DNA from: Podarcis cretensis
Lineage: Eukaryota
Length of the DNA: 64,000 nucleotides
Direction of reading: 5' to 3'
NCBI GenBank assembly: GCA_951804945.1
Contig: OX638151.1
Coordinates: 69,626,001-69,690,000 of the forward strand
In this document: positions 1-64,000 of the stretch, piece by piece
Numbering within the stretch: the first letter of the stretch is position 1
Layout of the letters: the number at the start of each line of letters is the position of its first letter
Notes under the pieces: model-generated
Databases searched by the model: none
Seen by the model: only the letters and a program-made list of their open reading frames with translations
What the model was told of the DNA's origin: nothing
Program-made: the position numbers and the translations under genes

Positions 1-130
1 CCAGGCCTTAAACCATCTATGCCCTTTTAAAAACTGTTGGGGGTGTTATTATTTGTTACTATGTTATTCATGTTTGTGTTTTTCTATCATAAACTGCCCT
101 GTATATAATTTTTTTAAAAAATAATAATTA
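1..130 (+). mobile_element. L2 LINE 3' end fragment (degenerate)
   Basis: CAGGCCTT followed by a T-rich tract, TAAACTGCCCTG and an AAT-repeat tail, the layout typical of squamate L2 3' ends (recalled pattern). Confidence 0.35.
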
Positions 131-1910
131 AACTTGTATGTCCTTGGGTTAATTCCCAATTACCTTATTTTAAAAGGCATTCAAAATGTGCTGTTCATAA
201 TGCAGTTAGTGCTAACCTAACAAGATGGTTGGTTTAATTTGTCAGAAATAGTACATGGCATGCAACTGCAAACAAAGGGTACAGGACAAGGCAGTGTTCA
301 ACCCTTAGTTGGCCAAGTATGCATGTCACAGTAAACCATAGTTAAAATAAATGATGGTTCAGTGTGATAGAGCTGCATGCTACTCCTGTGCTGAGGAAAC
401 AAACCTCAGGTTGCCTTGTCTGCATCAGGCTTGTGGCTTGTTTATTTCCAAACTATAAGCAGTAAACTAAGAACAAACATTGGCTTCCATTTGTTCTTTA
501 TTTGGAGACAAATGAACGATGAGACCAGTGTCATAGCTGCTTTTCTTGCTGTGTGGCGGCGGTAGGACCAGGTTGAAGCAAATTGGGAAGTTTGGAGCAG
601 CATGAAATAACACACTGCTCATTTATATTAAACAGTAATTTATTTTAACTAGGGCTACTGATAAATTGTAGCTTATTTTATACTTCAAATTATGTATACT
701 GATACAGCTAAGAAATATGTAAAGTTTGAAATCCTCATTTTGCTTTATTAATTCCGTTAGTAAATATGTCATTAGACACCATTATATAGAAACGGATGTG
801 TCTATTTTTCACTTTTGTCATAATGCAGTATCTGTGTATTACAATGGAAACAGAACAAATTTCTAAATGGGATGAAAAAATAAAACAAGTTGCCTCTTGG
901 GAAAGCCTCAAATGTTAATATCCATCATTTTTTCCCTGGCTAATACTTTGCTTTTGTGCAATGTGCAGGAAGAAGCACTTCATGGATTTCAAGTGAGTGA
1001 TTATTTCAAATACATGGAAAACTTGGCTCTAACCTACAGACCAGTGCTGCTAAGAGACATGAAGAACATTAGAGTGCAGAACACATAGATCAAGCAAATG
1101 AGCCTCTCATTTCAAATTTTAGTTACGTTCTTAAAAGGACACTGATTATTTGTTTTATATACTTCTCTATAAAAATGCATTCATTCTAAATGTACATACT
1201 GCCAAATCAATAATAAGGCTTTTCAGCATTCCGCTTTCACAAGACATCCTCTAAATTGGTTCATCTGAAAAATAATGTGTTTTTCTAGCCATGCACCATA
1301 GCCTTGTTTACACTTGGCTTCAGAACCTGCCCTTGAATTACTTAAATGTGCTGCTTATATTTTCTTGGAGCGATTTCCATACTATTAAACTTTGCTTCTC
1401 TTCAACATCTACCTTAAATTTCTAAATTGCATACAAGTTTGCCAATAAAACACAGTAATATGAATCCCCATTCTGAAAACCCAGCCTTACTTAATATTGA
1501 TAAATAAAGGCAGAGCTACTTCCTTGAATGTAGCAAGATTGACCTTCGAAGGTCAGGAAACAGAACATCCTTGAAGATTCTCCATTCTGAGTATCTCAGT
1601 CTGCAGTAGAATTGTAGTTGTTTTTTTTAACAATGTACACTAAAACCTTGATGTTTTGATGAGCTGAACAAATTAAACTTCCTGTTATGATAATATGCAG
1701 TATTTATTGTGTTTTTGTGACTTCTCTGTTATGCCAAAATTGAAAGCGAGGAGGTCAGTTTTGAGGTTATGTGTATGAGCATTGCTAATAATATTTCCAG
1801 TTGATCTGGAGTTAAGCTGTCTGCAGGCTTCTCTAAGGTATTACATGTTTATAGGCATCTTATATGGTGCACACAAATTAGGTATATGTATTAATTAACA
1901 AGTTAAACAT

Positions 1911-2055
1911 CATCAGCTGTGAGAGAGCAGAGCTGACCCTCTGCTTGCATGTGCGAGCCAGAGGAACATTGCATCTCCGACGCAGATGATGTGGACCAGA
2001 AGTGGAGTAATGTGCGCATGAGCAGAGGAACTATTTGTTTCTCCCACAGCTAATG
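1911..2055. repeat. Old palindromic MITE-like element
   Basis: Left arm CATCAGCTGTGAGAGAGCA is an imperfect inverted repeat of right arm TGTTTCTCCCACAGCTAATG; an inner pair CCTCTGCTTGCATGTGC / GTGCGCATGAGCAGAGG is also present. Confidence 0.45.
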
Positions 2056-2094
2056 AATAGGGAGGCTCTTACCCATGCATCAGCTAACCTGATA

Positions 2095-2179
2095 CAGGCA
2101 ACGCCCCATTTTAGGTGATTTTGCATATGCGTGTGGGGGGGTTCGGAACATAACCCCCACATAAATGGGGAGTCATTTG
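2095..2179. mobile_element. Short Tc1/mariner-pogo type MITE (degenerate)
   Basis: TA on both sides; degenerate TIRs CAGGCAACGCCCCATTT / AAATGGGGAGTCATTTG. Confidence 0.4.
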
Positions 2180-2501
2180 TATATTTGTTTATTAGTAAGG
2201 TCTATACTGTGGCCCTCCAAGTTATTAGGGCAGTTTATGTGCTTGTCATCAGCGTATCTTTATGCTTTATGGTGCAACTTCATAAAAAGGCAACAAATAA
2301 GGTCTTGGGATAAATTATTGTACTATAGCCTTAGGTATAGTTTGGTGTTTATATTAGGGGTGTACACCAAGCACAAGATTGGGTTCAAAGCCAATTCATC
2401 GCATCCTTATTCCATCCAAAGCAACTGCCTGATTTGGTTTGAGTTGGAATCCCAATTCTACAGTTTGTTGTTCATATATTTTGCAACAACTAATGCAAAT
2501 A

Positions 2502-2537
2502 TATCTGAAGAAGTGTGCATGCACACGAAAGCTCATA
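2502..2537 (+). ncRNA. Minimal type I hammerhead ribozyme motif (Penelope-type, helix I truncated)
   Basis: Core CUGAAGA (2505-2511) plus an extra A, helix II GUGUG-CAUG-CACAC (2513-2526), GAAA (2527-2530), minimal helix III GC, cleavage triplet CUC (cut after 2534), helix I UAU/AUA (2502-2504 with 2535-2537). Confidence 0.7.
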
Positions 2538-2595
2538 CCAAGAACTAACTTAGTTGGTCTTTAAGGTGCTACTGGAAGGAATTTTTTTTGTTTTG
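2504..2595 (+). mobile_element. Penelope-like retroelement terminal-repeat fragment (92 bp) with 15-bp target-site duplication
   Basis: ACTAATGCAAATATA occurs exactly at 2489-2503 and 2596-2610. The insert CTGAAGAAGTGTGCATGCACACGAAAGCTCATACC...TAAGGTGCTACTGG resembles recalled lizard Penelope termini. Confidence 0.75.
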
Positions 2596-3573
2596 ACTAA
2601 TGCAAATATAAGTTTAACAAAATCTCTAAAGGCACTCCCCAAGATACATACATGATAGGAAAGCTACAAGTATTATATTGCCAAATGCAGTCTGATGGGT
2701 GCTGGAGTTGGAAATCCTCATCTGCTCCATTTTCACTTATTTATTCCAAGTTAAAAATGGTGTGCCCAAGAACAGCTTCACTTTTTTTCAAAAAAATACT
2801 GCCACAAGGCCGAAGTAAATTATGCAATGGCACAGTCCTAGTGAGAGATGCAAGATGACTTCATTGGGTACAGGAGAAAGACAGAAAATGAGAGGCAGAA
2901 GCCTCATCCATTTCCAATTGTCACATTCCACCATGTTTTATTCATGCCGTGCTCCTTTTTGAACAGAGAAGGACACACAGAGGGCTAAAGCCAATGGTGC
3001 TCTTTTTCATGTTTTAGCGGGCAACTTGTTGTCCCTTTGAGCTGCAAAGATAGGCTTTGTAACAACACTCTGTGGGTAGTGCCAGCTGAAATTGCAGGTG
3101 CCAGGGTGGGCCTTACTAAACCTTATTGGGGTTCAGTACTTGGGTGGGGGGGTGGTTGGGGCTATAGGGTCCAGCACAGTCTGATAAGCAAAATGAATAA
3201 TGCAAAGCATGCAAATATTTTATCTTGTACTTACTTGTGGGTCTTACATAGTAAGGGTACTTACTATGGGTCTCAAAAGCCAGATGTTTTTGGAACATAT
3301 TCTGGCAAATTTGGATTTTATCCATTGCTGAGTACACACAGTCAAGCTTGTAAGGTTACAGGAGGAAATTGCACAGTTTTATCCAGTATGCATTTCAAAA
3401 ATTTCAAGATGAAAATGAGAGCCTACCTTTTATAAAACGCAGCTGAGGAATGCTGTCTTTGGATGTTTAAGCTGATCAGATAATGCAGCACAGATTGTTC
3501 AGTATAAGCTAATGTCAACCCCCTCCAAAGAAATAAATAAAGTATAACATGTTGCTAAATATAAATACAAATA

Positions 3574-3788
3574 CAGTCATACCTCGGGTTACAGACGCTT
3601 CAAGTTGTGTGTTTTCGGGTTGCACACCACGTCGAACCCGGAAGTACCGGAACGGGTTACTTCCAGGTTTCGGCGCTCACACTTTACGCATGCGCAGAAG
3701 CGCCGAATCACGACGTGCGCAGACGCAGCGCTGCGGGTTGTGAACGTGCCTCCCTCACGGATCACGTTCGCAACCCGAGCGTCCATTG
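3574..3788. mobile_element. pogo/Tigger-like MITE
   Basis: TA at 3572-3573 and 3789-3790; imperfect TIRs CAGTCATACCTCGGGTT / AACCCGAGCGTCCATTG; CpG-rich interior. Confidence 0.8.
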
Positions 3789-4164
3789 TAGTGGCTTTTT
3801 AAAAGCATAATTTATAATAGCAATGTCTGGGAATAGAAGAAGATACTGTGGCCTTTCCGAGTCCATCTAGCTATGTATCTGAAAAGAACCTTTTCTCTCT
3901 CCCCCAATCTCTGTTTCTAATGTATAAATATTCATGCTGACAGCTTCTATTCTGATATGAATAGCCTGTTCCAAGTACAGTGTCTGTAAAATAACGGGAA
4001 GAGAACTAGAGGGCACAAATTGCAAGCATTGTAATTTCCACTAAAGCAAGCACTCTTACTTTTTTGAGCTAAATCGTAAATTGCGGTGCAAGAACATAAG
4101 GATTGTTTATATGTGTAGCAAATAGCAGTGTCTGCTGAAATGAAAAATGATATCAAAGACTTTA

Positions 4165-4168
<4 letters not shown>

Positions 4169-4232
<64 letters not shown>
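4169..4232. repeat. Compound microsatellite (TG)15(TA)17
   Basis: Read directly from the sequence. Confidence 0.95.
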
Positions 4233-4239
<7 letters not shown>

Positions 4240-4611
4240 TTATTTCAACACAGAGAAAATCTTTGCCATCATTTCTCATTTTGGCAGTCATTGCTACTTG
4301 GATTGAAGGACTGAACAGGCAGATGATATCAGACACCCACCTTCGACGTCCTATATATTTCAGCTGTGTGCTCCTGTAGTTTCTGATGCAGTAGCACCAT
4401 GGGGAGTAATAACTGCAATCTAACTTCATGCTGCAGCAAACACTTGAGCCAAGGAAAACCTTTTTAAAGAAAGCAATGTCACAAATGGATATTTTGGTCC
4501 AGAATGAAAAGCATTTGTAGCAGTAGCACTTACAAGTATTTAGCACCCAAAACCAAATGGGCTCTGACAGTTGCATTTGTATTAAGCTCCATCGCCACAC
4601 TGTTTTCATTC

Positions 4612-4720
4612 AGGTCCTGCTTGTCGGTTTCCCACAGTCATCTGGCAGGTCAGTATAACAACCAGAGGGGGACTAGATGAGCCTTTGGCCTGATGCAACT
4701 GGCCTCTCCTTATGTTCTTA
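4612..4720 (+). mobile_element. CR1 LINE 3' UTR fragment
   Basis: GGACTAGATGAGCCTTTGGCCTGATGCAAC...CTTATGTTCTTA, the CR1 3' hairpin and octamer tail pattern. Confidence 0.65.
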
Positions 4721-5584
4721 TTTGTTCAGTCTGCAATCCGGATTAGTTTTGTTCTTTTCATAATTGCAGGCTTGGTTTCACCTTCCATGTTTCTTCCTTT
4801 TACTGTGTTACATCCTACATATAGAACTGCAGAGTAGCGCCAGTTGCTTTCAAATGCTGGTACTCCCCTTAGGTCTTTCAGGCAAGTGGGTTATAGTGCA
4901 ATCCTATCCAGGTTTACTTGGAGTACCAGGGACTGTGTACTTGTGTGTCCTGCGGTTTTAAAAGCCGTTTAATATCGATGCAAGGTAATTTTTACATTTA
5001 GGCCTCAACCTTGCAGTTTGTCATTAAATATGGAGCTAAGGAGCCAGGGAATTTCTGACTGAAATTTCACTGGTTCTAGAAATCGTTTGAGTGGCTCTAA
5101 CATAAGCTCTTGGCTTATGCATCTGTTCGTTGCTGGTTCATGGGTTTGTGTAATATCTGGGTCAAATCATATCCATATCACAGGGTGATGCTTATGAGAT
5201 ATCTTGACTAGTGCCTCTTTAATAGCTAATGTGTAGCTGGAAGCGATGCTCAAGAGACTTTGTCTTCCTTAATAGCGCTTCTGTTTAGTGTCTGTCCTTT
5301 TCTGCCAGAGCATGATCTGCATAGTGAACCTGGTAGGGGAGCCCACAGTAAGAGAAAGGGGGGGGAGCACCTTGGCCCCAAAGTAGCAAGTGAGATAAGC
5401 AGCTGTATGAGCAGAGTGTAAGCACCACCCATTTATTTTTTAAATTTTATTTTATTAAAGCCTCTGCTAAAACTGTAAGGCACGGCAAAGGTATTGTGTG
5501 GCATGAACTGAATCCTTGTGAATTAAAGACTAGAAAAATTTACATGCTGAATCCTTTTTGGGGGGTTGGGGGAGACTGTTGAAC

Positions 5585-5737
5585 AGGGATACCCAACACA
5601 GTGGCCTTCAAATGCTGTTAGACTCCAGCTCTTATCAGCCCTAACCAGCCTAGCCATTGGAGAGGCATGATGGGAGTCCAACAACATCTGATGCCGATGT
5701 CCAACAGCATATATGCTGCAGAAGATTGGTTTTCAGC
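5585..5737. mobile_element. Palindromic hAT-type MITE (family of 34340-34475), degenerate
   Basis: Shares GGCCTTCAAATG...CTCCAGCTC...ATGATGGGAGT...CAACATCTG motifs with the cleaner copy at 34340. Confidence 0.55.
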
Positions 5738-6296
5738 TCTACTCTAGTGATACAGCCTTGAGGAGCTGCAAAAAACTACATCCAGGCTTTTTAAGCTGAC
5801 ATCTTTCCTAGTCTGCATCTGAATTGGAATTGTAAGATGCTGTCTTTTTATTTTTTAAAAGCACTTGTTTGCTGCTCTGGGCTCCTTTGCAAGGAAGAGC
5901 AGGGTGTAAATTTAAATTGGGAGTACTCTAAGCAGTTCTCGTTGAAAGGAAGGAGGCCCAAAGTCTGGCTTCTTGCCCCAGCTGAAACGTTTACACAAGA
6001 CATGCAGTAATGAGGGGCGAAAGCAGGAGGGACAAGTTTGCAGGGAAGTAGGACCTCCTCTTGCATTATTTGGCAGGCCAGGGACATGTATTACAAGTGC
6101 TAAGGGGGAAAAATTGGTTAGATTTATTACCAAGACACCTGGATAACTAAGCAATCCATGATTGTCATTGCCAAGTATGTATTTCATGTGCTTCTGAATT
6201 TTCTCTTTTAACATGGAGTAAACTTTCACACTATTGCTGTGTTAAAAAAGTTTGTATCATATATTTTGAATGATGTTGCGATGTCATGGATTTATG

Positions 6297-6314
6297 AATA
6301 AAAGCAATAATAAA
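6297..6314 (+). terminator. Tandem canonical polyadenylation signals, candidate 3' end of an unidentified + strand gene
   Basis: AATAAA at 6297-6302 and 6309-6314, upstream TGTA, AU-rich repeat-free upstream block, GT-rich tract downstream (about 6350-6372). Confidence 0.4.
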
Positions 6315-6837
6315 CTGTTAATCATGTCTCTTCCTTGCCGAGATGAAGAGATGTTTGGGCCATTTGTGTTCGTAGAAACTTCTGACTTTGGTGTAACTGC
6401 ATTATAGCCTATTGTCCAAAGGTGAAGTCACACCCTTTGCCTTACCAATTTTACATCTGGCAGCACCCTCCAGCAGCACAACTCTGCACAAAACCAAACC
6501 TCACTCACACAGCCTTGAATTGTCAATAATACTCGGTTCGTGGCTACAAATAATTCAGTTTGTGGCTGAATTTGTCTGGAGCTGCCAGAGAGCCATGGAA
6601 GCCTGCTTATGATTTCTAAATTGCTGGACTTTGACTAAGCCTAAAGCCTTTGGGAAGTTAGTTATAATGATGATAGGATGGTTTATTTCAAAGTCTCTTA
6701 AATCTAAAAAGACTGGTCAGTTGCACTACCTCCTCCAAACCTCATTAGAAAACAGATCAAGGGCCAGATTTTCCCTGTTCCCATTTTGTACCCCATTATG
6801 GATGCACAACTACTAAATAGGGTGGGCATGTCCACAA

Positions 6838-7260
6838 TTTTATTTTAATTTAGAATACTGATTTAGCACCCTTCCTCAGAATCAGTTCCAGGGTAGGTTT
6901 ACAATAATTAAAACTACAACCCGATTGTTGTGTGTTCTGTTTTGTAGCTAAGAAAAGTAGATTATAATTGTTTACCAAAAAAAAAATCCACCCAGCTAAA
7001 AATAAAGCATTAACAAGCAGCAGATTCAAGAATGGAAATAAAAACTGAGTTGTAAAATGCTTGAGGAAATACAGAAGTGTTTAGCCTGGCATTTAAAGGC
7101 TACTGATGTTGGTTCCAGCCGAGCCTCTTTGGCGAGGGCATTCAATAATTGTGGCACCACAGACCTCTGTCTAATTGACATTGGTCCCCTCACAGATGGA
7201 AGAGCACTTGCAGAAGGCTATTGGCAGATGTTAGTGTTGATCTGGGAGTAGGCGCTCCGT
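6838..7260 (-). mobile_element. L2 LINE 3' fragment (old)
   Basis: TTTATT-type tail, CACCCTTCCTC...AGGGTAGGTTTACAA, then AAGTGTTTAGCCTGGC...AGGGCATTCAATAATTGTGGCACCAC, the reverse complement of the typical L2 ORF2 end and 3' UTR. Confidence 0.55.
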
Positions 7261-7552
7261 CAATTTGGCATGCTGGGGCTCTTTAACATGCTTGGAAATG
7301 GCAACTAGGAATGTACCACAGCCCACCTCTGAGCATTTTAAAGTGATGTGACCGGGGTTTTATTTGTACATAAGAAGATTCTGTATTTTGTAGGCCAATA
7401 TCCATACCCAACTGCACAAATATAAAAGTGAGAAATGGCTATGATCTGTAGGACATACCTATGTAGATAGTTCTGGGGGAGGGGGGAGGCTGCACATTGT
7501 GCTCATACAACATACCTGGTTGCTCTGGTTCCATGCACATTCATGCTGTACT

Positions 7553-7725
7553 CAGTGGCGTAGCGTGGGTTGTCAGCACCCGGGGCAAGGCAAGTAATTT
7601 GTGCCCCCTAATCCATGGATTTGCGCCCCCTAACCCGTGGATTTGCGCCCCCTAACCCTAACCCCCAGATGTTGCGCCTGGTGCAGCCGGCCCCCCCTGC
7701 ACCCCCCACGCTACGTACGCCACAG
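7553..7725. mobile_element. hAT-type MITE with 8-bp TSD
   Basis: TSD GCTGTACT at 7545-7552 and 7726-7733; TIRs CAGTGGCGTAGCGTGG / CCACGCTACG(TACG)CCACAG; three internal ~22-bp tandem units. Confidence 0.85.
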
Positions 7726-7783
7726 GCTGTACTGATTCTCCCTCCATTAATCCCATCCATGCTGTTGGTGGAACAAGTTAAAA

Positions 7784-7916
7784 TAAGGTTACCAGATTTT
7801 TTTCAATGAATCCGGGGACACCTTTCAACTTCCTACTAAATAGATGGGTTTTGTCAGGGGACCGATTTGTAAATCCGGGGACTGTCCCTGGGAAACGGGG
7901 ACGTCTGGTAATCTTA
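7784..7916. mobile_element. hAT-type MITE
   Basis: TIRs TAAGGTTACCAGA / TCTGGTAATCTTA; TSD AGTTAAAA (7776-7783) vs AGTTACAA (7917-7924); repeated subterminal GGGGAC motifs. Confidence 0.85.
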
Positions 7917-9271
7917 AGTTACAAAGGTGGCATCGCCTGAGTGGTGCATAGGCCAGTGTTCAGGAACCTGTTGCCCTCCAGATAATTGTGGGACCACAGA
8001 TCTCATCATCCCTGGGTGGAGATCACGCTGATGGGAGTCAACAGCCCCTGGGGAAAAAAGAATAAATGGAAAGAACAACTTCATTTCCAAAGCTGCATAC
8101 AAATGGCTTTTGGGAAAGTCGAGCAACAATAATTATTTGACTAAGTACTGAGTTAAGATAGCAGTATTTGTTGATTAAGTTCCTCTACATCATCAGTATG
8201 TTTGGTCTTTTCACCATAGAAAGGCTGTTGGAAGCGTTCCTATTTGAAACATGAGAAGCATACACTACAAGAATCCTGTTTTGGGGAAGCAATTAGATAG
8301 TTGGGTTGCACCGTAATTAATTCTCATTGCCGTTTGATTAAAATGCCACTGCTGTGCACACAGAAAATGACACCTCCAAGTTGCTCTTTTGCACTGTGAT
8401 GATGAAGACTCTGGCTATCCTTCCTTTTGTGTATACCTGGCCTGACTGCTGCAGAAAATAACCACTCTGAGAGTGCTGCACATGATATGCACCCATGGCA
8501 GACAATTAGAGTCCATTATTTTCATAAAGCGTCACACTAATTGAGTCTCTGCATTAGGGCAGATTAGGCATCCTGAAATATCACACAGCAGCTTAGCAAG
8601 GCAATCATCTATTCATTGCTTGTGGCTTGAAAAGGGCAACTCGAAAGCTCATATAATTTTTCTCAAACATTTCAACTGCACTTTGGCATCTTGACAGGAA
8701 AGCACCCTGCCAACCCCTGTACTTAGATATTTTGTTTATCATTTGCCCCTCTTCTCATTTGCCTGTTCTCCAGCTTCTTTTTGACCAATTCAAGGAGTAA
8801 CGATGGTTTACCATGGAAAACTTCTGCTTTTTCTCCAGCTTTATCTCTGAAGGAGCTGGTGCCCAAATAACAGCCTGGTCTCTTGAATTCAAGATCAGAA
8901 TCAAGTGGAAATAGTTGCTCCTGGGTGAAGCTCAATGAAGACTGTTGGATTCTACCTTCCCAGAAGGAAACATTTAGCTGATTTCCACCCAGACACTGCT
9001 TTCGACTGCAGTATTTAGGATACGTCTGGGAAATTCCAGATGTATGGCAACCCTTGGGCTTCTCACAGCTATGTGGATCCCAACCTCAAGTCTTTGGAGC
9101 AGTTCATTTAGGATTTTATAATTCATTTGATTGCACTGGTACCTACAGATATGTCACTTTCTATAAGGAAGGAACTGAATAATCAAAAGCGCTTTTTCCA
9201 AAAGAGTCTTCAGTCCCATCCTATTAAGAGGGAATCAAGTAAGTCTAGAAGTTGAATTTCAATCTCTACAG

Positions 9272-9405
9272 CAGGGGTAACTAACCTGTGGCCTTCCAGA
9301 TGTTGTTAGACACCAACCCACATAATCCTGAATCATTGACCAAATTGGCTGGGGCTGATGAGAGTTGGTGTCCATCTGGAGAGCCAGGCAGATTTGCCAA
9401 CTCTA
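9272..9405. mobile_element. Palindromic hAT-type MITE (family of 34340-34475)
   Basis: CAGGGGTAACTAACCTGTGGCCTTCCAGATGTTG...CATCTGGAGAGCC; TSD CTCTACAG (9264-9271) vs CTGTACAG (9406-9413). Confidence 0.65.
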
Positions 9406-10225
9406 CTGTACAGAGTCACATTCGTATACATCACCCCATCTCTTCAGACACAACATCGGACTTTCACTTTTGATTGTCCCAAACCGACAGAACAGAAATA
9501 TCTCTTGCTAGAATACACAGCAAAGCAGGACTCGGAACAGAGTTGACTTTTTGGCAGGGCATGTGTTTTTCAGTAAATTATGTACCAAGACCGCAAGTGA
9601 GTGGAAAGAGAGGCCATCTGTCTAGATGACTTTGGATTCATTCATTCACTCTTAGGAAATTCATTCTGCATAACGCTGAGCAGCGAGTTTGAAACCATGG
9701 TCCCCAGGTACATAAGGCTTTTGAAGACCACACTGGAAAGGAAATGTAATGAATGTTGCAGCCAAATCACTTGGAGCCAGAAGTGCAGCGTCTGCCTGGG
9801 TAAAATTAATTCTTTATTCATTATCTTAGCTTTCAGTGCACACTAGATTTAAATTTAAAAGGGGGGGGGGGACAACCCTGCACTGTGGAGTGCATACCCA
9901 CCCATTCTGGACTTAGTCCTAATAATCTACTGGCTGAAGTTTATATCACATGGATTTAGATCAATAATAAGAGTTCTTAACACAAGGCTTCACATGCATT
10001 TTACATCAGGAGTACTGTATTCCAAAGATAAGAAAATTCAGACGAGCCATTAACATGAGATTTCTCTCATTAAGAAATCTTATCATCATGCTTTTTAAGA
10101 AAATCAGCCAGCAAGAGGGAAGAGGGCAGTCTTTATATATGATGTATGGGGGGAGGAGGGGGGAGAGTACTATCTGTCACCAAGCAGCACGACTGGAAAG
10201 CTAGAACTTCAAGCCTATATTGATG

Positions 10226-10345
10226 GACTGGGGAGTCTTTGGTTCTCCAGATGTTGTGGACTCCAACTCCCGGCAGCCCCAGTCAGCCAATTAGGGACGG
10301 TGGAAAATGCAGTCCAGTAGCATCTGGAGGGCCAAGATTCCCCAG
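10226..10345. mobile_element. Palindromic hAT-type MITE (family of 34340-34475)
   Basis: CTGGGGAGTCTTTGGTTCTCCAGATG / CATCTGGAGGGCCAAGATTCCCCAG inverted arms. Confidence 0.6.
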
Positions 10346-10409
10346 ACCAAACCAAAGGAGCCCAGAAACACCAAGCCAGGCTAGGATGTTTTGCTACCTG
10401 AAGGGAATA

Positions 10410-10830
10410 TTTGTTTATTTTACAGCTTTTCAGACTGCTTCACAGCCGGAAGCTATAGAAGCAGTGTACAATAAGAAATAAGAAATTAAACACACAATAT
10501 AGAGACTCTCAATGTAATAAAACCATTTCCACAATTGTTAAAAAAAAAGAATATTCCATAAAATGAATGTGGCATCTTTCAGGGAAAGCCTTCTTAAACA
10601 AACATATATCTGGTAGCTGAACAAACACCTAGATGCCAGCTGGTCTGTCTAATTTCAGTCAGCAACTCATTCCAGTGGAGTGGAGATGCAACATTAAAAA
10701 CCCGGCTTCTAGTTCAAACTAAGCATGTCACTGGCATATGTGGTACTCTCAGCAGTGCCTCATCTGAAGAGTGCAGTTGTCAGGCTGGGTTATATGGGGA
10801 GAGGAAATGCCTCAAGTAACTTGGTTCTTT
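10410..10830 (-). mobile_element. L2 LINE 3' fragment (old)
   Basis: TTTATT tail, GCAGTGTACAAT, then GAAAGCC...CATTCCAG...GATGCAACATTAAAAACCC...CAGTGCCTC...GCCTCAAGTAACTTGG, as in reverse-complement L2 ends. Confidence 0.5.
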
Positions 10831-13800
10831 TCCCTGCTCTTGAATTCCATATACAGAAGCTGATTGGAGTGTTGGACTTTTACTTCAACAATGGCAGCTG
10901 AGGGCAGAAGTCTTGTTTAGTGGGTATATGACAGGACTCTGGCACACATACCTCTGATCTCCAACAAAGAAGAATGGCTGGAAGGCTCAGGAAAAATGGT
11001 TAGAGGGCACAGTTGCCACCTTGTCTTGCTCTTTTCATAGTAGGGCCGGCCCTGGAAAGTTGGAGTCACCCCCAAGTCTTCTCTGAAAGGATGTGCCTAA
11101 ACCAGCAGCTCACCAGGTTCTTCATTCTTCAAGGAAGAAGCAGCAATGATACTCCAGCATTGAGATTACTTCCACACTCAAGTGTATACCGCAACCAAGG
11201 CCATACCACTCAGAACATGCCTGATATCGTGTGGTATTTTGTTTTAAATAAGCTAAATAAAGTAAGCTAAAAATACCTAGAAAGAAGATAATTTAAAAAC
11301 TAAAGTGTGGCCAGAAGCATTTCCCCCTTACACACAGGAGGCTCAGAAGAAAGAGCTCTGTGCCACAATACACACAAGGGAAACAAACCCTTTGAGGCCT
11401 TGTGTAAACTCACTCTTGGAAGTCAAAGCTTCAAGAACAAGCAGCGGGGTGAGGGGGGACATCAATAAAATTCATCTGTCCTTGAAGAAGGAATAAAATT
11501 GAGGTCATTATATTGAGATTTTCCTCCTTTCTTATGCAATTAAAATAGGAGCTGTGATATTATATCTGAGATTTGGTGCTACTGAGATCAGAACCTGGAA
11601 ATCTGTAAAAGGGATTTCTAAGCTGTGCCCTGAACACTTGTTCATTTTCTTTCTTGGTTTTCTGTGATTGATGGCCTGACTTCTGGCTCGAGAGTATGCT
11701 GGTCTCTAATTATGCCTTTGGCTACATAGCTCACCCTTTCAATTAGGGCTCCCCGCTCCTTCCTCTCAGGGTTTCTATGCAGCTTCTGCCCATCCCAGTG
11801 GCTGTATGTATAGTATCAAATAAGGCTCCTATTGGCATGAAAGGGTTTAATCGGGGAAAACATTTTCTTTTTGATTATGAAGGAATGTTTCTGAATGCAG
11901 TGCTGTGGCACTAAGATTGTTCTCCAAAGAGCAAGCAGGGTCAAAATGAGAGCCAGCCCTGCAATGCACCACTTTCCCTGTTGACTCCTGCACATAGAAA
12001 CAGCTGTAGCCATTCAACAAGGTGTCAGATAAAACCTTTAGCACCTTAATACTACATGCTGGTAGAGAGATGCAAAATGTCATAATGCCTGCTGGTCATC
12101 TGTTTCAGAGATTCATTACAATAGTTAAATTTTACTAGTCACTCACAGGAACTGCCCCAAAGCTGTAGTCATTAGCAATGCTTCATCAATCTGATGTGAG
12201 GGCAAGAGCTTCAACGAATACCCAGAGTTCCTCCTCTTTTTATATATCCATTCTGGTCATAGCTTTGCATACAGTGATGAGCTCTCTCCTGTGTAAAGAT
12301 AAGTCATTTGCCTGCATAACAAAATAACCATGTGTATTCCTGAGTATTTTTGGATTTGGTCCATGAGTGCAACCTTGAGTAAGCTTTTATGTTATAGTTT
12401 GCTTCATTGGCCCAAAGTGGTGAACAGCATATTAATGCAAATGAAAGATAAAATAGAAATACAATAAATACACCAGAACTTAATGCCCCATGCTGCAGAG
12501 CACTCTTCCAGCAGAGTTGAGAAATTAAGTGGGGGGGGGGGGGTCGCATGTGTGAGCCAGGCCCAACTATCACTAATACCAAGGGTGCCTAAGCATTCTT
12601 CTCAAACAGTTTTCAAATAAAATTAAAAATAAAACCAGCTTCTTCCACTTGGGCTGCATTTCCTACTTGCCATAAGGTTGCAAAAGCTAAATCTGTATGG
12701 ATGAGCTGTGGTAGGATCAATAAGAAAATTACGAGTAAGGGATGGCAGTGCTCAAGCTTTTTTCACCAGGACTTGCTGCTGTTTTGTTTTTCAACATTCA
12801 AAGGCTGTAGGAAAGATGTATAAAAAAGAAAAATGACATATTTTGCTGCAGCTTATCCAGGGGGCAATCACTAATTGCATTGATTGTTGGAAAACGCAAC
12901 ATCCAAATTAGAAATGGATCGTTCTCAACGTTTTTTCACCGTTTGCTGAAACATGCATGCACGCATCAGTGTTTGTGTTCCAATAAAATTAATTAAAGGA
13001 TTCTAATATGCCTGAATCATCCGAAGGAGCTGCTCAACGAAAGATTAATATTCCAGTCCCATTTCATTACTGCTGCCTTTAGCACTGGATTCTTGATAAA
13101 CAAGCAACCAACAGATTTTATGTAAAGATCCTGCCCAATCTTCCCAGCCTCTTTAGCATTTTGTTTTATTTTAAAATCATTGTTTATGTGCTTCACTTTG
13201 CCATCCTGCCCCCAGTGATTAGCTCCAGTCTGGTGCGGAGCTGTAAATCAGACGTCTAGCAGGCTAGATCAAGGTGAACTCTCCACCAAAGATCTGATAT
13301 GTGGAGGTATTGTGCTTCCAGATCATTAAGTTATACCAGGCTTTTAAATTTCACCCTACCTGAAAAGCACCCACACATTCTGGTGCTGTATTAAAATAGG
13401 CTCTTCCCTTCCCTTCCTCCCACCGCTTTAAATCTTGAGTCTTTGTGGTCCATTCCCATCTACGGAGAAAAAGGCAGAGGGATATTTTCAGAGGGCAATA
13501 TGCTAATATTCCATGTTCAGTGGGTCAGAAAAAGATTGACATTTTGGTTCGTGCTGTTGATTAGTGGAATTGATCCCAGATACAAAGTATGATCTGGCAT
13601 ACAGACCACTTAGGATGATTCTCAGCACTGCCAGACAAACAAGAATCCTAATCCCTTGTGCAAGGCTAGTAAATGTCACTCTCTGCAACTAAAGCTAAGC
13701 CTTCTGATAAAAGGCAGAGATGAGATGCTTCCATTTTGCGTAGCAACCTGGGCTTAAACAATGGGGCTTTTTACTGCATGACTGAAAGGCAGAAAGAATG

Positions 13801-15497
13801 CCATTATAGAATGTCACTGCTGATGCACTGATTGGGTACTGTGCATAGAAAACAGACAACTACAAGGCATGCGGGGCTAATAACTCACCGCATTGCTGTT
13901 ACATTTTCGATCTTCAGAACTCACCATGAAATCATTCCCGTCGCCTCTTGTCTTAATACTTAAATTATTCATCAGTGATGTTTCTCTAGATGCTGTTATT
14001 TACACCTGACTTCCCCTCCCCCCACCCTCACTGAAGTCTTCCCTCTTCAAAAATCATCTCTCAATCTTTTGTTAAAAAGATGAACCGGATTTCTCTTCCT
14101 GGGGAGAAAAAATATTTTGTGGGATTTTTAAAAAATCTTCTTATTCACAATTCATCCTGTCAAGGAGAAACTAGAAGCTGCACATTTTAAAATGAATTGT
14201 AAGGAGTTCTTTGGTAGGGGGGGGGAGGGAGGTATTATTTTTTGCTGCTGTGCGTATTCTGTTGGGCAAGACTGGTATATCTTAAAGAGGCTTGGCCATA
14301 TAACACTTCTGCTGGTAGTTCCCACCCTGTTTACTTTGGCAACCATCTTCAAAAGAATAGAAAATTACTTTTCGCCTTGATGTCTGCCATTCATTTGCAC
14401 AAGCCAATATATTTCCTTCTGAACTTATTACAGTGGATGTTGTGCGGCTATTTTTTATTTTTGTTTGTTTCACAGTGGCAGAGGCGATGGGGAGAGGGAA
14501 ATAAGCATTCCTTTCTGCATCTAATATTTGTGGCAAAGATGACTCAGCACAACCTTCTTGGGGTAAAATTTACTATTGTGCCTAAATTGGGGGGCATGGG
14601 GGGGGCTTAAAATAACACTTTCTGCTGTTTGGCTGATCCATTTTGAAATGGCTCTGATTCTGTTTTGATGGGGGGAGAAGGTTGCTCATAGTGTTCCATC
14701 CCAGGTCTTGAACCGGACTCAAAAGTCTGAAACCATCCACCATTAGGGTTGCTGTGCTGTGCTGTGCTTCCCACCACACAAAGAAGCAAACGCCCACAGG
14801 GTGGTACCATGTGATTTTTCTATACCAGGGTGCTTAAAAGATGGCTCCTGGCTGGGGCCTGCGTTGGCATTCACTCTGCAGAGTTGGACCCTTTGTCTAG
14901 GATAGCGGAAACATTAATATGTGAATAAAAATAAGCTGTAAATAAAAATATCCTTCAAAGCTTAAATCAGTGTCAACATATGCAATGCAAATAACTGCCC
15001 CACAGTTCAAAATGAACATCTCCCAGGAGGAAAGCTCTCCTGGCAACTAAGCTATTTTTTGCTTACCACAATGCTGCTGTTGTGGTTCAGGAGACCTGCA
15101 AGTGCCAGATAACAGCCGAAATAACTGATTATTTAGAAGGTGGCAAAAAAAAATTCTGAGTAGGATTTTTGTAAAGCCCATTATGGAGAATAGCCTTTAT
15201 GAGACGCCACAAACTGTGTATTTTTTGCTAACCTTTTGCTAAAAGTTCAGACTTTACATTTTGGTGCTGCAAATGAGTAGCAGGCGGAGAAAAGGAGCTT
15301 ATCTTTTCAGCCGTCAACCTCACATCAAGCTTTTTAAGCAACAGCCTGGACTCAATTCCGCAGTCAGAAATTGAATTCAAGCAAAGACATGTACCACATC
15401 TGTCCTCTGGAAGGTCCCCTGTTCTAATGGACAGAGAAAACCTAATCAACTGATGAAATGGTTTCAGTGCAGATCTGCCCAGAATGGCAACTGCAAC

Positions 15498-16015
15498 TAA
15501 GGCCACATCTGCATTGTACATTCAAGGCACTACTATGGTATTTTAAGTAATCACAATTTTCCACTAAAGAATTCTAGGAACTGTAGTTTGTTAAGGGTGC
15601 TGAGAGTTGTTAGGAGATCCTCTCCCAGAACTACGGTTCCAATAGTGGTTTAACAATCAGTGGTGGAGCATCATGCACCAGGGGGCACAGAGCAGCTGGG
15701 GGCGGGGCTGGCGCACGTCCTAGTAGCATGGGGTGTGTCCTGAGAGTGTGGCACACCACCCACAGGGGCTTGTGCACGTCCTGGGGGCGTGGTGCACTGC
15801 TTGCAGGGGTGTGGCATGCATCCTGGGGGTGTGGCACCCAGCACAGGGGGCACCCAGCACAAGGGGGCTTCCAGCCGCGATGGCACATCACCGGGATCGC
15901 GCTGCCGGGGGTAGTGCGCTCCCCCCGCACCCCTCTTCCTCTGCCAGTGTTAACAATCAATCCATCTTTGCAGAGAACTCTGGGAATTGCAGCTCTGTGG
16001 AGGAAATAGGGTCTC
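15498..16015. mobile_element. Older lizard MITE hosting the 15658-15949 insertion
   Basis: AAAGAATTCTAGGAACTGTAGTTTGTTAAGGGTGCTG and CTGGGAATTGCAGCTCTGTG motifs lie on both sides of the nested element and join once it is removed. Confidence 0.5.
15658..15949. mobile_element. GC-rich hAT-type MITE with 8-bp TSD
   Basis: TSD TTAACAAT at 15650-15657 and 15950-15957; ends CAGTGGTGGAG / CTCTGCCAGTG. Confidence 0.85.
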
Positions 16016-17327
16016 TTGCCCATTGCCATTGCAGGCATGTACCCTCACTACCCATGGACTGCAGTCTTCAGGCTAAAAAGTGCTTTCCACCCCTATCTGA
16101 AAGGAATATCAGGAGGACCATATAACCAGGGGACAACTTCTATAGCAGAGAAATTTGATGACTGTGTGCAGTTATCTAAACATGCTTCATTATTAAAATG
16201 TCAATCCTAAACATGCAACTAAGAAATAGACTGGGATTGGAGTGGTCATGTCTACACTTCAAAAGGGCTACCTTTATAGATTTCTGTAGTCTCTCTTACT
16301 TCCAGGCTTCTCTTTTTCCTGCCCCATCTTCTTTCCTGGTGTGATACGTTGTCTGTAGTTTACAGATGCTGGGCCATCCTGCAGGCTCTCTGATCTTCCA
16401 GGTTTCTCCTTTCTGTTATTTGTAGCAGAGACAGACACTGACTGCAGGATTCCATGAGTATTAACCTGTTATCCTGCTTTATGTTTTGTGAAGCTGTCAG
16501 AACACTGTAAGAGCTATCTGGCTGAATAGCCCACCCGACTTCCAGCAGTGGTCGTCTTTCCCAGGGATTAAACCTGAGGCCTTCCTATGTCCCTGCTGAG
16601 CTAGAACCCTTTCTTTCCTTCATTGCTTGCTTATACTCTGGAGTGTGTGTAAACTGAAGCTTGCACAGTACTTAGAATCCAGAAGAATAAAGATTCCTCT
16701 GAGAATGACATTGCTGAAAAGGAAAACTGACCTATTTGTTGCTTGGGGGCTCCTGGTTGGTTAGTCAGCTCTCAGAAATAATATCCAGCTCCTAGACATG
16801 TAACATGCAGGATCAATAAGAAACTAATCTTACTCCAGAGTGTAGCACTGTCTTGTTTTGCTGCATTGCTAAGCGATTCTACCCAGCTGGGTTTCAGGCC
16901 TTGCCGTTCATTTGCTGCTTTTAGACACATAGGATGCTCCCTGGTGAGTACCATGCTTCCATCTTAAAGATTTCCATTTCAGGGCGAAATGCAAAACCTG
17001 CTGAAACTCATCAACCTGGAGCTAAATTAAATGATGAAGGAGGCCGAGTCTTTTCATCTGTCACTTCATCTGGAATCTGTCATTGCCCATTATTTTCACT
17101 ATATGACCTGACACAGACTGACTGCATGTATAGGGATGCTAAAAAGTCCTTGTTAAGACTGAAGGGCCACGAAATACGATGTGGCATATCCTTGAGTGCA
17201 TGGACACTTCCCCTGCCTGCCACCTGGTCTCCTTTCCTCATACGTGGACTGATGGAAGCGATGGAGAAAGAGCACACAGTCACACATAGAAAATTCCATG
17301 TTACAGCAACTAGGTTCAGCATATGGT

Positions 17328-17547
17328 CAGTGGCAGAGCTTCATGCTCTGGCACCGGGGGGCGGAGAGCAGGCGGGGGTGTGGCTGGCGCGTGTCCCAGG
17401 CACATGGCACGCCACCCGCAGGGGTGTGGTGCGCAGCCTGGGGGTGTGGCACCCAGTGTGAGCAGGGGGAAGCCACAATGGCACCCCACTGGGATCGTGC
17501 TGCTGGGGGCGGTGCGCTCCCCCTGCCCCCCTCTTCCTCTGCCAGTG
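17328..17547. mobile_element. GC-rich hAT-type MITE, same family as 15658-15949
   Basis: TSD CATATGGT at 17320-17327 and 17548-17555; ends CAGTGGCAGAG / CTCTGCCAGTG; shared right end CCCTCTTCCTCTGCCAGTG. Confidence 0.85.
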
Positions 17548-18143
17548 CATATGGTCACAATTCAGAGATAGAACACATGCTCGTCATGTCTAACACCTCT
17601 GTGGTGTTAAAGGATACAGTACTAGGGAAGATGAAATGACCACATTCGTAGGCCTTCAGCTGGTGTGTCCTGACGCAGAGGCAGGTTGTGGAGTCATGCC
17701 GGGTGTGTCGCCGGAAAGCCCCTCCCCTCCCAGGTCCAAATGGGTGGGCAGCCCAACTGATGAAGCAGTCAGGAGGAGTGAGGCTGCCTAGCCAGGCCTG
17801 CAGGGCTTTCTGCACTGCCCCATCTCCTCACAGTTTGGCCCAGTCCTAAGATTCCACAGGCTGTCACTCACAGAGGAGAAGGGAATGAAGAGGGGATAGT
17901 TTTTCTCCTTTTCATTCTGTGCCACTGACAGAAGGATGTGGGCAGCAGAGCAGGGTCAAAGGGAGAGAGACTTCTTCCACTTTATTCACCTCTCCTCCAC
18001 AAGCAGCAGAGGTAATTTTAGGATTGGGGGAAGTTGTGGGGAGGGAGGAACTGTGAGGTAGTGATTAGCAACAGGGGTGGTGGTGATGGTGGACAAATGG
18101 TAGTGTTGAGGGTAGAAGAAGCTGTGAGGAAATAGGTTTGGAG

Positions 18144-19023
18144 CAGGGCCAGCCTGAGAGGCTTCGCCGCCACTGCCAAAGTCGCTGCTGGCTGCCAAAG
18201 CCACCTCCCCAGAGCTGCCTTGGTAGGGGAGGAAAAATAGCCAGAGAGGAGCAGGTGGCAGCAGCAGAGAAGATGGCAACAAACGGCACAGCACATTCCT
18301 CAAAGATCTGCCATTCCTCCCAACTGTCCCCCAATCTGAGGCAACTGCCTCATGGGTTGTCCAGCCCTGTGTCCTGAACGCCTGGCCCACCTGGCAGCAA
18401 GTCAGTATGCCAAGTCCAAAGTTGAAAGTTCGGGGGTCAATTTACACAAGCGAAGTCCAAACGGCAGGAGATGCAGTTCAGGGTCAATCCAAGTAGCCAA
18501 GTCTGAAGTCCAGCAGGCAGGAGACACTCCAGAGTCAACCCCATGGAGGTCCAGGAGCATCTAAGTCAAGGTTCATCAACACAGGCAGCTGAGCAGACAC
18601 AGCACCTCAGCTCTGTTGCACTTTTACACTTGGCTTGCACCCTCATCTGATCCAAGCCTACTCCAGCTGAGGAATCACACCCCTCCTCCCAGGGCTAGCG
18701 AGCCCCACCTGGCCAGCTAATGAACTGGGCTGTGAGCCCTTGCCTGCCTCACCCTCCTAGGGCACCCCTTCTGCTGATCTCCATGATCCCACCATATTTG
18801 TGGAGACAGGGGCCCCTCTGACTCTGGTAATGGGTCCTGCAGCTCTGGTTCCTGTGCCCTGACCTCCATCCCTTTGCCATCCTCTGTGACCCTGTGAGTA
18901 CTTCCTACACCAACCTCTCTCTCCCCCATCCCCAGCTTGCCCCGATGTGTCCCAGTCTTGACTACACCCCTCACCAGGATCCTCTTCCTCCTTGTTGTTG
19001 TCCTGCCTGTTCATGACACCCTG
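18144..19023. mobile_element. hAT-type MITE (core 18144-18369) interrupted at its right terminus by a solo LTR
   Basis: Ends CAGGGC / GCCCTG; TSD GTTTGGAG (18136-18143) vs GTTTGAAG (19024-19031). Confidence 0.65.
18370..19018 (-). mobile_element. Solo LTR (Gypsy-like), 649 bp
   Basis: TG...CA termini with inverted ends TGTCCTGAAC / GTTCATGACA (9 of 10 match); exact 5-bp TSD CCCTG at 18365-18369 and 19019-19023. Strand inferred only from a degenerate reverse TATA near 18621-18630. Confidence 0.75.
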
Positions 19024-19254
19024 GTTTGAAGGAGTTGTGTGAGAGATGTGAACAAGGGAGCCAAGGCAGCCTGTGGTGTTGGGAGCTGAGCTGCTGCCTC
19101 TGCATCAGGGAACTATCCTGGAGAGAAACATTTGCTGTGCCACTTGGAGGCTGCCTCTGATGCTGGGATTCACCTTCCCCACCCCACCCTGCCTTTTCCC
19201 CTTGTTGGCATTGCTGGACAGCACACACACCCCTCCCCCCGCAGTGCCATGACC

Positions 19255-19490
19255 TGACAAGGAACTGCATTCCAAGGGCCTTTCCCGGCTGGCGCAGCCT
19301 CTAAATGGTCCTCGCCATGGCTGGAAAAGTGGATTGTAGCCCTCTTTGCTTTGGGTTGTTCCCAAATAGGTATACTCCAACAGATGGTCTGGTGGTTCAA
19401 TGGTTATGCCAAAGACTGTGCCAAACATCCACATCTGTAATCAATAAAGGTGTGGCTAGCTTTGACCCAAATCAATGTTGTCCTGGGAGT
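19255..19490 (+). mobile_element. Possible DIRS/Ngaro-like terminal repeat fragment
   Basis: AATAAAGGTGTGGC...TGTTGTC resembles recalled squamate tyrosine-recombinase retroelement ends; boundaries uncertain. Confidence 0.3.
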
Positions 19491-21799
19491 CAGGCATTGT
19501 GGGAGAGGAGATGCCTTGTCCAGGCAAGTAGGGCTTACTGGAAGGGGGTGAGAATGGGGGAGAAAGGGGGAATGGGAAGTATGAAGGAATGGGGGCCTAA
19601 TGAGTATGCTCCAAAGGAGAATTTGGGGGACCCCCTAGAAAGAAACTAGTGAGAGTAGGCTAAAGGGGGGATAGTGGGGGCTGGAGAATAGAGACAGGGA
19701 GAAGGAAAATTGAGTGTATTAAGAAGATCAGTCATTGTGGAGGTGGGGAAACAATGGGTGAGGGGAAGACACTCTGCACATGTTTAGAAGAGGCTCTTTT
19801 GAGTAGACATGATTAGGTTGCTTGTCACACCTGGATAGGAGCTCCATGTTCACTTAGGTTTCCTGGGGGGGGGGACATGGATGCAGGAGTTAAAAGTTAT
19901 ATCACAATTAAAATATGGGAAGAGGACAAAGCTAGTTCCTGAAGGACAACTGTTAAAATGTCTATTGGTAAAGTGATGGGCACAGAGCAATATAGTATGC
20001 CAACTCAAATTGCTGCTGCACGGTCATTTGCCTTTGACAGTATAAAGTAGATGTGGTGTTTATTGTTGAACTAGATTTATGCTCATGTCAAATGGAAAAA
20101 TACTTTCACACTATTATCCTGGGGACAGTGGGGAGTGGGGAAGGAGATGGTTGAAATCCCCTTGGGGGATGGAGCAGGGAAATGGGGAAAGAGCTCAGCA
20201 GCCCCTCTGCTGATCCTCTTTCTAAACAGCACCACCCCAAAGCTGCTATTTTAAGCAAAATCTTGGATTTGGTCACATGCATCTGCATTTAACATCGAGA
20301 TGCAGGCTGTGATAGCATAATTGGATATGTTGAAAACCATTTAAATAAAGAGAATTATTATCCCAAGTAAAGATTATTAGCAATCGTGGGTTAGGAACAG
20401 CTACCCTTCAATGTATTTGTTTCCAGTCTAATTCTGATTACCGTTTTCCGTACTAGTTGTGTAGTTCATTCAGACACAGCGATGACCCCTGGGCTCATGT
20501 GAGCTGCTAGCAGAAAAAGGACACCAGATAAAAAGGGCACATTGTCTTGAATTCTGCTGTTCAATATGCTGCGGTTTTGGCGTACTGGAAAAAGAGTAAG
20601 GGGAATGACTGGTCACGTGTCAGTTTAGGGTCACCTTATTAACCCTAATAAACCGGACTTGATAACATAAATCCAACCCATACATTTCTATGGCAGCCAT
20701 TTAATTTTGGCGAAAGTGTTTCCATGCATGACCACATTAAAAATGCAATCTGTTCTTTGTCCTTTCCAGCAGTAGTATTGGGGTTGTGCAGTGAATCCTT
20801 AAAGCATGCTTTGGGATTATATTAATGCACAGACCTTTGAGACAAGCACAGACTTGTTTCCAGAAAGAATGAAATAGTAGCAGGCTTGGAGAAAAATAAT
20901 GGGCCATTCTGAATAACAGGCATTGCTGATGGAAATGACCTTTTCAGGTAAAAAGATATCCCAGCAGGTTATATGAAAGACAGCCCCCATCTTATGTTCT
21001 AGCTAGGCAAAAGTAGCTGGCTATATGCTTTCTCGTGCCCTTCGCACCAGGGTTTAATTTCAGGTGGAGGGTTGCAGCAAGATGGATTACCAACATCTTC
21101 CAGAACTCAGAGGCGTACCTAGGCTCCCTTGTGCACTTTGCAAGGAGCTGTATCGGCAACCCCCTCCCAAGAAAAAGAAAAACACTTTACTGCAATAGCC
21201 ACATTAGAAATTACTGCATTTTATGTGACCCAAGTACTTGAAGCATCTGGAATGAGGGCAAGGTGAGGAGAAGGAATGAAAATATTCACACACCCCAAAG
21301 AATATGTGTTTTTACTAGAACAGCAGAACAAACACCCTTATTTGCATATGAAGTGGAGGTACATAATTTTCAATTATAAGGAGAAGGATGGAAATTATGA
21401 GGTTTTATTTTAAAAAATGGTTGACATTTGAACTCTCTATATAGGCAACTCAAAGCAATTTACAAACAATATATTGGTATATAGAGAATGGAATAGATGG
21501 GTGCAAGCAGATGTTTCCTTCCCTCTCTTCTTTCTTGTGTTGCTGCAGGCTGTTTTTGTTTCTGCTATTATCATTACCTAGCTTAATATTTGTTTAGTAA
21601 TTATTAGGGTTGTGCAAACCAATTTGGTCAAATCTCGTTTCCTAAACAAAATTTAGACAATTCATGCAAAATCCAGACTGGGTTGCCCTAAGTTAATCCA
21701 GAGCAATCTGGAACTCAAAATACTCTCAAAAGAAGCCAGACTCCAGATTGTAGCAAAACATGAAAACAACGCCATTTAAGGAAAATTCCAGGGAAGGAG

Positions 21800-22282
21800 T
21801 GTGGCATTAGCCCTCCTAGGTGGGTCATAAGGAAAGAGGTAAATGAGTGGGAAGTCATTGGCCAGTGGGAACCCAAGGGGAGGAGTTAGAGTTAGAGTTG
21901 GAGTTGTTGGGAAGTTAGTTGGGAGTTGGAGAAGGAAGAGGGAGGATAAGTCTGTGGGTTGGTCGAGTTGTGTTGCGAGAGAGTGAGAGAAACTGATAGG
22001 AGGATTCAGATAGACAGTTGGGATAATCAGTTAGCAGTTATTAGGAAAGGTATAGGCCGGTATAGAAACTAAGATTAAGAAACTGACAAGAAAAATTATC
22101 TGAAACCATAAACTTGTTAAGGCTTATAAAATAAACTTGCTTATTTGATTTAATGTTAACAACTGTCTGGACTCTGTGTGTACCCAAGAGAAATGGGTTG
22201 GTGGCAGCGGGGAAGCAATCACAGTGGTGGCACAGGGGTCAATAGACCATCAAATGTCCGGGGACCCTGTGTGATCGCCACA
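21800..22282 (+). mobile_element. Solo LTR (Gypsy-like), 483 bp, nested in the hAT element
   Basis: Termini TGTGGC...GCCACA; flanks AGGAG / GGGAG (5-bp TSD, one mismatch); AATAAA at 22130-22135 sets the + orientation. Confidence 0.7.
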
Positions 22283-22649
22283 GGGAGGAGAAGAGTTTGA
22301 CTTCGATCATTGAGGGTCTCACCCAACACTGTGCAACCACAGTGCTTGCAAGGAAGAATGTGCTTGTGGAGGGGGAAAATATAGTGCTGTGTCCTGTTTT
22401 CTGTGGTTGTTGTTATTAGTTGTTTATCATTTTTGTTTCAGTTAGACTTGTGAGTACATTGTGCACAGTCCAGTACACTGGACACAGTCCATTCTTAGCA
22501 GCACACATTACAGTGTAATATTGCATATACAATATACACAGTCAGTATATATAAACAAGCACATATACTTTCTCTTTCTGGCTTGCTGCCACTTCTGCCA
22601 CCTCCTCTGTTGCATTTCAGTGTGATGGCTCAACTCTCCTTGCTATTTC

Positions 22650-23524
22650 AGCAATGTCATATGGACTCTGTGCTTTTGCCTTTTCTGACTGCCTGGGACC
22701 AGTTTCTGTGAAGCAGTAAGGCTGGACGCTTTGTCATGGTGTGCCAGCTCCCAGTTCCGGTGAATAATGCCAAGTTCATAAAGGTATTGCATAGCCAACC
22801 GTATCTGATAGAAATAAAACATGTAGGTCACTTCGTTTAATCTTGATGGGCACAGATCCTTGCCAAACAAGCTTCTCGCCTTCCATAAATTCCAAGAGAA
22901 TGTAAAGTCTATTTCTTCAAAGAAGTCTTTTTCTCTTGATTAGGCAGGGATGGTCAACCTTCTTCAAAATCTCCAGGCTGTTTCCACATTAAAAGGCTTG
23001 TCCTGATTCTCTGGTGAAACCTCTGCCATAAACCTTCACTGACTTACTGTATTTCATTCATGCAGCCTTTGTTGCAGGTGTCTTCAAAGGCTGACTTGAC
23101 TTCTCCACATGCAACACTGCCAAGAATCTTTTGATATGATACACTGGTTCCTGAGCTCTTAAGGGATGCTCTTACTGATGATCATTGGAGAACAATGCAG
23201 TCAAGGAGGGTATGACTTCATCAATGTGTGCCCAAGGACCTTTCCATTGAAGAAAGTCTCCCTTGACAGGGATGCTCTTGGTTTTGGCAGCAATTCTCCA
23301 GTCCACTCACTGACAATACCTTTTAGATCATAGCAGTTCCCCAAACTGTACACAGTAACTGCACCCCACCCCACCTTCCTGCCTTTCAGTGCAGTTCTTC
23401 AACTTTGAACTCAGGAGACTTCTGTGTCTCACACAAGCACAGTGTCCACACTGTTAAAGGGACTTCTGGCAACACTGTCTTCCTCAGACTTGGTTCCCTA
23501 GTTTTCCTCTGCCTGCCTGCTCAT
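22650..23524 (-). pseudogene. CHEK2: Intronless (processed) CHEK2-like checkpoint kinase pseudogene with stops, frameshifts and internal deletions
   Basis: Collinear minus-strand peptides: MSRQAEEN* (ATG 23524), FNSVDTVLV*D (Thr68 region), ETFFNGKVLG (FHA), ELRNQCIISK/ILGSVACGEVKSAFE (cf. [24 protein letters not shown]), FNVET/LEILKKVDHPCLIK/KDFFEE, YILLEFMEG/LFGK, RLNEVTYMFYFYQIRLAMQYLYELGIIHRN (cf. [30 protein letters not shown]). These span several exons in vertebrate CHEK2 but are contiguous here. Confidence 0.88.
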
Positions 23525-23915
23525 CTTTTGGTGCAACAATTGAAGTCTGCTAGCCTGTCTGGCATGTCTGTCTGTCTTTGACTTAGCTGCCTAGGAGATG
23601 CAGCTGCACCCTTCAATTGATTTCATTCTTTTACATCTTTATGAAACAGCCCAAACATGAGCACTTACAATAGCAGTAAACTGACGATTTTTATTTGTAT
23701 TTAAAACAGCCGCAACAAAATTTAGAAGTGGCTAGCATGTAAATCCCTGGATCCACTTGTATGCAATTGGGCAGGATTAATTCCATCTTGAGGGGCTACC
23801 GTGTCTCCAAATTTAATGCATTTATGTGAAAAACAGATTTGGAGTTCTATTTCGTCATTCATATGCAGGGTCTGAATTGGATCTGGGTCGATCTGAACTG
23901 AATCAAGTCCCAGTC

Positions 23916-24123
23916 CAGGGGTATCAACTTGAATAAAATATTAGGGGTGGGGGGGCTCAAGGGTGGGGGGGCTCAAGCCCCACTCTGCATAATCAATTAC
24001 AAGATGTGGTGTGCACACACCATTTGAATGGCCATGCCCATCAATTATTTGGGGGGCCCAGTCCCCTCAAATATTTTATTGGGGGGATGAAAGGACCTTG
24101 GCCACTAGGAGTTGGCTCCTATG
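23916..24123. mobile_element. hAT-type MITE nested in the 21605-24186 element
   Basis: Ends CAGGGGTATCAACT / AGTTGGCTCCTATG; flanks TCCCAGTC vs GCCCAATC (6 of 8 match); internal tandem duplication of GGGTGGGGGGGCTCAAG. Confidence 0.65.
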
Positions 24124-24585
24124 GCCCAATCCAAATTACTTAATCATCCTCTTAATTGGATTGGGACAGGGACATGCACAACCCTAGTAATAATTTTAGA
24201 TTGAATGGCATGCAAGTGATGGAAAGCATTAACAAAATTGAATCTATCTGTCCACCTCTGCCAAACACACACATTATAGCAGTGTAGCAAGATGTAACCT
24301 AGAGGGACCTATCTGAGAACTTCACTTAATACTCCATGCAAAGATGTGTAATTATCTCCATCAGCCACTATTTGTAATCAAACACACCTTTCAGAAACGT
24401 CAATCTGGGGCAGAGAATTGGGAGACAGCAATGGGAAACGTGTAAACAGATCCACAACCCTTTCCCCACTCACTGCTTCTTGGTTGCTGCAAATTGTCCT
24501 GTCCAGAAGAAACTTTTACTTAGATATAGCAGCTTTTGGGGACTATTAACAAGCTTTTGTATTGCTCACATATGTATTTAATTCC

Positions 24586-24624
<39 letters not shown>

Positions 24625-24681
24625 GAAGGAAGGAAGGAAGGAAGGAAGGAAGGAAGGAAGGAAGGAAGGAAGGAAGGAAGG
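24586..24681. repeat. Polypurine compound microsatellite (AAAG)n(AAGG)n
   Basis: Read directly from the sequence. Confidence 0.95.
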
Positions 24682-26854
24682 CTATTATTAATCTACCCTT
24701 TTCTTCAGATAAGTCTTATTTGTTCAGATGGGGCTGCTCAGGGTAAATGTAATTCTTACCATGCTGGCCAAAGAGAGCACTGGGGATTAATATGGAATGC
24801 AAATAGGCAGCCTCTGCTGATGCTGCTACATTCATGAGAGGTCTTCACTTTTCATAGTTCTGGAACACGTGCAATCAAATGGTACGTTTGCCAGCTTCCC
24901 TTGATACCTTTGGATAAAATTGTTACATGAGAGAATACATTTATCACAGCAGGATGGAGACACAAACCATAGGATGTCTCTCATGTGGCAATTCAGATCC
25001 TCAGCAATGATATGATCAAGAAAATGCTTGGATCAAAACTCTATAGGTGTTCATCTGACCACGCCCAGATCGTTCCACTTTGGATAATTACCTGCCTCTT
25101 CAATTAGCCTCACTGGAAGAAGAAAAACCCCTCATGAACTCAATATGAGCTATGTGAGCAACTGGGGGAAAAACTGATGCTGATGGCAATACTCTTCTGA
25201 TAATTAAAACAATTATGGGAGGCCACAGTATGTCTGGCACCAGTAGTAGATGATGTGTGTTGGGTGATAACGCCGAGGCCAGTGCCTCCCCCTCAATGCA
25301 GCGTTGCCTAGGATTCATCACTCCAGTGTCCCGTCACACTGATGTGACCCATATCCAAGGACATGAGCACACGACTAGCAGACTCCAAACAGAAGCTGAG
25401 CCTTGAGGTGTAACATCTAAGTCTAATTTATGGCGCACATCCCTGGTGCATTTTCACAATGCTGACCTTGCTGCCTCACTCTTCCCACTCTCAGGTATCA
25501 GGAGGTCAGGTAAATGCCATCACCCCACCCTACCATCCAGTATTGCCTGGTACACAGCTTCCCCCTCCCCATTGCAAAAAGGAGTAGGGAGAGTGTTGAG
25601 ACAAATTGGATAGGGGATAAATGGTCATGTTAGGCTTAGCTTTCATTTGTGTTCCAGTTAGTATTTCTAAATGCCCCCTAAAAATTCCCCACTGTCCTTC
25701 CCCATCCATCTCTCACTCTCTGATAATTTTTTCCTGCAAAACCCTGAATGATAGATAACTACTCCATTCTGTAATCTTTTTCCAATGGCAAATTATCACT
25801 GTGGGTGCCAAAAAGCAACACTGAGCATCCCTTGAAACACAAACCCTCCGCCTCTAATTCTGCATGTAATGGAATAACTAGAATTATCAATAAGTAGACC
25901 CTTTAAAACAATTGGGCGGAAAAGAACACTAGTTCATCAGCAGAAGGGCTTGTATAATTTATGGAGTTCTCAGAGGCATGAAACCCCAGAACCCAATGTT
26001 AGCCAAAGTGCAGTTTGATAACTGGAATACATAATAAGAATATCACTCAGCTTAATAAAAAGCAAGAGGTGTGATGTGTTAATATCTCTGGATCCATAGG
26101 TCTCTGGATGAATTTGAAGTCAAATGCAGAAGCCAGCATCTTAAAAGTTGGTAAGCCCTCTTGCTTTTCTCAACATTTGCAGGTGTGGAAGGCTGTGGTG
26201 ATTTGGTGAACATCCCCCAAAGTATGTATTAATTTTATTGTTAAGCAAATGTGGTACAGTATCACTTAGCCAACTGACTTGGATGTCCACACAGTATTAG
26301 ACTATTGGAATGATTAGATAAATAGGAACAATAACTGTATGTGTAGTTTTTCTGCATAGCTGTGTAGGTTTAAGGATCTCTGAGCTATGACTGGTCCAGA
26401 AGTCCTATACCTTCTGCATTGGGGTGTGGCATTCCATTACAAAAAGGCTTGTAATTTTATGGTGCTATTTCTTGCCTACTGAGTTGGCAAAGAACTCTTG
26501 CACATAGGGCAGACTGTAAGGTTGAATATAGTGCATAGATGGATTCCATCCTCTGTTTAATAGATAATGGCTCAGTTTATCTGAGAAGAGTGCTGATACA
26601 GAATAATGGAAGAATGATACAAGCTTCTTCCCTCTTGCACTCAGGCTCCATTGTAAACTAGTTTCTCCATTGTGACAGGGAGGAAATCTTATAAATCAGC
26701 TCTCAGCATGGTCAAACACTCATACAAAGGATCCAGTTCACACTGGAAGCTAATGGCATGATGAAAGAAAACCATTTGCACAACCCTCTCATATAGACGC
26801 TGCTGCAGTGCAGTGGACTGCACCTTGCATAAACTGCATGGTCTGTGCTGAGTG

Positions 26855-27012
26855 AAACCATTTGTTCATCTAACTTCTGTTTTATTTGATGGTGTCTTCC
26901 AGTGTTCTCAGCTGGAGGCCTTCCCACTCCTATTTTCTTAGACCTTTCAGACTGAGATGCCAGGGATTGAATTTTGGACCATGTACCCAGCCGCTGAGCA
27001 ATGGCCACTTCC
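26855..27012 (-). mobile_element. tRNA-derived SINE with CR1-like tail (old)
   Basis: GAGATGCCAGGGATTGAATTTTGGACC...CCGCTGAGCAATGGCC is the reverse complement of the head seen at 42300 and 63878. Confidence 0.5.
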
Positions 27013-27807
27013 CTGTTTCTGGGGTGGGAGAATGTAGGGGACATATTTAGATGGGGCACAATTCTATTTCCTGCCAACGCCACATCCAAAGCCCTGATGT
27101 TTGCACCAGCAAGGCAATGGGAGAAGGAGGGGAAAGGAAACTTTTGATTTTTGCTTTACTAGCCAAATCCAGGCTGGTGCTGCAAGGGGGCCTGGATCTG
27201 GCCAATTGTTGGTAGCTGGACTGCCTTAGGATCCAATGGACCCTTGTGGACCCTTGGTCCTCCCTCCCCTCCCCTCCCCCAAATCCCCCATTTCAGAAGT
27301 TTACAATGGCTACCACTGGTGTGGGATATGGTGGCAGTAGCTTCTTCCATGTATTCAGTGAGTGCAGTGGGACCTTGTGGGGCCTCCTTCCCCCACTGGT
27401 GGAGCTGAGCACAGCTGGGTGGATATAAATTCTCTTCTGCATTCTAACATCCTTGAGCCCCCCTGGTTCAGGAACTGGGGTTGCTCTGCAAGATATTATC
27501 CCCTGTTCCAGAAGGTCTTATACCCTGGGCTTTGGGAAGCACAGGTGGGCTACAGAAGATACAGGACAGATTCTTTAAAACCAGACACTTAAGGATCCTT
27601 CATATCTGAGCTATGACCAGTCCAGAAGTCCAGTTCCTTCCATCTTTGAGTAAAGGAATGCACTAGGAAGAGGTCTGTAATTGCAGAGGCCACTACTGAA
27701 CACAACCTTATAGCTCTTGGACCTTGAACATCTGACAACACATGCTAAATGAGTGGCGACTGAAAGGTGAATATCTAGGGATGTATCCAATCGAGGCCTT
27801 ACACTAG

Positions 27808-28086
27808 CATAGGAACATAGAAACAGAAGAGCAGCCTGGTGGATCAGGCCAATGGACCATCTAGTCCAGCATCCTCTTCTCACAGCGCTCAACCAGATCC
27901 CTGTGGGAAACCCACAAGCAGGACCCCAGCACAAGAGCACTCTTCCTTCCTGTGGTTTCCAGCAACTGACATTCAGAAGCATTGTTGCACCTGGTCATGG
28001 AGGCAGAGCATAATTATCATGTCTAGTAGCCATTGGTAGCTTTCTCCTCCATGAATTTGTCCAATCCTCTTTTAAACGCATCCAAG
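27808..28086 (-). mobile_element. CR1 LINE 3' end
   Basis: CATAGGAACATAGAAAC tail, GGATCAGGCCAATGGACCATCTAGTCCAGCATCC hairpin; the minus strand encodes the CR1 ORF2 C-terminus LDAFKRGLDKFMEEKATNGY. Confidence 0.85.
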
Positions 28087-28971
28087 GAGCAGAAAGTGTT
28101 TCCACTCACACAAGGGGGCTCACCCAATTTTTGCCTACCTACCCCCAACACAGTCCTTTGTGTCATAGCTTGTCCTGTTCTACTGATGATCACATACAGT
28201 TGGGATATTGGGGAGCTTTTACCTTTGGGTTTTGTGAGTTCCAATATTTATTCCTATGATGAAAAAAATAGCATTCTAATATTTGTAAGATCCACACCCC
28301 CACACCAATTAAGAAATGTATGGCAATTCACTACAATAACCATCTCTTTATACAGCTGCAGGATTGCTAATCATACCTGGAAGAATATCAGTGTCAATTT
28401 ATTAAAGCATCAAAAATCACAAGAGAGAGGAGTTTGCCATAGCCTCAAATGTACTATGGCTAATTGGTCCTTGCCACAACAACAACCTGTGAGGAAATGA
28501 AGCAATTATATTAATTTTAGAAATGCCAGGAACTGTTTGAGTGACTCTTCTGAGGTCACACAAAGGAGGCAAAGGGCAAGGGTGATCTTATTAATCGCAA
28601 CACTCCGGCTCCTATTTCCTTGGCTGATCTACTGCGTGATTCTGGGGGTTGGGAATTATATGGTTTTGGTTACTTGCCAGGATTCAGTTACTGAAAACAA
28701 GAGCTCCAGGGAGCCTGCAAACAGTCTGTACAAATGGTTGCTTTGCAAACCCCATGAATGCACCAGCCCTTTTGCTCTGTGCCTCTAATGGCTCCCAAGA
28801 TGAGGCAGAGTGGAATGCAGCAGGTTGATTATGTGGACTTCTTTTATTCAATGAAAAATATACTTTGCATTACAGGCAGAGGCAGATCTCTCTTTTCTGT
28901 GCACTCTGTATATGTAAGCTGCAATATTAATCAAGTGCCCCTCCTTATTACCCTCTGAAGTAATGAAAATA

Positions 28972-29197
28972 CAGTGGTACCTCGGGTTACATACGCTTCA
29001 GGTTACAGACTCCACTAACCCAGAAATATTACCTCGGGTTAAGAACTTTGCCTCAGGATGAGAACAGAAATCGGGCTCCGGCGGCATGGCAGCAGCAGGA
29101 GGCCCCATTAGCTAAAGTGGTGCTTCAGGTTAAGAACAGTTTCAGGTTAGGAACGGACCTCCGGAACGAATTAAGTACTTAACCCGAGGTGCCACTG
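28972..29197 (+). mobile_element. pogo/Tigger-like MITE
   Basis: TA flanks; TIRs CAGTGGTACCTCGGGTTA / TAACCCGAGGTGCCACTG; close inverted copy at 45163-45388 (strand label is relative). Confidence 0.9.
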
Positions 29198-29794
29198 TAC
29201 AAGAAGAATGCCTCACTTTTAGGTAATCTGGGGGGAGGAAAAGCAACTTTAATGGTGCAATCAACTTGGTTATTTGTTGAAGAGCTTCTTCCCACACCAA
29301 CTGATCTGTACCTTGTGGTAGGTGTGTGAGGGGGTGGGGGTGGGACTCTTCTCTTTGTCCTGCTGGTGACCCACTAGGGCACTGGGATCGGATGGGCTTC
29401 TAATCATCTCAAAGCATTGAAGCTTTTTTTGGAGGGAGGGGGGCAAGCATTGAAGAAGAAGAAAGAACCAGAATAACTGAGACAGAACTAGCCTCTGCCC
29501 ATCTTAACTGTGGTAATTAGTTACATTCCATCACATGCTGTTATGCTTTACTTACATGTGATTAATTTCACACTTTTGCGTTCTGCCTTTGGCTGACAAT
29601 CTCCTCAGTCTTGGTGCTTGACAGATTCATTCTGTTTTCCCCCTTAGTCTTAAAACTCAACAAATGAAACCCGCCCAATAAAGTACTGACATATAAAATG
29701 ATGTTGAATTTAAAGGAGGGGAGAGAAGAAATTCCATAATGGATAATTGTCACCCGTAAAAAAAAAAAGTAGCCCAAAGGAGGTTAGAAAGAAC

Positions 29795-29957
29795 TCATGC
29801 TTTAGTGTTGGCGCATGTGCTGCATGCAGAAAGTGCCAAGTTTGATCTTGGCCTCTTCAGTTAAAGGATCTTGGGTAGCAGAACTGAAGAAAGACCTTTG
29901 CCAGAGTCCCTGAAGAGCCACCTTCAGTCTTGACTTGGTATAAAGTATCTTTCCATG
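29795..29957 (+). mobile_element. tRNA-derived SINE (old)
   Basis: GCTTTAGTGTTGGCGCATGTGCTGCATGCAGAAAGTGCCAAGTTTGATC head and CCCTGAAGAGCCAC body, same family as 42300. Confidence 0.5.
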
Positions 29958-30989
29958 TGCATGGATGGGGGGGATGTTTGCTTTTCACTTCAGCATGCTG
30001 TCTGGTGTCTGGAGCTGCAAGAGTCAAACTTTTCTAGGAAGAGGAAAAGTGAGAGAACAGAATCTCTGGTTCAAGTGTGCCAGTGTCTTCTAATTTTGGT
30101 GTACACTCAAATCATAAATCTGAAGCTAGAGGAACAGAATTCATCCGTATCTGCCTAAAGTTCATTTACACCTACCTATCCACTTAGGAACATCAAATAA
30201 ATGCCACAAAACCTCCATGTTCCAAACCCCTATTCTTCTTCCAGATTCCAGATTTCAAGGCCTGTGAAGTTTTGGAGCCGTGGGGAGCACATGCCAGTTA
30301 GTGACATTATGGGGATTAAGGAGTAATTAAAACAATTAAGGGACAGCCCCGAGAAGCACAGAAATGTCAAACTATTTTCCACTGCGCCATGCTGAGATAC
30401 TTAGGAGAACAAATAATTGCGTTTTAAGGCAAAGGGGGAGTCAATTAAAGTAGAACACATTCAATTTCACTTTACAAATCCTCACCTTTTCCTAATTCTT
30501 TGTTGTGAGCCTCAAGGAATGGAACATTGCCCTACTAGGAAAGGTAGTTTGATTTACAGATTTCAAACCTTCAGTTAAGAATGGAGAGAAACCTGACAAA
30601 TGTGGATGGTTAGATGCAATGTCAAAATGAATATTTGCTTAGAAGTGTATTGGGAGAACATTGCTCTGAATAATTTACACTGTGCGGGGAAATCGACAAA
30701 TTAAAGCTAGCAACCATTGCTTTCACTGGAGCCTTTAAAAAACTTCCCCATCCACCTTTAATGTGAGGGAAGAGTTTGATTAAACATGGATGAACATGAA
30801 AAAACACATACACACATTCCCCCCCCCCCTCAATTCAGTTTTGTGCTTGGCAAATAGAGGAATTTTCCTCAGTGAAATTTTATTCGAGGCCTAGCTCAGT
30901 TTCTATTGAACTCTAGATGACATCACTGAGAATCTAATACATACCTAGAAGCTTGTCAATGGGTCATGGAGCCTAACCAACTGCTCACT

Positions 30990-31186
30990 TCCCCCTTGCT
31001 GGCCTGTGGATGGAAGACTGTATGCCTCTGACTATCTGGGAATCACAGGTGGACGGAAATTCTGTGGTGGTCATGTCCTGCTTGCAGGCTTTCCATAGGC
31101 ATCTGGGAAGCACCATGAGAGCAGGATACTGGACTAGAGGGGCACTGGCATGATGCAACAGGCCAGTGGCCTATTATGGTCTTATG
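30990..31186 (+). mobile_element. CR1 LINE 3' UTR fragment
   Basis: CAGGATACTGGACTAGAGGGGCACTGGCATGATGCAACAGGC...TTATGGTCTTATG. Confidence 0.65.
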
Positions 31187-32462
31187 TCGGTGCTATTGAT
31201 GTCCAACAACATGTGGAGGACCAAAGGTTCATCACCACCACTGATGTCAAGCCCAGCTGCGTCCTCTATCTTGTGTGCATACAACTACTGAAGAAAAAGC
31301 TTTCACAGACTCACAAAACTAAGCGATGCAAGTCCATGACCATGACAATATTTATTGTTAGTTTATATAGGGCAGCAAAATACATATCCCTTCATTTCTG
31401 GATTCTAGTGATAGCTCTTTATATTGTTATAGGTTTGAGGGTGCTGGGAAGAAGAGGAAGGGAGAGAACAAAGTGAGAGCTCCATCTTGGGTAGGCTGCA
31501 AGAGATGCCTTGGACTCCAGCGCTGCACTGTTGTGGGGAACAAGCCCCTCTTGCTGTAAGATCTGGACTCCCTCCATCCTAACCCAGGTGCAAATATGTG
31601 ATGAAATCATATTCCTTAAAGCTGCGGCAACATCCAACATTCTCAATTTTCCAAAGGAGCACAGACCCTGGTTGAGGACCAAGACCCCTGGAATTCCCTG
31701 GCTTGGCACGGATTGGGAATGGCTGGTAACAATATTGTCAAAGGGCTCAAGCTTCCCTAAACTGTTTTCAGTCGGAAAGTGAGAAGAACCCAAGAGGTAC
31801 AGGAGTGTGTTGATGGATCTCTGTTGAGGTGAATATGTGCTGCAGTTCACACATGCGAAATCACAGCTACCATAGCAATGCATTGAGCACTCCTTTGCCT
31901 TGTCCCATTTCACCCCCCCCCCCCCCGTCCTTTGCCTGGGCTGAAAAATGCATCAGCCCACCCAGACAAACACCCAAATTAAAGAACTGTACAGCAAAAC
32001 TAGATTTCCATGCTGCAATTCTTAAGATGGAGTTAATTATACTGTTGTCTTAATTTCTGGGCTGAAAGTTTAGTCAAAATGCAATTACCTGCTGCTAGAT
32101 ATAATTTGCTATAAGTTCTATGGGAAATATTGGGCAACATAAAAGCACTCATTCTGCTTACGTATTCAGTGAAGCAAACCAAGCCTTGTTAACATGCCAG
32201 GTTGCATAGTGAACTATTCACAAGCCCGTGGAGGCATATGCAAGTTGTATTCCTTTGTGGGGACCTGGGTAGAATCTATACATCCCACTGGTGAACCACC
32301 ATGGTTACAGACAGTTGTACTTTTGATTATATGAAATGTGGATCCACCATTTTATGTTTTGTTCCTTGTTATGCAATTCTTGCCTTCATTTATTTAGAGG
32401 CTGCTCTCCCCCAGAAAGATTAAACATTCACAGCAGGCTCCCTAAAGACTCATGGGAGGGGG

Positions 32463-32816
32463 CAGGGGCGTAGGAGGAGGGCAGTGGGGGTAGTCTGCAC
32501 CGGGTGTCATTTCTGAGGGGGGTGACAAAAAGGCACACCGTGGGGGGCTCGCCCCACCCCCTCCTTGTGCAGCTGCTCAAGCTGCCGTGGTGTGCGGTAG
32601 ATCACCGCACGGTGGATTGGTCCACCGTATTGCATGCCAGATTGCCCCGCCACCGCTGCAGCACTTGGTGGATTGGCCCATTGTAGCGTGCAGTGGATTG
32701 CCCTGCCCAACCCCCTGCGGTGGATTGTCCTGCTCCTGCGCAGAGGATTCCCCCCCCCCCCGGTGTGTATGGCATGGACATCGCTCGCAGCGCCCATGCA
32801 GCTAACTCCGCCACTG
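32463..32816. mobile_element. GC-rich hAT-type MITE with internal GCGGTGGATTG-like repeats
   Basis: Exact TSD GGAGGGGG at 32455-32462 and 32817-32824; ends CAGGGGCGTAG / CTCCGCCACTG. Confidence 0.8.
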
Positions 32817-33240
32817 GGAGGGGGCAAATAAACCTAACAGGTTTTTTTGGGAGGAAGGAAGTCATTCAGGTTTCTATCCCGTTCCTGATTACCCAGGGGT
32901 TATTTGTTTCAATGGTTTGTCTATTGCTAACCACTGGCAAGTTTAATGGATCGATTGTTCAACTTGGATTGGGATGCTTAGTTGCCATTCTCTAATGATC
33001 CATGAAGCTCACTGTGTGGCTTTGGGTTTGCTTATCTGCCAATCTCATGCCCAGTATCAATAGTCATGGTACATTTCAATTGCTTTAGCTACAGGTGTGT
33101 AGGTGTTGTGTTCTATCTATGTAAGCATTGCCCTACCCCTAGAAATACACCATGTCAGGGAGGAAAACTGCTTGTCTTCTTGTTCCACAACCTGCTCTCC
33201 TGATACACCAGCAGACTGAAGTGGGAAAATCCATGCTATT

Positions 33241-33546
33241 TGGGTTGAATCTAGCTAAATCAGTCACTGAAATCAGACCATTCATTTCAGTTGGCCTACT
33301 CTTGAGTATGCCTTAGTTGAATAGAACCCTTTGGGTTGTGTCAAACAAAGTTATCCTGTTGGCTCAAAGATTTCTGCTTGCACAACAGAACTTGCTTCTT
33401 GCAAACCTTCCCAAATCTGTCCCAAAGGGTTGGGGAAAGCCCAGCACACGAATCATGGGTGTGCATGGGATAGTAGAGGAAGGGAAACTTGCATTTTGCA
33501 AGCAGCAGTCCTTGCACAAATGGAATGATTTGCTTGGATACAACAC
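33241..33546. repeat. Two adjacent old palindromic MITEs (about 33241-33329 and 33332-33546)
   Basis: Inverted ends GGGTTGAATCTAGCTAA / TTAGTTGAATAGAACCC and GGGTTGTGTCAAACAAA / TTTGCTTGGATACAACAC. Confidence 0.5.
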
Positions 33547-34339
33547 TTTGATTTTTTTCTTTTTCAAATGAATGAACTGGCTCCCTCAGAGCCTTGAGTT
33601 TAAAGCAGCCCTTAGTTCTTCAAGGGGAACAGTAATATATAGAGGAGATGTAGTAAAGGGCTACCCAGTAATAAGGCACATGGAATTGCCCATTTGCAAA
33701 AATAAAAAAATCAATGAAAATAAAATAAAAATCTATTTGTAAGCTCTCGTATATTGATTTAGCCTAGCAAAGAGATTATTTCCTCTGCCGATTCATATCA
33801 TGGCATAACTCGCATCTCAAGTTGGGGCGGGGAGAGAGAAGAAGCAGAAAACACATTCTCCTCTGCTCAGAGCGCCTTAATGAACCCCAGCTCAGAGACA
33901 CATTAAGCACAATGTTTCCCTTCGTGGTTCAGTTCCCCTGCTTCTCTTTTTAAAGAGCACTATGTCATGTAGATAAGCTCATACCAAATAAAATCAATTG
34001 TCCCCAGCACTATTCTGCTTCCCTCAACCATTTTCCTCACAGTGGGAAGGTAAAGGAAACTGTGAGGCTTGCCAGATTCACTCTGCTTACAGGATTTAAA
34101 GCCAGTTCATGAGCACACTAATGTAATAACAAGGAATGTGCAAGAGAAAAGATACGTGAATCAAGTTTATAGTGCATGTTGATAAAAAACACACACATGA
34201 ATGCTGGGGATTTTTTATTCTTATTATTTAAAAAAGTGAGATTCAATTGGGGAAAATCAGTAGAGTTTTCCCTCAAAATAAAGTAGTCTAGCTTAACAAT
34301 AGTTGAAGTGTTAACAGAGCATTGCAACGTAAGTTAGGC

Positions 34340-34475
34340 CAGGCTTCCTCAACCTTGGCCCTCCAGATGTTTTGAGACTACAGTTCCCATCATCCCTGAC
34401 CACTGGTCCTGCTAGCTAGGGATCATGGGGGTTGTAGGCCAAAAACATCTGGAGGGCTGAGGTTGAGGAAGCCTG
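34340..34475. mobile_element. Near-perfect palindromic hAT-type MITE
   Basis: CAGGCTTCCTCAACCT...GCCCTCCAGATGTTTT / AAAACATCTGGAGGGC...AGGTTGAGGAAGCCTG; no clear TSD. Confidence 0.8.
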
Positions 34476-35030
34476 AGTCCCTGTCCAGATCATTGGCTGA
34501 AGCTGGACCACCAGCTGAAGCTCAAGCAACATCAAAAGATCCATCAGTACCCACAAACTACATACACCTTCAGATGGACTTAACCCCATCTATTCAATCT
34601 AGGGAACCACCCATGAACAGTGCTTAAATCTTATCTGGATTGAGCTTCAGTTTATTGGCTCTCATCTAGTCTATTACCAAGGCAAGACAATGATCCAGCA
34701 CATCCACTGCCAAACCTCTACATGTAAAGCAGAAGTTGAGCTGTGTGTCACCATTGTATTGCTGATGACACTCCTGATGACCCCACTTTTTGGTCTCATG
34801 TAGATGTTAAACATCATGGGGGACAGAACTGAACCTTGAGAAACCCCACATTGAAGGCTCCACAGGGTCAAAGAACATCATACTCTGGAACTGACCAGTG
34901 CCACCCAACCTCAACTCAGACAGCCACTTCAGAAGGATACCAATGTTTGATGGTATCAAAAGCCACTGAGAAGTTAAGAAGAATCAAGAGGGATACATTT
35001 TCCCTGTCTCTTGAGATTCAGCTGTTGTAA
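34476..35030 (-). mobile_element. L2 LINE ORF2 reverse-transcriptase fragment (decayed)
   Basis: The minus-strand peptide CGVSQGSVLSPMMFNIYMRP matches the L2/CR1 RT motif GVPQGSVLSPxLFNIYM; frameshifted around the YADD region. Confidence 0.8.
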
Positions 35031-37004
35031 CAGTGAACAGTGAAGATTGCAGTGAACTATGTATCCAGGTGGGAACAGGTGCTCACCCACCCAGGTCTCA
35101 GGGATACAGACCACATGCATGAGGGAGGTTTTACTCAAAGCTGCCCTGGCATTCAGCTACAGCAGCCACAGACCCAAGGGCTAGCTGATAGGACAACCAA
35201 AGTTCATCAGGTTGGTAGAGGGGCTGGCACATGGTACAGTTACTAACTGCCTGTGCTGTGTGCCCCTTACCTGCCTGCCACACCCCACAATATATTGCTC
35301 AGAAAATGTACCAAATGTCGTCAAGACTTGTGCATTCCCAAGGCCTGTTGGGGATTATGTATATTGATTTGGAAACATATACATTTCCCTCTTCATGGAA
35401 GGAATATGTGAACATTCTCCATGAGGCCTGGTGCATGTGCACAATGACCAGTTATTATGCACATTAGCCACTCCTTTAAAACTCCCCTTAACATACATAT
35501 ATGCAAATCTTGAGGCTTTTGTTAAAACGGTAAAAGGCAATATACAAGTCTAATAAATCAAACCAGCTGCTCTGTGGACCCATTGAACAACTTAATGTTC
35601 AAAAGCACAGCTACTTACTCATTTGTGACAGGCAGCAACATATCGTGCAAATGCATGTTGCCCCCTTCGTAACCTCAAGCCAACAACCACGGCTTGCAAT
35701 CTAGACCCAGAAAATTTCAACTCTTTCAGTGTGACAATCACACAGGTGCTAATGAAGTCATAAGCTGCCACATGGAATGTTTGAAAGGTCACACAATATT
35801 ACATTTTCCTGTGCTGGTCTGCAAATCTGTCGTGCTCTGCATCTCCACCCCTTGTGGCTGCCAGTTATTCTCTGAACTTTACCTAACTCTAGCACCTGCT
35901 GCATTTTACAGTCACATAGATTCTGACCTTCTGTGAAAAGCACTGTTTTTATAAGGACAATGGCTAGGTAGAAAACAAGCAATGTCACCAGACTAGCAGT
36001 GTTTATTAGGGCATCTCAAGGTCTGCTGAGGACCCTGTCAGAAGGAGAGTTTATCAACCTAAATCTTACCTGTAAAAGAAACAGCCAGAGGGGAAAAATA
36101 ACAGTCAACATTAAGTGCCTCTGATAACAGGAAAGCAGCATTTGAGAATATTATGTACAGAAAACAATGGAGGAAAATCGGTTTCTGTAGACATAGCAAA
36201 AAACTATGAGGGGAATGCTGGATTACTCCTAGAGGCATGCTCAGGTCTTTGAACATGTGGCTGCTCAGAGGTGGATGGGGGAAGAGATGAACACACAACC
36301 TATTCCCCAACATCCTTGTAGCAGCACTATCTCTATGTTAACTGTTGGCCACCATTATATGTACAGCACAAACCTATTCATGTTTACTTGGAAGCCGGTT
36401 CCCCTCAGTCCTGTGAACTGCCAAGTAAATGCACTCACACCTTATTGTGTATTTTCCAAAGGGCCTTCTGCACTCATCCTGGAGCTTCCACACATACTCT
36501 GGAATTTCTCAGCTCCCCTCCATCAGTCTCTCTTGCCCTCAAAAAGGCTACTTAGGAAAAGCCTTTATTCATCACAGCATTTATAGGCCACCTAACAAGC
36601 CTAACCCTCCCAAGACTGCTCACAATGTCTTGGTTTGGTTAGCATTTGGTTCTCCTTTGCTCATATACTCGGAGCTGATTTAAATAAAAGTTGGTGTTGG
36701 CTTTAGACTAACCAAAATTCAACACAAGTAGGGCCAGCATGTTAAGAATTGCAGTGAGTTCTTTTAAAGGGGAGTATGTATTGTTAAACGCACTCTTGAC
36801 TTTTGCAGATTGTTTTCCCAACATGCTAATGGAAGTTATTGGCAACAGTGTTTTATGTCTGTTATTTAACGGCTAACAGATATAATGGCATGTGCAGGCA
36901 TTCTACATCACCATCTACCTAGTAAGCTGAACTCAAGCTTACCTGAGAGATTTAGGCAATAGAGGAGCAGGTGCACCAACCATCCTCTTCACTATACAGA
37001 CTAT

Positions 37005-37298
37005 GGAGAGCCAGTGTGGTGTAGTGGTTAATAGCGGTAGTCTCATAATCTGGGGAACCGGGTTCGTGTCTCTGCTCCTCCACATGCAGCTGCTGGGTGA
37101 CCTTGGGCCAGTCACACTTCTTTGAAGTCTCTCAGCCCCACTCACCTCACAGGTGTTTGTTGTGGGGGAGGAAGGGAAAGGAGAATGTTAGCCGCTTTGA
37201 GATTCCTTAAAGGGAGTGAAAGGCGGGATATCAAATCCAAACTACTACTCCTCCTCTTCTTCTTCTTCTTCTTCTTCTTCTTCTTCTTCTTCTTCTTC
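37005..37298 (+). mobile_element. Squam3-type tRNA-derived SINE, full length, (CTT)n tail
   Basis: GGAGAGCCAGTGTGGTGTAGTGGTTAA head (A box), GGTTCG B-box region, CTCTCAGCCCCACTCACCTCACAG body, GGCGGGATATCAAATCCAA end, CTT tail; sibling at 49770. Confidence 0.85.
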
Positions 37299-38831
37299 TA
37301 TGCAGAGGGCACCACTTTGTGATGCAAACAAAGTGACCTGTAACTGGCTGACCTGGAGGCAACGGTGGATGGAAGCAGGCAAGTAGCCTGCCTCCAAGTA
37401 GCCACTGGCAGCTGGCATCTCAACTTCCCATTATGTCCAGAGTGATATGACATCAGGGACATTGCAGGAAATTTAAATGGCAGCTAGTGTAAGCCTGGAA
37501 TAAAATGTAAATGGGGACCCAGGGTAGAGGTCATCGGTGAGCCCTTATAGTTATTGGGCCCCCAGCAACTATCCACGTATTCTTGATGTCAACTCTGGCC
37601 TTGAAAACCCAAATCATTTAGATATATTTGAAAAGCAAAAGAGCCCTGGAAAACCACAGCCAGTTTCAGATCTTGTATAATCACAGGAACAGTACAAGGG
37701 GTTCTTACAACTGACAGAGTACAGTGGATTCCTGGTTGTTGGGTTCCCTCCCCCCCCCCCCCATTGTCAATGAAACAAAACCGTCTCGTCCACCACCCTG
37801 CAGAGGAAGAAGGAAAAAGTGTTTTGCATATTTCTGAAAGAAGTGAAATTGTACAAAGAGAAAACAATCGCCACCAATATATTCATGCATGCAAATTGTA
37901 TCCTTTCTTACACAAATCTAATGAAACAGGACGTGATGGCAAGACCATAATAACTCAAAGTAGAGGCGAATGAATGAGAGATTTCCATATCTAAGAAAGT
38001 TAATCACATTTAAACATTTCCCAATCAGGTATCTCTTCACTGTTCAGCTGCTGCGCTTGCTATGTCCAAGCAGAGGAGGAGGAAGTTGAAATCCTAAAAT
38101 TAGTTATGCCATTAGTGAGCATGAGATTTTACAGAGAACAGACAGCTCCTGACCCCAAAGAATTTACAAGATACAATTCACCACCAAAGAAACAACAGAG
38201 GAAGAGGAAAGCAGGGGAGACTGGGGTAAATTGGAGCAGGATATCTATTTTCTAACCATGTTCCAGCATGATATTTCACTATCAGCCCCCCTACCCCTGC
38301 CAACACACTATCTACACTGTTGGTGATACTCTTCATTCTTATGGGAGATGGGCAGGGAGGGAAAGCCATAGGTGGCTAATTATTTGGGTGGTGGGGTGAG
38401 GGACAGCACTCCTAGCACACTGGGGTCCCAAGAACTTTCACAACCAAAGGGACTGTTGTGCTTAGGTCCTGGTTGCAGGCTTCCCACGTGCACTGGTTGG
38501 CACCTGGTGAGCCATTGGTCTGATCCAACAGGCTCTTCTTAGGTCACTATCTAAATATTAGTTTGCTTAAAGCAATTTTAAAAAAAATATCCCAAAAACA
38601 TGAAGCTGTGAAAGGGAAAGCTCATCCTAAGAAGCCTGCCTTAGGGATTTTGCAGTAGCAAGGTCAACTTTGTAAGGCTAGAATTTATATGCCAATGATA
38701 AAAAGAGCTCCTTCTTTCATTCTATTTATATCCCAATCTTTGTTTAGAAAGCTCAAAGTGGCTTACAGAGAGCTCCCAGAGGTTTTCCATTCATGCTTTG
38801 ATCCCTAAAGTATTAGCACATCAAAATACTA

Positions 38832-38886
38832 GCGCATGTGTGTGTGTGCGCGCGCGTGCACGCGCGCGCGCACACACACACACACA
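38832..38886. repeat. Alternating purine-pyrimidine palindromic tract (TG)n(CG)n-TGCA-(CG)n(CA)n
   Basis: Read directly; about 55 bp of uninterrupted RY alternation. Confidence 0.9.
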
Positions 38887-41800
38887 GGTTTAACCAGTTT
38901 TCACTTGAAGGAAGAAAACCCTTTTAAATTTATTTCCCATTTACAGCATACAATCTCAGCTTTTAAAACATGCATCAATTTTAAATATGTGTGTCCTTTG
39001 GGAGGACTCTTTGAAATCAGTGTTAAACTATTTACCAAAGTGGCCTATATCTAAAACTCAGAATTCATTCTTGTATAAACTCTGTTTTCACATCCTCTTA
39101 ATTTTTCCAATCTCAACCTTTTCACCTGGGAATGGTAAAGATTTCTCAAGAGCCAAGGGACTTATGCTCAGGTTTTCAGCTGCCCGCTTGCTGTTGGCTG
39201 TATCTTGCTACCAACTGCACATCTAAATGCAACCCTATCTGATTCCCACCCCCCAAACTTGATTGCTTTACATTATTTCTTACTTTTCTTATAACTTGCC
39301 TACTTTTAAACCAAGGACGTTTCCTTCTCTTCTACCAGTGAAAGTATGTTTTGGAAGAGAAATCCTTTAAATGCATTTTGTGTGTGAGTATGATGCCTGA
39401 ATTTAAATGCAGACTTTTTGTTAAAGGGACTTCTATCATCAAATCAGAGAGTGTTGTTTTCAGCAGTGAAAAGGAAGCCACCAATTCCTTTTCAAAGGAA
39501 CCCTTTTGACAAAATGGTAGCTACACCTGCCTGACTAATGATAGCAACTTTTGAAGGTTCTGTAATACAAGTGTTAATTATTATATTGTTTGGAAATCAA
39601 AGTGCACAACACACATACACACAGAAACTGCTTCCCCATCAGCGAGTACCAAGAATTTGCCGCAGCTAATTACAACATGCCCAAGCTGGCAACATTATAC
39701 AGTTCATCTTTCACAGCAGAAGTGGTTTGCTAAAAGTGCCTCTTTCATCTTTCTGTCTTTTGAATTCCCCCTTTTTTGTCTCTCTTATCAGTTTACTTCA
39801 CACGCACGCATGGAGGCATGGCTCTGAAGTCGCAAGTGCAGCACACAATTTAATCTGAATTGGCTTGATGGAAGACGAATGTTTTTTTGACAGGCAATTG
39901 GGATGAAGTCGGAACAAAAGGAGAGGCAACATCTTAGAATTTATGTGGAAGATGCTTTGCAGATGCAACTGCTATTTTGAGAGGCTCCTATGCGGCCCTG
40001 CTCAGAAGACCAAGCCGGGGAAGCTGAACATGGCCTGGGGTGGGGAGGGAGCAGGATCATAGCAGTAGGCAGTGCCCTCAACCCCACTGTGTACATAGGC
40101 TTTGCGCAGAAATGAGTGCTGTGTGGAAGCACAGCTTTTAATTGGCAGCGTGCTCCCTGTCGTACGGGCCTCCTCTGTGCAGCAGCCTGGATTCTGATTC
40201 CAATCCAGATGGGGAGAAGCCAGCCATGTCTATGCACTAGAGGCAGAGCTGCTGGAAACCGACTTAGTATGATGGATATTGGTAAGAGGATATGTTAATT
40301 ATATTCAATCTTCTATGTGTGTGGGTAGGTTTCTCCAGGTATGGCTAGGAATGTCCCTTGCCTGAAATGCTGGAGAGCTACTCACTGTCAGTTTAGCCAG
40401 ATGTAGCAATGGTCTGACACTGTACAAGACAATACGGCTTGCAAACTGGTTTTGCCTCCTGCAGTCTACACCTGTTCAAATAAAAGACTACACCATGTAC
40501 AAATCTGTACATGGGCAAAGAGATATTTTAGGAAGACACCCCAGATATGCCTCGCTCCTCCAAAGCAGATTCTGTTCCACACAAGGGCTGCGTTGAACAT
40601 GCAAGAGCTCATAGAAGAGCAAAATATTAACCTCTCTCTCTTCTGAGTTTTAAGTGTTGGTAGATATATAGATACACTTCAAAAATATGTGTCAAGACAC
40701 TCTTAAATCGCAAAATAAATAATAAAATACAGTAGCTTTTATCAAATAAATAAATCACAAGTGTCACCTCCACATTTTCAGAGTTGGGTCCTAAGAGTCT
40801 TGAGCAGTTTCAGCACAAAGTTTTCAGCTTGGAATTGTAATTGCTATAGCCTTATCCCTGCGACTGGTTCTAGTATATTATTCAACATGTTAAAAATATA
40901 CTTATCAAGGCAGCGAGGTGGAAGTTTAAAAAATGAGACTTCTTCTTCTTGATTGCACAGGACTTCTCTAAGTAGGAGTAAAACTGGGACAACATGACAT
41001 TGAAATAATCTGTCTTGCAAAGTGCTTTGAGAACTTGCTGAGATAGAAACTTGATATGAAAATGTGCTTGCTATTTTTGATTTCTTCCCTGTATAGAGGC
41101 AGAGCCATACTGCTTATACCTTGCAGTGACATATCCACAGATCAAGGATAGTCACAAACAGCCCTTTTGCCATATGTGGGCATCAGATGAGTGATTAATT
41201 CTTCCTTCCCAATTGGGCAAGTTGTCCAAAGCTACTCTGGGGTCATTTGCTTATATGCAGACATCTCAGACTGCTATTCTGATGTGTAAATAAGGGACCT
41301 TAAACACCTTGGATATAAACCAGCCCTTATTGCTGAGGAATAAGGGAATAAGATGTGCTCCCACATCTTTGCCAGCAGAGTTTCATAGCAGGTATTTTTC
41401 TGTGAGCCCAGGCTGCCTGATGCCCAAGAATAGGAGGCAGTTTGCTGTTGGTTGGGGCTTTTGTGTGTGCATACAGCACATCCCTATGCTGGATTGGAGT
41501 TGTTGCATCTAGCTGCTTCTGTTGTTCCCTAATGGCTTGTATGCTTGCAGGTTATCCTTACCATCCCCTTCCCATGAACCATACAAGGGCTGAATTATGC
41601 CACTTATATGCAATATACAGGGCATGAGTGCTTGTGGCATGTGTTGTGAGGAATGGAATGTGTGAGGAATGGAATGTATTCCATGTGAAAAAGGGTCCAG
41701 ACTGTGGGGTTCTGCTTAAGGCACAGGTGAGCCCTATGCTCTTTGGTTCTTTGAAAAAGCCAGCTTCAGTTTCATAATCTTTATGAGCTTCAGTGCAAAA

Positions 41801-42299
41801 CTTTGCCAGTGTTGATTTAATTCAACATATTTCAGGAAAGTCCTGAGCAGCGGAAGGACCACAGAGGGGAAGGGGAAGGAAAGTTTAACCTTTTTCCCCC
41901 TGTCATGGTCCTGATAAAAATGGTCCCCCTTGAAGCTGCTGTTTGGATTGGAGGAAAGTCTCCTTTGGCACCAAAAAAGATTTCCCTCCCAAAAGAAAGA
42001 GCACCTTTGGGGGCGAGTGATTTTCATCGGGACCATGGCAAGGAGCTCCAGTTGGTTTTGTTGATGGGAGCTTATCAGGCAACTGACAGGTCACAGTACA
42101 CATGCTGGTGGGTTGTTTTCAACTCAATGGGACACACAAGTAGGGCTGAAATACTTAGCAGACTGATGAGAAAACTATTGCTTTAAAAAATAATCCTGAT
42201 TAACCAGGCAACCCATCAGAGCTGGCTCAGCCACTAGGCAGAGACGGTTGGCTAACTCTGGTGGGCAGATGCTAGGGAGTTGGACAGGGGCATTTTACC

Positions 42300-42456
42300 A
42301 CCATAAGCTCAATGGCAGAGCATCAGTGTTGCATGCAGAAGCTCCCTGGTTCAGTCTCCAGCATCTCCAGATAAGTCTAGAGAAGATTCTGAGAGCCGGC
42401 CTGTCAGGGCAGACAATACAGAGCTAAATGGAGTACAAGGCAGCTTCCTATGTTCT
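42300..42456 (+). mobile_element. tRNA-derived SINE with CR1-like tail
   Basis: AGCTCAATGGCAGAGC (A box), GGTTCAGTCTCC (B box), tail AAGGCAGCTTCCTATGTTC. Confidence 0.65.
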
Positions 42457-42506
42457 CCTGAGCTAGCCAGCTGCCCACAGGTGTGCAGAGGTAGTCAGTT
42501 GGGGGT

Positions 42507-42565
42507 GTTTGTTTGTTTGTTTGTTTGTTTGTTTGTTTGTTTATTTATTATTATTATTATTATTA
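42507..42565. repeat. Microsatellite (GTTT)n(ATT)n
   Basis: Read directly from the sequence. Confidence 0.9.
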
Positions 42566-45162
42566 AATGTATACACCCACATTCACCAAGGGTACGACCT
42601 CTGAAGCTGTGTACACAAATAGCTGAGATGTACACCTGTACCGTTATTCACATATAACATTCAGTAAGTGAGCAGTCTGTATACACAACAGTTGAACTGC
42701 ACAAATCAACAACCCTTTCATCCAAACATTTGTCGTTGTGTCCAGACAGCTTGTACCTGCCTTCAGCATTATGTGTGGAGAAACCTAGTGTCAAAGTAGG
42801 ATTCAGCAGCCAGTCTGTTCAGCTGCTGCACATGGAATTGCAAGTGCTGTTCTTTCCTTAGTTTCAGAGAGACAAAATGTCATGGGCTGCTGCTGCAAGC
42901 CATTTTAAAAATATGTTATTCATATTAAAAATAAGAACTTATGATAACAGCAGGTGGCAGGCATAATCTTAGAAAGAGGGCTTCTCTTGCACACAGTAGT
43001 GACTGCATCTTCTAAAATGGTGCCTGCCAATCATGGCACACTTCGTTCATTTGAACTATTTATATACCACTTAAAACTGTAGTCTCTTAAAAAACAAATT
43101 ATGTTTGAAAATGGGATCAGGACTCCGGACACGATCCACCAGGGAACTCCCCATGCACATTCAAATGAACAACAGAAGCCCAAGAGCTCAAGTGTTGCTC
43201 TTGTGCAATTCCCATCTTTAGGGGGATTGTGGTCTCCATTGGCATTCATGCTGGTTTTATTGTCCAGAGGCTTTAAAATGTGTTTGTATTAGCTCATCAT
43301 TGAAGGAGGGCATCTCTATTTTATAAGCTTCACTTCTTGTGGTGAAGGAAAATCTCCAGCAATCCACAAATGGATTGAAAGTACATTACTTGTTTTATTG
43401 AGAGAGACGGTCTATAATTATCTATCTATATATCTGTGTATTTTTATCACTGATACTTTTTAAAGTTGTTTTCCCTGCTGTCAGAGACATTTTTATTTTC
43501 AGCATTTAGCACAAGCTTTTCTCTTTTAGAAAATCTTTCAGAAGCCCAGAGAATAAACTTGGAAATTATTATGGCTGCAACCCCAAACTCATTTATCTGC
43601 TCATAAATCTTGCTGGTCAATGGGTTTTCCAAATGTGCAAGATGATTTAGGATTGCATCATAAATTCTGTCTTTAAAATATGAAATATTGATCATTCTTG
43701 CTTGCCTCCAATGGGAACAACTTCCTTTCATTTGCTGCACCTTCTTCATTCTCAGCTCAAAACTAAAGTTGTGATTTATTTTGCATATTTCAATTAATCA
43801 ATTCCTTTCTGCAATTGTTTAAAAATACATTAAAACAAATTTCCTATTTTCTCTAGTAGCTTAGTTATGTGTAGAACTTTAAAAAGTGTAACTAGAAATG
43901 GTGTCGCAGTGTCTTGAATTGTATGTTTACAAACAGACCTGTGCCATCTTGAATTCAGACTAAAAGACAATGGATTGCATACTGCCATTGCTGCTGGGAA
44001 GCCAATGGGTATTACAAACTCCATTTCCTAGGCACTAAAGATTATTTCTGAACACCCTCAGAAGAATCTAGCAACTCCTTGGCCACAGATGTGAGGACAT
44101 CACTGCCACTGACCTTCATCCCAACCTGCCTTGCTGCTATCCTTGCCAGGGTGTGTTTTGGGAGAGAGGAGGATTGGAAGCAGAGTGGGAATGTTCATTC
44201 CAGTAGGAGCCAAGACCAGAGTTTGGACTCCACTCACAGTGGCTAGTTCATAATGGGGATTTAATTCTCACTCTTCCATAATTTGAACATCAGCATCCTC
44301 ACTCTACTTTTTCCATAAGCAGCAACAGTGAGCTAAAGTGGCTCAGGAATTGAGCCAGTGTTTCCTCTACTCCTGCCCTGTCTATGGAAACTTACATCAA
44401 CTGTTGCAAAGCCCAAACTTCTGAAGTTCACAGGCATTAAACTTTTCAAGAAGAAAAATGCTAATTTAATTGAGAATCGGGATTATTGCACAGTGAACTG
44501 GAACTTTTAGCTTATGAATCAAGCAGCACTCAAATGTATCTGTGTTTTAAGACTCGTACATCCTTTCTCTAATGAGACGCTACACATGCTAATGGAATCC
44601 CAAGGGAAATTTATATTCCCCCAGAGAACCAAGTCTCTAGCCATCTCTCACTTCTGAGCCCTTGAGGTTTCAGGGAGGGGGACCCTTATTCAATGGATTA
44701 CTTCTCAGTTACCATGTGAGTGTGACGGAGGGTCATGAAAAATATTTTACCACTGAGATCAGAAGGCACTTTCCTCTTGCTACTAGGATATTTCTAAGAC
44801 AAATGAGCTAAGCTTTCATGACATTTCTCTGCTGCCTACCTTATTAATATCAGAAAGTACTTCTTTGGTATCAAAGTGCAAGAAAGAAAGAATTGTGCTA
44901 TTAAGTCCTAAAAAGCTATGCGGCATAAAAATCATCATGAGATAAAAACAGGATGTCAGCCCCATCATTTCAAACAGCTGAAAGCATTGCACAGCTTCAG
45001 TTGCCTGAAGATGCTTCCCAGAGGCACAAAATAGAAAACATACATTGGAAAACTGGTGGGGGGTTTTTTGGAGGGGGGGGAGGCATATTAAGCTGCACAT
45101 AAAAATATTGTCGGTTCTTATGCAACACACTAGTTTTGCATACCAAATAGAGCAAGCCAGTA

Positions 45163-45388
45163 CAGTGGTACCTCGGCTTAAGTACTTAATTCGTTCTGGA
45201 GGTCTGTTCTTAACCTGAAACTGTTCTTAACCTGAAGCACCACTTTAGCTAATGGGGCCTCCTGCTGCTGCCACACCGCTGGAGCACGATTTCTGTTCTC
45301 ATCCTAAAGCAAAGTTCTTAACCCGAGGTACTATTTCTGGGTTAGCGGAGTCTGTAACCTGAAGCTTATGTAACGCGAGGTACCACTG
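45163..45388 (-). mobile_element. pogo/Tigger-like MITE, inverted sibling of 28972-29197
   Basis: TA flanks; TIRs CAGTGGTACCTCG / CGAGGTACCACTG; interior is the reverse complement of 28972-29197 with scattered substitutions. Confidence 0.9.
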
Positions 45389-46479
45389 TACAATGTCAAC
45401 CACTCAGTGAAATGCAACCGACCACTAGTCTTATATGCACTGGCAGCCCTTCTGGGGCTTTTCCTTGAGTGGAAAGTACAAGGTGGTTGTCAAAACATCC
45501 ATAATATGTGACTGGTTGGGTGCTGCAGTAAACTTTCTGGATCACTTTCTGGATCTGCAGGCCTGAGTCGGATTGATTGCTTAACGTGAATCAGGGAGAC
45601 CATGGTTCAAATCCCCAAAGGCATAATCTCATCCATTAGCAACATGAGAAGTGCTCTCCTGATTCAGACTAAAGGTTTATATATTCCTGGTTCCCAGCAA
45701 TCCAGTATTATAATGGTGAAGCTCACTAGAATTTTCATCCACAGTAGGTGTCATCATTACACATGCTATGATCATATTTTGAATTTCCCCTGTAAACCTT
45801 GTATTCAGATTTTCCTGAAGCTAATAAAAGGTACTCCCTGTAATCCACTAAAAATATTTTCTTTTTAGGTTTTGAATTCCACATATGCTGCTGTCTCAAT
45901 TTCTGGAAGGTATTTTTTTATAGGGCTCTATTTGTTTCTTGGTTATGGGCTATGTTACATTTTTATAATCTGCAAATTAGATTATGTGTGGAGAATCTGT
46001 GAATAGTGTTGGAATTAGCACTTGTTTTGTCATCAAGGTCTAAAATACTCCAATGAGACAAAGCAAAGCCCTCATTTTGTAAGTAAATGAAGCGTTGCTG
46101 AAGGATAAACTAGGAAATCAAAAGGTTGCTAACAATATATGACATGTTCCTTCCCAAAATAGCAAACTGGCTATTTCTACAGAGGAAGCAAAAGGATGAT
46201 GAAAGTGCCCTCTGTCTTTTAAGAAAGAAACTGAACAATAGAGAGGTCAGAAGGGGAGGAGGGGAGAGACAGAAGACAAAGCTCTCAAAGAGCTGGCAAA
46301 CCACAAGTCATAAAATAATATGAATTATTCAGACCTTGTTGATTGTGCACAGGAAGTTTGCAAGTTGCATAGAAAAGGTACAAAGGGTTAGAAATGGAAC
46401 CAAATATTCCCTCTTACGCTTTGAGGTAGGCTATTTTTAATGAGTTTGATTTGAACATGATGCTAAACCATAATAACAT

Positions 46480-47082
46480 AATAATAGTTTGCTCGATCAG
46501 GTCAATGACCCAACTAGTCTAGTATCCTGTTCTCACAGTGGCCAACCAGATGCCCATGGGAAACCAGCAAACAGAGCACTCTACCTTTCTGTGGTCTCCA
46601 GCAACTGCTTTTTGGAAGCATTGCTGCCTCCAACTGTGGAGATATAGAGCATAGCCATATAGGGCTGTCTTAAGCATATGCGGTGCCAGGGTGCAAAGAT
46701 TCGCCCGGCGCCCCCTCAGTTGCCCAGTCCCAGGCATGCAGGAAGGCAGAGCTGGCCGGCTGCCTTCAGCATCTCACTGGCTCGGTTGCCCCCGAACTCG
46801 CGGCGCAGAGCTGCCCGCAGCAGAAGAGCCCACCACGGCGCTCTGACCGATGGGCGGGCTCTTCCCTGGACTCAACTCTCGGGCCCTGGACTCTTGGCCT
46901 GGCGCCCCTGAAAGCCTGACACCCGGGTGCCCTGCACCCCTAGTGCCTATGGGTGAGACGGCCCTGTAGCCATAGATGGTCCTGTCCTCCATGAATCTGT
47001 CTAGTCCTCTATTAAAGCCATCCAAGTAGGTGGCCATCACTGCCTCCTGAGAGAACAAGTTCCATAGCCTGACTGTGTGCTG
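46480..47082 (-). mobile_element. CR1 LINE 3' end interrupted by a MITE
   Basis: GATCAGGTCAATGACCCAACTAGTCTAGTATCC hairpin; the minus strand encodes QEAVMATYLDGFNRGLDRFMEDRTIYGY (CR1 ORF2 C-terminus). Confidence 0.8.
46660..46966. mobile_element. GC-rich hAT-type MITE with 8-bp TSD
   Basis: Exact TSD TAGCCATA at 46652-46659 and 46967-46974; ends TAGGGCTGTCT / AGACGGCCCTG. Confidence 0.85.
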
Positions 47083-47895
47083 CTTTACTTCAACATCCAG
47101 TTAGAACTATTTAGTTCAAATTAATTGGACAAAACTGATGAACTTGATCCAGTGATAGCAGCTTTTCAATATCTCATAGTTGTTTACACTTCCAGCCCCT
47201 CTGCCACTTACTTGCCTCTTAGCACACACCCATCAATTTCACTGCTTCCCCCAGGGTGCAGCACCACCAGCTTTGGGAATCACTGGTTTAACGCAGCATA
47301 AATAAGCCATAGTGAGCTTTGGACTCGCACACTTTTTTCTCCCTTTCCTATGCCGCCAAGGGGAAGAGAATAATAGCTTCTGCTTTTGATTTTAGTTAAC
47401 TAAAAGCTTGCTGTATCATTCTGAGTTATAACTGAGATTAACATTCACCCTAGTTAGTTTAAACAAGCCAGCTTCAGAGACCATAGTGTAAAGTTAGATT
47501 GTTTTAAACTAACCATAGGGAGAGGGGATAAAAGAGAGGCAACCAATGGGAAAATGGAGAAAACAGCGTGATACTGAATTGACCTCCAGCACTGACAGCA
47601 GGAGGGGAAGGGGAGCCATTTGCAATCCTTCCCATGTGGGAAGCTTAAGCCGTCTTAGCAACTGCTATGTCAAGCTTACATTACCTCATGTTTTGCAAAT
47701 GGGAGCTGCATTAAAATGTTGTGCTGTCTAATTCACCTCTTCCTTGGTTGCAATTGTTAGCCACAAGTCAGTGACTTGAATTTTTGCATTAACTGAGTGT
47801 GCATAGAAGCACAAAATGTGGTCTTTGCTGGTGTCTCTGACAAAACATTATCAGGAGATAGTTGCTCCAGATGATCACATGCTACAGTGCCCTTA

Positions 47896-48311
47896 AGGTA
47901 AAGGTAAAGGTACCCCTGCCCATACGGGCCAGTCTTGACAGACTCTGGGGTTGTGCGCCCATCTCACTTAAGAGGCCAGGGGCCAGCGCTGTCCGGAGAC
48001 ACTTCCGGGTCACGTGGCCAGCGTGACATCGCTGCTCTGGCGAGCCAGAGTCGCACACGGAAACGCCGTTTACCTTCCCGCTGGTAAGCGGTCCCTATTT
48101 ATCTACTTGCACCCGGAGGTGCTTTCGAACTGCTAGGTTGGCAGGCGCTGGGACCGAGCAGCGGGAGCGCACCCCGCCGCAGGGATTCGAACCGCCGACC
48201 TTTCGATCGGCAAGTCCTAGGTGCTGAGGCTTTAACCCACAGCGCCACCTGCGTCCCTCGGCTGGAAGAGGCGCCTGCCGGCGCGCGGCTGCCCGCCGCC
48301 TGGCGGGGAGC
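47896..48311 (-). mobile_element. Full-length Sauria SINE (47896-48257) plus 54-nt 5' extension, within a 12-bp TSD
   Basis: Minus-strand head GGGACGCAGGTGGCGCTGTGGGTTAAA, B box GGTTCGAATCC, (ACCTTT)n tail; TSD ACAGTGCCCTTA at 47884-47895 and 48312-48323. Confidence 0.92.
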
Positions 48312-49516
48312 ACAGTGCCCTTAGTCACCCTAAAAACAAGACTGCAGAGGTGAAATAAGACATTGCAATCTAATTATACTGGTGGCAATGTATATTGATG
48401 AATTTGTGTGGAGGGTTCTATTCTGAAGTAGGCAATCGGTATTCATGAGCTTCCAGAGTCTCCCTGCTCTATGGTTGCACATTTCTACAACTTTCCTAGA
48501 TGACGATGCTGTGCAGTTAAATATTTGGAATGGTTTCCTTTCTTTTAGTAGCCATAAGCTCCTGAACTCTAGTTTGGTTTCTATGGGAAACAGTGGCCAT
48601 AAAACTGATTTGTATCACAGATGCATGAATATAACACAACTAATTATTCATCAGCTGCACTAGAAACTAGTATAAAAAAGTTATGGGCCTCTTTCTTTGT
48701 TTTCCTAAGTTTTCAGATGCTTTGACTGCTGCTAGTGCTAACCAGCCTGCCCTGTTTCGTTACTGCCCAGTTATTTTCCTCTGCATTCATATGATCTCTG
48801 GTTTATAGCTATAGTAAAATCAAACAACCGATGTACTTAAAATTGATGAGAAGTAGAAAGTAAATATACAAGCCCATTGAATGACATATATTTGATGACT
48901 GCGACCTGCAAAGGGCTGCATCTAATGCACAGCTGGACTGGCATTTGCAGAGCACCCCAAGGAAAAAGGTTTCGCTGTTGTCTTTTGAAAAAACAAAAAC
49001 TGTATATTGACTTTCTCTCAACTGGCCTTCTCTTTCCTTGCTCTCCATTCCAGGAAAAGATAAAAACGCACACCCCTGGCCTAGTTGGTAATTAATCAGA
49101 GGGAGTAATCTGCCAGATGCCTGTAATTACTTACTTTTTTTCAGAATAGCTATGAGATCTTCCTGCCCTGCATCCTTCCCATCCTTTGTGCCACTTACTG
49201 GAGATGAGAGATGCCCCATCCATCTCAGAGGAGACTGAGGCATAAGGAAGCCTTGGATGCTTCTGCCAGCCGCACTGATCTTCTGCCTTTATCTCCCACT
49301 AAGTAGGATTCATTTTATCAAATGACGCCCAACAGTGCCTAAGAAACCGCATGATGAAAACAGCACAACTTTCACTGCCAAATGTTTTAAACCTAGGGGG
49401 TTATCAGTCTTATTTAAGAATCATTTCATCCCTTCAAAGCAGAAATGAACAGAACAATCCAAACCATGCCTACTCAGAAGTAAGTCTCATTGAATTCAGT
49501 GGAGCTTACTCCCAGG

Positions 49517-49774
49517 CAGTACTTTTTCCTGACAAAACTGACCAGTACTCAATACCAGTACCTTTTTTTGCTTCCAGTCCACCCCCCTTTGTGAGGGGAG
49601 TGTTTTTGCCACCTCGTAGCTCCGTGAAAGGGAGTTATGAGGTGGCAAAAACACTCCCCTCACAAAGGGGGATGGAGTGGCAGCAAAAAAAGGTACTGGT
49701 ATTGAGTACTAGTCAGTTTTGTCCCCTTTGTGAGGGGAGTGTTTTTGCCACCTCATAACTCCCTTTCACGGAGC
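49517..49774. repeat. Palindromic MITE-like element (93-bp arms) with an extra exact inverted copy; right end missing
   Basis: 49531-49623 pairs with 49631-49723 (6 mismatches, 7-nt loop GTGAAAG); 49723-49774 is the exact reverse complement of 49619-49670. Confidence 0.85.
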
Positions 49775-50021
49775 CAGTGTGGTGTAGTGGTTAAGAGCGA
49801 TAGACTTGTAATTTGGTGAACGAGGTTCGCGTCTCCGCTCCTCCACATGCAGCTGCTGGGTGACCTTGGACTAGTCACACTTTTCTGAAGTCTCTCAGCC
49901 CCACTCACCTCACAGAGTGTTTGTTGTGGGGGAGGAAGGGAAAGGAGAATTTTAGCCACTTTGAGACTCCTTCGGGTAGTGATAAAGTGGGATATCAAAT
50001 CCAAACTTCTTCTTCCTCCTC
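49770..50021 (+). mobile_element. Squam3-type tRNA-derived SINE
   Basis: GGAGCCAGTGTGGTGTAGTGGTTAAGAGC head and a body highly similar to 37005-37298; short CTT/CCT tail. Confidence 0.85.
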
Positions 50022-51401
50022 TGGGTAGGAGATGGGCTTTGTAGATTATCACATCTTTGGTGGACAATTTGAGGTGGGCAGCAGTCACCCACCAAAGGAG
50101 ATTCCTCCTTTCTTCATTGTCTTTCACAGCATTGACATTGCTGCCTGAATCTTGTGGAGATTTTAACTACAGGGTTAGAAGCTATAATGCAGCCGACAAG
50201 CAGGAGAAGATGTAGATGGACCATAGGAGACAAAATACTGCAAACATAATAGGACTGTCTTGACAACCAATTATTGTCTGGCTGCAAGGAGGTAGACAGA
50301 GCCTGTGTATAGTCACAGAAGATATGAAATTATTGCAAGATAAACTCAAAATACCATTGCAGTGGTTGTTTTTCTTTTCTTTTTAAAAATATTGCAAGCG
50401 TACTGACTCCTTTGTTATTTCTTGACAAGACATTAAATAAAATTCTCCACTGCAGTCTAAGTGGCTTTTTAAAATCATCTGTTCTTTCAAAGGCTGTTTA
50501 TTACAAAGGTAACTGATTTATTCTGGGGCCATTCAAGAAGGAAACGCACACAAAGAAGCCAATTAGATTGCAGGGTAATGATAAAGGACGTCTCTTTCTC
50601 CAAGATAAATCAAAGGCAGAGCTCGTTTTCAATGTCCTGCGTTTTCATTAGCTTCTATACACTAATGTACCTCAACAGGGATGCTTTTTATTTATTTTGC
50701 CCTAAATGTCTTCCTGCAGGGACAGGTGTAGAGAGATGTGAGCAAATGGTAAATTCGGAGGCTAAATCATCCTCAAAGTCTGAGTCATTTGGCATAAGGC
50801 AAAGGTCTCATTACCATTTGTGAATCTATTGCAATAAGAAACATATTTGTTGCTGGATATGACAAGAAGGAAGCTTCCCTCTGGTGCATCTCCTCTACTT
50901 CACGTGCTTTTAGTCTGAAACTCGCTCCCACCCATATTTTATAGTTTTAATTTAGTAATATGGGAGGCATATGCATACAAAATAACAAAGGGACCTTTAA
51001 TATTTGGATGGCTTAAGGCTATGTGTAGCATCTTGGGAGCACAGCCAATAATGTATAGATGGGAAAGTGCTGTTCCAGAATAAACAAATAAATTATGAAG
51101 AATTCCCATTGAAAAATGAAACTGTGCTTATGAAGAAATGCCTTAATATTCTCCTGCAAGATACCTGTGAGTGGAAAGGCAGAACTCAGAGGTCTCCAAT
51201 GGAAAGTATGGGACTTGAAGACGTCCTCTCACATGTGAACACCATCTGCCTGAGAAGCAATATGTAGGGAGAAATGGACCAGTGGGAGTTGCTGTCAGAC
51301 AAAAATCAAACTGGATTGCAAACTTGGTTGTTCAGGAGATTAAACTGCCCTAGGAAGCAATCCAAATCTAAAATCTGCCAGGGTGAACAGAGTTTGGAAT
51401 A

Positions 51402-51639
51402 CAGTTGTACCTTGGATCCTGAACACCCTGGGACTCAGACATTTTGGCTCCTGAATGCTGCAAACCCAGAAGTGATTGTTCCGGTTTGTGAGCCTTCTTT
51501 TGGAACCCGAACGTCCAACGGGGCTTCCACAGCTTCTGATTGGCTGCAGGAGCTTTCTGCAGCCAATCAGAAGCCGCAATTTGGTTTTTGAACATTTTGG
51601 AAGTTGAATGGATTCCATTTGACTTCCAAGGTACGATTG
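51402..51639. mobile_element. pogo/Tigger-like MITE with internal 18-bp perfect inverted repeat
   Basis: TA flanks; TIRs CAGTTGTACCTTGGA / TCCAAGGTACGATTG. Confidence 0.8.
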
Positions 51640-52699
51640 TAGTTAGATCTGTGGCTGAGCCTGGGTCCAATGGGGACCATGCCGGCTGAAATCTCCCCGT
51701 TTCAGCTCAGTCAAATATATATTCTCTGAAGTCCTCAGGGATCACCAAGACTTCTGATTGTCCCACTGCTTCCATACACCAGCCCCCCCCCCAGGGTAAC
51801 CTGATATTGACCACTGAATAAGAGCAAATGTCATCCGGGTTTCCTGCAGATTGACGTTTGCTCTCATTCAGTGCTAATGAGTGGGTTTTCTTGGGGAAAA
51901 CCAAACTATACTTAAAAGGTTTGTTTTCTCTCTGCTAGACTTGGGCCAATGTAGCCAGCAGTAGCACCTCTCCTGTATAGAGTTTTGGACAAGGGTAAGT
52001 TACACCAGCATAATTTACCCTGCTGTAAATTACACTGGCATCTTATAGTTTGGATTGTTCTGCCCATCTGTAGCATGAGGTGATGGTTTGGGTTGATCTG
52101 AACATTTTTTGGTAAACGTATCCCACAGTCAATCTGTGTGAGGGTGTGTTTTGCTCAGTCCATTTAATCTCTTTATGGAATAATGTGTGCAGTGTATTCA
52201 GGGTGTTATTGTGAACTGGGCCCACTGTTTATACACGTAATTACTCACCCTTATGCTTCTCACATGGTATGCAACATTTGGAAAACTATCTACAATGAAT
52301 GGCTTGAGAACTATCTCATGTAATTCTGCCAGCCTCTTCTCCCATCACCTTAAATAATTCACAAGCAATTTAATCACTTTTGTTATTGCACTTACATTTA
52401 TACAGCACAGCATTATACAAGTGGAGATGCATGGGAAAACATTTTGAATCATAGAGGGCCTTATAGTCCATGTAATCCAAAGTCCTACTTGATATTAGCT
52501 GGATGCCACATGTCTCACTCTTGATAAACTGTGCTTGACAAAATTACCCTTTCTCGAGATCTATTAGGAGCCCTGATCTCTATTTCATCTAGCCCCATCA
52601 TTGTGCCATACTGAAACCAGGTCCATACATATTGCATTAGATCATTTTTGATTCCTTCAGCTCTTTGATTTGCAAACTGTGTTAGATGCTGATGTTATA

Positions 52700-53035
52700 C
52701 AGACATACCTCAGAGATGTTGCAGGTTTGGCTCCAGACCACAACAATAATGTGAATATTGCGTTAAAATGAGCCGTACAATTTTGTTTGCTTCCCAGTGC
52801 ATATAAAAGTTACGTTTAGACTATACTGTAGTGTATTAAGCCAGCCTCTGCTCCCTGGCTTCAGTGGCGGAATGGGAAAAGCCAGGCTGCAGCCCAGCCA
52901 GCTTCACTCCTGTGGCCAGAAGACGGGTGGCAGCAGGGGCTTCCTTCCCCTGGAAGTGGCCGGACTGCCTGCAGCTGCACCTATGTCCTTGGGAGGCGCA
53001 ATAACTGCAAAGCGCAATAAAATGAGGTATGCCTG
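52700..53035. mobile_element. Non-autonomous Tigger1-like element
   Basis: TA flanks; TIRs CAGACATACCTCA / TGAGGTATGCCTG; TTCCCAGTGCATATAAAAGTTACGTTTAGACTATACTGTAGTGTATTAAG and GCAAAGCGCAATAAAATGAGGTATGCCTG closely match the recalled mammalian Tigger1 ends. Confidence 0.8.
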
Positions 53036-56000
53036 TACTTGCTATCATTGTGTCAATCAGGAGTTAGGGAAATGCACTATGCAACAGCAAAAACTCCTAC
53101 AGAAAACTGTATCTACTGTAATTATAAAGACAGGGACAAGGAAATGTGAAACTTGCAACAGAGACCCCAATCTTCCTGGCAATGGTAACTTCTAGACTGA
53201 CTCCTACTTATTGTTTTAAGAGTCCTTTCGCCTCCCCACAAGCTTTCTATGGAAATAAGCTGGTGCCAGCCAACTTCTCATTGATTCTGACTTAATCAAG
53301 ATGTAATGGAACACTTTGGATGATAAGGTCTATTAGCACTCAAGCCCAATTGATGTAATGGCAAAACCAATTCTCTTCATTATTTTTAGAAGATGTCACG
53401 AGGGTTATCAGCTTCATCTTATCTGCTTGGAGATATACACATCTATCTCGGTGGTAAATATTAAGAGTGTGCATGTACTTACTTCAGACCCCAATTTGGC
53501 AGTGGAGAAGCAGCTTACCTCTGTCTTAGCTGTTTGGTAGGCTGCCCAATTCAACTGGGGTCCATCTGAGTCTGATTCCCATCACCCCCACTCCACTCCC
53601 TTCACTACTGGGAAATGAAACATTTTAAAAAGCTACAATTTATTTATTTATTTATTTTGGTCAGAAATGGATGGTATTTGCAGGAATACTTGCCATTCCA
53701 GAGTCAATAAAGCCTGTCCAATTACGAGCAAGGCCCAGGGTTTGGTTGTTTTTTATGGTAGACAACTTTAAAGTTTGATTTTTAAATAAATTTTGCTTTA
53801 TTATTTTTGGGTGGAATTGGGGAAATGTGTAAGCCAGGACACCCCCTTCTCAATGGATGAATCTTGCTGGAATTCAGAAGGATATCTGTAGTGGTTTGGC
53901 TGTTTAAAAAAGGACCAACTCTTCTCTTTTTTTGAGGGCAATTTGCCTGAAAATTACAAGCATGAGAGAGGTGCCCCGGGGTAAGAAATCTGCCAAATGT
54001 TCAGATAAGTAAGTCTGAGAGCTTTTGTGCTAGGCATGTTTGATTTTGGAATAGGAAGGATGGATCAACCAGGAAAACCATCCTCTCCGATTACAAGCTA
54101 GGCGTGTCAGTTATGAAGGATTTCCCCCTTCCTCCTTGCCTCCTGGCATCTTCCTTAAGCTTACATGTGTGTTGCTCTTGCAAAGCTGCTCCCTTCCCCA
54201 ACGGTCTGGGATTGGAGAATACTGGCAAAACAATTCCATCTGATTACTAGCTAGACTTGCCAATCACAATAGAGTTCCCCCTCCAAATCTTGGTGTTTGC
54301 TAGAGACATAAGTTTCAGTTTCGTAAAGCCGGTCCCTCTCTCCCTCTCCCTCTACATCCTGGCATTATATGATAAGTTCAGAGACACAGATTTGCTTTTT
54401 GCAAACACTTGTCTGCAGAGGTTTTTTGGCATCCAGGCTGCCAAGGAGCCATGAAGTGCTTCAAGGGATTTCTGTTTTGACTTGGGGTGCCAAGTATGGA
54501 TCCCACTTTGCCTTAGAAGCCAATAATCTCTCTGAGACATTCACTACAGCTTAGCATTCAGAATTCATCAAAAGCCAGCACACACCCCTAGTAAATATTG
54601 TCGCTCACTACATTGAAAATGATGCCCTTTTGCTTTGAACAAACAGCTGGAAGCAATTTCCCAGACAAATCTCAGCAAGTGGCCTAAACTCAAAATGGAG
54701 GAATATGATATTAATGATATCTGGAGGCACAGGGTGACTATTAAAGAGAATAGCACTATAACTAAAACATTGCATTGCATAAAACACTCGCCGTTTTGCA
54801 CAATTTATTACCGCCTTTTATGAGTGCCAGTACATTTCTCAGGGTTTACAATACATTATTGTTCAAAGTGCTTTTTATGGGATTATTGAATTGTTCTGGA
54901 GATGAGACAGCTTTGGAAGGCAATTAGGTAGCATAAATCAGCAGGGGACCAACCTTTAATGAAGGGCATATTACTAAGCTGACCATCTCAAAGATCTTCC
55001 AAGATAGAAGGTTAACACTGAGGCCAAAGACATAAATTATCTTGTATCATGTATGCTCTTGTGGGAAATAAGGTGGCTGTTGAGTCCTCGATACAGAAAG
55101 TGGCATGCCTAAGTTTCCAAGACACAGGCCAGGAGCCCATACATCTCTGAGAGAGACAGAGCTATATAAATGGGCAGAGCTAGATTTCACTGGTTCTGGG
55201 GAAATCTATGGAACTCTCTTGTTGAGGTCAAAAGAGCAGATGCTGTTGGACTCAAACTCTCATGATCACCAGCCAGCATGGCTAATCACTAGGGGGGATA
55301 GGAGTTGTGGTCCAGCAACAAAGGGAAGACCACAGCTTCTTTAGGTGCTCAGTCATTCGTATGGGCTCCTATGATCCTTTCAGCAGAAATTTGCTGACTG
55401 TGACCTTGAAAGCCATTGATGGCTTTGACCTGCCTATCTAAGATAGCCTGCTCTCTGCATGGCCTGTGAAGTGCCAGGAGACCCAAACAGGGAGTCCTTG
55501 CAGCCACGTTTTGGCAACGTATCTCCTGCAACACTGAAACAGCAGATTATCTAAAGGAATGGCAAATTTGACTGTAATGCCCCACCTAAGTAGCATTAAA
55601 GGCCACTTCAACTGACTCGCTACCTTGCTACGTAGCTTGGGGAGCCAATGCAACTCCACTTAGCCCATCGATGCCTCACCCTGAGGTGTCTAAGCCACTT
55701 GTTTCCTGGTGAGAATGTCATGCTGGCCTGAGTGCTTTCTCTCCACACACTGCCTATGAAAATCACCATCTGAATGGGCCTCAGCCTTACAGGAGAAGAG
55801 AACAACTACTGTATGTACAGGCAGGGCTGAAATGGACTGGTGTGGTTTTTCCACAAAGGAGCAAGTTGCTTCACCCCGCTATGTGGCAGGTCTGGCCCTG
55901 TTATTTCTGCGTTATTGGAAAATGAGAGAGAAATTAATTTGTACGACTAATCATATCTGCCAGCTACACATTTTCTGAATTTTTTTAATGTACTTTCTTT

Positions 56001-56410
56001 CTAGTCCAAAACCCCAAGGAAGAGAAAATGTAGGCTTCATATTAGCAATATGAAACCTAATAAGAAGACTCTTGGGAGGCAAGCAGAGACATCTTGCAGT
56101 TCTGTAGGAAAGAAAGGATCTCTGGAGTCACGGAGAGGGGCTTGTTAGCATCTGGACAAATAAGGGTTATTTTACAGAATCCTCCATTCGCCCACACACT
56201 CCAGCATTCTTATACTAAAGCAATTCTCTGACGCTTTTTTCCTTTTAAACTCATTAGCACCAGACCAATTTTCTCAAAGATTATTCTCTTTCATTCTAAA
56301 TTCTCTTTCAAACAGCACTTCTCGCCTACTGGAAGGATGTGTAGGCTGCCGTCCTATAAACAGTTACTTGGGAGAAAGTGTCATTGAACTTAATGGGATT
56401 TACTTCTGAG

Positions 56411-56837
56411 GAGGGATAGGGAAGAAATTCAGTTCTCCTAATTTGCGCTTTCTGAAACACTACGAGAATTTAAACACAGCCATCTTTAGAAAGTCACACT
56501 CCTCTGAATTTTGTAATGTATTTTCCCATCAAAGTATTGTGTGTTGAAATGCATATACTGTGGGGAAGCATGCACAAAAGTGCATATATTGGTGAAAATA
56601 ACACACAACAAAATGCCTTATAGTTGGAAAAATATGCTTTGCAAAAATGTGCATATTGGGCACATTACACACAAAAATATGGATATTAGCAGAAAATTGC
56701 ACTAAAATGCTGATGGATTTTCATGAGGACTTAAAAAAATAATAATTTGTGAACTGATGTGGAAATGTGAAGATATGCCCTTCAGTCTGAACAAAATGAG
56801 AAACAGAAAAAGCAAATTGACAGAGTCACCTCCCTTG
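56411..56837. mobile_element. hAT-type MITE inserted into an older palindromic element (56345-56868)
   Basis: Ends GAGGGATAGG / CACCTCCCTTG; TSD CTTCTGAG (56403-56410) vs CTTCCGAG (56838-56845); related copy at 59815. Confidence 0.6.
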
Positions 56838-58089
56838 CTTCCGAGTAGGATCCTTGCCTAGGATTGCATAGTTAATTGTTCAGTCTACGGACTATGTTGA
56901 ACTGAGGCTTAAGATTTGTTTCTAATAATTAGCCAGGGTTAATTTTGAAAAATGAGTCAGATTAAGACCAAGGCAAAGGGCTTAGGGATTATACTGCAGG
57001 CAAAAAGGAAAACCTGTAGGGATATTTTGAATAATTTTTGCAGGGGCCTCTTTAGGTAAGTTTTCAATAAACAAAAAACAGTAACATTGACTTACTGTCA
57101 ATATTAATTACCCATTGTGTATATAACACACACTAATAATAAAAGTGAGAATCCTCAAACACACCTGCTCTGTATCTTCCTAACTCATGAAGGAAGGAAG
57201 GAAATTGCTTTGGTTAAGGAAACTGCCATACCGACAATTACCCACCTGTTCTCAATTTAAATGGTGTTGATTACAAAGTTAACACAATTACATTTCAGAT
57301 GTAAATTACAGTCTCCTGTTTTTTTTATGTGCACTTAGACTGTTGTTGGCACATGATCTAGGGAAGGGAAGGACATTAGGTGATTTTAAAGGGGAATTGC
57401 TATAGTTCACAAGGGGTTGGGGAAGAGCCTTCGAATCCTGTGGGAGTTACAGAGGTATTGTAGAAATATAAGCATACAGTAAGGGCTGTATTATGCTCCT
57501 CTGTGCTACACCATAGCTACCTTAAAACTAGTAGTTCAGCACTCTGGGCAAAACAGACTATTTAGGCTTTTTGTTACATATTTGAATGACTCTTTTTTGT
57601 CAGAAGAAACATGAGGCAGCCTACAAAGTGGTTTGCAATTGTGTACATGTGAGGATAGGTGCTCCTGCCAAAAAACTCCTGTTGCCACCTGAGCTGAGAA
57701 AATGCAGTGCCTCTGGATTGCATAGTTAAATAGAAATACTACTTACAATATGCCAAGAATTATGATGTATACGGTTCAAAAAAGAATCTACTCATTGTCT
57801 ACCTAAGATTTACCTTATCATTTTAGTCAGATTGAAACTTGGTTTTCAACACTTTTCTAAAATGTCCTGAAAGTTTTTGGTAGGAAAATTACCAACTTTT
57901 CATTGCCCATCTTTGGAAAAACCAAAAAGCAGAAGGCCAGACTTGGGTTGTGATGAAGTCTTGTAACAAAGTACATTATACGTAAAGGAGTAGGCTGCAG
58001 AAGGGATATCAAAATTGTTAAGATTGGATATTGGCCAAAATATCCTCTCCAGAAGTCCTTTTTTATTATTATTGTGCATTGTGATGATT

Positions 58090-58390
58090 TGTGCAACCAG
58101 TAAGGGGCAACCCAAATAGTGAAAGTGATGGAGCAACTCGCATATGAGTAAAGGCATTAGGGACTTTTTAATTTAGAGAAAATGTAAGTGATATGGTAGA
58201 AGTTTATAAAATTATACATGTCATGGATAAAGTTGGTAAAGAAATGTTTTCCTCCCTCTCACATAACACTTCAACTTGTGGACATACAATGAGGCTGCAT
58301 GATGAAAGTTCATCACAGAAAAAGAAAGCACTTCTTCACTCAGCATGTAGTTAAACTATGATATTCATTCCCACAGAAGGCAGTGATGGC
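58090..58390 (+). mobile_element. CR1 LINE ORF2 C-terminal fragment (decayed)
   Basis: GATATGGTAGAAGTTTATAAAATTATA (DMVEVYKII) and CACTTCTTCACTCAGCATGTAGTTAAACTA (HFFTQHVVKL), both typical CR1 ORF2 end motifs. Confidence 0.8.
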
Positions 58391-59814
58391 AGCATGTCAA
58401 ACTGAACCTGAACAATCTATGCAAATCTCCCAATTGCTCTCTCAGCCCAGCATAACTTGGTTATGTCGGCCATTTTGCTAAGCAGTAAGGAGAATTTTAT
58501 AACACATCAAGGGCAGTATAGTAATCTAATGGGTCTATGATGGTATTCCGCTATTGCCTCAAAGACTGAAGTGATGTGTAAAACTGCAAGTGATATAGAA
58601 TCTTGCCTATACTCTTCATAATTTTGAATAGTGCTTTGAGTAGAAGTTCCTCAGATGATCTAAGTGATCTAACAGGTCTATATAGGGGAAAGTGGTATTT
58701 CAGATACATTTGCCCTGCTATGGATTTTATGACAACTAGGTTCAGCTTTGGGGGTTTTTTGCCTCTTATTTGTATGCCAACTTTTTGATATCACTGCTGA
58801 AATATGTTCACTTCCCTATTTCTTCTGATCAGTTTGTATCTGTGTTACATTAAAACCAGCAGGGTCACCCCTGCTTCCTTTTTGCCACCAGCTGCTCTTT
58901 AAACTGGCTATCGTTTTGTGCCTTGGCTTCATTTATATTTTTCATTTTCTTGCAGTAGGGGGCAGTCCTCCTCTAATAAATCTCACAGTGGAGAATTTGC
59001 GAGACTGAGGCACAGGAAGAGGCAAATATTAGAAGATATGATTCCTGTTCCTTCAGGTTATTTTCTTACCCTTGGGTGGCACTAAAACAGGAGGGCTGGA
59101 GAGGCTTAAAAATAAAAAAAAAAGTATAGGGAAATTTAGAGTTAGAATTTTGGAGTCCACCCAGCCAAGACTAGTGCTAAAATAGATGACTCCCCATGAA
59201 ATCTTTTCAGGATAATGAACATGACTTTTCCGAGACTGGCTGCTCTTTTTATGTGGAGAGATTTCTGTTACCGATAGCGAAGACTTGGATTGGGAGGATG
59301 CTGACTTCTCAGGGACCACATGCAAACTCTATTGACACAAATAAGTGAGGTAAATTGTTGAAGAATTCCCAGTTGCATTACACTATGCAGCTGACATTTC
59401 CCCACACACAAAGTTCACCAGACTGAAAGGTCTGTTGCTCTTTCATTTTAAAACCTCCCTTTCTCTCCCACTGAGCTACCCATACTGTGATATCTGTAAA
59501 AGGCAAAGAGCTCATTCACTCAAGTTGGGTGCTAAAACAGACGGAGCGTCTTGCATCTCCCTCCCTGATTTAAAAGTTGGAAAGTCATCCCGATTTTTAC
59601 TGACTTTTATTTAACATTAAAGCCCAGTCAAGCTCGCACTGGTTTTAGTTATGTGATGTACATAAAATGCAGCATAACCTGTGAAGTTTTGAGAGCTGAG
59701 GTGAGCTGTCGTTGATTGAAGAGATTGCTCTGTTTTTTAGGTATTCAGTAACAGGGTTCCAATTTCTCATCAATTAATATCACTGTGGAAATAACTGTGT
59801 ATTTTGACAGTCAC

Positions 59815-60014
59815 TAGAGATGGGTGAAATTCAATTCAGCTCGTATTTCAAGGCAAGCTTACCTAATCCACACTTTCTGAAATATGTGAGCTGATAATGT
59901 ATTAGGGGAAATGACCATAAAAACATGTATATATTTTCATGGAAACTTATTAATTTAAAAAAAAAAATCCCAAAGAAAGCATGTGGAAATGGGGCAAAAC
60001 TGAAATTAAGACTA

Positions 60015-60051
<37 letters not shown>

Positions 60052-60064
60052 CAATGGACAGATC
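59815..60064. mobile_element. hAT-type MITE, family of 56411-56837, with internal (AATC)9 at 60015-60050
   Basis: TAGAGATGGGTGAAATTCAATTCAG start; shared CACTTTCTGAAA, TTTTCATG, TGTGGAAATG and GACAGA motifs. Confidence 0.55.
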
Positions 60065-61399
60065 GGTGTTACTGGACCAATAAGATGTTGAACTAGATGG
60101 GCGTTTGGTCTGATCCAGCAAACTCTTCTAACGTTTGTATGTCTTACACACAGAAAAACCTAAAGAAGAGAAGGCAGAGGGAATTGTGTGAGCCTTAGGT
60201 GTGTTTTGTACCTATAACAGTGATTTGATTTAAATTTAAAAGCATTTATACACCGCTTGATGTTTCAAAGATCTCTAAGTGTTGCACAGTCTAAAACAAA
60301 CAAATGATATAGAATTAAAACATGAAACTAATAATGTAAAACCAGTAAAACAACAATATGGAAGCTCACTAGGCCACGTCGTCTGTTGAGCCTTGCCTAT
60401 TGAATTCAGGCTCCATAAAGGTTTGTTTGTTTTGTAAATGCATTACTTTGTGTGCGGGATTATATCTAGCTCTCTGGCAAAGCTCCCATGTGTGGCCTGC
60501 AGCAGGGTTCCTCCTAGGCTTAAGGAAGAGAGGAACAATGGATTTTGGGGAGCTTGCGGCTGTTCTGGTGACAGTGAACAGGAAATCACTATGCCGGAAT
60601 CCAACTACACACAATTCAGTGTTTTTAGACGTGTGGCAAATACTTATTAGGGAATACAAAGAAAGTTTTAAAAGTGATACTTTTGGGAAGGGGACAGGAG
60701 GATTTTGCCTCCAACTTGTCATCACATGAATAACAGTTAAGTGTTGCTGTGTAGCTAATTAGTATGGCGCAGATCAGCACTCTCGCCACTGCCCGTAATT
60801 TATGTTTGTTGCTTTGCCAGTTTCCCAAAACATTAATAAGCATTTTAATATTTGATAAGGCAACCTCTAAATTATGTAAAATAAAGCTAAGCACTATTAA
60901 TACCCAATAGGGCACATTAAAAAGAGACGTCAGGAGCCTCCGCACAGCAGAGCACTTAACTCACACAGGAAATGGCCTTCCCTACTTGATACCTGAGACC
61001 ATAATGACAATTAAAAGAGGCTTTGGGGTTTCCTGATGGAGCTGGGAAGCTCACAAATTGTTTTTGAACATTTCATAACAGAATGAAACCTTGTTCGAGT
61101 TCAGCTCACTGAAACATCAAAAGGCTTCAGTTCCCAGGGCAATCACTCCTGTGGCTCATTCTGCGGTTTGATCCATCAGGTGTCTGAGAGGCATGGTTTC
61201 CTTCATGATAAATGTACAGATTTTGCAAAGTTGTCAAAAATATTTTCCTCAAGGAAGCATTTATGCTGGAAGGAAGTCACACTTCCCCGGCACTCATAAT
61301 TCAATATCTTGTCAGTGGTAAAATACAATTATTTTTTCCCAGCTAGTGCTGCCTCTAGGATCACAGGAAGCATGAATACCAGTTTCTGGGGAACAATAG

Positions 61400-61525
61400 A
61401 TGCTATTGCTCACCTGCCCTGTTTCTGGGCTGCCTATAGGCATCTGCTTGTCCATCGTGGGAAACAGGATCCTGTACTGAAAGAGCTCTTTGGTCTGGTC
61501 TATAAGAGCTCTGCTTATGTTCTTA
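61400..61525 (+). mobile_element. CR1 LINE 3' UTR fragment
   Basis: GGCATCTGCTTGTCCATCGTGGGAAACAGGATCCTG...CTTATGTTCTTA. Confidence 0.6.
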
Positions 61526-62349
61526 AGCTATATTTGGAGTGCTGTGTGGATTAATGTGATTGGGCTCGTACCGTGGCTTCATCTTGGGAAATGCTCATAT
61601 CACCACTGAAAGAATCACAGAATTGTAGAGTTGGAAGACCTCAATAGTGCAACCACCTGCAATGTAGGAATCACAGCTAAAGAATCCCTGACAGAGGATA
61701 AGCACCATGCCACAATGGGTGAGTAGGGCACTTAATTCCATAATAAATAAAATTGCCAGCACTGGGAGCTTTTTTTCTTTTAATTGACACCATTTGCCCA
61801 TCCCATACACATTCCATTCCCTTGTTGACCCCCTCCCTACATTGTAATTTTAATTTTCTTTCCTATGACCTCTGTGTGCTCCCCTCTTCCACTGGTCCAC
61901 TCCAGAGCCTGACTGGTTCAAATTAATTCAGTAAAAACCAGTAATTAAAGACCTTAATTACTTTGCTGCCTTACCTCCAAAATCTGATAAAGATGTGAAA
62001 AGACATGGGAGAGGTAAGACTTTCAGGGGTGGATCCTTTTAATCTGGTTTACTCTCCCTCGCTTTCCCCCAAGCTCAAAGTCGAATGAATATTGCAGCAC
62101 CAAGAACCCACCTCCTTGTAAGCATTCTCTGCACAAGATTATCCCATCCATTATGTGGATACTATGATGCTAAACGTAACTTCTGAGTGGTTTCCTCCCT
62201 TCAGTTGGAAAGGTTCTGAGTTTCCCCCAACCTTCTTGTAGCTTTTGTTTTCTGATGTGGGGTAGACAACTACTTCAACCCAGGACTCCCTTTAACCCAA
62301 GCATGCATTTGGGGACATATTTCTTAATCTTTTACAATATATTTGCATG

Positions 62350-62550
62350 GTGGAAGTGTTCCTGTTGCAACTCACCTTGGATTAAGCTGTTTCCCACCAG
62401 CTAAAGGCCACTGTAGGCTTCATCTTTTATTCTTTATTACTGGAAACCGCCCACTATCAGTGTCTCAGTCTTATCCGGATTAAGATTCAGTTTGTTGGCA
62501 TACAGTCCATTATCAAGGCAAGACAACGGTCCAGCACATCCACAGTCACA
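62350..62550 (-). mobile_element. L2 LINE ORF2 fragment
   Basis: TCTTATCCGGATTAAGATTCAGTTTGTTGGC...CAAGGCAAGACAACGGTCCAGCACATCCAC parallels 34629-34707; the minus strand reads ANKLNLNPDKTE. Confidence 0.7.
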
Positions 62551-63877
62551 CTGGTGCTTTGCTGAATTATCTTATTCCTTTTCACTCCATACTTCTGACT
62601 AACCTTTGCATTGAGATCCATCCTTCACCACTCTTTTTCCTCATTCCTTTAGTAGCTTATAACTTCTCTTGAAAAAACAGCAACAGAAAAATGATTCTCT
62701 GTTTTCTGGAGTTGGTCCTCATGACAATGCCCCTTTGCTGCTGTCATGGTCACTTGCATTTGGAATGCCAGAAATATATGACCTATAGATCTCTGGAGCC
62801 ACCATAATTTCTACATCCTTCTTTCTAAAGAGCCGCACCAGCATTTTGATGGTTCAGGGAGAGTTGCCAAGTCAAAACTACTAACCGATCTATCCTGATA
62901 GTTCTTTCTGCCAAACAGCTAGCATATATACTGCCCTTGTTTTTCTTCCTCCTGCCCATTTCATTAACTATCTGGATAGGGCAAGGAAAGACACAGAGCT
63001 GTGTATAGAAATGCAGACAACCTTGACCCTTTCTATTGGTAGCTAGTGATTTACAGTTTTTATTTCACTCACTTGAAAACTTTCCAGTAGCTTCTACTAA
63101 AACACGAAGCCAAACTGAAATCAAATTTTGAAATCAGTTTAAAAGCAACCACTGATTGAAAAGTAAAAGCATAAGCAATCAGAACACTTAAGAGTTTAAA
63201 TGCCCACCACTCCAAATTTGGTTCATACCTGTGAAAAGCTAAGGTGGACTTCTGTGGAGAGCTTGTTTGATAGAACCAGGACCATGACACATTGATCTGT
63301 CTTTTTATCCCCAAGAACCTTGCTTTCTGAACTTTAGGGGCCTTGAACTGCCCTCACACTATCTCCATATGTGCCAGTTCTCATGAGGACTTAATACCCC
63401 CCCCCCCAAAAAAAAAACCTTTTGTAGAAATTAGGCAAACTGAACTCAAGATTGTGTGGGGAGAGGAACTGAAAATAAACTGAAATCTATCCAAATTAAG
63501 CCCATTGAGCCGAGGAGGGGACAATCAGTTATTCCCACATTTCCTTTAGCTTATGCCTGTTCAGGTACTGAGGGAGGCCATCCTTCAGCATCTGCTCCCG
63601 CTCCCCATTCTCACAGCTCAGGGTTGGTGAAACAATTTCACCCCCAAAGGAACCCACATCCTGCCTCTGGGTCCTTATATTCCTGGTGGCAAGCCTTGGG
63701 AATTCCCAGTTACATTAAAGGTACCACTGAGAATCTCCATTCTTCCCCCACAGTGCTACCACGAGAGAGGGAGCAAGTCTCTGCTTAGCCTACCTCCCTC
63801 CACCTGCCCAGGATAAATTCCCATAGCTCACATTGGAGATCTTGCAGGAAAACATTGCTGCTCATGTTAGTGGTTTT

Positions 63878-64000
63878 GGAAAGGGCTGCAACTCAGTGGT
63901 AGAGTACTGTATCTGCTTTGTATGCATAAGATCCAAGGTTCAATCCCAGCATCTCCAGCTGGGAATGTTCCTGGCTTGAAACCCTGGAGAGCTGCTGCCA
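63878..64000 (+). mobile_element. tRNA-derived SINE, cut by the window end
   Basis: AACTCAGTGGTAGAG (A box), GGTTCAATCCC (B box), GAAACCCTGGAGAGCTGCTGCCA body. Confidence 0.7.

What the first reader, a model, noticed from the sequence alone, without database searches (positions are those of the whole stretch)
21605..24186. hAT-type DNA transposon whose cargo is an intronless CHEK2-like kinase gene (candidate Pack-TIR)
Seen: perfect 12-bp TIRs and an 8-bp TSD (7 of 8 match) enclose 2.58 kb. After removing a nested solo LTR and a MITE, about 1.9 kb remains, and roughly half of that is a processed CHEK2-like sequence running from its ATG to a possible C-terminal remnant. No transposase is visible. 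Established: 8-bp TSDs typify hAT elements, TIR elements carrying host gene pieces are known (Pack-MULEs in plants, Pack-TIRs in animals), and CHK2 mediates the germline response to double-strand breaks, including transposon-induced ones. Inference: either a retrocopy landed once in a resident MITE, or a hAT family captured and amplified a DNA-damage checkpoint kinase cDNA. The second case would be a transposon carrying a possible decoy or modulator of the checkpoint that polices it.
Basis: partly seen in the sequence, partly recalled or inferred. Interest (0 to 1): 0.82.

Follow-up and report, generated by a model that had tools for sequence, protein, structure and literature searches.

The report
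Dead CHEK2 retrocopy inside hAT ends
A decayed, intron-less fragment of the checkpoint-kinase gene CHEK2 lies between the ends of an old cut-and-paste (hAT-type) transposon in a lacertid lizard genome, but it is one dead copy shared by related species, not a transposon family that picked up and spread the gene.

Summary
The structure is real. There are perfect 12-bp inverted ends (TAGGGTTGTGCA) and an 8-bp target duplication (GTAATTAT/GTAATAAT) that fits the hAT target pattern. A high-copy solo LTR and a high-copy MITE are nested inside. A CHK2-like sequence lies on the minus strand.

The "gene" is a wreck. Only CHK2 residues ~27-342 are recognisable, in window 23606-22754. The path has 10 frameshifts and 6 stops, part of the FHA domain is missing, and nothing follows the HRD motif. 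Neither the ATG nor the C-terminal remnant could be confirmed. An A-rich tract 310 bp downstream on the gene strand looks like a poly(A) relic.

Contigs of four lacertid species show the arms and the CHEK2 piece at single-contig depth (>=80% likeness). The piece sits at the same site in all four and diverges as fast as the flanks. One species lacks the solo LTR.

So there is no amplified Pack-hAT family and no plausible decoy. The most likely history is a one-off retrocopy in a resident non-autonomous hAT (about 0.6). Chance ends, movement as cargo, and cDNA gap-filling remain possible.

Earlier notes of this scan report multi-copy cargo-bearing hAT elements elsewhere in this genome; this is not one of them. 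The lizard parent gene could not be obtained.

The parts
21597..21604 (.). Left copy of the 8-bp target-site duplication, GTAATTAT
   Evidence: Matches 24187-24194 at 7 of 8. T at position 2 and A at position 7 fit the hAT target pattern nTnnnnAn (PMC10368747).
21605..21616 (+). Left terminal inverted repeat, TAGGGTTGTGCA
   Evidence: Perfect reverse complement of 24175-24186.
21617..21799 (.). Left arm of the element; non-coding and single copy
   Evidence: Laid by one contig per species at >=80% likeness. No similarity to the right arm beyond the TIR. Weak enrichment of AATCCA/CCAGA-type k-mers.
21800..22282 (+). Nested solo LTR, 483 bp, TG...CA with inverted ends TGTGGC/GCCACA; a later insertion
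   Evidence: Summed depth is 600-2300 times single copy. Many contigs end at 22282. The organism E contig joins 21792 to 22282, so the LTR is absent there.
22283..22386 (.). Continuation of the left arm, or the target DNA of the retrocopy; unassigned and single copy
   Evidence: Single-contig depth once the LTR edge is discounted. No protein or repeat match.
22387..22445 (-). A-rich tract on the gene strand (60% A over 48 nt); probable decayed poly(A) tail of the retrocopy
   Evidence: One of only 9 such A- or T-rich tracts in 64 kb. It has the right orientation and lies 310 bp downstream of the last CHK2 codon.
22446..22753 (-). Unassigned 308 bp between the kinase break and the A-rich tract. 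It may be the 3' end of the source transcript after an internal deletion.
   Evidence: No frame matches the C-terminal part of 120 mammalian CHK2 proteins better than shuffles do. Around 22463 the depth is 2-3 times single copy (table 4).
22754..23164 (-). CHK2 kinase N-lobe up to the HRD motif (residues 208-342 of beaver CHK2, P0004), disabled
   Evidence: 130 codons are aligned at 56% identity, with 6 frameshifts and 2 stops. PDB phmmer scores 5e-9 to human CHK2. Pfam Pkinase scores only 14.5 bits, below its cut-off.
23165..23442 (-). Remains of the FHA-domain region (residues ~90-207), with about 38 residues missing
   Evidence: Frameshift-aware alignment gives 3 frameshifts, two in-path stops, and deletions of residues 128-141 and 190-206. 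The pieces alone find nothing in PDB or Pfam.
23443..23606 (-). Weak likeness to the N-terminal S/Q-rich region (residues ~27-89). The 5' limit and the start codon are uncertain.
   Evidence: Low-complexity alignment with 2 stops and 1 frameshift.
23607..23915 (.). Right arm of the element (inner part); single copy and non-coding
   Evidence: Single-contig depth in four species.
23916..24123 (.). Nested high-copy MITE (CAGGGG... end) with its own 8-bp duplication
   Evidence: Summed depth is about 1000 times single copy. Hundreds of contigs end at 24123/24124. The flanks match 6-7 of 8, depending on the register. Present in organisms A, C and E.
24124..24174 (.). Right arm (outer part)
   Evidence: Contigs of all four species run from here across the right end into the flank (records 8, 16, 23, 31).
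24175..24186 (-). Right terminal inverted repeat, TGCACAACCCTA
   Evidence: Perfect complement of the left TIR.
24187..24194 (.). Right copy of the target-site duplication, GTAATAAT
   Evidence: 7 of 8 with 21597-21604.

Best explanation
This is a neutral genomic fossil built in layers.

1. A roughly 670-bp non-autonomous hAT-type element inserted here and duplicated the 8-bp target GTAATWAT.
2. A spliced CHEK2 mRNA was reverse-transcribed into the middle of that element, antisense to the window. It left an intron-less partial copy (N-terminus to the HRD motif) and an A-rich tail relic.
3. The copy then decayed freely.
4. A hAT-type MITE inserted before the sampled species split.
5. An LTR retroelement inserted and collapsed to a solo LTR in the lineage of organisms A and C only.

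The composite never multiplied and does nothing today.

Shown: the ends, the nested inserts and their order, single-copy status, orthologous presence in four species, and the disablement of the CHK2 reading frame.

Inferred: that the retrocopy arrived after the hAT element, and that a LINE enzyme made it.
For: - TIR and TSD are real, and this is the only such pair in the window. The TSD fits nTnnnnAn.
- CHK2 residues 27-342 lie contiguously in 853 bp without intron-sized gaps. Vertebrate CHEK2 is a multi-exon gene (established knowledge).
- There are 10 frameshifts and 6 stops. 17 of 56 residues invariant between mammal and invertebrate CHK2 are changed, which implies roughly 0.10-0.16 substitutions per site.
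- An A-rich tract lies downstream on the same strand.
- Arms and cargo are laid by one contig per species at >=80% likeness, while the LTR and MITE are laid by thousands.
- Both junctions are bridged in organisms A, C and E, and the right junction in F as well (table 8).
- Between-species divergence is the same inside and outside the CHK2 piece.
- Neither the whole-library search nor the word search finds any product like this piece.
Against: - The ends look too fresh for the cargo. One change in 40 TIR+TSD bases is unlikely at about 0.10-0.14 decay per site (binomial P about 0.02-0.08).
- No target duplication flanks the retrocopy itself.
- A LINE-made retrocopy normally keeps its 3' end. Here the 3' half of the coding sequence is missing. 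By my recollection of the human exon map, the break after HRD lies inside an exon.
- The arms have no relative at >=80% in four genomes and share nothing with each other beyond 12 bp. Their hAT identity therefore rests on TIR, TSD and weak k-mer enrichment.
- The decay estimate uses mammalian and invertebrate references, not the lizard parent.
Confidence: 0.6

Rival explanations
1. The ends are a coincidence. An old CHEK2 processed pseudogene sits in ordinary unique DNA, and a chance 12-bp inverted pair with similar AT-rich 8-mers beside it mimics a hAT element.
For: - 126 perfect 12-mer inverted pairs occur within 6 kb in this window, so the TIR alone means little.
- The arms have no relatives at >=80% in four genomes and no mutual similarity beyond 12 bp.
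- Intact ends next to a 10-16% decayed cargo need no special pleading under chance.
- Near matches to the TIR elsewhere in the window are no more frequent than in shuffles: 11 against 6.9.
Against: - Only 0.02 TIR+TSD hits per shuffled window, and about 0.06 expected from the real number of pairs.
- The end also starts TAGGG, as Ac-type hAT ends do (my knowledge).
- The TSD fits nTnnnnAn.
- The pair encloses the retrocopy symmetrically, with arms of about 300 and 370 bp.
- Related k-mers are mildly enriched in both arms.
Confidence: 0.13
2. The element moved as cargo, making it a single-copy Pack-type hAT. The CHEK2 cDNA piece entered a non-autonomous hAT at another locus, aged there, and the composite then transposed by cut-and-paste to this site. 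That move created a fresh 8-bp duplication and left no second copy.
For: - The TSD is nearly intact (1 change in 16 bases), while the cargo has decayed about 10-16%.
- Single copy is what pure cut-and-paste leaves.
- Earlier notes of this scan report cargo-bearing hAT families in the same genome (untested here).
Against: - The TIRs would have had to stay perfect through the same long decay. The age argument therefore favours this reading over the resident-hAT reading only about three-fold, through the TSD.
- hAT elements need about 150-220 bp of family-specific subterminal sequence to move (PMC10368747). Yet no relative of either arm exists at >=80% in four genomes.
- No donor or sister copy was found.
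Confidence: 0.12
3. cDNA gap-filling. A double-strand break inside a resident hAT element, for instance after abortive excision, was repaired with a CHEK2 cDNA or mRNA as filler. This is the transposition-independent route proposed for most single-copy Pack-TIRs.
For: - Tan et al. find most animal Pack-TIRs are single-copy, with breakpoints biased to internal regions of the element, and that they arise without transposition (PMC8277862).
- Here the filler sits in the interior.
- No retrocopy TSD was found.
- The 3' limit of CHK2 likeness falls mid-kinase.
Against: - An A-rich tail relic in the right orientation suggests ordinary retroposition.
- The same paper reports a cis bias for fillers and removes intron-less copies as retroduplicates.
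- Microhomology at the breakpoints cannot be assessed without the parent sequence.
Confidence: 0.1
4. An active or once-amplified Pack-hAT family carries a CHK2 decoy that modulates the checkpoint against transposon damage.
For: Only the layout (TIR, TSD, CHK2-like interior) and the general fact that CHK2 signals DNA breaks.
Against: - Single copy in four species at >=80% likeness.
- 10 frameshifts and 6 stops. The FHA domain is partly deleted and the catalytic half of the kinase is absent.
- Divergence equals that of the flanks.
- No run listed as holding the stretch is on record as RNA.
- No similar product in 5.8 billion clustered proteins.
Confidence: 0.02

Closest known systems
Processed pseudogene (LINE-mediated retrocopy of a spliced mRNA)
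   Same: An intron-less copy of a multi-exon gene, with an A-rich tract downstream on the gene strand. It is a single locus, decays neutrally and has many frameshifts and stops.
   Different: It keeps the 5' part of the coding sequence and lacks the 3' half. No flanking direct repeat is visible. It lies exactly between hAT-like ends.
Pack-TIR elements of animals (Tan et al. 2021, PMC8277862), including Pack-hAT-N8_XT of Xenopus
   Same: TIRs and a TSD enclose host-gene-derived sequence without a transposase. It is single-copy, like about 99% of the cases in that study.
   Different: The interior is an intron-less copy of a multi-exon gene, a class that the paper's pipeline discards as retroduplicates. 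No family consensus is available for the arms, and the parental copy was not located.
ARF6 retrogene inside a MER20 (hAT-Charlie) element in human, discussed in PMC8277862
   Same: A retrogene-derived sequence lies within a hAT-superfamily non-autonomous element. The authors themselves note it could simply reflect retroposition into the element.
   Different: MER20 is a well-defined high-copy family, and that copy is nearly complete and transcribed. Here the arms have no detectable family and the cargo is a fragment.
Multi-copy cargo-bearing hAT elements noted by this scan in the same genome (GNAL, PGAM5, SPR first-exon carriers)
   Same: Same genome and same superfamily-type ends with an 8-bp duplication. 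The interior is derived from a host gene.
   Different: Those are reported as dozens to thousands of copies carrying genomic (exon plus flank) DNA. This one is a single copy carrying RNA-derived DNA. I did not re-test those notes.

Membership tests
hAT superfamily, non-autonomous element | 8-bp target-site duplication | tested here: met
   GTAATTAT / GTAATAAT, 7 of 8. It is the only such case among 126 inverted 12-mer pairs in the window.
hAT superfamily, non-autonomous element | Target preference nTnnnnAn | tested here: met
   T at position 2 and A at position 7 in both copies. The pattern is stated for Hermes in PMC10368747.
hAT superfamily, non-autonomous element | Short terminal inverted repeats of the YARNG type | tested here: met
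   12/12 perfect, starting TAGGG. The consensus is recalled from my own knowledge of Ac/hobo/Hermes ends.
hAT superfamily, non-autonomous element | Subterminal repeats, or 150-220 bp ends shared with family members | tested here: not met
   No contig other than the orthologue lies on either arm at >=80% likeness in four lacertid genomes. k-mer enrichment in the arms is weak. Older relatives below 80% cannot be excluded.
hAT superfamily, non-autonomous element | Empty orthologous site in a relative | tested here: not met
   All four species laid carry the element. More distant species could not be examined.
Pack-TIR (Tan et al. 2021) | TIRs and TSD enclose sequence derived from a host gene, without a transposase | tested here: met
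Pack-TIR (Tan et al. 2021) | The captured sequence is not an intron-less copy of a multi-exon parent (a control against retroduplicates) | tested here: not met
   CHK2 residues 27-342 lie in 853 contiguous bases. The rule is quoted from the paper's methods.
Pack-TIR (Tan et al. 2021) | Flanking TE parts match a known TIR-TE consensus; parental locus identified | not testable with these tools
Mobile (multi-copy) Pack family | Two or more copies with the same ends and cargo and different TSDs | tested here: not met
   Single-contig depth over arms and cargo in four species. No second copy in the window.
Processed pseudogene | Lacks the parent's introns | tested here: met
   Contiguous frameshift-aware alignment. 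The multi-exon structure of vertebrate CHEK2 is established knowledge and was not re-tested.
Processed pseudogene | 3' poly(A) tract | tested here: inconclusive
   A tract with 60% A over 48 nt lies at 22387-22445 on the gene strand, one of 9 such tracts in 64 kb. It is 310 bp from the last recognised codon, and the stretch between is unassigned.
Processed pseudogene | Flanking direct repeats of its own | tested here: not met
   The best direct match (22302-22323 / 23781-23800, score 20) lies within the range of shuffles. At this age such repeats may have decayed.
CHK2 (CHEK2) kinase | FHA domain followed by a protein kinase domain most similar to CHK2 | tested here: met
   CHK2 is the best PDB match by six orders of magnitude over PLK1. 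Only CHK2 representatives were found in 1.84 billion proteins. Both domains are fragmentary, and Pfam Pkinase scores 14.5 bits against a cut-off of 31.7.

The most novel reading that the evidence does not exclude
A hAT element mobilised an RNA-derived fragment of the DNA-damage checkpoint kinase. The CHEK2 cDNA piece entered a non-autonomous hAT elsewhere, and the composite later transposed here, which would explain why the target duplication looks younger than the cargo. That would be a retrocopy-carrying, transposition-competent Pack-hAT in an amniote, a class that published screens exclude by design.
Probability: 0.12. Interest if true: 0.45.

Novelty: new member of a known kind. Interest (0 to 1): 0.17.

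Why it matters
It matters little in itself. This is a dead, single-copy pseudogene fragment with no sign of constraint, expression or spread, so the attractive idea of a transposon carrying a decoy of the checkpoint that polices it does not hold here.

It has two modest uses:
- It is a clean worked example of why an intron-less host-gene piece between TIRs should not be called a Pack-TIR until copy number and retrocopy hallmarks have been checked.
- It is a datable layered insertion (hAT, then retrocopy, then MITE, then a lineage-specific solo LTR) that could serve as a phylogenetic marker among lacertid lizards.

Tried and rejected
- blastn of the element against the whole window found no other copy of any part.
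- Near matches of the TIR elsewhere in the window (20779, 26788 and others) have no matching duplications and are no more frequent than in shuffles.
- Arm-to-arm alignment found nothing beyond the 12-bp TIR. The 13-bp direct repeat AACAAAATTTAGA (21645 / 23714) is within shuffle range.
- The search for a retrocopy TSD found nothing significant.
- The short FHA-region pieces find nothing in PDB or Pfam on their own.
That tail is poorly conserved, so the result is inconclusive rather than negative.
- I tried three ways to get the lizard parent gene:
  - The whole-library phmmer returned only a mammalian CHK2 representative.
  - The word search with that representative listed 120 mammals and no squamate.
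  - The word search with the 98-aa piece found no candidate.
- No listed holder of the stretch is on record as RNA, so expression is untested.
- A search of papers for the TIR sequence found nothing.
- The scan's index holds no look-alike of the left arm.
- ARAGORN found no tRNA-like SINE head in 20500-25000.
Pieces were searched apart, by reference. The frameshift-aware alignment was done only inside a script, against a protein that a tool had returned.

Full report
**What is there**

The stretch 21605-24186 begins with TAGGGTTGTGCA and ends with its exact reverse complement. The 8 bases outside each end are GTAATTAT and GTAATAAT.

A 12-bp inverted pair alone is weak evidence. The window holds 126 perfect 12-mer inverted pairs within 6 kb of each other. 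This is the only one whose flanks match at 7 of 8 or better, and block-shuffled windows give 0.02 such cases.

Both copies of the duplication carry T at position 2 and A at position 7. That is the nTnnnnAn preference described for the hAT transposase Hermes (PMC10368747). The end also starts TAGGG like Ac-type ends (my knowledge).

Beyond the 12 bp the two arms share nothing. A set of related k-mers (AATCCA, CCAGA, ATTGG) is only mildly enriched in them. No ORF in the element exceeds 75 codons, so no transposase is present.

**The nested inserts**

I laid Logan contigs of four runs on 21000-24800 at >=80% likeness. The runs were organism A (identical to the window) and organisms C, E and F.

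- 21762-22282 and about 23917-24123 carry summed depths hundreds to thousands of times the single-copy level. Hundreds of contigs end at 22282 and at 24123/24124.
- The first insert is a 483-bp TG...CA solo LTR with inverted tips.
- The second is a MITE with a CAGGGG-type end and its own 8-bp duplication, matching 6-7 of 8 depending on the register.
- A 2078-base contig of organism E runs from 21792 straight into 22282. The LTR is therefore absent there and is a later, lineage-specific insertion. Contigs of A and C enter the LTR from both sides.
- The MITE is present in A, C and E.

**The CHEK2 piece**

On the minus strand, the stop-free piece 22646-22939 matches the human CHK2 kinase domain at 5e-9, against 0.0085 for PLK1. 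The piece holding the glycine loop matches CHK2 weakly. A phmmer scan of 1.84 billion representatives returns only CHK2-type kinases plus one spurious repeat protein.

I ran a frameshift-aware alignment to a full-length mammalian CHK2 (P0004, beaver). It places residues 27-342 on window 23606-22754, which is 853 contiguous bases with no intron-sized gap. Vertebrate CHEK2 is a multi-exon gene (established knowledge), so the copy is RNA-derived.

It is badly damaged:
- 10 frameshifts and 6 stops lie along the path.
- About 38 residues of the FHA domain are missing.
- Likeness ends at the HRD motif, so the catalytic half of the kinase is absent.
- Pfam's kinase model scores 14.5 bits against a cut-off of 31.7.

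That tail is poorly conserved, so this result is inconclusive.

Downstream on the gene strand, 22387-22445 is 60% A. It is one of only nine such tracts in 64 kb, and I read it as a decayed poly(A) tail. No direct repeat flanks the retrocopy.

**Copy number and history**

Outside the LTR and the MITE, every bin from 21381 to 24555 is laid at the depth of a single contig in all four species, apart from short bumps. At >=80% likeness, neither the arms nor the CHEK2 piece has a second copy in any of these genomes.

The element sits at the same site in all four:
- Contigs bridge both junctions in A, C and E.
- Contigs bridge the right junction in F.
- In F, the two contigs at the left junction stop at 21601-21606 with unmatched tails. 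I take this for a lineage-specific insertion at that point, but I could not see the letters.

Divergence from the window is alike inside and outside the CHEK2 piece. In organism C it is 1.6% inside against 1.2-1.5% outside. In organism E it is 3.5% inside against 2.9-3.7% outside. There is no sign of constraint. No listed holder of the stretch is on record as RNA. The word search with the 98-aa piece finds no similar product at all.

**Ages**

Of 56 residues in the kinase part that are identical between a mammal (P0004) and an invertebrate CHK2 (P0003), 17 are changed. That implies very roughly 0.10-0.16 substitutions per site.

The ends show one change in 40 bases. If they were as old as the cargo, this would have a probability of about 0.02-0.08.

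This mild tension is the one thing that speaks for the composite having moved here as a unit. But the TIRs would have had to survive the same decay before such a move, so only the TSD discriminates, by about three-fold. A hAT able to move also needs 150-220 bp of family-specific ends, and no relative of these arms exists at >=80%.

**Weighing the readings**

| Reading | Weight |
|---|---|
| Retrocopy landed once in a resident, old, non-autonomous hAT | ~0.6 |
| Chance ends around an ordinary processed pseudogene | ~0.13 |
| Moved as cargo (single-copy Pack-hAT) | ~0.12 |
| cDNA gap-filling at a break in a resident element | ~0.1 |
| Amplified family carrying a checkpoint decoy | ~0.02 |

The gap-filling route is the one Tan et al. 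propose for most single-copy Pack-TIRs (PMC8277862). The last reading is refuted for these four genomes.

**Comparison with the known**

The closest kinds are the processed pseudogene and the animal Pack-TIR. Membership of the latter fails on a stated criterion: the defining screen discards intron-less copies of multi-exon genes as retroduplicates. The same paper treats the similar case of an ARF6 retrogene inside MER20 as possibly plain retroposition.

Earlier notes of this scan describe multi-copy hAT elements in this genome carrying genomic first-exon pieces of GNAL, PGAM5 and SPR. I did not re-test them. This element differs in being single-copy and RNA-derived.

**Limits**

- The lizard CHEK2 gene was not obtained.
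- As a result the 3' boundary, the exact divergence, and microhomology at the breakpoints are all untested.
- Contigs at >=80% cannot show an old family whose members differ by more than 20%.

**Verdict**

This is an ordinary layered fossil of low interest.

Noticed in passing
window 21793-22281: The solo LTR is present in organisms A and C but absent from a contig of organism E that joins 21792 to 22282. The 489-bp skip equals the LTR plus about one target copy. This is a clean presence/absence marker among these lizards.
   Followed up: partly
window 21601-21606: In organism F the two contigs that meet at the left end of the element both stop here, with 22-26 unmatched letters beyond. Six bases are shared by both. 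This may be a lineage-specific insertion right at the TIR boundary. The letters were not shown.
   Followed up: no
window 22450-22545: A 16-nt motif (TACAYTGKRCACAGTC) occurs three times. The depth near 22463 is 2-3 times single copy in all four species, so one or two other loci share this short stretch. One of them could be the CHEK2 3' UTR.
   Followed up: no
window 23942-24066: Many other copies of the nested MITE replace its middle with other sequence (joints 23942/23947 to 24014 or 24063). The family therefore has a variable core between conserved ends.
   Followed up: no
window 21000-21253: A moderately repeated element lies just upstream, with summed depth about 30-130 times single copy in all four species. 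It was not identified.
   Followed up: no
window 24562-24690: A (GAAAG/GAAGG)n microsatellite lies here. Read laying skipped 24578-24687 as a repeat, and contigs of all species end at 24577.
   Followed up: no
window 28970-29200 and 45160-45390; 49531-49774: A 231-bp inverted pair at 93.5% identity lies 16 kb apart. A roughly 240-bp palindrome (91% over its 193-bp core) lies at 49.5-49.8 kb. These are probably young MITE copies.
   Followed up: no
window 15600-19650: A GC-rich block (up to 53% GC) holds a 76%-identical repeat at 15803-15949 and 17418-17547. It may be a CpG island or a repeat cluster, and it ends about 2 kb upstream of the element.
   Followed up: no
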